From NCBI GenBank assembly GCA_951406725.2, contig OX597815.1, positions 187,674,001-187,738,000 on the forward strand: DNA of 64,000 bases, read 5' to 3'. Positions 1 through 64,000 of the stretch are shown here, one piece after another. The notes below the pieces were generated by a model that was given only the letters and a program-made list of their open reading frames with translations, had not been told where the DNA came from and made no database searches. The stretch's first letter is position 1. Each line of letters begins with the position of its first letter. Source of the stretch: Octopus vulgaris (Eukaryota). A program made the position numbers and the translations under genes.

Positions 1-845
1 ATATACATATATATGTATGTATGTATGTATGTATATACATATATATGTATGTATGTATGTATGTATATACATATATATGTATGTATGTATGTATGTATAT
101 ACATATATATGTATGTATGTATATACATATATATGTATGTATGTATATACATATATATGTATGTATGTATATACATATATATGTATGTATGTATATACAT
201 ATATATGTATGTATGTATATACATATATATGTATGTATGTATATACATATATATGTATGTATGTATATACATATATATGTATGTATGTATATACATATAT
301 ATGTATGTATGTATATACATATATATGTATGTATGTATATACATATATATGTATGTATGTATATACATATATATGTATGTATGTATATACATATATATGT
401 ATGTATGTATATACATATATATGTATGTATGTATATACATATATATGTATGTATGTATATACATATATATGTATGTATGTATATACATATATATGTATGT
501 ATGTATATACATATATATGTATGTATGTATATACATATATATGTATGTATGTATGTATATACATATATATGTATGTATGTATATACATATATATGTATGT
601 ATGTATGTATATACATATATATGTATGTATGTATGTATATACATATATATGTATGTATGTATGTATATACATATATATGTATGTATGTATGTATATACAT
701 ATATATGTATGTATGTATGTATATACATATATATGTATGTATGTATGTATATACATATATATGTATGTATGTATGTATATACATATATATGTATGTATAT
801 ACATATATATGTATGTATGTATATACATATATATGTATGTATGTA
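1..845. repeat. Tandem minisatellite, 24-bp unit ATATACATATATATGTATGTATGT with 20/28/32-bp variants
   Basis: Unit repeats continuously and varies by number of ATGT; contains palindrome ATACATATATATGTAT. Explains the MYVC/IYIY ORFs. Confidence 0.97.
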
Positions 846-1005
846 TATATATATATATATATTGATATATATATATATATTGATCCATTCTTGTTGCTTT
901 TTTATATTATATATATATATATTGACCAATATATATATATATATATATATATATGATATATAAATTGATATATATATATATATTGATCCATTCTTGTTGC
1001 TTTTT

Positions 1006-1047
<42 letters not shown>

Positions 1048-1597
1048 TAACGAATGTCACCTAATTAATTTATTTCTTTTTGGGATCTGCAATGCATTAA
1101 ACCAATGTTTGAATACAATGATAGAGTGGAAATGTTGCTTTTTAGACATCATTCACTATTAATAAATTGATGTGTAATCTAGGCTTGGCCTATGTTTATT
1201 TTTGCAAGTCATTTGATACCAGACTTATGGATATTGGTTCTTTAACCTTGTTGGGATTAAATTTTTGTAACACACATATTAAAGTATCATTCTTATAATC
1301 TAAAGCCCCTCCTCAAATGGTATCAAATGACTCTGGCTTGGTTTGTCACAAAGTGGTATTTCTATAAAATGGATTTGATGAAAGAAGGAATTTGCTATTG
1401 GTTGAGCTGTTGTTTTGATCTCTTACCATTCACTTGTTTCAGTCCTTGGACTGTAGCCATGCTGGAGCACCACCTCAAATAAATCAACCCCAGTACTTAT
1501 TTTTTAAGGCTTGATTCCTATTTTATCTTTTTTGTTGAACTGTTAAGTTATGGCTGATGTAAACAAACCAACACTGGCTATCAAGTGGTGGCAGGAC

Positions 1598-1641
<44 letters not shown>

Positions 1642-2948
1642 CTCATCTATTTTTTAATTAGTATAAATCTTCCACTGAGGAGGGAGCCAGTTTCCAATAA
1701 AGAAACAAAGCTCCATCTTTGGAGTTAACACAGACAAATTCACATTTGGAACTTGAGAAAAGGCTTGCATATTTCTACTTTTCCACTTACAGATAACACT
1801 TGTAATGTGTGAATCAGCCAATCGATTTCTCTTTCTGAAAATCCCAGTTTGTCCAGATTCTCCTTTAAATAACAAAACCTAGTGCTCCAATTATTATTGG
1901 TATGAATGTGAATTCATAGTCTGGATATAGAAGCTGGAGGTTTCAAAGCAGTTGTCCATAGATATCCTCTTTTTCTTTGATTTTCAAAGAGATATTTGTA
2001 TGTACGTACGTATGTATGTATGTATGTATGTATGTATGTATGTATGTATGTATGTATGTATGTATGTATGTATGTAGGAATGTATGTATGTAGGAATGTA
2101 TGTATGTATGTATGTATGTATGTATGTATGTGGGGACAGTTTATGTCTCCCGATTTTGAAATCATATAGTTTACGTTCACTAGAAAATGAAACTTAGATT
2201 TCAAAACTTTAGCAAGTTATCTGGAGGAAGCAAGGAACCTTTTTTAATTCATATTATGTTTTTTTACCATTTTCATTTTCATATATATATATATATATAT
2301 ATATAAAGATAAAGATAATATATCATTACTTTAATTGGTGTTTGTTGGAGAAATATTGTGCTGGTCGGTTAATTATAGTTTTACTGCTACAAGTAATGGT
2401 GTAACTTGGCCAAAGCCATGTTCAGTTTCTAAAGTAAATCGCAATAAAAAGAATTATATTGACAAACTAATATTTGACACGAGATCATTGGTTAAATAAG
2501 CTGTAATTTTATATTGATATGATTATATGAAATGTTAGATTTATGTGTCGATAATATATATAATATATATATATTTATTTATATATATATGTATGTATGC
2601 ATGCATAATATATATTTATATGCAATATATATATAAAATAATATAAGTATATCTTTTACAAGATCAGATTTCTTACAATGCTTCATCTGTTGTCGGTTTG
2701 CAAATATCTAGCATGAAATCAAATCTTGGAAAATTCACTCTTCATTGACTTATGGCCTTATTTTAATCTCAAACTGTCTCTCTTTTTCGCTCTCCTCTTC
2801 TCTTATTCTCTTTAGCCCTTTCTCATTCTGCATCTGTGTCTCCTTTCACTCCTCATCCTCCATCTCTCTCTCTTTTCTCAGTTTTTAACGATAATATTAA
2901 TATTTCTAACTGTAAGCTTAACAGTTTATTGTATTATAATTATCATAT

Positions 2949-3347
2949 AGGCATAGGAGTGGCTGTGTGGTAAGTAGCTTGCTTACCAACCACATGGTTC
3001 TGGGTTCAATCCCACTGTGTGACACCTTCGAGAAGTGTCTTCTACTATAGCCTTGGGCCGACCAAAGCCTTGTGAGTGGATTTGGTAGACGGAAACTGAA
3101 AGAAGCCCGTCGTATATATGTATATGTGTGTATATGTTTGTGTGTCTGTGTTTGTCCCCCCAACATCGCTTGACAACCGGTGCTGGTGTGTTTACGTCCC
3201 TGTAACTTAGCGGTTCGGCAAAATAAACCGATAGAATAAGTACTAGGCTTACAAAGAATAAGTCCTGGGGTCGATTTGCTCGACTAAAGGTGGTGCTCCA
3301 GCATGGCCGCAGTCAAATGACTGAAACAAGTAAAAGAACAAAAGAAC
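2949..3347 (+). mobile_element. SINE family A (tRNA-derived head, internal TA/TG microsatellite, AAAAGAG-type tail), full copy
   Basis: Head GAGTGGCTGTGTGGTAAG...GGTTCAATCCC (pol III A/B-box-like), body CCTTGTGAGTGGATTTGGTAGACGGAAACTGAAAGAAGCC, tail CAAATGACTGAAACAAGTAAAAGA; more than 10 near-identical copies in the window. Confidence 0.93.
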
Positions 3348-3387
3348 ATATATGTTGTTTTTCTAAATGCTATGTATGAATGTATGT

Positions 3388-3865
3388 ATGTCATTATTCA
3401 GCTTTATTTCAAGATTTCTTGTCAATAGAGAAAGAGCCAGTTTCTAACCTAGATCCAAGGCTCCTTCATTGGAATTTCAACATCATCAATCGGGTACTTT
3501 TATATGTATATATTCTCATGCATATAGTTGCATGTCTAGACATGCTCTCATATATACTTAAATGATAAACTTATCTATGTATTTATGTCATTGTTCAGTT
3601 TTACTTCAAGATTTCTTCCCAATAGAGAAAAAGCCGGTTTCTAATCCAGATTCAAGGCTTCTTCATTGGAATTTCAACATCAACAAAAGGGTATTTTTGT
3701 ATGTATGTATGTGTGTGTGTGTGCAGATTTGTATGTTTTGCTTTATGTATGTATTGTCATGTATATAGTTGCATATCTAGACATACTCAAATATATTTAA
3801 ATGATAAACTTCTGGAAAGTTTTACAAATTTTTACAGTTCTAGTGATGGATTGGATCTGTAGTAT
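3388..3865 (+). repeat. Two tandem ~200-bp units of an interspersed repeat sitting in (TATG)n
   Basis: TTTCAAGATTTCTT...AATAGAGAAAGAGCCAGTTTCTAACCTAGATCCAAGGCTCCTTCATTGGAATTTCAACATC occurs at ~3406 and ~3605, and in reverse at 62790-63160. Confidence 0.85.
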
Positions 3866-4104
3866 GTATGTATGTATGTATTATGTATGTATGTATGTAT
3901 GTATGCACGCACGCATGCATGTATGTATATGTATGCATTCATTTTTGTTTTCATCTCTATTTCCCTTGTGCTATGCTATGTTTATTTTCAAATTCTCAAA
4001 AATATTCTGATAAATATTTCAGTAACTTAAAGATATTTTTTTGCTTGTTTTTTTTTTTATTTTAAAAATAACTGTGTTTCATTGTAAGTTACATTTGTTT
4101 AAAC

Positions 4105-4404
4105 CAGTGGGTCTCAACCATTTTTTTACCCTATGGACCCCTTTGACTCCCATTATACTCTACTGGACCCCATAACCATTTGATGCTTAAAAGATCCTAT
4201 TGTATTTTTGTAATTAAATATTACCAAGAATTGTATGAAGAAATTTAAATTGTGGTACCCCAGCATGACTACAGCTTTAAAGCTGAAACAGTTTGAAGAA
4301 TTAGAATATTTTATAAAATTATGTGTATTGTGGTAGTATAAGCAATTTATTGCACACAAATTTTAACAACAAAACCTTGTATGGGCCCTGGTTGAGAACT
4401 ACTG
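4105..4404. mobile_element. hAT-type MITE
   Basis: TIRs CAGTGGGTCTCAACC / GGTTGAGAACTACTG; near 8-bp TSD GTTTAAAC / GTTTAACT. Confidence 0.85.
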
Positions 4405-4566
4405 GTTTAACTCCTCACCATTTAATGTGGCCATGTCCAGCCAAAATATGCCTTCTGTTTTACTTTAAAACTGATTAGATCCAGTTTCTCACACCCTACA
4501 ATGTCATTCTAAAAATATATTAATCACACATTATTTCGTAGCTTCAAGATTTCAATATTGTGTTTA

Positions 4567-4787
4567 TATGAGGAGGTGCTGAAAAGCTCCTGGCTTTGTG
4601 TTAAAGAAAATGCAGGAGAATCAGTTAATTATGATTTTATTGAACATATTCCCCTCTCAGATTCACATACTTATTGCAGCGGCCCTTCAGTTTTTCTAAG
4701 CCCTGTAAAGGAGCACAGAAAGTTGGGCCTCCAACCTGGCCTTTCATGATACCCTTAAAGCCAGGAACTGTTCAGCATCTCCTCATA
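4567..4787. mobile_element. Tc1/mariner-type MITE
   Basis: TIRs TATGAGGAGGTGCTGAAAAGCTCCTGGCTTT / AAAGCCAGGAACTGTTCAGCATCTCCTCATA with TA ends; second copy inverted at 51668-51888. Confidence 0.88.
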
Positions 4788-4823
4788 CAAGCACACCATT
4801 GAAATCTTGAAGCTTCAAAATAC

Positions 4824-5060
4824 TTTTATTCTCTTATGCTTTTACTTGTTTCAGTCATTTGGCTGTGGTCATGCTGGAGCACCACCTTTAGTCAAACAAA
4901 TCGGTCCTAGTACTTATTATATCAGTCTCTTCTCGTTGAACTGCTAAATTACAGGAATGGAAACACACCAACATCAGTTGTTAAGTGATAGTGGTGGTGG
5001 CAGGGAGACAAACACAGACACATAAACATATACATACATACACACACACACACGCACACT

Positions 5061-5105
<45 letters not shown>

Positions 5106-5260
5106 CAGGCTTCTTTCAGTTTCCATCAACCAAATCCACTCACAAGGTTTTGGTCAGCCTGAGGCTATAGCAGAAGACACTTCCCCAATGTGCTACACAG
5201 TGGGACTGAACCCGAAACTATGTGGTTGGGATGCAAGCGTCTTACCACACAGTCACACCT
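4824..5260 (-). mobile_element. SINE family A
   Basis: Reverse complement of the family A consensus. Confidence 0.9.
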
Positions 5261-5567
5261 GATTAATGCAAAACAGTGAATAAATAAGCATTACATTGAC
5301 AAAGAAATCTGAAAGCCAAATGGTTAAAGCTCTGCCCACTAACTTTGGTTCACACTGAAAGAAAATGCTTTATCTAATAATTGTTACTAATATAGACACA
5401 AATCCTGAAACTTGGGGGAGCATAGTAGCTGGTTCTATCGATTCCAATATTTGTATTTACTGTATCAAGCCTAGAATGATGAAAGGAAAGATGATCTTGG
5501 CAGAATTTGAACTCAGAATATAATGCCTTAAAAGAAATACTCTAGGCATTATTTTATCCCTCTAATG

Positions 5568-6395
5568 CAGCGTTTCTCAACCGGGGTTCCATGAGAAAGA
5601 GTGAGATATGCTAATTTCATGATCATGATATTACTACACATGCACAACATATTATTGGTTATTGTAATATAGACATCATCCTATCTAACCTATTATGTTA
5701 TCAAAAAAATATAACAACCATTGGGGATATATTTAGTGATGTCTGTAATTTATGGATACTCTCCCTCTCTATATATATGATGGTTGTTTTTTACTCCTTA
5801 TGAAGAGTTTGACCACCTCCTGTACCTACACCTTAGAACCATCATGGCATCTGATGTGGCTTTTTAAATCAGACAATATCTTGAAAAGACACCCTCATAG
5901 ATTGCATATCCGATTTGGACCACCAAGAGCTGCAGATAAAATCTGATCTTTGTGGATCATAAAATGTCTTTTGAGACCGCTCTTGGATTTGCAAACCTTC
6001 TGGCATACATTGCATTGAAAGGTGTGCACAGACAAATAGGTAGAATGGTTGGTGGCAGTTCATTTTCCATGGGTTCGCAAATGAGATTTGAGCCCAGCAA
6101 AAGAAAGGCATGGTCTGTCACAAACTGTGCACACAAAAAGGTCACTGTGATTCACTTTTTCATTTGTAACATGTATGGATGTATAATAATAATAATAATA
6201 ATAATTGTGTACAGTGCTCAGGTGCACTACAACATGTATGTATGTATGTATGTATGTTTGTTTGTTTGTTTACCAAGTGAATTATGATGAAAAAATATGA
6301 GAAAGATATGGTATATATTTTTTTGAGCAGGGGTTTCTTGAGACATGTAATTTATTTTAAGGGCTACACAAGGGTAAAAAGTCTGAGAAATACTG
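5568..6395. mobile_element. hAT-type MITE containing a nested LINE fragment
   Basis: Ends CAGCGTTTCTCAACC / GTCTGAGAAATACTG; TSD CTCTAATG / CTCTAATC. Confidence 0.75.
5826..6173 (-). pseudogene. Degenerate triple C2H2 zinc-finger coding fragment, probably the C-terminus of an RTE-clade LINE ORF
   Basis: Manual translation: HVTNEKVNHSDLFVCTVCDRPCLSFAGLKSHLRTHGK*TATNHSTYLSVHTFQCNVCQKVCKSKSGLKRHFMIHKDQILSAALGGPNRICNL*GCLFKILSDLKSHIRCHDGSKV*. Three C-x2-C-x12-H-x3-H motifs, two internal stops, no TGEKP linkers. Confidence 0.8.
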
Positions 6396-6403
6396 CTCTA
6401 ATC

Positions 6404-6630
6404 ATTGTCATCCATCATTTTAAATCCTGGTTTTGTCCCCATTAACAGGGGTGGCCAGATCTACCCCAATGCCATAGCAACTGCCCTCACACCATCTCAC
6501 CATATTTCCCAGTTTTGGGTGTTCTCCTTTCTCAAACAAACCCTCCCAATCTCCTCCACCTGTCCTCTCCATGTTTTCTTCAGTCTACCTTGCTAATGAT
6601 TCCGCCAGTCCACTGCCCAGAAACCCTTCT
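6404..6630 (-). mobile_element. RTE LINE 3' end fragment
   Basis: Reverse-complement homolog of 19340-19546 (GGTAGACTGAAGAAAACATGG...AGATCTGGCCACCCC...GGGACAAAACCAGGATTTAAAA). Confidence 0.8.
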
Positions 6631-9600
6631 TTCTATGATTATATTTTTCATGTCATAAAGTTAGAAGTAAAACATGTTCTTCTGCATCTTTCTTATTTCT
6701 TCCATTTATTTGTTTCAGCCAATTTTGCAATCAGAATCACATATCTGCTTATTAGATAAATGACCTTTAAGGCAGCTACAATTTTTTACAGCAAAGGACA
6801 GCCTTATTGGTCCCATTCCATAATTTATGCAAGTGTATTCCCACGAATTGATATATAAATTTAATAGTTTTGTAAATATTGTTATTATATTTCAGTCAAT
6901 AAAAAATATATTTCTTCTGGTTCATGGTTTTAGTTTTCAAAAGGTAAATCTAAACTTTGGTGAGATGAAGAAGAAGAAAAAAAACAATGAGTAAGAAATC
7001 CAGAACAACTAAGTGAATTGAATTTCGACTTTTAAAAGAAAATGCCACATTTAATGCTTCATATAATATAATGATTAAGGAGTTCTTTTGTTTGTCAAAA
7101 TTCCGTAAAAAATTAAAAAAACAAAAAAATTAAAACAAATTCATAATTAAATATCCCAAGATGAAATTTTTTGCCTTTGTCAAGAATATATTTTCAGTTG
7201 CTATGTAATTATGTTTATAAATGAAAGCAGTGGTAATTAAAATTGTTATTAATGACACTGAATGAACTAGTTTTCTTAAGTAGTTAATATTCTTTGTGTC
7301 AGAATATAGTAGTACAAAATATGTAGTTTTTTATTTTCCTTTAACTAAATTAACTATTTATCTTTATCAGAGTGTTAATCCTATTCTTCTTCTTCTATTA
7401 CTGTGTCCTCAATTTATGTGACATTTAAAGTAACATTTCAGAGATAACATGTTATACAAGCTTTCTTACTAAATGGTAAATAATTATGAGTCTAAAAAAA
7501 AAGAAGAAAATGAAAGAAAGAAAAACAAAAAAAAAAAAAAAGAATAGTGAAGAAAAGGAAAAGAAATTAAGCTCCGGAAATTTAAAATGGTTGTGTCATT
7601 TATAGATTATCATTTCATTTTCTGTTAACTGCTTTATCCTGTGTAAGGTAGTAGTAATGATATTTATGTAGAACAGGTTACACCCAGTTTGTTATGTTAT
7701 TTCTATTCATATTAAATACATACAAAGCCGAGAGCATTAATTTATTTCCAAATGTTGAATTTATAGAATGTTGATAAAGGTATTTCGAAAGGAAAAAAAA
7801 CACACACAAAAAAAATAGAAAAAAATTTGTATGCGAATGTGGGATTGCTCCGAAAGAGTTTCATAGAATGATTTTTCTGAGTGAAGAATATAATTAAGAT
7901 TTTATTTTAAGAAGCAACTAAATTCATTCATTTGTTATTTTTAATGGTTATCAAGTGGGATGAATCAATTAGCAATTAAATAAACAGCTAGCTATTTATA
8001 CCAGGTCGCATGAGAGAAGGCCTTGACATAGCTTTTGTAATAACCTAATTGTGTAGATCACTTGTGGCACTGATAAAAAGATCTGTTTTTTTTTTTTTTC
8101 AATAACAGTAAGCAAAATTGTTAAGAAAATCAGAATGATTTAAATGAAATATATGTCTGGATTTGTAATATTTAACTGTAGAAATATACATCAGTTTTTA
8201 ACTGGAGTTGAATATCTTTTTGAAACTAATATATTTTGTTAAAATAACAAGTCGTATGATGAAATATAAGTAATCTATTGATAAAATATATTAGTTGAAA
8301 ACAATAAGAATTTATAAAAATTCTATTTGAATTGTTTCAACTTTCAAGACAGCCTAACACTTCATACCCATTACTCTTACAATCAACCAGTTAGTATTTA
8401 TGCAACTGTGGTAAATATAAAATATGAAAGAAATAATACGAATTATTCTCATATTTTTCAATGACGTTTCTCATTGTTACTTCTTGTCATACAAATAAAT
8501 TCTGTAATTTTAGAATATGAATTTATCTATAAAATACATTTATTAAATTATTTCATTTTGTTTTTTCTTTTTATTTTAAATTTAAGTTTCTTCAAAGCAT
8601 CTGAAAAAATATTTTTATTTATAGCTTTTTCTGACTTCTATCCTTGATTTCTTTCGTGACATAAGTTAATGGATTAGCCATTCTTTTTCCTCAAATATTT
8701 TGCTAAGATAGCTGATATTTCTATTTTCAATTGAAAAATATCTTTTGGCATTAATGGAGATGTTTTTGTCCATTAAAGGAGATATATTCTAGAAATATAT
8801 TCATAAAGTTCTCGTACTGAAATTCTATAGGAATTTGTTTAAATTTACTCCATTAAGGCAAATTAATTCAGTCATTAAAAAAAAGCTACTTGCACAAATT
8901 AAATATTAAAATTATTTATCACATATGCAATCACACACATGCACACACATTCTCACACGTATGCACATGCATACACGTATACACAAACCCTCACACAAAC
9001 ACACAGTTTTAATCACGAGGATTTTTATTTCTCTAGAAAAAGAATGCTGAATATTTTTTTTCCAGTACGTTCTTTGAAAACCTATTTTTCAATCATTTTA
9101 AGCTTAAAATCTACTTATTCCTCATTTCTAATAAAACTGATTGCATTATCTCTTTATTGCTATTATCACATTAGTTAGGAATAGAAAACCAAAAACTTCT
9201 TTTTTTTTTTTTTAACTCTTCTTATTTTTAATCCTCATACATACATCTTCAAGTAAAAGAGTGTGGTTCTCTCAAAAATTATCATAATACAAAGAACACT
9301 AGGCAAAGCATCACTATATTCACATGATACATATTGTATTTTACTGGATAGATTTTTGAAGGTATTTTTTATACGATTCAAGGATTTAGATTAGAAACTT
9401 GCATACAATTGAAAATAAAAGAGAATAAGCATGATTTAATGCAGGTTTGTTGTGTGTGTGTGTGTGTGTTTGAACATACTCGTGTGTGTTTGTAGGATCA
9501 TAATCTATTTTTGTTTTTTGTTTTTTCTCTCTTCATGCTGGCATGGCTTGTAAAATTTGAAGAGGCATATCTTCATGCTTCCTGATCCTGTATCATGTTA

Positions 9601-11029
9601 TCTGTGAGGCTTAATATTCACGGGTCTGGTTTAATTTATTTATTATTATTTTTTTTTTTTCCAGTTTTTCTAACATATTCTTTAGTCCTTTTCTGATATG
9701 GTAGCTATCTTCCAATCCTAAGTTACTTAACTCTTTTTTAGACTATCTTTTTCAAGACTGCATCTTGTTCCTGGGAGGAGAACTCCCTACACTTAGGAAA
9801 GACATAAGATAGTCATAACTGGAATATCTTTGACCATAGGCCAGTTTGATCAAGACTCACTTGAGCTAAAAAGCAACACTTCTCATGCATACATACATGT
9901 ATACATATATTTATGGTGTGTGTGTTTGTGTGTTTGCGTGCACACATGTGTGTGGATGTGTGTGTTGGAATGTGTATGTGTCTCCCTGTCTGTCTCTATA
10001 TCTCTTTTTATTTTAACACCACTTGAAAAATGTCTTTTTTTTTTACATAGTGTAACTTAGAGATTCAACAAATCGAAATATATAATATATAAGTACTGGG
10101 TTTGATGTGTCACTAAGGTCTTTCACTGTAGTGTTCCAGCATGTCTACAGTCCACTGTGTGAAACAAATACAAGAGCACAAGATGGTATTCCATTAGAAT
10201 TATAGTCCTGAAAGTGTTAACGATGTGCCAGCCTGTTGCAATGCTTGATAAAAATTGCTATGATAGTGAGGTGGTGTTTTTTTATTTCTTAGTGTATGTT
10301 CCCTGATACTAGATTAAGTTTACCATTTCAAGTGTATCCCAACACCATTACATTACATGGTGAAACAAACTGATTGAGTAGCTGTAGTATTGATCTTCTT
10401 GCTCACAGTTCTGCTGCAGGCAATTTGTTGTGAGCGGATCACTTGGGAACATTGCATTCAATAGATTAACATCTTATCTGTTATTTGTTTAACACCTTAA
10501 AAACCAGAACTAAACATTGCCCCTTTAAAAAATTTTTTTCAGTACTTAGAATATGGTGACGTTCATTTACATTGCATTATGGGAGTGTAGCTGTGAATTC
10601 TTTAGCACAAAGGTACCATTAAATCAGAAGCCTGAATGATCAGGACAATCTCCACTAACCTCACCCTCTACCTCACTGGTAGGAGGTCATGGTGTAACAG
10701 AAGAAGTCACATTTTTGGCCATATTACTGGTTCTTCAGATACACACCCATTATCTACTTTTGCTATTGATAGGAAGCGCCACAATCATTCTGGCTTAGAC
10801 TATGACTCATACCTTTGTTTTGAATAACAGCCAGCTCCTGCCAGAAAAGTGATTATCTCAATAAACCAAGAAAGCATATAACACTTTGTCTTGGACTTTG
10901 ATTCAAAGTTTATGGCCAGTGCTGGGCTCATAAGTCCAGAAATACATTATCTAGTCTATTCAATATAATCTACATAATTCTTACACTAACTTCACAATTA
11001 CTGATATATATATATATATATGTATGTAT

Positions 11030-11195
11030 CCTTTTCTCTTGGACTTTCCGCTGTCTCCTGTTTCTGATGAAGACTTTGCTCTAAATGTAAAAACTACCTT
11101 TCTTTCTTTACTTCCCTGAGCATCTGCTAATACTTTGCATGTACCATGTCCTCACATTGTTGGGTTTTTTTTTGTGTTTGTTCATTTTTATTTAC
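11030..11195 (+). mobile_element. (TA)n-embedded short element with degenerate hammerhead-ribozyme core (Penelope-like pLTR remnant)
   Basis: GTTT-CTGATGA-AGAC-TTT-GCTC-TAAA-TG-TA-AAAAC at 11060-11094; homologous in layout to 41877-42052 and 45078-45240. Confidence 0.6.
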
Positions 11196-11230
<35 letters not shown>

Positions 11231-11282
11231 CTACATACATATATATATACATATATATATATATATACACATACCTACATAC

Positions 11283-11321
<39 letters not shown>

Positions 11322-11378
11322 CCTACATACATATATACACACACACACATAAATATATATATATATATATATATATAT

Positions 11379-11638
11379 CGTTTTTAGATTTAGTTTGCAA
11401 GATTCTTTATATGAGTTCGTGTGTTGGAGCATATTCTGTTGTGTCTGGAGAGAGTCATTTTCTTTTTGTGCCTTATAATTTAACACACTCACCAGTAAAA
11501 TTGAAAAGACTATTGAAAAGGTTACAAGAGGCAACAAAAATTTTAGGAAAATAAAAATAAAAAATAAGTGGAAATTTTACCTGTGAGCATGTTAAATTAA
11601 AATGCACAAAAAGAAAATGACTCTCCCCAGACACAACA

Positions 11639-11644
<6 letters not shown>
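11379..11644. mobile_element. Fold-back element in (TA)n with ~70-bp inverted arms
   Basis: 11431-11502 CTGTTGTGTCTGGAGAGAGTCATTTTCTTTTTGTGC...GTAAAATT is inverted at 11573-11644. Confidence 0.85.
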
Positions 11645-11672
<28 letters not shown>

Positions 11673-12156
11673 CCAGACTAGAGGTTTGTTTCTAGTCTAT
11701 AATTGATAAAATTAAATTAATCAAACTTTTATGGTAATGAATTATTTCTTGCCATGAAGACAATGTTTATAATATTCTATACACAGTAAAGTGACTTAAT
11801 TATGCTAATCTACGAAATGTACGTTATTTGTTAGCATTTTCAAAATGCCCGAGTTAACTTTATTTGATGAGTTTTATAACTTTAAGAAATATTTATTGTA
11901 CATAAGTGGCCCTTCCTCGAATATTTTCTACTCTATTCTAGAATGACATCTTTTTAGCAAGTGAAATGGCTTGTTCTGTTTAATTGACTCTGTGTTTCGA
12001 GTCTATTTGACAAATGTTTTTCCATTTGATTCCTGCTGTCAGTATAGGCTAAGTCTTTTGTCATTTAGTATTTCTTTGCAGTAAGCTTAAGTACATTCCT
12101 CTTTCCCACTCTGCAGTGTTTTTTTTTTAATGTTTAATATTAACCTTATTAACAAT

Positions 12157-12481
12157 GGTTTCAAATTTTGGCACAAGGCCAGCAATTTTGGTGGAGGTTG
12201 TAAATTGACTACATCAACTCCAGTGCAAAACTGGCACTTATTTTGTTGACCCCAAAGGGATAAATGGCAAAGTCAACCCCAGTGGAATTTGAACTCAGAA
12301 TGTAAAGGTAAGAGTGGCTGTGTGGTAAGTAGCTTGCTTACCAACCACATGGTTCCGGGTTCAGTCCCACTGCATGGCACCTTGGGCAAGTGTCTTCTAC
12401 TATTGCCTCAGGCCAATCAAAACCTTGTGAGTGGATTTGGTAGACGGAAACTGAAAGAAGCCTGTCGTATATATATGTATG

Positions 12482-12516
<35 letters not shown>

Positions 12517-12800
12517 ATAGGTTTGTGTGTTTGTGTTTGTCCCTCCAACATCACTTGACAACCGATGCTGGTGTGTTTATGTCCCCGTAACTTAGCGATT
12601 CAGCAAAAGAGACCAATAGAATAAGTACTAGGCTTACAAAGAATAAGTCCTGGGGTCGATTTGCTCGGCTAAAGGTGGTGCTCCAGCATGGCCACAGTCA
12701 AGTGACTTAAACAAGTAAAAGAGTAAAAGAGAAAAGAGAGAGTAGATGAAATGTCGCTAAGCATTTCAACTGGTGTGCTAATAATTATGCAATCTCCCTG
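12157..12800 (-). mobile_element. SINE family B, interrupted by SINE A at 12311-12741
   Basis: GGCAAAGTCAACCCCAGTGGAATTTGAACTCAGAA before the insert, GATGAAATGTCGCTAAGCATTTC after it. Confidence 0.8.
12311..12741 (+). mobile_element. SINE family A
   Basis: Full consensus match including the (GTAAAAGA)n tail. Confidence 0.93.
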
Positions 12801-14453
12801 TCTTGTTTTAGTATTTAATATTAACATTGTTAAACAGTTGAAATTTACTTAACTTTCCTTTGGAAAAACTCTGTAAAGCTATTTTTTTGGTAACTTGGAA
12901 ATGACAATGCAAATTTTTGTTCATCTCCTGTTATTTATTTGTTTTTCAATTTCTGAGATGAGAAATTCTTTCACTTCATTGAAAAATGAATATAATCATA
13001 GAATTTGGCCAATTTCTTTACAAACCAAGGTAATACAAATCAATTCTAGGGAATTTGGCTGTTACGTGGATACTATGGGAAAACGTTCAAAATGTGCAGG
13101 AAAGAAGTTAATATATTTAAATTTAATACTCTTCATATTTTTTTTCCTATTTAAAGATTATATTTGATACAGTAGCTTTGAAAATAAAAATACTTTTTGA
13201 ACTGTTTGGTAGAATATTTCTGTGCACCATTGACATTTAAAACATAATTCTGTAACTGGATGAACATTAACATACTTCAGTATCATTTGTATATTTTTAG
13301 TAACTCTTACTAAAATTTTAAATGTGTTTTCTTCTTTAAAAAATATCTTGTATAAATGTCTGTGTGTGTGTATGTGTGTATGTATATATCTACATAAAAG
13401 TTTCGATATGTTTTATGTATGTGTGCAAACAGCTGTAAATGTATACAAGTATATGCGTCATTGCAATATTTGGTTATAGCTTATTGTTTAAGTAGGTTTT
13501 ATTAAAGACATGACCTTTATATATATATATGTGTGTGTGTGTGTATTGTTGATCATACTTTTCAGAATATTCATAAGATTGATTGGTATTCTTTATATAG
13601 TTCGGTAACAAATGTTTCTTGATCACTGTGAAGTGAATATAGTAATTTTCTCAACAGTAGAATACATCAATATTATTTTATATATATAGGCAACTACTAA
13701 ATAGTGTTATCAATACAAGGTGAATTTTATTGTATTATCGTTGCAAGGGTGAAGGTCTTTGTGGTAAGATTGCAAGTATGAAAGATACATTTTATTGGCT
13801 CATGTAATTTAAATAAAAGCGTATAGAAAAAAATTTATTGTGTGCATGTGTAAAAACTTCCTTTGTATGGTTGCATATCCAGTATTAATCATCTCTATTT
13901 ATCATGCATATGTATGACATTATAAATATATATTCATGAGCATGTGTGTCTACCTAGAGGTAGTCTGCATGTAATTGTGACTGTAGCCTTTGTTTGCATG
14001 GTGGCTGCATGGATAAAGATAGAGTAAAGAAAAAAGTATGTCACAGTGTGATTGAAAATAATCCAAATATTTTCATGAAAGAAACAATGCCAGTTTGCAG
14101 TGGTGGGGATTTTTGATACAGTCAGGTGTGAAATCATTGTGATCACCAAGTCGGCTGCTGATGAGGGTTGTGTTTCCACAGTGTAAACTACATATATATA
14201 TATATATTATATTATTCAAAGAAGCTCTGTCTGTTTTTTATGTTTTTTTTTTTATATTCTTTATAATATTAATGTAGAATATAGAATATATAGTATAAAA
14301 AGTATATATAGTATAATGAAATGAAGTATTGATTGTCTTATTGAATAGATTAAATATTGAATATCAAATATTAAGGGACTAGTGTACTTTCTTGCATTAA
14401 AGCAGTTTTCAAGGTCCCAAGTTGTGACAGGAATGTTTCAACTGTATATATAT

Positions 14454-14500
<47 letters not shown>

Positions 14501-14521
14501 CATATATATGTTTGTATATGC

Positions 14522-14562
<41 letters not shown>

Positions 14563-14568
<6 letters not shown>

Positions 14569-14704
14569 TAAAAATGGTAAGATAACAAAAGAAAGAAAGA
14601 GACTTCAATATTATGTAAATAGAGGAAATTTATCTGTAAAATAATATGTGACTCAGATTTTTATCTTCGCTACTGAATAATCGTCACATATTATTTTACA
14701 GATA
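14563..14704. mobile_element. Fold-back element in (TA)n
   Basis: Perfect 22-bp arms TATCTGTAAAATAATATGTGAC (14631-14652) / GTCACATATTATTTTACAGATA (14683-14704); loop shares TCAGATTTTTATCT with the 22664-22830 element. Confidence 0.8.
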
Positions 14705-14727
14705 TATATATATATATATATATATAT

Positions 14728-14955
14728 GGGAGTGAGTGGACAGATGAAAGCAAAAGGCACTCAACACATTTAGTAAGAGTTACATGTATTGTTCAAAACA
14801 GTTTGATTTGATTTCATGTGACTTAAAGTTTCATGGGCCTTTTTGAGGCTTTAGACTACCAAATCAGTAAGATTTAGTTAGATTCAGTAATCTAAAGCCT
14901 GAAAGAGATGGGCTTTTGTTAGATGCCCACGAAACTTTAAGTCTAACTGTTTTAT
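14728..14955 (+). mobile_element. Fold-back element in (TA)n with hammerhead-like core
   Basis: CTGAAAGA-GATGGGC-loop-GCCCAC-GAAA-CTTTAAG-TC at 14899-14943; inverted, internally deleted copy at 14820-14859. Confidence 0.7.
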
Positions 14956-14991
14956 ATAATATATATGTATATGTAAGCAATATATATATAT

Positions 14992-15158
14992 AGGCGCAGG
15001 AGTGGCTGTGTGGTAAGTAGCTTGTTTACCAACCACATGGTTCCGGGTTCAGTCCCACTGCGTGGCACCTTGGGCAAGTGTCTTCTACTATAGCCTTGGG
15101 CTGACTAGAGCCTTGTGAGTGGATTTGGTAGACGGAAACTGAAAAGAAGCTTGTCGTA

Positions 15159-15214
<56 letters not shown>

Positions 15215-15425
15215 TGTGTGTGTTTATGTGTCTGTGTTTGTCCCTCTAGCAACCGATACTGGTGTGTTTCTGTCTCCGTTACTTAGCGGTTCGGCAAAAG
15301 AGACCAATAGAATAAGTACTGGGCTTACAAAAGAATAAGTCCCGTGGTCGAGTTGGTCGATTAAAGGCGGTGCTCCAGCATGGCCGCAGTCAAATGACTG
15401 AAACAAGTAAAAGAGTAAAAGAGAG
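14992..15425 (+). mobile_element. SINE family A
   Basis: Full consensus match. Confidence 0.93.
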
Positions 15426-15469
15426 AAAGTGTAATATATATGCAATTCCACCTGTACAGGCTTAGCCTT

Positions 15470-15701
15470 TCAGGTGCCAGTGCTGCATAAACAGCACTTG
15501 TGCCATGGCATATAATCAGCACCCAGTACACTCCTAAGTGGTTGGTGTTAGGAAAGACATCCAAACGTAGAAACCATGCCACACCAGATAATTGGAGGCT
15601 GCACAGCTCCCTGGCTGGCCAGCTCCATGTGACACTGTCCAACCCATGCCAGCATGGAAAACAGACATTACATGATAATAATGATGATGATGATGATGAT
15701 G
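15470..15701 (+). mobile_element. SINE family C 3' part ((GAT)n RTE-like tail)
   Basis: GTGGTTGGTGTTAGGAAAGACATCCA...CCAACCCATGCCAGCATGGAAAACAGACATTA..(GAT)n. Confidence 0.85.
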
Positions 15702-15749
15702 AAGCAATAGTTTTAATGATAGGGAGTATGGCGACTAGTGAGAGGAGGG

Positions 15750-16131
15750 AAGCACTCCATCGGTTACTACGACGAGGGTTCCGGTTGATCCGAATCAACG
15801 GAACAGCCTGCTCGTGAAATTAACGTGTAAGTGGCTGAGCACTCCACAAACACGTGTACCCTTAACGTAGTTCTCGGGGATATTCAGCGTGACACAGAGA
15901 GTGACAAGGCCGGCCCTTTGAAATACAGGTACAACAGAAACAGGAAGTAAGAGTGAGAGAAAGTTGTGGTGAAAGAGTACAGCAGGGATCACCACCATCC
16001 CCTGCTGGAGCCTCGTGGAGCTTTAGGTATTTTCGCTCAATAAACACTCACAATGCCCGGTCTGGGAATCGAAACTGCGATCCTATGACCGCGAGTCCGC
16101 TGCTCTAACCATTGGGCCATTGCACCTCCAC
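15750..16131 (-). mobile_element. SINE family D (tRNA-derived head), tail type 1
   Basis: Reverse strand reads GTGGAGGTGCAATGGCCCAATGGTTAGAGCAGCGGACTCGCGGTCATAGGATCGCAGTTTCGATTCCCAGACCGGGC (A/B boxes). Confidence 0.9.
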
Positions 16132-16417
16132 ATGGAGACTAGTACATCCTCAGGAAATAAATTTTGAGGATGTAACAGTCTCCGTATTCCCTATCGTTAT
16201 AATCATTGCTAATATATGTTCGAGATAGTATTACCTTCCAATGAAGCAAACACAAAACTACCCATCGGAGGAATTTACAGCATGAGTGACAACTGATAGT
16301 AGTCATAGACACTAAATACTAACTGATGCTGTTTGCCACAGCCTTAGACATAACTAAGAGCTACCACGGTATCCACCCAGATAATACATCTCTCTAAACT
16401 CATTAATTATATATATA

Positions 16418-16747
16418 TTGGATAATAAAACGAATGGTTTACACTTGGTAGCTTATTGGTAAAACATGGTCACTTTCACAGTAATCGTTATGTATATGGT
16501 AAATGAAAGACGGAAGATGGAATATACTAGAATTTATTATTAATTATGACAATTCTTTTGAACACTCAGCAACTGGTTCAGGAGCATCTGGTGGTGCAGA
16601 TGTGTCTCATCAGGTGATAAATAGACATAACTCGTTAAAATAACAGTTCCACGATGTAATTTCTTATTTTCTAGAAAGAAAAGCTGCCAGACGGAGGAAA
16701 TAATAAATTCTCATATATTCCGTCTTCCATCTTTCGTTTGCCATATA
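16418..16747 (-). mobile_element. Fold-back element in (TA)n with hammerhead-like core on the minus strand
   Basis: ~49-bp arms at 16493-16541 / 16699-16747; minus strand at 16570-16613 reads CTGATGA-GAC-ACATCTG-caccac-CAGATG-CTC-CTGAAC-CAGTTG. Confidence 0.7.
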
Positions 16748-16760
16748 TATTTATATATAT

Positions 16761-17122
16761 ACGTAAAGTATACTAGCCATCTCATTATGGCTAACCACTA
16801 AGGGTGGGTGTTACTGTAGCTTTTAGCCCCAGGAGATCATCGTCTCCAGCTGGCTTTAAGCACACTTTCTGTGCCCTTATGGTATTTGCAAAGGGAGGTC
16901 ATCCCTCTCTCGTAAACCTAAGTGATACGCACGGACTGCAGTTCTTAGGTATTGCAGTTTCTGCAGTTTACGAGGGAGGGATGATCTCCCTTTGCAAATA
17001 CCATAAGGGCACAGAAAGTGTGCCTTAAGCCAGCTGGAGACGATGATCTTCTGGGGCTAAAAGCTACAGTAACACCCACCCTTAATGGTTAGCCATATTG
17101 AGATGGCTAGTATACTTTACGT
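16761..17122. repeat. Long palindrome: 157-bp arms, 48-bp spacer
   Basis: 16761-16917 is the reverse complement of 16966-17122 with about 7 mismatches. Confidence 0.97.
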
Positions 17123-17167
17123 TGTCGAGCAGTTACTGTTTACATCTCGTTCAGAGATTTATTATTG

Positions 17168-17288
17168 CCTGGTAAAGTAATTTGGTGTATTGGACTATAT
17201 TCTGTAACTTTGATTTCATATCTTCTTGGTACCAATTTGAACTTCCTTTTCTTTGAGAGTTGATAAAAAATGCAGTTTGAATCAAATA
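17168..17288 (+). repeat. ~120-bp direct duplicate of 18681-18801
   Basis: CCTGGTAAAGTAATTTGGT...AAATGCAGTTTGAATCAAATA at both places, about 3 mismatches. Confidence 0.93.
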
Positions 17289-18179
17289 TATATATATATA
17301 TCATATATCATTAGCATACTAGAAAAAATGCTTAGTGGCATTTTGTCCGTCTTTCTGAGTTCAAATTCTGCCGAGGCTGACTTTGCCTTTCATCCTTTTG
17401 GGGGGTACTGATAAAATAAGTACCAGTCATGCATTGGGGACGATGCAATCAACTTACTCCCTTCTTGAAATTTTGTGCCAAAATTTGAAATCAGTAATGA
17501 AACTAGTTTTCCTGGAATTCCAAATTATAATTTAACTAACCATTTTTGGAGTCATCTAGTGAGTGATTTGATCTGAGATTAAAACTAAACTCATTTAAAC
17601 CCACAGCTTATGGAAGAGCTATTTGAGCCAGCGTATAACAAATAGAAACTTTTAAATTCAGTTTTTAATCTATTTGTTGAGCAGTTAAAAGTTTCTTCAA
17701 CCAATTGCAGTTTGGTCACTAACATGTCTGTGCGACAAGAAATAAACTGGAAGGGAACTCAATAATTTTTGTTATTTAAAATGGCTAACATGTTTTTTTC
17801 CATGATGTAATTGCTTAACTATCCATGTTATTTTTAATCTAAGCTGTTTAAAATTTCACTCCCAAGAATGTTGTTCTTACACTCCTTATACTCTAACTCT
17901 TCTCTAAGTCCTTTTTAAAAATACTTCTCCTTGTTTCACCAGATTTCCTTCTATCTTTCAAATTATTTCCTCATTCATCCTGACCTCTCCTTAATTGAAT
18001 TTCACCCTTTCTGCAGTACAAAGCTTTGTATCTACTCCTTTTGTTTTCATAAAGACGTATACTTTCTCTGACATCGCTTTCTCCCCTCTCCCCTTCCTTC
18101 ATTCATCTTTCTCTTTTCTCTCTCTGTTTTCCATGTTCCTCTCCAGTTACAGTTTCTTGTTAGTATATATCATTTGTTA

Positions 18180-18630
18180 AGGCAGTGAGCTTGCAGAAAC
18201 GTTAGCACGTTGGGTGAAATGCTTAGCAGTATTTTATCTGTCTTTATATTCTGAGTTCAAATTTCACCGAGGTTGACTTTGCCTTTCATCCTTTCAAGGT
18301 TGATAAATTAAGTACCTATTTCTTTACTACCCATAAGGGGCTAAACACAGAGGGGACAAACAAGGACAGACAAACAGATTAAGTCGATTACATCGACCCC
18401 AGTGCGAAACTGGTACTTATTTAATTGACCCCGAAAGAATGAAAGGCAAATTCGACCTCGGCGGAATTTGAACACAGAACGTAACGGCAGACAAAATACG
18501 GCTTAGCATTTCGCCCGGCGTGCTAACGATTCTGATAAATTAAGTACCAGTTGCATACTGGAGTCGATCTAAATGGATGCCCCCCCCCAAAAAAAAATAT
18601 CGGGCTTTGTGCCTAGAGTAGAAAAGACCA
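18180..18630 (+). mobile_element. SINE B with an antisense SINE B nested at ~18316-18531
   Basis: 16-bp TSD TGATAAATTAAGTACC at 18301 and 18533 flanks the inverted copy. Confidence 0.9.
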
Positions 18631-18887
18631 TTAACATTACAATTCATACCAAGTTAGTGAATAGCACAATTGGTAAACTACCTGGTAAAGTAATTTGGTA
18701 TATTGAACTATATTCTGTAACTTTGATTTCATATCTTCTTGGTACCAACTTGAACTTCCTTTTCTTTGAGAGTTGATAAAAAATGCAGTTTGAATCAAAT
18801 ACTGGTCTCACTGCACCTGATAGTGCCATCATCCAAAATAAATAACCATGAGCCAATGATACAAATCAATATTATAATTATAAATAT

Positions 18888-19082
18888 AGGGCAGAGAGCT
18901 GACAGAATCAATGCTTTGTGGCATTAAATTTGTCTTCACATTCTGAGTTCAAATGCTACTGAGGTTGACTTTGCCTTTCATTCTTTCTGGGTGAAATAAG
19001 TACCAGTTGAAGACTGGGGTTGATCTAATCGACTGGCCTCCTCCCCCAAAATTTTGGGCCTTGTCCCTAGAGTAGAAAAGAG
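18888..19082 (+). mobile_element. SINE family B (tail B2)
   Basis: TTCTGAGTTCAAAT..GAGGTTGACTTTGCCTTTCAT...AAGTACCAGT...CCTAGAGTAGAAAAG. Confidence 0.85.
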
Positions 19083-19339
19083 TGTATATAATTTCTCCTT
19101 GTGTGTGTGTGTGTATATATTTCATTTAATTGAGAGCTTTGCCTTAATTTTTCATTGGCATATACAAATTTACTCCACTCATTTGTCCACTAAGCAGGAT
19201 GTTCTCTCTGAGAATTCTTACTATGATTATTAGATTCTTAAACGATTCATTTAGCTTTAAAAAGAACAAATTAATTTTACCAGTTTGTTAAAGGAAGGGC
19301 AAATCCATAAAACTTTTCCAAAAGTTTTCAAGAGGAGTA

Positions 19340-19546
19340 GGTGAATGGACCACGAAAGCGAGGTAGACCGAGGAAAATGTGGAGGGGATAGGTAGAGGAG
19401 GAGATTGGGAGGGTTGGCTTAAGAAGGGAGGATGCCCAAAACTGGGCAAGATGGTGTGAGGGTGGTTGCTATGGCATTGAGGTAGATCTGGCCACCCCTA
19501 TTAACAGGGACAAAACCTGGATTTAAAACACTGGATGATGATGATG
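19340..19546 (+). mobile_element. RTE LINE 3' end
   Basis: Encodes VNGPRKRGRPRKMWRG*VEEEIGRVGLRREDAQNWARW (the RTE GRP..TW C-terminal motif) followed by a (GAT)n tail. Confidence 0.85.
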
Positions 19547-19732
19547 AATGGGTCAGTATGCTATTGGTTAGTGTCCCTCAACCTTCTGCCAGAGCTGCAT
19601 GGAGCTAAGGTGTTTCACTCATAAACACACACTTCACTTGGTCTGAGATTCAATCCTGCGATCTCTCGACCATGAGTCTGCTGCTCTAACCACTTGGCCA
19701 TGTGCCTCCACAAGTTTCTATATATACATAAC

Positions 19733-19950
19733 TATTAGGTTGGTGCATAATTATTGTGGATTTTTTCAATAAATTTTATTCAGCTAAAAATTTTAACAAA
19801 ATGCCAATTTAAACAAAATGCAGTAATTGAAGTAGATGGTGAATATGCTCCGGAATAATCATTTAAAGATGTTTTTGTTAAATATTGTTATTGTTTTTGT
19901 CGATAAAATTTATTGACAAAAAGCTGCAATAATTATGCACCAACCTAATA
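19733..19950. mobile_element. Mariner-type MITE with MADE1/Hsmar1-like TIR
   Basis: TATTAGGTTGGTGCATAATTATTG / CAATAATTATGCACCAACCTAATA with TA TSD; inverted similarity continues inward (TTTTTCAATAAATTTTAT). Confidence 0.9.
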
Positions 19951-20466
19951 ATTAAAACAGCAATGATTTGTGCTCAACAAAAAAGGGGAGGCCATCCCCA
20001 AACTGGGACTACACCTGTAAAAGGTTACGCTCTGTATTTGGTGAGATATGAAGGATGTTATGCCTCTGTTAAAAATCATTTTGTCATGTTTTTCTTTTAT
20101 CATTTCCATGTCAAGTATTGTTTTAGTGTCCTTTTTATCAGATAACTTCTTTTGTTGTTTGTATGATTTATGCCTTCATTGAGTTGTTTTTTTATTAATA
20201 GATCTTTTGTCATAAGACATATGACATGAATGCATATTAATAAAGATAGCTGAAAGTGGATTCATCCACCCATAAAATGACTGGTAATATGAGTTTAATT
20301 TCCAATCAGCCAGTAGATCCCCCAGGCTCACATCCCATTCAGAAATATCTTAGGAGTCTGAGGCAGATACTTCTAACATTGACTAAATACTATCTTCATA
20401 GTTAACAAAAAATTGCAGAATAACCATTTAATTCAAATTGATAGTGCAATATAAACTGAGTGCATG

Positions 20467-20532
<66 letters not shown>

Positions 20533-20723
20533 TGTGTGTGTGAGCATACCTGTCTCTCTGTTTGTTCATCTCTTATGTGTGTGTGTATATGTGTATCTAG
20601 CTGTCTGTCTGTGCATGTCTCTTCTATTTTTTAATTATTATAAGTCTTCCACTGAGGAGGGACTCCATTTCCAACAAAGATACAAGGCTTTATATATATA
20701 TATATGTATGTATGTATGTATGG

Positions 20724-20754
<31 letters not shown>

Positions 20755-20929
20755 TGTATGTATGTATGCATGCATTCATGTATACATGTGTGTATGTATG
20801 CGTGTATGTATGTATGCGTATGTATGTATGTATGTATGTCTGAATGTATGTATGTATGTGTGTATGTATGTATGAATATATGCCTGTATGTATGTATGTA
20901 TGTATGTATGTGTTACATCAAGTTACATC

Positions 20930-21117
20930 CATCAAGAGGTGCTGATCTCTAATTGTAGCGGGAACATGTAGGAGGGTAAACCCAGGAAGATGTGCAATGA
21001 AATAGTGAGAAAATATCTACAGATGGGACTGATAGAGGGGATGACAGGGGACTGAGAATCCTGGTGGTTTGCATACTGGCTGACCCCTGCAACCCTCTCC
21101 AGCTGAGCAGCCCTAAT
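20930..21117 (+). repeat. 188-bp direct duplicate of the RTE segment at 22009-22196
   Basis: One mismatch seen (CTACAGATG vs CTACGGATG). Confidence 0.95.
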
Positions 21118-21560
21118 ACACACATACATACAGACATACACACATACATACATACATTCATACATACATACACACATACATGCATACATATAGACATACA
21201 TACACACATACATGCATACATATACACATACATACATACCTATTTCTTTATTACCCACAAGGGGCTAAACACAGAGGGGACAAACAAGGACAGACATAGG
21301 TATTAAGTCGATTACATCGACCCCAGTGCGTTACTGATAAATTAAGTACCAGTAACGCACTGGGGTCGATGTAATCGACTTAATACCTATGTCTCTCCTT
21401 GTTTGTCCCCTCTGTGTTTAGCCCCTTGTGGGTAATAAAGAAATAGGTATGTATGTATGTGTATATGTATGCATGTATGTGTGTATGTGTGTCTATATGT
21501 ATGCATGTATGTGTGTATGTATGTATGAATGTCTGTATGTATGTGTATGTCTGTCTATGT
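21118..21560. repeat. Palindrome made of a SINE B tail plus its flanking microsatellite, 13-bp spacer
   Basis: 21118-21336 is inverted at 21350-~21560; spacer ATAAATTAAGTAC. Confidence 0.95.
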
Positions 21561-21761
21561 ATGCATGTGAGTATGTATGGGAATATGTATGTATGGCTGT
21601 ATGTATGTATAGAAGCAGAAGTGTTGCTGTGTGGTTTAGAAGTTTGCTTCCCAGCCTAGTTGTTTTGAGTTCAGTTCCACTGTGTGACACTTTGGACAAG
21701 TGTCTGATACAATAGGCTCAGGACAACCAGTATTCTGTGAGTGAATTTAGAATGAAACCTG

Positions 21762-21792
<31 letters not shown>

Positions 21793-21859
21793 TAAATTGA
21801 ACATTAAAAATATCAAGTAACAAAACAAGGATATGTGAAGGCTTGAAAGATATGAGGCA

Positions 21860-22196
21860 AGCTGTGCTCTGCTTGATGGGTAATGTCAGTGTGCATACAT
21901 GACGGAGTGTAAGTGATTTTGAGAGGAAAGCTAAGGCATCAGATGTAGTGTGAAAGAGAGAAGACTGTGCTGGTATGGTCTCATAATGCATATGAATGAA
22001 GACAGTTACATCAAGAGGTGCTGATCTCTAATTGTAGCGGGAACATGTAGGAGGGTAAACCCAGGAAGATGTGCAATGAAATAGTGAGAAAATATCTACG
22101 GATGGGACTGATAGAGGGGATGACAGGGGACTGAGAATCCTGGTGGTTTGCATACTGGCTGACCCCTGCAACCCTCTCCAGCTGAGCAGCCCTAAT
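21860..22196 (+). mobile_element. RTE LINE 3' fragment
   Basis: GIRCSVKERRLCWYGLIMHMNEDSYIKRC*SLIVAGTCRR/KPRKMCNEIV resembles the RTE RLRWYGHV.RM...GRPRKTW motif. Confidence 0.85.
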
Positions 22197-22204
22197 CTTT
22201 CAGG

Positions 22205-22659
22205 CTCATAAATGCCGGTGCCATGTAAATAGCGCCCATACCAGTGCCACATTAAAGCACCCTTGCCGGTGCTGTGTAAAAGCACCCTGTACACTCTGTA
22301 AAGTGGTTGACATTAGGAAGGGCATCTAGCCATAGAAACCATGCCACAACAGACAATTGGACTCTGGACAGTTCCTCAGCTAGCCAGCTCTTGTCAAGCC
22401 ATCCAACGCATGCCAGCAGGGAAGATGGATGTTAAATGATGATAATGATATATATATATATCTGTGTCGGTGGCACGTAAAATGCACCCACTACACTCAC
22501 GCAGTGGTTGGCGTTAGGAAGGGCATCCAGCTGTAGAAACACTGCCAGATCTGACTGGCCTGGTGCAGCCTTCAGGCTTCCCAGACCCCAGTTGAACCGT
22601 CCAACCCATGCTAGCATGGAAAGCAGACGTTAAACGATGATGATGATGATGATGATGAT
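22205..22659 (+). mobile_element. Two tandem SINE C 3' parts
   Basis: Two copies of TTAGGAAGGGCATC..., each ending GTTAAA(C/T)GATGAT. Confidence 0.88.
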
Positions 22660-22663
22660 ATAA

Positions 22664-22830
22664 TATCTGAAATATATAGTATTATACATCCATCACGGGT
22701 GATCTTGGTTAGTTCTGATGAGCATAAGGTTATATAATCAGATTTTTATCTAACACTCCATTGTATTCCTTGCATGAAACCAATTGGTAAGATCAACTGT
22801 GATGGATTATAATACAATATATTTCAGATA
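22664..22830 (+). ncRNA. Type I hammerhead-ribozyme-like motif inside a fold-back element
   Basis: CTGATGA (22715-21), GCATAAGG..CCTTGCAT, GAAA (22776-79), palindromic CCAATTGG, TA; enclosed by ~43-bp inverted arms. Confidence 0.7.
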
Positions 22831-25800
22831 ATATACCCACTCTATTGACATCTTTTCCCAGATTTATAGTCTCTAAGATGACTCATGAGCAGATATATAT
22901 ATATATAGATAGATATATATATATATGTGTGTGTGTGTATATGTATATATTTGTACATATACTTTTTATTAAAGCTGAAAAAATCTTCACAAACTGCTAC
23001 TCAGAGTTTCATGTTACCTTTCATCTGACAGCTGTGATCATACTAAAACACACACTCATACACACACATGAACATACACATGTGTGTATAGCATTAATAT
23101 ATGTTATACATATACAAATGTGAGTACATATGTGTTGTTTACATTTAGATTGTAATTTAGAAGTATTGAGACTTATGCATACACATATGTATTTTAGTGT
23201 ACATTAGTTTATATATATATATATATATATATAGATGTACATATGTCAGTGGATACATACACACATGATTGCATATTTGTTCACGGTCATTTTTCTTTTT
23301 AGTTAATAGTTGAAGTTACAAACTATAATTTTCTATTACTGGATATGTTTGATATTTCTATTCTGTCTATTATTAGAGGTGTATTTTTCTTGTTTTTTGT
23401 TTTGCAATATCTTATTCCCATGTCTTGTTTTAATTAATAAATTCATGAAATATTTTTTTCTTATTATTACTAAAAGAATTTTTTTTTTTTAATTCCAGCT
23501 TCAGTAAACATTTTCACACTTGTGAGTAAAGATATTTAATAATAGAACTACTTACAATGCTGAGTCAAGTCCCAGCTTGTTTTGCCCTGCTCTAATAGAA
23601 ACTGCTCTTGATAAATATTATTTATTATAGAGAGAGAGAGAGCATTAGATCTGGCTACATAATAACTCACACAACCTTTTCATAATAATATAGCTAAGTA
23701 GTTCTCATTTCTTTGATTGTATTATATATTTAATTAGCATTGTATGGATTTATCTACAGATACCAATGTAGACTACTTAAGCGCAATAGCAGAACTCTTC
23801 ATTTTTATTTTCTTCTTTTCATTTTTATCTGTTAGTGTTAACCTTGTTTGGATGCTCTGACTGGATTAATGTCTTTTTAATGATTCTATTGTCACTGGTA
23901 ACAAAGGTTTATTTCTTTCTACATTGTAATAGTAAAATTGTATTTTTTTTTTCCTTCAGTCGTAATTAAAACCGAGATAATGAAATTTATGAGGAAGTTA
24001 TTATTTATAGTCTTCAGAGTCTTGTTGCTGATTGTAAATGTAAGATTGTTGTAAATATGTGTTTTCTTTTTCCTATCAACACCATTTAGTTTTGTTATCA
24101 GGATACTCGGTTTTAGATTTGCTTTTTAAGGCTGCTTTACACAGTGTATTTTTTTTTCTCTTCCTGATTTGTTATATCTCGTTTGGTTTCAATCCAAGAA
24201 ATACTTTGATAATGTACAGAATAAGAGTATTTCTTGTCACTGGAATTTTGATAAAACTGAGATAAATCTAAAAAGAAACTACAAGTTACAGAAATGATAA
24301 ACTCACATATATAAATCTTTTTGTTAGGTAATTTTATTTTTCTCTATATAACTTAGGGAGGAAATGTGTTCCAAAGTTTTCAAAAATTCAGAAAACATTG
24401 CTGAGAACAATATATATGAAAACTGAGATTTAATATGAGATAAATTACAGTTCTGTTGGTTTAACCCATTAGTATTCACAGTTGACGTGTGTTGATGCAT
24501 TTATCTAAAAAATGCCGAAATATTGAAAAGTAAGAAAAACATGACTTCATGTAAGATTGGTGGGGGTCTTTCCGGCTGCCAGATATAATATGTCGGCTTG
24601 GTTATCGTCATTCCAGTTTTGCTGGCTAGAATATTGAAGTGTTAAGATACTTTTTACCGAAGCTGACAGCACTGAAGAGCAGGAATAAATCTGTAAGTAC
24701 TCCTCTTTTGAGCTTCAACGGCTTAAAATATTGACACTTAACTTTCCCTTTGATGAGTCAACTATTAATGTTGAGGAGTGCCTACTTAAGGCACATCATA
24801 TCATTACCAGAATGGCTAATAGCTTATGTCCATTAGTAGCTTGCACAGAAAAGTCAAAGTTCTGCTGGTATACAAACACCTAACTCACAGTTCTCTGAAG
24901 TCTTGCATCTTATCCACTTGTTTACAGCACTTCTATATTACTGTATAGGCTATGATGATAATTATTGATGAATAAACAAAAGAGAGGTTTGATTATTAAT
25001 GTTTGAGATCATACAATATAATCTAAACCCAATGAAGTGAATGACTTTTCTTTTTACACGATTAAATTACTTATCATAGAAATTACCTTTATTTCTTCTG
25101 CTGAGTTAATTATGTTAAGGTTGCCGAATATCTCCTGTAAGCTCTCTGAGAGTACATACAATGTTTGAAAGTAATTATAACTTTTGTCACATATGATGTA
25201 ATCTATTTCATTACATATGATGCAATCTATTGTGTGTGCAAATACATTTATTAGTCTTGCTCTGCTCTTGCTGTGAAGATTGTTCTCAGTTAAGCCTAAT
25301 TTAATGAAATGATGTGATCAGGAAGTTAGCCTATCATGATTTCATTTGTCCTCAAGCCCAATATGTCCATCATGTGCTCTCTGTTTTCACATTCATAATA
25401 GACTCTCTTCAGATCTACCATACTCACCTGGTAAATCTATTATGTGTCAGTAAATATAATTCAAAAGAGACTCAAAATCATGATTGTTAATTCCTGATCA
25501 TGTGGTCATATCAACTTGGGTTTTAACCCCAAACAATATTCACAGCATGACTTGAAAGTATGTTTACATAGACATAATAGATTAAGTCATGTAATAGGTT
25601 AGAAAAAGTATGATTAATCTAGTTGCATTTTTTTTCTTTTTCTTTCTTTCTTTTTTTTTTTTTTTGAAGTCCTTACCTCTTTTTATACAAAACATGTTAT
25701 GTATAAGACATTTACTTGTAATTATTGAATGAGCTCATAACAAGACTTGGGAGGAGTTTAAAACCTATTAAAAATCATTCTTGTCTGCTTATTTGTCATA

Positions 25801-26101
25801 TGGTCTCACTACCTTTGAAATTAAATCAAAATCTTCACAGCGACGATATATTTCTGTACACATATAAGATTTAATATAAGGAATACCAAATTTATCTGCA
25901 TGTCAAACATAAGCAGAATTTAGAAAATTACTATTTGTAAATCTCACATCGAGAGATATACAGCAACAGTACTTTGGAGTAAAGATTATTTGCCAACATA
26001 ACATGACAGTCCTGGTTTAGGACAAATGTTGCTGGGATTAAATTACATCAACATTCATCCTAAACAAGGGCGAATAATATTTATTCCATAAACTGAACTG
26101 T

Positions 26102-26312
26102 TTAACCCTTTAGCATTTAAACTGACCATATCCGGCCCAAATATTCTATTGGTTTTATGTTCAAACTGGCCAGATCCAGCATCTCACACCTACCTGGCAA
26201 TATCATTCTAAAAATAAACAGTCACATCTTTTGGAATTTTCAGAATTAATTTTTTAAATGTGAATAAATAAGCATTGCATTTGGCAGAAGAATCTGAATG
26301 GAAAAGGGTTAA
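26102..26312 (+). mobile_element. piggyBac-type MITE
   Basis: TTAA-CCCTTT...AAAGGG-TTAA ends; copies at 33495-33706, 49307-49512 and 59923-60151. Confidence 0.88.
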
Positions 26313-27898
26313 GTCTTCGAAATAAATAAATAAATAATGCCTCCTGATATTTAATGCCAACCTTTTATGTCTTGAGTTCAAATCTCACTGAGTGCAACTT
26401 TACTTTTCATCATTCTGGGGTCACAGGGGGATGGTGATAAAAAAGAGTTCTGATGTAATTGTGCTTATGTTAGAAACCAATATTCAACTAATTTATATTT
26501 TAAAGCATTTACTATTATTATTCCTTACACTTTATTGAAGAATAGTTCTTTGGATTCATTTGTATGGCTTTACTTGCAAAACTAATTCTCTTCTGTCTTT
26601 TGTTTGGCTATTTTTCTCTGAGTTCCACCAGATGATTTACCGTTTCTATTTGACCTCTGAAAGCTATAATGGTATGTCATTGAAAGTATTATTATTGTAG
26701 CCAGCAGAAGCAGAACCTTTCAAGTCCCCACTAAAACGTCTATTCTACAGATATGTCTGAACAGATGCCAACGAATCTTTGCAAGATTAATGTTTAATTG
26801 TCCACATCCACACCTTTTGTGGAATTGCATGTTGCCATTTTTATTTCGCCATCAAGTAGGAATCATAACTGTTTATGGAGAAAGGAATCCAGCTTTTCTA
26901 TTTTACTCTTATTACTTTTATCCACCTATAAAGAATCACCATTCACTGGAACACATTATGAAGACACATGGAAAGTATTTCTCCCCCTGTTGAGATATCT
27001 GTCTCATAAAGACCACAATAATTTTAATGCAGACATTACCAGAATTATTTCATGTATAACATTCTAAACATCACAAAAGAAAAACAGTCTCCATTTGATT
27101 TGTGAGAGTAGCAGTTAAGATATCTGCAGTATTTACATTCTGAGTTCAAATCCTGCCAAGATCAATTTAGTCTTTAATGAAATAAAATTCCAGCTGAGCA
27201 TTGAGATTAATCATTCATATAATACAACCTTGATGTAAATTGAATTATAAAAGCAGATCTTATTTTGTATCTCTCTTGATGATTGTAAAATTAGTCTTTT
27301 CAATGTTTATAAAGAGAAATTATTTTGTAAGTGTCTTGGAAATGTTCTATCAAATTTTTTAGGAATTTCTGCAGCCATCAAGATGAAATGTAGATTCCTA
27401 GTGTATAGAATTCAAGCAAAGTTAAAGTGCTGGACTACTTACCACTGTAATTTTGTTTATACTCTTACTAAATATGGTTTGTTTTAAATGAATAAAAGCA
27501 TAGTTCTGCTCTTACTTTATTATTGAACGTTTTGCTGAAGGAATGGTATTCAAGTGTAAATACATTTGTTTCAATAAAAGAATCTTGAAAACATGATAAT
27601 ATTAACACAAACCAATAAAGATGTAGGTGGTGTTAACCTTGCTTATCTCAGATGTACTAGTCTACCTCCAAGACATGAATAATGTCAGTAAATGAGAATT
27701 GTTTCGTGATAGATCAATCCTCCGTTATTGTTATTACCAAACTGGCATGGGTTGGATGAGACACCTTCAGGTAGTATTCTATGGCTAGATGCCTCTCCTA
27801 TGCCAACTCTTGTTTTTCAAATAAGGCATTTTTATTTCAGTGGACTTCACGCATTGTAACAACCAAGCTACAGATGATGTTTACATATGACGATGTAT

Positions 27899-28131
27899 TA
27901 CCTATTTCTTTACTACCCACAAGGAGCTAAACACAGAGAGGACAAACAAGGACAGACAAATGGATTAAGTCGATTATATCGACCCCAGTGCATAACTGGT
28001 ACTTATTTAATCGACCCTGAAAGGATGAAAGGCAAAGTCGACCTCAGCGGAATTTGAACTCAGAACGTAGCAGTAGACGAAATACCGCTAAGCATTTCGC
28101 CCGGCGTGCTAATGATTCTGCCAGCTCGCCT
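27899..28131 (-). mobile_element. SINE family B (tail B1), full copy with TSD
   Basis: 13-bp TSD TATGACGATGTAT at 27886 and 28132. Confidence 0.93.
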
Positions 28132-28229
28132 TATGACGATGTATACCATTGTGTAAATAGTGCAATGCAAAGACTAAAAATAAGCATTGATGCACACACA
28201 ACACACACTAGCAGTTAGAACAACAAAGT

Positions 28230-28525
28230 TTCAAACTGATCCGATCAACTGAACAGCCTACTTGTGGGATTAACATGCAAGTGGCTGAGAACTCCACAGA
28301 CAGTTGTACCCTGAAAGTAGTTCTCAGGGAGACTCAGTGTCGTACACAATGTAACAAGGTTGGCCCTTTGAAATATGGGTACGACTCACATTTGCCAGCT
28401 GAATGGACTAGAGAAACTTGAAGTAAAATGTCTTGCTCAAGGTCACAATGTATCACTGGATATTGAACTCATGATCTTACAATTGTGAGCCAAATACCCT
28501 AACCACTTAGTCATGCACCTTCACC
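28230..28525 (-). mobile_element. Diverged SINE D-related copy
   Basis: GATCCGATCAACTGAACAGCCT..CAAGTGGCTGAG..GGCCCTTTGAAATA matches 15787-15925. Confidence 0.75.
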
Positions 28526-29106
28526 ACCCCCTCTACACACATGCAAACACATTATTATATGACAGTTTTCATGCATCAGTTACACTCATACAACATTGGT
28601 CAGTTTGAGACTACAGTAGTAGACATGTGTATCCCACCGCATAGCAGTGGAATGGAACCTAAAGTCATATAGTTATTACATCGATCCCAAAATGTAACTG
28701 GTACTTATTTAATTGATCTCGAAAGGATGAAAGACAAAGTCGACCTCAGCGGAATTTGAACTCAGAATGTAGCAGCAGACGAAATACCGCTACGTGTTTT
28801 GTCTGGTGTGCTAACGATTCTACTAGCTCACTGCCTTTAAACACTTCTTAATAATGGTATCACATAGTTATGATGTGAACATCCCTACTCATGTTTGTAC
28901 CTATCATCATCGTCGTCATCATCATCATCATTTTAGTATCTGCTTTCCTTGCTGGTATGGGTTGGATTATTTGACAGGAGCTGGTAAGCTGGAGTGCTGC
29001 ACCGGGATCTACTTGTCTGTTTTGGCATGGTTTCTATGGCTAGATACCCTTCCTAATGCCAACCACTTCACAGAGTGTACAGGGTGCATTTTATGCGATA
29101 CCAGCA

Positions 29107-29522
29107 TACTCTTTACTCTTTTACTTGTTTCAGTCATTTGACTGTGGCCATGCTGGAGCACCGCCTTTGGTCGAGCAACTCAACTCCGGGACTTATTCTT
29201 TTTGTAAGCCCAGTACTTATTCTATCGGTTTCTTTTTGCCGAACTACTAAGTGACGGGGACGTAAACACACCAGTATCGGTTGTCAAGCAATGCTAGGGG
29301 AACAAACACAGACACACAAACATATGCACACACATACATATATATATATACATATATATGACAGGCTTCTTTCAGTTTCCGTCTACCAAATCCACTCACA
29401 AGGCATTGGTCGGCCCGGGGCTATAGCAGAAGACACTTGCCCAAGATGCCACGCAGTGGGACTGGACCCGGAACCATGTGGTTGGTTAGCAAGCTACTTA
29501 CCACACAGCCACTCCTGCGCCT
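29107..29522 (-). mobile_element. SINE family A nested in a SINE C
   Basis: Full reverse-complement copy. Confidence 0.92.
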
Positions 29523-30309
29523 ACATGGGTGCTTTTTATGTGGCGCAGCATGGAGCTTTTCACATGGTGCCCTCTTGGGTACTTTTTATGCAACATCAGC
29601 ATATCTAATATTATCACTTTACATATCTATGTAGTTGCAGATTTGTGGAGGAAGCAAGCTATCAGAAGCATCTGTCTCTGATGTATGATAGCTACCAGTC
29701 TTCAAAAAGGTTTACTGAACTATTGTCGTAGTAATTCAATTGACTACATTCCTCGCTTTGATATAAGGGTCTCTCTTTTACATTATTTTCAAAATTTCAT
29801 TTGTCTGCATCATTGTGAGAAGTTTCAGTTATTTCAAGTAGTTGTTTGGGTGGTTGGTTGGTTGGTTGGTTGTTACTGTTGAGTTGCTTCACTTAACTCT
29901 ACCTTCACAGATCAATGGCATGGAAGTAGCTGATTAAATAAGTTGATTGATTGGCACTTCTAGTTATTTCTGGATGTAGTTATTCAATCTTTAGAGTGAT
30001 ATATATTCTCTCCTAATATTTTCAGACTTAAAAATATGGTTCCCATTTTGAAGATGGGAAGTTTGTTGAAGAAGAACTGGTTACCTGTATTGAGCAGATT
30101 TTAATACCATAGTTGGTTGGACAAGATGACATTTCTCACTTGCAAATACTTTTGTTATATCCTGCATTCTTCCAAACCATTCTTCCAAATCCTGCATTCT
30201 TAACCATTTTTTCTGTATGGCTCTCTTCGATTCCTATTTTCTTGGCTTGATCCTCCAAACCCTTCGATGTTTATCAAATAATACCATATATTTGTGGCTA
30301 GTGACAATA

Positions 30310-30725
30310 CTGGCTGATTGGCACCTGTGCCAGTGGCACGTGAAAAGTACCACTCAAGTGTGGTTGATGCCAGTGCCGCCTGACTGGCCCCACGCTGGTA
30401 GTATGTAAAAAGCACCATTCAAGCGTGATTGTTGCCAGTGCCGCCTGACTGGCTCCTGTGCTGGTGGCATGTAAAAAGCACCATTCATGCTTGGTCACTG
30501 CCTGTGCTACCTGACTGACTCCTGTACTGGTGGCATGTAAAAGGCACCCACTACACTCTGGGAGTGGTTGGTGTTAGGAAGGGCATCCAGCTGTAGAAAC
30601 CATGTCAGATCAGATTGGAGTCTGGTGCAGCCTTCTGGTTCACCAGTCCTCAGTCAAACTGTCCAACCCATGCCAGCATGGAAAGCAGATGTTAAATGAT
30701 AACAATGATGATGATGGTGATGATT
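30310..30725 (+). mobile_element. SINE family C with ~4 internal tandem ~65-bp units
   Basis: Repeated GCCAGTGCCGCCTGACTGGCTCC..GGTGGCATGTAAAAAGCACCA, then the standard C tail. Confidence 0.9.
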
Positions 30726-30759
30726 ATCCTTGCAACTCATTGATTTCATTAGATATTAT

Positions 30760-31540
30760 TCTTGTTTCTGTCATTTGACCGTGGCCATGCTGGAGCGCTG
30801 CCTTTTAGTGGAACAAATCGACTCCAGGACTTATTCTTTGTAAGCCTAGTACTTATTCTATCGGCTTCTTTTGCCGAACCACTAAGTTATGGAGACGTAA
30901 ACACATGAACATCGGTTGTCAAGTAATGTGGGTGGGGGGGACAAACACAGACATGCAAATACATACATACATGTATATAGTTGAAATTTACAGAAAAACA
31001 AAAAGATGAAGACAGGTGTATAAACAAGAAACAGGTGTATTAGTTTAACACTCTTCAACAGAAAGGAACACAAGAAAATAAACAGAGAATAAAAAATCTT
31101 TTGAAGCTAGCAGTATATATGTATATATATATATACACACATGATAGGCTTCTTTCAGTTTCCGTCTACCACATCCACTCAAAGGCATTGATCGGCCCGA
31201 GGCTATAGTAAAAAACATTTGCTCAAGGTGTTACACAGTGGGACTGAACCCGGAACCATGTGGTTGGGAAGCAAGCTTCTTATTTCCTTATTGCCTACAA
31301 GGGGCTAAACATAGAGAGGACAAACAAGGACAGACAAAAGAATTAAGTCGATTACATTGACTCCAGTGTGTAACTGGTACTTAATTTATCGACCCCAATA
31401 GGATGAAATGCAAAGTTGACCATGGCAGAATTTGAACTCAGAACGTAACGGTAGACGAAATGCTGCTAAGCATTTCGCCCAGTGTGCTAATGTTTCTGCC
31501 AGCTCACCGCCTTCTTACCACACAGCCACTCCTGCACCTA
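30760..31540 (-). mobile_element. SINE A with a nested SINE B (31282-31512) and a TA-embedded element (30980-31112)
   Basis: Family A sequence resumes after each insert (CTTCTTA repeated around the SINE B). Confidence 0.85.
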
Positions 31541-32316
31541 TATAAGTAGTAATATTTTTCATAGCATTGCTAATTAGAACAGAGAAATGAATGCTATTAG
31601 CTAAAGGTGTAATCCAGTCAGTCCTGAATATTGTGTGCTGCATAAAGCAGCTTGGTGTGTTGTGTAGGAAATAAAATTATTAAAAAAAATATATTTGAAA
31701 AATTCCGACTGAAATTCAAGGTTTCATTTATTGAATAAATAAATAAATATATATTTAATAATTTCCTGTAGTTTAAATTATATTTATAGCCTAAATTATG
31801 TAAATACCATTTTTCAAGATATTTTCTCCATTTTTTTTTTTTTTTAGATTTTATTCAGAAAGTGAACTAAAATATTTTTATTTGCTTTAAAATCAGTTGT
31901 CAGTTAAAAGAAAAAGGAATAAACAAAACAAAAAAAAAAAAGCAAAAATGTGAACCAGTGAAATCGGTAATAGTTATGTTATGTTTTTTCACAGAAGAAT
32001 GAGTTTTGTGACATTCAAACTTATATTTATGTAAGTTTTCAATGCAAAGCCAGTCGTGGTGTTAATGTTTCAAATATTTGTTAGTGATTTAACTTCTTGT
32101 GGAATTTTTTTTTATTGGCATTTCTGACGCTGTGATGATAGTAGTTTTGTAAATATCATTGAACAACAATTATTTATTCAGCAACTTTTTTTCCTCCCTA
32201 ATAGATGCCAGAATGTATCTTTATAAAAATGATCTACAACTTGTAGATACTTCAAACTTCTACTGACTTTATCATATCTTTCTCTCTTCTAGTTTATTTA
32301 GAGATACACCACATAT

Positions 32317-32486
32317 GTAGGAGTGGCTCTGTGGTAAGTAGCTTGCTTGCCAACCACATGGTTCTGGGTTCAGTCCCACTGCATGGCACCTTGGGCAAGT
32401 GTCTTCTACTATAGCCTTGGGCCGACCAAAGCCTTGTGAGTGGACTTGGTAGATGGAAATTGAAAGAAGCCCATCGTATATATATA

Positions 32487-32518
<32 letters not shown>

Positions 32519-32757
32519 GTTAAGTTAATATGTATATATATGTATGCGTGTGTGTTTGTGTGTCTATGTTTGTCCCCCAACATCGCTTGATAACCGATGC
32601 TGGTGTGTTTACGTCCCCGTAACTTAGCGGTTCAGCAAAAGAGACCAATAGTATAAGTACTAGGCTTACAAAGAATAAGTACTGGGGTCGATTTGCTCGA
32701 CTAAAGGCAGTGCTCCAGCATGGCCACAGTCAAATGACTGAAACAAATAAAAGAGTA
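32317..32757 (+). mobile_element. SINE family A
   Basis: Full consensus match. Confidence 0.93.
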
Positions 32758-33747
32758 TACACACACACTGTTTTACACTCCACCTCCATCTGCTCCACCT
32801 TTTCCTCTGTCTATGTATTTGTCAGAGAGTCTGTCTGATTCTCTCCCCCCCTCCGCCTCTATCCCTCTCTCTCTCTTCTTCCATGTGATTACCTGTCAAG
32901 AGAATATAGATAGAAATTCCAGTCACAAATGAATTTCTATGTCTTAATCTACTTGAAATAACATCCTCGGGATATTAACAACCCCATTGTCTTCATTCAA
33001 ATGTATATAGTGTACCAACCTGTTTATTGCATTCATTCTATGAATTTATTATATAAATAAATTTTTCAATAGGCTTCACTTTTAGAATAGCCTTCATCAT
33101 AGAATTCAAATTTACTTTTGTTCCTAAAGTAAATAGTTGTATCAAGTTTTGTGAGTTTTATGAATGACTATGAAAATTATTGTGGAATTATGGTAATTTC
33201 AACCGTCATATCTCCCGAACCTTTAGCCTGTTTGGATGATTTGCAATGCTTCTAATATAATTTACCATAGAGTTAAAGTAGGTGAATGAAAAAGATGTTT
33301 GACTCTCAAATAATAAGTTGTGACTTCTTGCGCTAAATTGAATCTTTAGGCTAAACTTGAACTTGTATTTCTCCCATTGTTGTGAAAATGAATGTATATA
33401 TTTTTGCCAAATCAATGAGAGAGTTTTTGTATAATTGTTTAGCCTGCTAAAAGAAGCAGACAAAATTTCCCTCAAAATCATTCAGTAAGCCATCAGCCTT
33501 TAGTATTCAGATTTCCATGTCAGATGCAATGCTTTTTTATTCACATTGATGCCTTAGCTTATATCTTTGAGAATTCAATGTCACGATTGTTTGTTGTTAG
33601 AATATTATTGTAAGGTAGGTGTGAGAGGCTGGATCTAGCCAGTTTGAAAATAAAACAGGTAGAGTATTTTGGCTGGATATGGTTGGTTTAAATGATAAAG
33701 GGTTAAAGAGAAAGAATATATTGGATCATTTAGTTGTGAATAAAATA

Positions 33748-34834
33748 TTGGGTTGTCCGGAAAGTTCGTGCCGATTTATAGTAGCTTACCTTTCAACTTA
33801 TGGACGTCTCAACTGAGAGAGGATCCTGCTTGAAAATAAACGATGTTCAGATTTTGATATCATTAAATATTAAATATTAAAATACTGGCAGTTAATTAGT
33901 GAAAGTTATAGTATTGGTGTTTGGAGATGGAAGGAGTTGCTGAAACATGAAATGACTTAAAAGTGATATCAGATCTATAAAGGGGCAATGTGCTTGATAG
34001 GAGTGCAAAGATATCATTGACACAGGAAGATCAAATATAACCAGTGAAAAGAAATTAAATTCTAGCTGTCTTTCCAGGATGTAATCCACCAGAAGAGAAT
34101 TTATGTAAAATAAATGTAATTCTTTTCCTAAATAAATTGCACTTCATATTCAAGGCACTGATGGAGCTCAGGCACACAACCATGAGTCCATTGCATATTA
34201 TAGCAGAAACAGCTGTAAGCTAATGGAGTTCATAAGATGATTGTTTATTTATTTGTCATCTCATTTTCTGATATGTGTGTGTGTATATATATATGTTGGG
34301 TTGTCCGGAAAGTTCATGCCGATTTATAGTAGCTTACTTTTGACTTATTTTAGAACATGGTTGAGTCCATAAAATAGGATTTGACTACACCTCAATTTAG
34401 AGCACAGTTTAAGCTATCTTTTTGTGTAAGAAGGTTTATGTTCATATAACCTGTGTTAATTCTGTAACACTTTAAAATGGAAGATAAGAAAGTTCATTTT
34501 TGGCACTTGATGCTTTGAGAACCAGACAAAAATTGCTGCAGCTCAGCTGGGATGTGTTACCCCACCCTCTATATTCACCAGATATTGCTTCTTCAGATTT
34601 CCACTTATTCAAGTCTTTGCAGAATAGTCTTAATCGTAAAAAGATACCTTGATGAATTCTTTGCCTTGAAACCACCTCAGTTCTGAGAAGAGGGTATTTT
34701 CAAGTTAAAGGAAAGATGGAGACGCATTGTGTAACAAAATGGTTCATATTTGGTTGATTAAAAATGTAATGGCAAGTATTTATTGACCTTTTTCTTTCCT
34801 TTAAAAATCAGCACAAACTTTCTGGACAACCCAA
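33748..34834 (+). mobile_element. Composite mariner element: 53-bp left-end stub + captured DNA + complete internally deleted mariner
   Basis: TTGGGTTGTCCGGAAAGTTC at 33748 and 34296; right TIR ...CTTTCTGGACAACCCAA ends at 34834; TA on both outer sides. Confidence 0.88.
34296..34834 (+). mobile_element. Internally deleted mariner transposon with transposase remnant
   Basis: Encodes SWDVLPHPLYSPDIASSDFHLFKSLQNSL (mariner YSPDLAPSD motif) and F*EEGIFKLKERWRRIV*QNGSY. Confidence 0.93.
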
Positions 34835-36036
34835 TATATCTGAGTAAAAGATGGCAGGGTCATGCTGAGGATGATCTGGGACAAAAATAAACAGCCTCCT
34901 ATGTAGCCTTCCATTTTGTTGAACTATCATAATTAATTAAGAGGGATTATTAAAACAATTGGTTGTGAAACACTTTACCTGAGTGTTTAGTGAAAAGTCT
35001 GGTCTAATATTTAGTTTAATTCTTGCTAAGGCCTTCTTTAGCGATAAATGGCCATTGATTTCTGCACCGAGAAAATTTCTCTCCAAAGAATAGTCTTAGA
35101 CAAAGTTGTTGTATTGAAGACAAACAATTGCTCAGGCATATAAGTCTTCTGTTTCCACACCACTGATGACATCCAAGGAAATGGCAAAGCTGATACAGCA
35201 TGGCACCAGCATTATCGCAGAAGTTGATGTCAGAATTCAGAAAACCAGAACAGATACTACTGCAAAGCATTCTGTCCATTGCGTAAATAATTCTGTCCAT
35301 ACACCCATTGGTTCGGTCTCTGTAAAAATCATCACTTATTATCCATTCAGGAGAGTAATGACTCTGAATAAAAACCGATACAGAGTAGAAGGGCACCCAG
35401 GCGCCCTCTTCATATAAGATGATCTTTCTTGTGTTGGCGACATGATTAATTGCAACCTTTATACACCATTAGACATTCACAGCACCAAAGCTGGTTGTTA
35501 TTCTTTTGTGCTAAATGATATGAGCTGTGATGACTTAGCCCACCCATGCCAGCATGGAAAAAATTATGGTGATGATAACAATGATGATGATGACGTGGTG
35601 GTGGTGATTATGATGATGATACTGCAGGCTTCCTCACAGTTTCCATCTAAATTCCATGTACAACAAATCAGTTGATTCAGGGCTAAGATGTGAGCAGAAA
35701 GATTGAACTCAGACCTGAGTAGTAATAAAGCAAACTTCTTACCCATTCAGCCATTATGTATTTTGTATGTCCTCTAACAGAGTACCCAAGTACTTATCAA
35801 CTTTGCAGTGTCATAAATTATTAAAACAAACTAAGTTTCTGTTCCATGAAAAGAGATGCATTTGGTCATTTCAGACAGGGTCTGTTTTTAAAAGAAAATT
35901 CTTTGGAAACAAACCAGGAGTATACGATATCATCACCATCATCATCATCACTATCATCATCATCATCATCATCACTACCATCATCATCACTACTTTAATA
36001 TCTAACCCTATGCTCACATCAACGCTGGATTAACCA

Positions 36037-36245
36037 TTAACCCTTTCATTACTGTATTTATTTTGAGATGCTCTGTGTTTCTTTCAATTAATTTTAAATG
36101 TAACAAAGAAGTTAGTAAAATACCTTAGTTATCATTAAGCTAGTGTTAGGAACATTAATTGTGACTAATTCAAAACTTATGAAAACAAGACATTTGTACT
36201 ACAGAGCCAGAACCTGTTTCAGCTGGGTCGATAACGAAAGGATTA
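36037..36245 (-). mobile_element. piggyBac-type MITE, family 2
   Basis: TTAACCCTTTCATTACTG...; reverse homolog of 49040-49268. Confidence 0.85.
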
Positions 36246-37149
36246 GGCAAAATAAGCTTGTGCTTAGGGCATCAAAGGAAAAAAAGCACCACAGAAATAG
36301 TAAATGGTTTACAGCTCCAAAGGAATCACTTTAAACTTGCTAAAATAATAATCAAAGTGGTTTGTATGATAGTAAATATAATTTTGTAGAATTGATGGTG
36401 TCATGGTGAGGATTTGATCAAAGACTTTGCAATTAAAAAAAGTAGGATATAACTTTTCAAATATAAATAATGTGGAAGTAAGCAAAAATAAACATTATTT
36501 CCCATTTTTCCCATTTATTTCCCAGTTTTGTTTCATTTTGAGAAATAAAAATTTATTTTATGGTTTATTATTGTTTACATTTTGAATTACATTAATATGG
36601 GGACACCAAAGTCTTTTGAGTGCTTAAGGCCTGCCTCCATGAATCTTAATCCTGCCCTGGCTCACATGAATCGGACTGAGTGCACTGTGGCAAGTCTTCT
36701 GCAAGCAGATGCTCTTCCAGTCACCAATCCTCCCCTGTTAAACAAGGTAATATTTCCCCATGTTTTGTCACTGAAGACATTGCTTGTCTGATGGTGATGT
36801 CCATATACAAATATTGAATGATGTCAAGACAAGTATATATAATATTCTTTTATTCTTTTACTTGTTTCAGTCATTTGACTGCAGCCATGCTGGAGCACTG
36901 CCTTTAAAAAATATGGAATGCTTCACCAATTTGCATGTCATTCTTGTGCAGGGGCCATACTCTTTACTCTCTTTTACTTGTTTCAGTCATTTGACTGCGG
37001 CCATGCTGGAGCACCGCCTTTAGTCGAGCAACTCGACCCCGGGACTTATTCTTTGTAAGCCCAGTACTTATTCTATCGGTCACTTTTAGTATGTGTATTG
37101 CCATATGAAAATTTATACAAGCAAATCAAATGGAAATTGTAGTTGTGGA

Positions 37150-37585
37150 TGATGTCAGTGCTGCCTGATGGCTCCCATGCTGGTGGCATGCAATAAGCAT
37201 CATTCATGTGTGGGTCGTTGCCAGTACCGCCTGACTGGCTCCTCGTGCCAGTGGCATGTAAAAAGCACCATCTGAACATAGTCGATGCCAGAACCCCCCT
37301 GCCATGACTGGCTCTTGTACCGGAAGCATGTAAAAAGCACCATCTGAACGTGGCTGATGCCAGTGCCACCTGACTGGCTCTTGTGCCGGTGGCATTGTAA
37401 AAAGCACCCACTACACTCTTGGAGTGGTTGGCGTTAGGAAGGGCATCCAGCTATAGAAACATTGCCTGATCAGATTGGTGCCTGGTGTGGCCTCCTGCCT
37501 TGCCAGTCCCCAGTCAAACAATCTGACCCATGCCAGCATGGAAAACGGACGTTAAATGATGGTGATGATAATGATGATGAAGAAG
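37150..37585 (+). mobile_element. SINE family C with internal tandem units
   Basis: About 4 units of GCCAGT..CTGACTGGCTC..GGCATGTAAAAAGCACCA, then the C tail. Confidence 0.9.
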
Positions 37586-39276
37586 ATGGAATAAACAGGC
37601 TTTAATCACAAACCACAACAATTGTTTCTGTCATCAGATGTTGCATTATTCCATATCATACAATTACATAAATATTATATAAGTAATCACATAACTAAAT
37701 ATGACCCAGCAGCAGCTATGTACTAGCACATCATCAGGTGAGTGGCTTTGAATATATAATATGTATTCAACCTCCCGCTCTCTCCAACCAGACCTTTAAT
37801 CAGAGTACACAAGCCATGACATTTCCATTATATTTTCAAACAGTATCTAATTTTAAGATGCCAGGATATGATTTAAGGCAATTAAACTTGTAGTTGCTGC
37901 CTCATTTGCTTGTGTTTACTTGGTTGATAAAGATATTCTAAATAAATATCACTACTTAAGCATTTCTGTTTATTATTGAATTTCTCATGTTATAACGAAG
38001 TCGAAATCTCGGTTATATAAAACAAAATAAATTTTATTCGTAGTTTTAACTATCTTTAAATTAAATAGTCGCAGCCTCTTCTGATTGAATTTCTTTACAA
38101 TAATCTATGAGATTTTTAGTTTTCTATGGCAATGTCATAACTGATGTAGACCAAAAAGTTTTTGTTTTTCCTATAGAGTTTTCAAAGCAGTCCTATTTGA
38201 AATGTATTTGAGAAATTCATTCTGTCCTCAGTTTTATTGAGAATATGAATATTAGTATTCACTCCACACAGAAGACAATAAATACTTTTTGTAATTTTTT
38301 TTTTTTTTTAGAGGTAGCAGTGATATGCTAATAAGTCATTAGTATTCAGTATAAATGGAAATGGTGATTGTTATGATAATGTTAATCAAGTACTATTAAT
38401 AAGATATTTGTTGTGAATTAGAAACTAGTGACTCAAAAAATGCAGTAATGAAAGATAGTCCAAGCATAAAAACTTTCTGAAATTATTAATATTATGTGAT
38501 CACATGATTAATACACCGAATAATAAATTAAGTAGTCTGTTTTTTTTTTTTTTTTTTGGTGAAATTTTATTTCCTTGTCATAAGCTAATTCAGAAGAACT
38601 GGCATTTTACTGTTTTCTAAAGATGAAATTTTATTATATGTAGGATGTTAAGGGTGGTGAGTAAATGGTATATTTTCGAGCTCCTAGCATGCCGAATTCA
38701 AATCCCACTGAGGCCACTTTTGCCTTTTATCCTTCTAGGGTCAATAACATAAAGCACCAGTCAGATACTGGGAGGAATTACATTGACTAATCTCCTCCAG
38801 ATTTCTGGCCTTGAGTTTATGTTAGAAATCATTATGCTCTCAAGCACAGCACATCGCCAAAGATGTGCTGTGCTTCAGAGGACTTGTCAAGCCAAGTGCC
38901 CCTGTACTGGTGGCATGTAAAGGTCACCTTTCAAAAATTGGGCCTCACCAAGGCAAAGTGGCTGAGTTCCTTTCGAGCACTGGGCCTCATAGAGGCAAAG
39001 TGGCTGAGTTCCTTTCAAGCATTGAGCCTCATGGGGTTTACAACCCCATTTCATAGTGGTTTGGCAAAAAGAGACCGACAGAATAAATAAGTACCTGGCT
39101 TAAAAAGAAAATAACTACTAGAGTTGATTTGCTTGACTGAAATCCCACAAGGTGATGCTCCAGCATGGCTACGGTCTATTGATTGTAAGAGCAGTTTTTG
39201 AGGCTTGAATTGACTTTAACGAGTGAGGGAAAACCTTTGCAGCACCATACTATGGTGACTTTAATCCTATTTTTAT

Positions 39277-39583
39277 ATTGTTTGTTCCTTCTTGAGCCAT
39301 CCCTGGCTCATAAGGGCCAGTTTCCCAGTTTCTTGGTGTATAGGTTCCGCTCCTGGATGGGACGCCAGTCCGTCACAGGTGAACTGCAAGATGCAGGAGG
39401 AAAGAGAGAGAGAAAGTTGTGGCGAAAGAGTCAACAGAAGTTTGCCATTGCCTTCGGCTGGAGCCGTGTGGAGCTTAGGTGTTTCACTCCTAAACACACA
39501 CACATCGCCCGGTCTGAGATTCGAGCCCACAATCCTTTAACCACGAGTCTGCTGCTCTAACCACTAGGCCATGTACCTCCACT
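39277..39583 (-). mobile_element. SINE family D, tail type 2
   Basis: D head; tail shared with 42727-43012. Confidence 0.9.
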
Positions 39584-39788
39584 ATTTTTATAAGCACCCT
39601 TGATTTTAATCTTGATTTCAGTAATGAAAGTGCATTCTATGCATAAAGGTTTATGATATTTTTCGCTGTTTAATTTTACTCATGTTGTTGTTGTTGTTTA
39701 ACCCCAGGTCAGTCCTGGTTGAGCAGACTTCCCCCAGGGTTTTTCTTTCTCTCAGTGGTTTATGTATCAAGGACTACATTGCCTAATA

Positions 39789-40113
39789 CAGTGGTTCTCA
39801 ACCATCTTGTGTCTATGGGCCCTTTGATTCCGATTTTATTTTTCTGGACCTCCATAGCCATTCACCCCACCATCCCCACACATTCTTTTATTTGTTTCAG
39901 TCATCTGACTGCGGCCATGCTGGAGTACTACCGTTAGTCAAAGAAACCGACCCCAGGGCTTATTCTTTTTTGAAGCCTAGTACTTAGTCTCTTTTACTGA
40001 ACTGCTAAGTTACGGGGATGTAAGCATATCAACATCGGTTGTCAAGCGATGGTAGGGGACAAACTCAGACAAACACACACAAATACATACATACATACAT
40101 ACATACATAATAC

Positions 40114-40161
<48 letters not shown>

Positions 40162-40472
40162 GAAAGGCGTCTTTCAGTTTCTGTCTACCAAATCCACTCA
40201 CAAAGCTTTGGTCAGCCCGAAGCTATAGTAGAAGACACTTGTCCAACATGCCATGCAGTGGGACTGAACCCTGAACCATGTGGTTGGGAAGCAAGCTTCT
40301 TACCATACAACCACATGTATTTTTATAATTAAATATTATTTGGAATTGTATAAAAAAAATTAAATATTTCGTTTATTGTAGAAGCATAAACAATATTTTT
40401 CACATAAAATTTTAATAACAAAATCATATATGGACTCCCAAGAGCCATATGGAACCCTGGTCGAGAGCCACT
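39789..40472. mobile_element. hAT-type MITE containing a SINE A (39884-40313, minus strand)
   Basis: CAGTGGTTCTCAACC / GGTCGAGAGCCACTG; homologous to 4105-4404. Confidence 0.8.
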
Positions 40473-41226
40473 GATCTAATGTGTCTTTCCATTTTAAGGT
40501 GGTAGAATGTGATTTAAGAGAGATTCGACTGCTATTTCTTGCAGATTGAATAGCCATGTCGAAACTCCATCTTGTAATTTTGCAATTTATATGCAGAGGT
40601 ATTAGAATTGTTCTCCCTTAATCTTTTTTTTTTTTCTTGTATGTGTTTCCAAAATGAAATACAGCCTAGTGAAAAAGATCTGCCAAACACAATACAGAAC
40701 CTTGTCATTTATCACTTTAATTGAGTGCTAGCATTTTATTTCCTACCAGCATGCAAACGTGATCTCCAACAAGGAAACCTGAATGTTATTCTTGATTTCT
40801 TATTCAATTAATTGTCCACTATTTCTGTTTGTATCAGACTTGCAATGCGTAGTGTAGATTGAATACCTTTGCTTTTATACACAGTTCATGGCAATACCAA
40901 AGTAATAATGGATCTAATATTTGGTATTAATATTTGGAATTAGTTTATAATATTCTTGAGAAAGTAAGAAAGAAAAAAGTTTAAATATAGATATATCTAT
41001 GACTTGTTGCTTTTCAACGACAGCAACTAGTTTATCCATAGCTGTTAGTAAACAAGAAAATTAGATTGGAGATAGCTACAAACTTCCAACAAAGTAATTG
41101 CTTAGATGCTAAAAACATTTATGTAGAAAGACATTTTCAACACTGTAATCAATTGTTGAATATATACATATATATATATCATCAGCATCATCATTGTATA
41201 ACGTCCATTTTCCATGGGTTGGATGG

Positions 41227-41270
<44 letters not shown>

Positions 41271-41281
41271 GTATGTAAATA

Positions 41282-41854
41282 TTGGGTTGTCCAGAAAGTT
41301 TGTGCCGATTTTTAAAGAAAGAAAAAGGTCAATAAATACTTGCCATTACATTTTTAATCAACCAAATATGAACCATTTTGTTGCCCAATGCGTCTCCATC
41401 TTTCCTTTAACTTGAAAATACTCTCTTCCCCAGAATTGAGGTGGTTTCATGGCAAAGAAATCATCAATGTATCTTATTACTTCATCCAAGGAATTGAAAT
41501 TTTTACCATTAAAACTATTCTGCTAAGTGGAAATCTGAAGAAGCAATATCTGGTGAATATGGAGGGTGGGGTAACACATCCCAGCCAAGCTGCAGCAATC
41601 TTTGTCTCGTTCCCTAAGCATCAAGTGCCAAAAATGAACTTTCTTATCTTTCATTTTAAAGGGTTGCAGAATTAACACAGGTTATAGAAACATACACCTT
41701 CTTTCATGAAAAGATAGCATAAACTGTGCTCTAAATGGAGGTGTAGTCAAATCTTATTTTATGGACTCAACCATGTTCTAAAATAAGTCAAAAGTAAGCT
41801 ACTATAAATCGGCACAAACTTTATAGATGTGATATCACTTTCCAGGCAACCCAA
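41282..41854 (-). mobile_element. Internally deleted mariner transposon, inverted relative to 34296-34834
   Basis: TA-TTGGGTTGTCCAGAAAGTT ... CAACCCAA-TA; same transposase remnant on the minus strand. Confidence 0.93.
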
Positions 41855-41876
41855 TATATATATATATATATATATA

Positions 41877-42051
41877 TCTCCGTTGCCCGCTCCGGGATCT
41901 TTCTTTCCTCTCTCTTCCTTCTTTATGTTTCCGACGAAGAGCTCCGCTCGAAACGTCATACCTCCCTGCTTCCATTTCCTGAGCGCCTATTAATAATAAT
42001 ACTGTAATTGTTCCATTGTTGTTGTTTTTTTGTTTCCCGTTTGGATTAAAA

Positions 42052-42052
<1 letters not shown>
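41877..42052 (+). mobile_element. (TA)n-embedded element with minimal hammerhead motif (Penelope-like)
   Basis: GTTT-CCGACGA-A-GAGC-TCC-GCTC-GAAA-CG-TC-ATAC at 41927-41961. Confidence 0.75.
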
Positions 42053-42084
<32 letters not shown>

Positions 42085-42119
42085 TACATACATATATACA
42101 CACACGCACACACACCACA

Positions 42120-42670
42120 CACACATATCAGAAAATGAGATGACAAATGAACAAACAATCATCTTATGCACTCCATTGGCTTACAGCTGTTTCTGCTATA
42201 AGATGCAATGGACTCATGGTTGTGTGCCTGAGTAACACTTTATAAGCTTCACCAGAGCCTTGAATATGAAGTGCAATTTATTTAGGAAAACAAATACATT
42301 TATTTTACATAAATTCTCTTCTGGTGGATTACATCCTGGAAAGACAGCTAGAATTTAATTTCTTTTCACTGGTTATATTTGATCTTCCTGTGTCAATGAT
42401 ATCTTTGCACTCCTATCAAGCACATTGCCCCTTTATAGATGTGATATCACTTTTAAGTCATTCATCACGATACTTCCTTTCATTCAGCTGTCGCTTTTTA
42501 ATTAATTGCTTTGGTCATTTCATGTTTCAGCAACTCCTTCCATCACCAAACACCAACACTATAACTTTCACTAATTAACTGCCAACATTTTAATATTTGA
42601 TATTTAATGATATCAAAATCTGAACATCGTTTATTTTCAAGCAGGATCCTCTCTCAGTTGAGACGTCCAT
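42120..42670 (-). repeat. Donor of the DNA duplicated in inverted orientation at 33800-34285
   Basis: Near-identical ORF-track peptides MDYILERQLEFNFF... at 33892-34089(-) and 42324-42578(+). Confidence 0.97.
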
Positions 42671-42726
42671 GTCTTGCAAGCCACTTAGCAACACTGTGGG
42701 CACTGGCACCATGTAAAAAATGCATT

Positions 42727-43012
42727 TGGAGGCACATAGCCTAGTGGTTAGAGCAGCGGGTCAAGGGATCGCGGGTTTGAATCTCAGACCGGGGGATGTG
42801 TGTGTTTATGAGCGAAACACCTAAGCTCCACACAGCTCCAGCAGAAGGTAATGGCAAACTTCTGCTGTCTCTTTCACCACAACTTTCTCTCACTCTTTCC
42901 TCCTGCATCTTGCCGCTCACCTGTATTGGAGCAGCGTCCCGTCCAGGTGGGGAACCTATACGCCAAGGAAACCGGCCCTTATGGGCCAGGCGTGGCTTGA
43001 GAAAGAACAAAC
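42727..43012 (+). mobile_element. SINE family D, tail type 2
   Basis: TGGAGGCACATAGCCTAGTGGTTAGAGCAGCGG...GGTTTGAATCTC head. Confidence 0.9.
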
Positions 43013-43179
43013 AAAAAATGCCTTTACTTGTGTCTCATAAACAGCACCCATGCTGGTGCCACTTAAACAGCACCCATGCCAGTGGCACATAAAAAGCATC
43101 TATGCTGGCACCATATAAAGCTACTCAGTGCATTCTGTAAGGTGGGTGGCATTAGGAAGGGCATCCAGCCCATAGAAAT

Positions 43180-43392
43180 TCTTTTCTACTCTAGGCACAA
43201 GACCTGAAATTTTGGGGGAGGGAGGGCCAGTCGATTAGATCGACCTCAATATGCAACTGGTACTTAATTTTTCAACCCTGAAAGGATGAAAGGCAAAGTC
43301 GACCTCAGTGGAATTTGAACTCAGAACATAAAGACAGATGAAATACTGCTAAGCATTTCACCTGGCGTGCTAACGTTTCTGCCAGCTCGCTT
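43180..43392 (-). mobile_element. SINE family B (tail B2)
   Basis: Full reverse copy. Confidence 0.9.
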
Positions 43393-44471
43393 GAACCGGC
43401 AACAGATTTAGAACAAAGCAGAGAAGAGTAAAATCAAATGCATGAAGGCTGTCTCTAACAAAGATAAAAGAAAAAAATTGCATGTATCTTTAATAATTGT
43501 GTTGAAAGGTTTTGGAAAGTAGAAAAGGCTAAACAAATACAGTGTGAAAATGGAAATCTTTTGCCAGGATGGAATCGAGTTTCCATTGTAGTACAGACAT
43601 GAATAGCAGTGGAAATTACAGGGCATGAAAATGGCTGCACATATAATGCTGAGAACTGAATCTGTAAGCTTCATTCACAAATCGTCTTAAATGAACTGTT
43701 ATTGCAGAAAATTATTTTAAACGTAGCTTAAATGTCTCTGCAACAGACCTTAATCAAGAAGATCCGAGTTTTAAAAATTCCGGAAGAAATATAGGTTTGT
43801 GTATTTAATTCCATTTTGATGAAATGCACCAAAACATGGAAAATATATAATTTGAAATCATCATCATTGTCATCATCTGCTTTCTATGCTAGCATGGGTT
43901 GGATTGTTTGACTGAAGCTGGCAAGCCAAAGGGCTACATCAGACCTCTGTCATCTGCTTTGGTATGGTTTCTACAGTTGGATGCCCTTCCTAATGCCAGC
44001 TATTTTACAGGGTGTATTGGGTGCTTTTTATGTGGCACCAACACCAGTGCTTTTTGTGTGGTGTGAACACGGGAAGGAAAAAAGATTACATAGGGAATCA
44101 TATATACATCATTTTCTTCCTCCTTTCAGCTAACAGTCTCTTTATTGACCAAAGTTTCAATAAATGTGTGAGGTTTTTACATTTGGCAATTCTCAAAATA
44201 ACCTTATAGATGGCATCTAGTCTAGCTTCATTTCATTGGTAAACATATTCACTTTGATCAACTTGAACATATTTCTGATTAAATGAATTCTGATCAAAAT
44301 ATAAGTTTTATTAGTCAACTCAATCAGAGTTCATAAATGCTGTTTCAGAAAGCTTCGGTTCCATGAATAGTTATAATGGAACTTTATGATGACACATAAC
44401 ATGTCTGAGGGAAATATTTTCCTTTATTTTTCTCCACTCAGTGAAACAAGATTTGATGAATGCATTTATAC

Positions 44472-44528
<57 letters not shown>

Positions 44529-45077
44529 TATATATCACAGGATCCTTAAGTACTTGAGATGAAAAGTAAATATTTTAGTAGTTTGTTAGCTGAATACATA
44601 ACAAGTAGCTACTCCAAAGTAATCTGTGTTAATGTTGCTTTCAGTCAGTTCAACACAGTCAACCTTTGACTTTTCCTTTCCTAAGGGTTTTTCTTTTAAC
44701 TCAATGTTTACACACTATTATTCATAGGATATTTGCTTCAAGTTGCTTCAACATTCCAAAAAAGAATTATTTCAAATTATGTATTGTCAGAAGTTTTAAA
44801 GCACTTACTAAATATGCTAAAAAAATAAGCTTTGTGCGGTTGCAAAGTCTGTTGGCTTCTGGCATGAAAAATGACTTAATGGAAGAAGCAGTGAACATGA
44901 GAAATAGTTGAGTGAATAAAATTATTGTGCAATGTACAGAGGTGGGTTGTGATAGCTGGATGTTATGCCACGTGAGTTGCAGTTGGCTGGTTTTGGTTAG
45001 CTCCAAGTTCAAGTGTTTTTACAAAGTTTGTACAACTTTAATTTCTCTTATATACTTATAGAGGTATGTATATATAG

Positions 45078-45240
45078 CTCTCTCCTTTTTTTTCTCTCCT
45101 TGTTTTTTTTCTGTGTCCCTTTCTGTAGAAGAGCGTAGACTCGAAACATAAAAGACTTTTTCTATTCCTGAGCATTATACTAATACATCTGTTTGTTTTG
45201 TACACCACCTGTCTTCGTTTTTTTTCGTAAACTCTCCCTA
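45078..45240 (+). mobile_element. (TA)n-embedded element with degenerate hammerhead core
   Basis: CTTT-CTGTAGA-A-GAG-CGTAGA-CTC-GAAA-CA-TA-AAAG at 45119-45154. Confidence 0.65.
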
Positions 45241-45529
45241 TATATATAGCTCAGTGGTTAAGGTGTTGCACACACGATTTTGAGATCATCGGTTCAATTC
45301 CCAGACCGTTGTGTTCTTGAGCAAAACACTTTATTTCAAGATGCTCTGCAATCTTTTCGTCATCTGACATGTAGCACCTGTTGCACCTGAACAGGTAATG
45401 TCAATCTGATGGAGGGAGTGAGCTTATGTGTACACAAGCATTTGATCACTATAAACAAATCCTCTCTGTGATTGTTCAATAAGAAATTGTCAAACCCTCA
45501 TATGTCGTCTAATGACAGGAGAGTCTGTC

Positions 45530-45778
45530 ATTATCATCATTTAATGTCCACTTTCTATACTGGCATGGATTGGATGGTTTGACCGAGAGCTGGCAATCCA
45601 GGAGGCTGCACCAAGTTCCAATCTGATCTGGCAAGGTTTCTACAGCTTGATGCCCTTCCTAACGCCAACCACCCTGAGAGTGTAGTGGGTGCTTTTTATG
45701 TGCCTCTGGCATTGACCACACTTGAATGGTGCTTTTTACGTCCCACTGGCACAGGAACCAATCAGGCCACAGAAGCCA

Positions 45779-45817
<39 letters not shown>

Positions 45818-46492
45818 AAAATAATCAAATCAAATAAATGAACATTAAAAATAACAATAACAAGCAATAAGAGGACACGCACATGGAGTGGATTAGTTTT
45901 ATGCTTGATAAAAAAAGAGAGCTTTTGACTTTTTGAGCATAGATTTCTGTCGAAAAGGAAAAAAGGGAAAAGTCTAAAGAAGGAAAAAAAATTCACCAAC
46001 AGCACATGTGTAGTTACATTGCTGAAGTGACCGGAAGAGGAAAGATCAACATCATCATTATCATCATCATTTAACATCTATTGTCCATGCTGGCATGTGT
46101 TGGGCAGTTTGACCAGGGCTGGCAAGCAGGAAGGCTGTACCAGACTCTAGTTTGATTTGGTATGGTTTCTATGGCTGGATGCCCTTCCTAATGCCAACCA
46201 CACTGAGAGTGTAATGAGTGCTTTTATATGACATTTGTGTGACACCAGTATCTACCCCTACTTACTTTTCTCGGGTTTAGAAAACAGTGAAAAGTGATTT
46301 GTAAAAATTTGCTTTTAATTAGGTTTCTTCTCAAAGAACATCATCATCATAATCATCTTTTAACGTCCGTTTTCCGTGCTAGCACGGGCTGGACGGTTCG
46401 ACCAGGGTCTGGGAAGCCAGGAGGCTGCACCAGGCTCCAGTCTGATCTGGCAGTGTTTCTACATCTGGATGCCCTTCCTAACGCCAACCACT
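45530..46492 (-). mobile_element. Cluster of three SINE C copies
   Basis: GATGCCCTTCCTAA(C/T)GCCAACCAC at ~45650, ~46180 and ~46470. Confidence 0.88.
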
Positions 46493-48126
46493 CCTTATTT
46501 GTAAAAGTTTGGGGGTCTGAGTTTGCACCTCTCACTAAGCAAATTTTGTTCCCGAACCAGTGTGTGTGTGTTGTGAATTAATAACCAGGATCTGTAAGGG
46601 GCTCAGAACTGAAGTAGAAAAGAGTAAAATTTTCAGATGTAGTTGTTTGAAAGTGTAGCCAAGGTTAAGCTATTTGTTTGAAGACATCAAGCTCATCCAT
46701 CTCATTAGACATGTGAAATTAAATTAAATGAAATTACTGACAAATCACACCTGTTTGTTCCATGGTGTCCATAGATTTTAAAGTGTATTCTTCGTAAAGG
46801 GTATATCAGGCATATCAACACTGCCGAATTGAGTAAACCAAAACAAAATACTTGAGAAACCTTGTTTTAAACCAATCAGGGAAAATTAGCTAAATTATCA
46901 AAAAGTGTAATGACCTTTTTCTTTTTCTATTGCACAAATAATGAATGAATAACCATTCTATTCTTAATGTTCAGAAAACATTGGAATCTCTGCAGGTTTT
47001 GCTCTGCTATATATTTAAATTCTTGCTGATAATGCCTAAAGATGTTTTGATACGACTAATTAAAATGGTTTACTCATATATTCAGTCTCAGAGTGATGTG
47101 TTTATTTATGTGTGTCGTTCCACATTGAGAAAGAAAAAAAAAAGGGTGGGATGGGGTGGGGTGGATTGTCATTTGCATGAACTTAGAGAATACTGGGGAA
47201 GAATTTACCATTCCACAAATGGTCGTATTTAAATAAAGCAGTCAATCACTGCAAGCATACATAAGCATGGAAATTGACGCAGTAAATATAAACCATAATT
47301 GTGACAAAATACTATGGAATATGAATATTTTAAAAATGAATTTGAATTAATTTTAAAAACCAACTCATTCTCTGAAATAAATAAATAAATAAATAAATAA
47401 ATAAATCTCATATAAATAGAATTTTTCAGCAAAATTCTTCATCATAGATGTTTTCTAAAATTCAAATTCTGTTAATGCCTTGAAGCTTCCATTGAAAAGA
47501 AATTGAATTTTGAATTCTAATTAAGCACAGATAATATTTTTTTTGTTGTTCTAACAGCATATAATGCACAATATTTTTTTAAACTGAAATCTTAAACAGT
47601 TTACAGTTTTTTTTGTTTGTTTTTAGCTTCACAATTTTGCTATTATTTCTTTAATCATACTCCAAGTCATTTGTAAAAGGTAATTCAATGATGGACTCAG
47701 CTTCCCAATTATCATATTTTCTAACTTTATTTATGCTTATACAAAAATTTTTAAATGGTTCTTTTAATGGTCGTATTAAAGAGGTAATTCATACTAAAAA
47801 TATTTTGATAATTTGATAATAAAAATAACTTTTTTTAAAGTTAATTTCAATGATAATATTGCAGAGTCATTAATTAAAGAAAAAAGGATTTCATGTGTCT
47901 TGTTAGGTCATTGGCTTCAATGTGGGTTTGTTTTGGTTGGGTACGATGCTAGCTGTTAGCTGAAACAGACCTATGACCAAAAGACAGTCAAACCATGATC
48001 ATTCCAGCTATTCTTTTTTGCATTTTTACATGGAAGTTGCTATGTTGTTGTTTGATCTGTTAGAAATAGCAACCAAGTCTCTCACAAATCATACATTATC
48101 ATCTTCAAAAAGACAAAAAAAAAGGT

Positions 48127-48465
48127 GTAGGCACAGGCTTCTCAAGTTCACTTCCACTGTGTGATTCCTTGGGCAAGTGTCTTGGGCAAGAGTCTTGGGC
48201 TGATCAAAACCTTGTGAGTGGATTTGGTACATGGAAACTGGAGAATCCTGTCGTGTGTGTGTGTTTGTGTTTGTCCCCCATCACTGCTTGACAACCAGTG
48301 TTGGTGAGTTTATATCTCTGTAACTTAGCAGATCAGCAAAAGAGACTGATAGAATAAGTACCAAGCTTGAAAATAATAAGAATTGGGGTCGATTCATTTG
48401 ACTAAAAATTCTTCAATGCAGTGCCCCAGCATGGCTGCAGTCTTAATGACTGAAACAAGTAAAAA
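48127..48465 (+). mobile_element. SINE family A (diverged)
   Basis: Body and tail match. Confidence 0.85.
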
Positions 48466-48797
48466 ATGAAAACCAATAAAAGATAAAGAACACATTCGTT
48501 AGTGTAATCTTAGATAGAGTGTTAAACACTTTCGATATGCAAATGAGGGACTCCTTCATAGAATAACTGCTGCATTTGTTGAGTATATAAACAGTTTGGC
48601 TGCTTGTTTCTCTGGAGACTGTCAGAATGATGTAGACACCTCTGATGAGAACCCAGTAAGGTGAAAATTGTTTAAGGTTGTTCATCGTTTTTCAGTCTGC
48701 AGAGAAATGGCTAAAATTTGCCCTGTTTATGATTATACCATATGTTACATACAATCATAACTGTTTGTAAGGTAGAGAGATAGTTGATGAACTTGAT

Positions 48798-49512
48798 TTA
48801 ACCCTTTCGTTACCAACCCACCTGAAACCGTCTCTGGCTCTGTAGTATAAATGTCAAGTTTTCATACGTTTTGAATTAAAAACTTCCACCAAACCTTAGT
48901 CACAATTTATGGTCCTAACACTGGCTTAATGATAACTAAGTTATTTTACTGAATTCTTTGTTATATTTAAAATTAATTGAAAGAAACATAGAACATCTCA
49001 AAAGAAATATGGTAACAAAAGAGTTAACAAATGATTAATTTAACCCTTTCGTTACCAACCCGCCTGAAACCGTCTCTGGCTCTGTAGTACAAATGTCAAG
49101 TTTTCATAAGTTTTGAATTAAAAACTTCCACCAAACCTTCGTCAATATTTATGTTCCTAACACTAGCTTAATGATAACTAAGTTATTTTACTGAATTCTT
49201 TGTTATGTTTAAAGTAATTGAAAGAAACACAAAGCATCTCAAAATAAATACAGTAATGAAAGGGTTAAAACATTACTAATGCCTATTTCATTGACGTCAA
49301 CTAGATTTAACCTTTTAGCTATATCCGGCCCAAATATTCCACCTGTTTTATGCTCAAACTTGTCAGATCTGACCTCTCACACCTATGCTACAATGTCATA
49401 TAAGCAATCACATCCTCTGACTCTTTAAGCTACAAGATAATTCATGATTAATTCAAAGCATTGTTAATAAGTAAACATTACAAATGACAGAGCGATCTCA
49501 ATGCTGAAGGGT
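48798..49512 (+). mobile_element. Head-to-tail cluster of three piggyBac-type MITEs
   Basis: 48798-49027 and 49040-49268 are near-identical TTAA-CCCTTT...GTTAA units; 49307-49512 belongs to family 1. Confidence 0.92.
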
Positions 49513-50013
49513 GCAATCTGAATAAAAGTGAGGTGAAAGATTAATTCCGTTAAAAATACAGTTGTGTCTCACATATGTAATATGGTGAGTTGGGAAACAT
49601 TCACTGAGATTATCTGTGCAATTAGTAGATAAAAAAAAACCTCCAGGTGTGCTTAAAAGTTTACAGTTCAGTAATTTCTTGTCAACACTACTTTCCCTGT
49701 AACCATCTATACACACCATCTGAGGTATATTTAGAGCAAAAATCATAAATAAATATTCTTTTCTACTCCAGGCACAAAGCTCGAAATTTTGGGGGAGGGG
49801 GCCAGTTGGTATTTAATTTATCGACCCTGAAAGGATGAAAAGCAAAGTCGATCTCGACGGAATTTGAACTCAGAACGTAAAGAAATATGGTGTTGAGCAT
49901 AAGTGCAGGAACGAAATGTACTTCGGGGTTGCAAATTCAGGTCCAAAATATTTTACAAACGAGGTCGATTTTTCCAGCCTTGATATCATAACAAACACAG
50001 GTATGATGATGAC

Positions 50014-50046
<33 letters not shown>

Positions 50047-50058
50047 TATTATTATTAT

Positions 50059-50386
50059 TGTGGCTCAGTGGTTACAGCATCAAGCTTATGATCGTGAGGT
50101 TGTGAGTTCGAATCCTGGACGGGGTTGTGTGTTGTGTTCTTGAGCAAGACACTTTATTTCATGTTGCTCCAGTTCACTCAGCTGTAGAAATGAGTTGCAA
50201 CATCACAAGTGCCAAGCTGTATCTGCTGTTGCCTTTCCCTTGGATAACACTGGTGGCATGGAGAGGAGAGGCCGGTATGCATGGGCGACTGCTGGTCTTC
50301 CATAAACAAACTTGCCCGGACTTGTGCCTGGGAGGGTAAATTTCTAGGTGTAATCCCATGATCAGTCATGACCAAAGGGGGGTCTC
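50059..50386 (+). mobile_element. tRNA-derived SINE (D-related head, CORE-like TTGAGCAAGACACTT) in (TAA)n
   Basis: GTGGCTCAGTGGTTA...GAGTTCGAATCC A/B boxes; (AAT)n tail. Confidence 0.88.
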
Positions 50387-50691
50387 AATAATAATAATAA
50401 TAATAATAATAATAATTATTATTATTATTATTGTACATCAATCAAATCTGATAATGGAAAAATAATGTTTCAAATCAGTCCAAAAATGTTTCTAGGCTCA
50501 TTCGTTTTGGCAATGAGATTTTTCAGGTAAATGTTCAAAGTGTCTTCATTGACTACCCCCCACCTCGCTTCACACCAAAATTTTAGTGGGCACACTTACA
50601 CCCGCAAACACAAAACACACATGGTGTTGAAGATATGCTGTTGTAACTGGAGAAAGCAAAACTGATTGGCTTGTATGACTTGAAAATTAAC

Positions 50692-51095
50692 AGGCACAGG
50701 AGTGGCTGTGTGGTAAGTAGCTTGCTTACCAACCACATGGTTCCGGGTTCAGTCCCACTGTGTGGCACCTTGGGCAAGTGTCTTCTACTATAACCTCGGG
50801 CTGACCAAAGCCTTGTGAGTGGATTTGGTAGACGGAAACTGAAAGAAGCCCGTCATATGTATGTATATATGTGTGTGTGTGTGTGTTTGTGTGTCTGTGT
50901 TTGTCCCTGCAACATCGCTTGACAACTGATGCTGGTGTGTTTACGTTCCTGTAATTTAGCGGTTCGGCAAAAGAGACTGATGGAATAAGTACTAGGCTTA
51001 CAAAGAATAAGTCCTGGGGTCGATTTGGTCAACTAAAGGTGGTGCTCCAGTATGGCCACAGTCAAATGACTGAAACAAGTAAAAGAGTAAAAGAG
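50692..51095 (+). mobile_element. SINE family A
   Basis: Full consensus match. Confidence 0.93.
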
Positions 51096-51667
51096 ATTGA
51101 AGCTGTAGACTAGAAATAACTATCAAGGACCGTATAGTCTCTTTGATTTTCTAACCTATGACCTCGTTTAGAGAAAATTTATTAAGTACTTCGTTTATAT
51201 TATAAATTCATTTCTTATTTTGCTAGAATTTGGTGAGCTTAATAAAAAATTAATTGAAAATTGCGTTAATGTTATAATTGAAAATAATTTTAATGTTATA
51301 ATTAATTAAATGTCTAAATGTCAACGATGTGTTAGTGCCTGTAATATTATAATTTCTTTTTAGCCTATTAACTTCGTCATTAGAGATGAGAGTTGTTTTT
51401 TTTTTAGTATTTACATTCACACTACCTTTCAATCAGTTTTATTTCTATTCATTATTACATGTCTTAGTCCAGTATTTATTACTTGTCTTAGTTTAGAGAC
51501 AAAGGTTCCGAGTTCAAATTCACTTCAGTGTTATGTACATATCAAAGAATAAATCACCTGGTGACAATCACAAGCCAAACAGGCTGAAACCGTATAGATA
51601 TAAAAAAAAATAAGAAGTGCTTCATATCTAAAAATGAAAGTAGGAGTCTGTAAAACTACAATGCTTT

Positions 51668-51888
51668 TATGAGGAAGCGCTGAAAAGTTCCTGGCTTTAA
51701 GGGTATTGTGAAAGGCCTGGCTGGAGGCTCAACCTTCTGAGTTCTTTTACAGGGCTTAGAAAAACTGAAGGACCGTTGCAATAAGTTTGTGAATCTGAGA
51801 GGGGAATATGTTGAATAAAATCATAATTATCTCACCCTCCTGTGTTTTCTTTTACCCAAAGCCAGGTACCTTGCAGCATCTCTTCATA
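51668..51888. mobile_element. Tc1/mariner-type MITE
   Basis: Inverted homolog of 4567-4787. Confidence 0.88.
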
Positions 51889-51915
51889 TAGTTGCTTAAT
51901 TTATTATGTCCGTAT

Positions 51916-52278
51916 TTAAGTTAATTTTTTGGCTCAAAAAGCAAAAAGCAAGGCCATGTAGGGGGTATATGGAGTTATGTACAGGGTTGTTCATGCAAAG
52001 AGTTCAGGCCATTTCTGGTCAAGAGAGACTTTGAACCGAGCGGTCATCAGCATCTTCACTATCTCGTCCAGCAGCTTATTCCACGGATCCGCAACCTGGA
52101 CAGAGAAAGCCCCTCTCCTTCGATTGAGATGAAATTGTCGCAGATAGAGCTTTTCGGAATGATCCCGCAGTCTACGCTCTGGAGCAGGAGTGAAGAACAG
52201 CTCTTTCGAGAGGTAACACTTTCCGCTTATGATGTTGTGAGCAAGAATGAGATCACCACAGCATCGTCGTTTTTCTAG
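51916..52278 (-). mobile_element. CR1-clade LINE 3' end
   Basis: Open frame 52278-51991: LEKRRCCGDLILAHNIISGKCYLSKELFFTPAPERRLRDHSEKLYLRQFHLNRRRGAFSVQVADPWNKLLDEIVKMLMTARFKVSLDQKWPELFA*, the CR1 RR.RGDLI...RGH..KL...FS.RV...WN.L...FK..LD pattern. Confidence 0.92.
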
Positions 52279-52313
52279 TTAAGGTCTTAGGGTAGTGGAT
52301 TAGGTGGAACATT

Positions 52314-52730
52314 AGTGGCTTAGCGGTTTGGGTATTTGGCTCACAATCATAAGGTCATGAGTTCAATTCCTGGTGGTGTATTGTGTCTTTGAGCAAGACA
52401 CTTTATTTCATGTTGCTTTAATCTACTTAGCTGTTAGTGGATTTGGTAGACGCAAACTGAAAGAAGCCCATCATATATATGTATATATGTATGCATGTGT
52501 GTGTATATGTTTGTGTATCTGTGTTTGTTCCCCCAACATTGCTTGACAACCGATGCTGGTGTGTTTACATCCCTGTAACTTAGAGGTTCGGCAAAAGAAA
52601 CCGATAGAATAAATACTAGGCTTACAATGAATAAGTCCTGGGGTCGATTTGCTCAACTAAAGGCGGTTCTCCAGCATGGCTGCAGTCAAATGACTGAAAC
52701 AAGTAAAAGAGTAAAGGAGTAAAGAGTAAG
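52314..52730 (+). mobile_element. Chimeric SINE: D/CORE-like head fused to family A body
   Basis: Head like 50059-50185, switching at ~52435 to AGTGGATTTGGTAGAC. Confidence 0.82.
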
Positions 52731-53339
52731 AGATATATGTGTGTGTGTGCTTGTAGATTGTGTATGTATATGTTTCAGCCATGTACGCTGTGTCCCTTTT
52801 TTTCCTGGATCTTATGGGTCAACAAATAGAGAGAGTTATATAACAAGCACCAGAGTGAAATAAATTAATATAACCAAACCCCGTAAAACAGTTCAAAACA
52901 AAAATGCTTCTGGTACATTGCCAGGCCAAATTTCACATTGTATTTAGAATTTGAATTGTCTTATTTTTCTATAAATTATATTCAGGCTAAACTTTTTGAT
53001 TAATATATATCTGTCATAAAAATAAAAAGCATTCAGGCTAATGGAGCAATCCTGGCAATCCTAGGAGAATTCAGGAATTTAAGTTGATGTATGTTAAACT
53101 TTTTTTTTCCTATCAAGGTGACATAATTTGTGCTTGAGTAAGAAGTGGGTGGAAGAAAGATCTGTAACTTCTGTTGGCAACTAAATGCTTGTGTGTATAA
53201 GTATGAATAAGAAGTGTGTTATGATATTGGAGTAAGACTTAGGCATTGATTCTGGAAAAACTGGCAGTGGTTACTGAGGAATGGTCTGAATAATCTAACT
53301 GTATTGATTTGAGAGAGGCTACAAATGTTTACTGGTGCT

Positions 53340-53722
53340 GTTTGTTTGTTTGTTTGTTTGTTGAGCGAAGCGGTCTTCGTCCCAGAGTGGGAGAAGTCTG
53401 AAACGTGGTCCTTTGCTATTCGTAAGACCCGCAGAAGAGAAAGCAGGTCAACCCCCGACACCGAGAGCATCGACGGATGGATGAATGCACATTCAGGCTC
53501 AGCGGTTGCGTAGGAAGTCGGGGACAAGAAACAGGAAGAAAGAGTGAGAGAAAGTTGGAATGAAAGAGTACAACAGGGGTCGCCACCACCCCCTGCTGGA
53601 GCCTCGTGGAGCTTTAGATGTTTTCGCTCAATAAACACACACAACGTCCGGTATGGGAATTGAAACCGCGATCCTCCGACCGCGGGTCCGCTGCCCTAAC
53701 CACTGGGCCATTGCACCTCCAC
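53340..53722 (-). mobile_element. SINE family D, tail type 3
   Basis: D head; different 3' half ending CGCTTCGCTCAACAAAC(AAAC)n. Confidence 0.9.
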
Positions 53723-54018
53723 TACCGGTGCTGTCTCTCACTTTCTAAGTAACTAATAGAAAACAAAATGTATGTGAGCTTGAAAAGAAGTTTCATATTA
53801 ATGGTAGTAACCAGTAGGTTTTGATGAAATGATAGTGTTGATATAATCGTACCATGTCATTTGCCAGGTTAAAAAACAAGGCAAAACAAAAATGAAGCAC
53901 AAAGGCTGTGGAAGTCATCCTTGAGAGAAGCACATTGAGGAAAATTTGGCAAGATGCAAAGTCAAGGAGAATGCAGAAGAGGATGGCTTTAGGCTGTATT
54001 GGAGACATATCTAGCCTT

Positions 54019-54054
<36 letters not shown>

Positions 54055-56598
54055 TTCTTCTTCTTCTTCTTCTTCTTCTGCTGCTGCTGCTGCTGCTCTT
54101 GCTTCTTTTAATGTCTCTATTCCATGCTGGCATGGGTTGGGTGGTTTGTTAGAATCGAAAAACAGATATTGAAAGAATGGTAATACTAAAAGATATGATT
54201 AAGGAAGTCATGGTTCTAGGGTTGTTAGTGTTGTACAGTATGATCATTCTCTTAATTGCTGAAGACAGGATGTGCCCAATATGCCGTCACCTCTGATATA
54301 TTTGTTAACATAGGTATAAATTAGTGTAAAAATTATGTATAGAGTCAATAACATTGCTAATCAAGATCAAGATATTTTAAATTTATCTTCGTGTTCCTTG
54401 GAAAAGCTTCTTTAATGTATACCAGTAAATTACACTATCTTATCTCAGTCAGGGGTAAATATTGCTAAATTTGGCAGAGCCTGGTCTTCAGACAACCTCA
54501 CAAAGTTGCTATAGAGGCATATAATGATAATGTATACTCTTTGACTGATGAAAAATCTTATCAAAATATTTGTTTTCTTCTATACCATTTTCTTCATATC
54601 TCTCAGACTCAGCAGCTAGCTAAATAGTGCTTTATTAAAACTACAGTCTGGTTTATATTACTACTAAGGATTTCTTTTATGTAAATGAATTTTCCCATGA
54701 GCCCCAGACTTTCAAAAGATCTGTCTCCTCAATAACCTGCTTTTACTAATCAAAAAAATTCATATTTCTACCTTCACCTCTCTTTTGAAAGATATATATG
54801 TAACTTAATAATAATATGTATGTGAGTAATTATATATTTTACACTGCACCGCTGCTTACAGACCTTTCTGCACCCCCAGAGTCCACAGACCTCAGATTGA
54901 CAACCACATTTTTAGATATATCAATGTCACCTAAATTCTTTGGCAGTAAACTACTTGGGATCCTATAAATTGTGTATATAATTTTATAATTTGGCTTGGA
55001 GCTAGAAAAATATAATAATAATGAACTTGCATTTAATGTGCTAATACAATGTACAAAAGTGGGTATGAAAACATTTATCTGTCATAACTTTGGTGACACA
55101 GCTTTCTAAGTAAATTACAAATCTCTCTATCTCTGAAGTATTAGGAAATGTATCATTAGATATCTACAGCATATGTCCTGAATAAGTTGCTTGCTTACAA
55201 AATAAGAAGCAGTCGACCTAAAATATGCCCCTGTGAAAAATACCCATCACATCACGAGAACAGCATCTGTTCATAAACACAAAAGTTGAGAGGTTAATAG
55301 CCTGATCAATGCTTACTACTCAAGTTACAGGAAGTGAAGAAAAATGTGTCTATAAAAAAAAAAAATAGTTCCAATTGAATTTTATGGCAGTACATCTAAA
55401 AGGGTTTATAGAAATTATATACGAAAATAGAAACATATATGACACACGTATTTACACACACCCTCACACATATATGCAAGTCTATTTTTAAGGTATGAGT
55501 TATAATTGAAAAATATATTTTATTTATGTTTTCATTGAATGTTATTTTATCAACCTAGATTTTTATTTTTATGATGAATATAAAAGTATTTGGCAGCTTG
55601 ACAAAGACAAATGAGTTATTAAGAAACAAAATGTTCTTGAACTTGCCTTGTTATGTTTTAATTTTGTTTTGGATTTCAATATTTACGAATATATTATACA
55701 TATAGCATAAGTCTCTTTATTTATTCCCTTCCTTAAAGCTTGCAAGTGGTAATGCATACACTAACAAGTTGCCATAGCTTTCTAAAAATAGTTATGTCAG
55801 AACAGATTCAATGTTTTTCTTTGAGGTTATCAAGGAATGGATGCTTCTTATTGTTCCACTGTGATTGATAGAGTAAGCTTGTTTATACTGTCAGGTGTAT
55901 TGATACGTTCTCCTGGTGATGAATGTATTGATTATGCAGTGCAGCTAGCGAGAGGTAGAAAGAAGCCTTTCTCTCTTGATGGATTTCTAACTAAATGTAT
56001 GAGACTGTTTATACAACATATTCTTTATTATAATCCTTCTTATTATTTCGTAGTCAGAATTACCACTTTGAATTGAAGTCAGCATTCTAAAGAATATCAG
56101 TATTGAAATAGAAATGATGCATATATATTTTTATTGATAATGATAAAGCATTATTTTTTTTTCAGATGTCATCTGTAAAGGAAATAAAATTATTTAAAAT
56201 AATGATGATAATAGTTCTTAGTTTAGGGACAAAACCAGCAAATTTGAGGGTTGTGATTAGTCAGCACTTAAGTGTTATTTCATTTGACCCCCAAAAGGTT
56301 AAAAGGTAAAGATTGATCTTGGCAGGTTTTGAACTTTGAATCTAAAATGTAACGACAAATCCTGCAAAGCATTTTCACTGAAGCAGTAGGATTTTTTCAG
56401 CTAGCTTTAATGATAATAATAATAATAATAATAATGGTTTCAAATTCTGCCATAAGGGCAGTAATTTTCAGTGAGGGGATAAATCAATTACATCAACCCC
56501 AGTGTTCAACTGGTACTTATTTAGTCAACCCCGAAAGGATGAAAGGCAAAGTCAACCCCTGTGGAATTTGAACTCAGAGTATGGCAGCAGATGAAATA

Positions 56599-56637
<39 letters not shown>

Positions 56638-56643
56638 TAATAA

Positions 56644-56905
56644 AAGGTTCTCCCTATTGTCATCAGAGCATTGAGTTCAGTACCACCCAACCTGAAGAAA
56701 TACCTGGAAACTTTAGAAATATCCTACAATCTAGGTGTATTGCAAAAGTCAGCATTATTTGGAACAGCACACATGTTGTATAAAGCATTGTCTGTCTGAG
56801 GTCTTTGTTGTGTCTTGACAGACTGTATAAACCCCCAGTAGACACGATATCTTCAATCAGCAACATCATGATATTGGATACTGTGTGGTGTCTTAAATAA
56901 TAATG
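56644..56905 (+). mobile_element. R4/Dong-clade LINE 3' end inserted in (TAA)n, inside a SINE B (56436-56998)
   Basis: KVLPIVIRALSSVPPNLKKYLETLEISYNLGVLQKSALFGTAHMLYKALSV* matches the R4/Dong PIVIGALG...LQK.ALLGTA..L C-terminus; Dong elements target TAA repeats. Confidence 0.88.
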
Positions 56906-57000
56906 ACATGGACTTTCCTGGCTTTTGCCGAATGACCTGCACAAAAGTACCGTTAAGCATTTCACCTAGCATGCTAATGATTCTAGCAGCTCACCTACCT

Positions 57001-57034
<34 letters not shown>

Positions 57035-57744
57035 AATAATAATAATGATAATAATAATAATAATAATAATGATGATGATGATGATAAAGCGAATAATAAT
57101 ATAACTGGAATGACTCGTACTGAGAAGAGCATTATCGCTGTGAAAACAACTTCCATTCATGAATTTATTTATTTATTCATTTTTTTAAATACATATTTTT
57201 ACCTGTGAATTTGCGTGTGTAATCTGGGAATGCATACAATGAGCTTCTTTGCCTTAGGTGTACGGAAAACACTCAGCGGGAAATGGAAAGAAATTTGAAG
57301 AAAGAAGGGAAAAAAAAAATAATAATAATAATAATAGTAATGATAAAGACTTCTTTCACTCTCTGATATAATTAGGATGGTTGTCATCACAGTTTTATTT
57401 CTCCAAAATAATATAGAATGATGACAGGTTAGGTGCAGAAATTTTTATTGTCGAAAATGGTAAGGCAGGAACAAAGTACTAAAATAGAAACTTATATTAA
57501 AAAAACTGCATGAAAGCAGGTCGGCTGGAAAACGCATTCAGGATGTAGAAAGACGGATTCAATGAAACTTATTGTTTTATCTTGAATCATTGCAGGGAGG
57601 AGGGATGCACCCATGATAGTTAACAAAACAGGGAAGTGAGTCACTGGAGAAGAATTCTTGAGGCACCAGCTTAGAGTGTTATCAAATAAAATGAGCATAA
57701 AGCAGAGAGACAATCTAATCGGCTCAAGCTTTAATATAAGCATG

Positions 57745-57922
57745 CATTACATGTATTATCATATATGCGTGTGTGTGTTTATATGTATTGTATATGTGTG
57801 TGTGTATGTATATATATATATATGTATACACACACATATATATGTATGTATATTTGTGTGTGTGTGTGTCTGTATGTATTTATATACGTTTTATATATAT
57901 ACATATGTATATATAGATACAT

Positions 57923-57967
<45 letters not shown>

Positions 57968-58182
57968 TATACATATTTACATATATATATACATTATATA
58001 TATATGTATATATGTACATATATATATGTATATATGTACATATATATATGTATATATGTACATATATATATATATGTATGTATGTATGTATGTATATATG
58101 TACATATATATATTTACATTATGTATGTATATATGTACATATATATATTTACATTATATATATGTGTATATATATATCTATC

Positions 58183-58213
<31 letters not shown>

Positions 58214-58515
58214 GTATATCATCATTGGACATTAAACAATGATGATTATGTTAGACGCACACACACACATATATATATATATGAAAATTTAAATATATAC
58301 AGCTACACACACATGTATGTATGTATGGATATATATATATATTTGTGTATATATATATATATATATATATATGAAATTTTAAATATATACAGCTACACAC
58401 ACATGTATGTATGGATATATATATATATTTGTGTGTATATATATATATATATATACACGCACATACAAATACATTTATGTGTACATTACATACATGCATG
58501 CACACATCACACATG
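57745..58515. repeat. Compound TA/TG/TATG microsatellite with a ~100-bp tandem duplication
   Basis: ATGAAA(A/T)TTTAAATATATACAGCTACACACACATGTATG at ~58281 and ~58371. Confidence 0.92.
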
Positions 58516-59222
58516 CATGGTTTTATTTTACTTATTTGGCCCTTAGATTTTCATGAGGTAAGAATTTGCTACAGGCAGTAATAGCATTATGCTCTCAATT
58601 TTTCGATATTGCTTTGTGTAAACCAAACAGAATGAATGAAGGTTACGGGTATAAGTATCAGCATTTTTTTCAAAAATGCCTTTTTGTTACACACGAAAAA
58701 AAAAGAAGCACAATTAATTAGATTGTTTATTCCATTGTTTAGCTTTTTAATTACGATGGATCATGATTAGTGTATTTTTCTTATCGTCTCCAGAAGCCAT
58801 ATTTCTAGAGATACATATTTCCTTGGGTGCAGATTGAACTCATGATCTTTCATTGTTTTATTTTCGTTTGTTTTTCTTATATACTTATATATCTTATATT
58901 ATTGTTCTGTTTCTGAGGAACTGGTTAATTTTAATGGAATTTCATTGCAATTTAATTAAGACAGACATTTTTGTTAGAGTAAAATATAAATAAAAAAATT
59001 AAGAAGGCAGAGACAAAGAGATCTATAATATTTTACTCTGATTGCCATTCATTTAAGAATCAAGAACTCATCCACTGATTTCTTTTTCTTACAAAAACCT
59101 AAAATATCTGGTTTTTTTTTTTGCTTTTTTACTCAAAATTTTTCTTTGTGAATTTTTGGTAATTAGATCTTACTCTAATATATATGTGGTTGGTTTTATA
59201 TCTAATATTTTCTTAATTTTTC

Positions 59223-59895
59223 TGATGCCAGTGCTGCCTGACTGGCCCCCATGCCAGTGGCGCATAAAAAGCACCCACTACACTCTCAGAGTGGTTGGCG
59301 TTAGGAAGGACATCCAGCTGTAGAAACCTTGCCAGATCAGATTGGAACTTGGTGCAGCCTACTGGCTTGCTAGTCCCCAGTCAAACCATCCAACCCATGC
59401 CAGCATGGAAAGCGGATGTTAAACAATGATGATGAGGATCTTGTTTCAGTCATTGAATTGTGGCCATTCTGGGGCACCACCTCGGAGAATTTTTACTTGA
59501 ACGAATCTACCCCAATACTTATTTTTTAAAGTCCGGTACATATTCTTTTGGTTTGTTTTGCTGTGCTAAGTTATGGGGATGTAAACACCCCAACACTGGT
59601 TATCAAATAATGGGGAGCAAGCACACACACTAACACACACACACGCATATATATATATATTTTATATAGCATGGTCGCAGTCAAATGACTGAACCAAGTA
59701 AAAGATATATATATGCATGTGTGTGTGTGTGTGTGTGTATGTGACAGGCTTCTTTCAGTTTCTGTCTACCAAATCCACTCACAAGGCTTTGGTCAGCCTA
59801 TGGCTATAATAGAAGACACTTGCCCAAGGTTCCACATAGTGGGACTGAACCCAGAACTATGTGGTTGGGAAGCAAGCTTCTTACCACACAGCCAT
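59223..59895. mobile_element. SINE C (+) abutting SINE A (-)
   Basis: C tail ends ~59435; reverse A copy 59440-59895. Confidence 0.87.
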
Positions 59896-59922
59896 GTTTC
59901 CAATTTCCATTTGCTCCATTGT

Positions 59923-60151
59923 TTAACCCTTTAGTGTTCGCGTTATTCTACCAAAATTAATGCTTTTTTATCCACATTGTTTTGAACTAATCATGCATTA
60001 TCTTTTAGCTATGAGATTTTGATGAGGTAGCTGTTCATTTTTAAAATGATATTGTAGGGTTGGTGTGAGAGACCAGATCTGGCTTGTTTGGACATAAAAC
60101 AGGCAGAATACTTTTGGCCGGATATGGCCGGTTTAAATGCTAAAGGGTTAA
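59923..60151 (-). mobile_element. piggyBac-type MITE
   Basis: TTAA-CCCTTTAG...CTAAAGGG-TTAA. Confidence 0.9.
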
Positions 60152-61547
60152 GTCAGCTTCTGATAAATGTCTCCAGCTTAGGGAATCTGCCCAAAATATT
60201 AAAAATTTCTAAAGATGAAGGGTTCAATCTAACATGTTTGGTATTTCCTCTTGGTAGAAAACCCCAAAATATCTATTTTCATTTTCAAATTATTGATCTT
60301 TTTCAATAAAATCTCGTTTATGAATTTTAATATTTTTATAATTAAACATGTTTGGTTTAATATTTAATGCCTTTTTGCTATTTCATAATTTCTACTTTCA
60401 CTTGTTCGTTGCCTATATTAAGCAGTTTATTTGATTTTCATTTCACTCCAGTATTCCAGTTACTCTCTCGTAAATGCGATTTTCCCATCTCAAAAGTTAA
60501 ACTTCTTCATCTCGTATGAAACACTGAATATTTCAACAAATCTAATCATGAATACGTCCATCGTCACCTTTCAAATAATTAGCCTTGACATGATTAGTTT
60601 TCTCACAATGCCTTCAAGTAATGAGTTTGAGACATCAGTTGTCAGTAACAGGCAAGGAAAGGAAAGACAAAAAAAAAAAATCTCAAACCTTCAATAAAGA
60701 GTGAGAGAATTCCACCTGATATTATAAATATGAAAATACTGACATTCAAAAAGAATGTCACACTGTCATCAGATTTGTTCTGTTGTCATCGCCAGCATCA
60801 CCACCACCATCATCATCATCGTTGTCATCATCATTATCTCCTCTGTTATTTCTGTTTTTGTCAGCATCATCCTCACCATTTTAAATCCCTTTTATCTATT
60901 CGTAACTATATTCCATCTCCCATGAATCATTGTACAAACATTGTTACTTTTTTTTTCATAATCTAATTCAACCATTCTCAACTGGGGTCCATATAAGATT
61001 TTTGGGGGTCCACACTAGCAAAATAGTAAGTTAGGGATCCACAGTAGTATTTTAAGGGTCCATGTAAAAATTTTGCTGTCAGTGTATTTATTGCAAGAAA
61101 CTGCTATGAATTTTTTCTCTAACATTTTACATAGGCACCAGTGTGGCTGTGTGGTAAGAATCTTGCTTCTCAACCACATGGTTCTGGGTTGAGTCCCACT
61201 GCTTAGCATCTTGGATTTTGTAGACGGAAACTGAAAAAAGCCTGGCAAGCTGGAAGGCTGCACCAGACTCCAGTCACTTTTGGCATAGTTTCTATGGCTG
61301 GATGCCCTTCCTGATGCCGAACGCTCCGAGAGTGTAATGGATGTTTTTACATGCCATTTGCATGATACCGGTATCTGCCACAACTGATTTTACTTGGTTT
61401 GATGGATCTTCTTCTCAAGCATGACATAATGCAAAAGGTCTCAGTCATTGCCTCTGTGAGGCTCAACATTGAAAAGTACCTTTTATGTGTCACCTGCTTG
61501 AAAGGTGCCTTTTATGTGTCACCTGCACAGGTGCCAGTTATATGACA

Positions 61548-61589
<42 letters not shown>

Positions 61590-61957
61590 CACGAGTATCT
61601 ATAGTGAATATATAATGAAATGTGGAAATTGACAATTTAAAGTCTGTTCTCAGCATATTGGCATAGAAATAATTTTCTTTTTGCCTTTGTTTATAAGTTT
61701 AACCTTTAAAGGTATTTTAATATGCTGCCACTTTTGATGAAAATTTTTTCTGAAAATAATTTTATCGTATATGAGTAGTATATATATATATATATATATA
61801 TATAAGATCTAAGGGTCATGGTATAGGAAGAAAGTCAGCTCCAAGCAATCTGTAGTAAATATAAAAAATACCTCGCTTGGATATTTACCACTTCTGAGGT
61901 TCCGCTTGCTATGTAGTATATGTAGCCTGGATCTTATGTATTCCATTCTTTAACTCT

Positions 61958-62036
61958 TGTGTGTGTGTGTGTGTGTATATACATATATACATACATATAT
62001 ATATATATATACACACACACATACATATATATATAT

Positions 62037-62067
<31 letters not shown>

Positions 62068-62235
62068 CACACACATATATATATACACACATATATATAT
62101 ACACACACACACACAAACATATATATATATACATATATATATACACACATATATATATGCATGTGTGTGTGTGTGTGTGCTTATATATATGTGTGCACAC
62201 ACACACACACACACATACATATGCTCTCACACACA
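61958..62235. repeat. Compound TA/CA microsatellite
   Basis: Direct inspection. Confidence 0.95.
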
Positions 62236-62787
62236 CTCGTGTTGGTATGTCAGTGTGTCAGCTTTGATGTGTGTGTGTTCGAGTTGTTTGATCAATGGAA
62301 CTGTCTTCTCATTCACTCATCCAGTCACTGTGTTAAGTTGTAAGTGTTCCACAAATGCTTGTAATGGTAATGTGATATTCAGTAAGAGTCAACCAGTCTT
62401 TTTGTGGGTGGGCGTGTGTGATAGAGAGAGAGAGAGAGATAAGGTTGAGGTTTGAATCACATGTATTGTTGATCCAAATGGGTTCTGTACTGTTTCCATC
62501 CAATTAAATCAATTTCCGTTCACATTGCTTGGTTTCATCGAACATATGTTTGCATGTGTGTGTATGGGGTGCAGGTAGTGGTGAAGAAGGTGTGCAGACT
62601 TAGCACCCAAAAAGTTTATCTCTACAAAGGTACAACCCTAACTGAGCAGGCCTCTGATTAAAGGTATTTCACTTATGATGATTCAGTTTTTTTCCAGGCT
62701 TAGTGTATCTAGGACTGTGTTGTTGAATGTGTTCTTTTATTCTTAAGAAACTATGGTGTATGTGTGTATACATACATACATACACGA

Positions 62788-63160
62788 ATAGGTTAGAAAC
62801 CAGTTCTTTCTCTATTGGCAAGAATTCTTGAAATAAATTGAATAATGACATGCATACATACATACATACATAAGAAGAAAACTAATTTGAAGACTACAGA
62901 TCCAATCCATCACTGGAACTTTAAAAATCTGCAAAATTTTTTAGAAGTTTATCATTTAAGATATATATGAGCATGTCTAGATATGCGACTATATGCATGA
63001 GAATACGTACATAAAACAAAACATACAAATCTGCACATAAACATACATACATACAAAGAAAAATACCATACTGTTGATGTTGAAATTCTGATTGGATCTA
63101 GGTTAGAAACCGGTTCTTTATTGGCAAGAAATCTTGAAATAAAACTGAACAATGACATAC
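62788..63160 (-). repeat. Same interspersed repeat as 3388-3865
   Basis: GGTTAGAAACC(A/G)GTTCTTT..TTGGCAAGAA..CTTGAAATAAA occurs twice. Confidence 0.85.
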
Positions 63161-63192
63161 ATACACCATGCATGCATGCATACATACATATG

Positions 63193-63230
<38 letters not shown>

Positions 63231-63532
63231 GATAGATAGGTAGATAGATAGATAGATATATATACATATGTATACATATATGTGTGTGTGTATAGAGGGT
63301 GAGGAAGCAAAACTTGGGAAAGTCAAACAAAATCTGAAAATGTTTTAAGTACATGGAATAGTCAATGATTAGCAATGCCAGTAAATTTCAAACGGGTTTA
63401 ACAAAAGCTTTCTATTAATATTTATGATTAAATTAATGAGTATGGCTAATATTTATAATCAACTTGCCATTTTCAATGGGCCTGCGCCACACACCTAGAA
63501 CACCCGAAAAATATGCCCCTGCTAACCACAAA

Positions 63533-63680
63533 CCAGTGGTCCCCAACCATTTCACTGCCAAGGGCCCCTTTTATTTAAATGAGTTTTCCCACTGACCCCA
63601 GGATATTGAAAAGTCTGCCTGTTTAACATGTTCAAGGACCTCCAGTACTACCTTTGTGGACCACCGGTGGAGAACCACTG
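63533..63680. mobile_element. Short hAT-type MITE
   Basis: CAGTGGTCCCCAACC / GGTGGAGAACCACTG; TSD not clear. Confidence 0.7.
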
Positions 63681-64000
63681 TACTAAGCCATACACCCACA
63701 CGAATATACACACACACACATGTTATATGCATGTGCACACACTCATATAAGCATGCATGTTATACATTCACACATGTAGAACTATAGACAAGCATGTGAC
63801 ATACAAAAAGAAGGAATGGTTAATTTGGATTTTTGTTATCAGCACACAATTACAAAAAGCTTTGTCAATAAGTTTTGGAATGTATCCAGTTTATTAAAAA
63901 AGAATATTCTTTGCCACTAATCTTCATTTTTTCTTTAAGTTTGAAGGTAATTCTTGATTTGCCATTTTTAATAAATTTTCCTTTACAGCTTTGTGTGTGT

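Follow-up and report, generated by a model that had tools for sequence, protein, structure and literature searches.

A hammerhead motif within a probable two-armed Penelope-type insertion in the genome of Octopus vulgaris

A hammerhead ribozyme motif and a long hairpin lie together in a 64,000-nucleotide stretch of Octopus vulgaris DNA (GCA_951406725.2, contig OX597815.1, positions 187,674,001 to 187,738,000 of the forward strand), hereafter the window, whose own numbering is used throughout. The surroundings of the locus are AT-rich and abound in microsatellites and dispersed repeats. The locus is a 5'-truncated main copy of a repeat (about 22706–22892) with a stretch of its 3' part, inverted, in front of it. 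The order is (ATG)n, the inverted copy, the main copy from 22705–22707 to at least 22866 and probably 22892, and then (AT)n, with the following parts:

22463–22658, plus strand: older, unrelated repeat with an (ATG)n tail, presumably SINE-like; left flank and insertion target (13 other window matches to 22463–22638)
22659–22706, minus strand: left arm, an inverted, 5'-truncated second copy of the 3' part of the repeat (identical to the right arm in 43 of 48 columns; family contigs differ here)
22707–22714, plus strand: start of the 5'-truncated main copy and probable decayed remnant of the native helix I 5' strand (the junction may lie anywhere within 22705–22707)
22715–22721, plus strand: hammerhead core C3–A9 (same letters in one 14-contig loose-end consensus)
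22722–22775, plus strand: helix II, with six of eight positions paired, enclosing loop II of 38 nt (pairing is restored or kept by the family variants at 22769, 22772, 22774 and 22775)
22776–22789, plus strand: GAAA, self-complementary helix III (22779–22788) and H17 (from sequence, folding energy and Hydra-clade layout)
22790–22835, plus strand: right arm, comprising the helix I 3' strand and then the 3' region up to a putative short (proximal) reverse-transcription start
22836–22892, plus strand: one-sided tail of the main copy (homology to 22866; end at 22892 placed by the start of (AT)n)
22893–22926, no strand: (AT)n-type microsatellite, right flank and likely target

The hammerhead parts stand in the type I order CUGANGA, GAAA, UH. 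The core reads CTGATGA (CUGAUGA) and is followed by the 5' strand of helix II, GCATAAGG (22722–22729), by loop II (22730–22767), by the 3' strand, CCTTGCAT (22768–22775), and by GAAA at 22776–22779. Helix III is the perfect 10-nt palindrome ACCAATTGGT at 22779–22788, U16.1 and A17 fall at 22788–22789, and cleavage is predicted between 22789 and 22790. An earlier account made from the letters of this stretch, here called the sequence-only reading, had placed every one of these ordered parts (core, helix II, loop, GAAA, palindrome and UA) correctly, and its assignment of the motif to the type I hammerheads of Penelope-like elements (PLEs), with a self-complementary helix III, is supported.

A strict descriptor, devised after the site had been seen (core, GAAA, self-complementary helix III of at least 10 nt, UH and at least six of eight helix II pairs), matches once in the window, against a mean of 0.0033 matches in shuffled windows (300 shuffles). 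With the criteria relaxed, there are two matches (0.59 expected) or 16 (11.07 expected). A weak second match to a loose descriptor, on the minus strand at about 25335–25412, has an 8-nt helix III and four of eight helix II pairs, and stands at chance level with 0.59 expected per shuffled window. The comparison with Rfam that the sequence-only reading had proposed as a check was negative: no hammerhead model matched at E values up to 5 over 6 kb, at E values up to 10 over 126 nt, or at the gathering score. Matches to Rfam miRNA and snoRNA models were rejected, as all lie below the cut-offs. Elsewhere in the window a U6 snRNA-like match (36907–37003, minus strand; 44.6 bits against a gathering score of 44) is probably a decayed copy.

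The two arms, 22659–22706 and 22789–22835, are identical in 43 of 48 aligned columns, with one gap. Inverted arms of ~43 bp had been noted before; they are present, at a slightly greater length. The fold of 22640–22860 has a z value of −5.94, none of 200 shuffles being as stable, and the window holds no second copy of the element. Expressed in family positions, the inverted copy runs from 22835 down to 22789–22791, a span of 46–48 nt, and its inner end lies at most one base from the predicted cut. The left arm begins exactly where the homology of the main copy ends. Position 22835 is 46 nt past the predicted cut, and the outer end there reads ATATA. The tail beyond it measures 57 nt at the locus and about 71 in the family, the locus being without 14 nt behind 22850. 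No target-site duplication is readable in the flanking simple repeats.

Part of 22655–25300 is contained in 20 of 24 public sequencing runs (five organisms); no RNA run is listed as containing it, which carries no information on expression. Contigs from four runs of four organisms were aligned to 22560–22900 at a likeness of at least 80%, with 22560–22668 skipped as repeat. The family contributes 630, 654, 396 and 605 contigs per run, mostly less than 95% alike. Depth peaks over loop II, where the summed values are 3633–56026; they are 930–2317 in the 22704–22715 bin (174 in run X8) and 74–1058 over the left arm. Mapping accounts for part of the low value over the left arm, since contigs that fit both arms may align to the right one. 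Contig counts are not copy numbers, and what they imply is an old, dispersed family of hundreds of copies or more.

Before 22714, 44, 66, 39 and 51 contigs have loose ends that carry one shared upstream sequence, unlike the left arm. Its last letters line up with 22707–22713 and are complementary to the strand past the cut; 30 nt of family sequence upstream of the core are known. On the other side, single contigs that begin in the core or loop II cross the right arm and reach 22847–22850 (22715–22847, 22720–22850), and 18, 33, 18 and 27 contigs with loose ends behind 22850 continue with 14 letters absent from the locus, after which the family consensus matches 22851–22866 at 14 of 16 positions. 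These statements concern the best 24 of 358 loose ends and the best 32 of 2335 aligned contigs. As the family has another sequence upstream and continues downstream past the right arm, the repeat neither begins at the left arm nor ends at the right arm. The contig of the locus itself is not among the best 32 of 2335, so missing junction-spanning contigs prove nothing.

Among the seven joints listed, two fit, in our reading, other two-armed insertions with other break points: one from 22693 to 22829, found in one contig each in runs X1 and X4, and one from 22749 to 22808 on opposite strands, found in one contig in X4. Two joints from 22706 (opposite strands) are read as ordinary reverse-strand copies and the remaining three as deletions. 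A metagenome scan with the core-plus-helix III pattern gave no matches; a 19-letter pattern gave 22 metagenomic loci, which were rejected, none having an upstream core and BLAST over 19–32 nt around the pattern pointing to chance. Searches of the literature turned up no published description of the family, which may be catalogued already in a repeat library such as Repbase, Dfam or that of O. vulgaris (PMC13282606).

At the locus six of the eight helix II positions pair, and a G-U and two mismatches adjoin the core. The closing pair G10.1–C11.1 is absent here, and the family has G at 22774 in 45–51% and C at 22775 in 46–48% of depth. For the 3' strand, these states bear out the earlier suggestion of CpG decay in helix II; the partner CpG changes at 22773 and 22776 amount to 16–29% and 8–10% of family depth. 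Two changes outside CpG keep the pairing: G to A at 22772 (33–39% of depth, U-G to U-A) and C to T at 22769 (36–42%, G-C to G-U). For the 5' strand, one 14-contig consensus with an agreement of 0.61 has G at 22724 and T at 22725. The ancestral strand GCGCAAGG put forward in the sequence-only reading is unnecessary, because T at 22725 pairs with either G or A at 22772, and it was rejected as needing one extra non-CpG change. There is also an alternative family form, seen at loose ends behind 22763 in 10–15 contigs per run, which has another helix II 3' strand and keeps GAAA and helix III.

The best 40 of 59 family variant positions include none 5' of 22740 and none at 22777–22780 or 22783–22792, and invariance is not proven by this. 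Helix III was described earlier as a perfect palindrome, which is true of this copy; as a family state it does not hold, since 22782 is G in 31–46% of depth, and the palindrome of the locus is perfect partly because of a CpG change at this position. With the family G, helix III still self-pairs through G-U. The computed energies, −13.0 kcal/mol for the self-duplex and −0.9 for the hairpin, predict that the palindrome prefers the dimer.

Between the left arm and C3 lie 8–9 nt. Five of the eight letters at 22707–22714 agree with the family upstream consensus joined to 22714, and the same spacer can pair at seven of eight positions with 22790–22798 across one bulge, a level reached by 1.2% of window 8-mers. 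This pairing is not part of the predicted minimum-energy fold. Helix I of the locus would consist of 2 bp, a mismatch, 1 bp, a bulge and 4–5 bp, with a T22709–A22796 pair in place of the C and G that are common in the family (72–84% G at 22796), a possible compensatory change that is seen in one copy only. The 8-nt spacer is probably the remnant of the true helix I strand.

A real hammerhead motif and a real hairpin are thus likely to share a known cause, a short two-armed insertion of PLE type. The reading preferred here, with a probability of about 0.8, is that an old copy of a dispersed, hammerhead-bearing repeat, by now decayed, was inserted here by the reverse transcriptase of a PLE, probably one of Hydra type, and that the hairpin is the overlap of two copies. 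The inverted 5'-truncated copy adjoins the 5' end, homology beyond 22835 (to 22866) exists on the right side only, so that the tail is at one end, and the target is AT-rich or (TA)n. Craig et al. (PMC8557442) describe PLE insertions that have a tail at one end and, next to their 5' end, a 5'-truncated copy in inverted orientation, and Arkhipova et al. (PMC3846280) show the same layout for Adineta Pen2a. The sequence-only reading had not recognized the architecture as that of a described family; the combination of inverted 5'-truncated copy and one-sided tail is nonetheless published in these two papers. Frangieh et al. (PMC11167929) report a Poseidon PLE protein that acts on both strands of AT-rich DNA, cutting and extending each, and two internal RNA start sites, between which the tail lies. 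Points against a PLE insertion include the unreadable target-site duplication, the failure of Rfam hammerhead models to match, a helix I and loop II unlike those of the Hydra clade, and a tail of ~71 nt, longer than the published 30–40 bp. Both arms also deviate from the common family state at the same three positions (22817 A, 22820 T, 22826 A), as a later duplication at the DNA level would explain as well.

Following PLE biochemistry, the reverse transcriptase would copy the repeat RNA from both sides of one AT-rich DNA break. One DNA end would be primed at the distal start (~22892) and extended across the hammerhead into helix I; the other would be primed at the proximal ATATA (22835) and stop at the cut site, and both cDNA ends would be joined at 22705–22707 with 1–3 nt of microhomology. 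The hammerhead of the source RNA would have used the helix I strands 22707–22714 and 22790–22798 and would probably have been cut as a helix III dimer. The present copy is predicted to be dead, the base of helix II being broken by CpG decay and the helix I 3' strand sequestered by the inverted arm.

The inverted arm stops at 22789–22791, where the cut is predicted (22789/22790), and the main copy crosses the cut intact. It is possible, though doubtful, that the inverted arm was copied from self-cleaved RNA and the main arm from an uncleaved or re-ligated circular template. The coincidence was noticed after the fact in one copy; the arm would end at the same point had copying paused at the folded core or the dimer interface. 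According to Frangieh et al., cleavage is unnecessary in vitro and no reads end at the site; Poseidon_Ac in this respect differs from the locus, whose arm ends there (PMC11167929). This was the only paper found on truncation at a hammerhead cut. An enrichment of truncation ends at the cut would bear on the in vivo role of PLE hammerheads.

The closest known systems are PLEs and retrozymes. The locus shares with Hydra-clade PLEs a type I hammerhead near the 3' end, a self-complementary helix III of 9–10 nt starting with AC, a (TA)n target and a 5'-truncated inverted copy, as noted for Penelope-13_HM (PMC8557442). In File S2 of that paper all 26 Hydra-clade hammerheads have a 9–10-nt helix III starting with AC, six of the 26 being 10 nt long; Penelope-1_SK has a perfect 10-nt helix III palindrome and a UA site, and helix III of the octopus Hydra-1 is ACCA-A-TGGT. 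The six novel Hydra consensus sequences given there end, by hand count, 36, 46, 47, 88, 97 and 116 nt past the cut, distances similar to those at the locus, which ends 46 and about 118 nt past it. As a hint, the two-start geometry may be general, Hydra ends falling at 36–47 or 88–116 nt and those of the locus at 46 and ~118. Unlike the Hydra-clade rows, the locus has a loop II of 38 rather than 3–10 nt and an interrupted helix I in place of a mostly unbroken one of 3–7 bp, and it is distinct from Hydra-1_Obim, from which its flanks and helix II differ. Locus motifs of 10–12 nt gave no match or one unrelated match in the available supplement of PMC8557442, where matches split between lines or cells can escape. 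By analogy, the locus would work like a Hydra-type PLE end.

Poseidon_Ac and the canonical PLEs resemble the locus in the inverted truncated copy, the tail at one end, the AT-rich target and the two start points downstream of the hammerhead (PMC3846280, PMC11167929). Unlike canonical PLEs, the locus is ~235 bp long, has no ORF and carries a tail of ~71 nt against 30–40. An ORF beginning at the ATG of the core was rejected, a TAA stop following after 11 codons, whereas the ORF of Poseidon_Ac starts in stem II (PMC11167929). The PLE hammerhead consensus of Cervera and de la Peña (2014, PMC4209133) likewise has a long helix II (7–8 bp), a palindromic helix III and a predicted dimer, and the family probably shares its G10.1–C11.1; the locus differs from it in that, in the register used here, A9 and G10.1 are adjacent, with no additional nucleotide between them, and in a helix III above the minimal form.

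With animal non-LTR retrozymes the locus shares its non-coding nature, the type I hammerhead, the palindromic helix III and dispersed solo copies (PMC7229834, 10.64898/2026.07.22.740005). Their mobilization by PLEs has been proposed in the same two sources, and Li et al. 2026 (10.64898/2026.07.22.740005) derive retrozymes from PLE terminal repeats, many being solo copies; the available part of this work lists no cephalopod. Unlike retrozymes, the locus has one hammerhead and no tandem units, and none occur within the window, where the copy is single. No reverse transcriptase or GIY-YIG Pfam match was found in 85 of the 181 filtered window ORFs, and the analyses run found no such sequence linked to the family; a Cas_Csx8 match of 18.2 bits was rejected against a cut-off of 29.2. 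The odds are about even between a coding PLE and a non-coding retrozyme mobilized by a PLE as the source.

The alternative that survives best, though improbable, is that the main copy inserted alone and that the left arm was added later, by fold-back template switching or repair at the DNA level beside (ATG)n. Both arms do share the three non-family states at 22817, 22820 and 22826, and they diverge from one another (5/48) no more than the copy does from the family; however, shared states are also expected if one RNA species templated both arms. Moreover, the arm starts exactly at the 5' truncation point of the main copy, its ATATA end lies 46 nt past the cut, at a distance resembling that of three Hydra consensus ends, and the joint from 22693 to 22829 reveals a locus of the same layout with other break points in two runs.

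Less probable is the proposal of the sequence-only reading that the locus is a compact, non-autonomous, rod-like self-cleaving RNA element whose arms are an extended helix I. In its favour, the fold-back exists (z −5.94) and reaches the cut site with its inner end; with the left arm as helix I, helices II and III can be imposed within it for 5.5 kcal/mol. This arrangement leaves 9 unpaired nt between the closing pair and C3, so the arm does not adjoin the core and the outer stem is not supported as an extended helix I; the spacer probably holds the native helix I strand instead. The family upstream sequence, which differs from the arm, would supply the real strand. Imposing the native hammerhead fold takes 21.9 kcal/mol when the left arm is present, 14.1 when it is absent and 9.8 on 22707–22798 alone; from these costs and that of the arm-using fold, the arm is predicted to compete with the ribozyme, blocking rather than clamping it, and the locus copy is predicted to be inactive either way. 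Helix II is disrupted at its base in this copy, and the window contains no second one. Nor do the family contigs, with their other upstream sequence and their continuation beyond the right arm, support the fold-back as the unit of a new rod-like element family. Least probable of all is a MITE or fold-back DNA transposon with 48-bp terminal inverted repeats and a captured hammerhead fragment: the locus is short, AT-rich and non-coding with long inverted repeats, but these are not at termini, as the right arm is internal to a family that continues past it and is crossed by single contigs from the core or loop II, and no target-site duplication is visible.

As a decayed insertion of known layout, the PLE-type insertion favoured here matters little on its own. 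It does warn that a short two-armed insertion of a PLE can be mistaken for a rod-like ribozyme RNA or a MITE.

Other features lie nearby. A pyrimidine tract with AG, about 80 nt and GTAAG at 23940–24044 form a putative plus-strand exon, in which case the hammerhead would lie within an intron and in the sense direction; no host gene was identified around this exon. At 21230–21456 there is a younger, near-perfect palindrome of a different dispersed repeat, with 108 of 110 letters matching around a 7-nt centre, (TACA)n/(TGTA)n flanks and three other copies of the repeat in the window at 87–92%; it looks like a second two-armed insertion. The palindrome and its microsatellites are bracketed by a 188-nt direct duplication, 20930–21117 and 22009–22196, whose copies are identical at 187 of 188 positions and lie about 1.08 kb apart.
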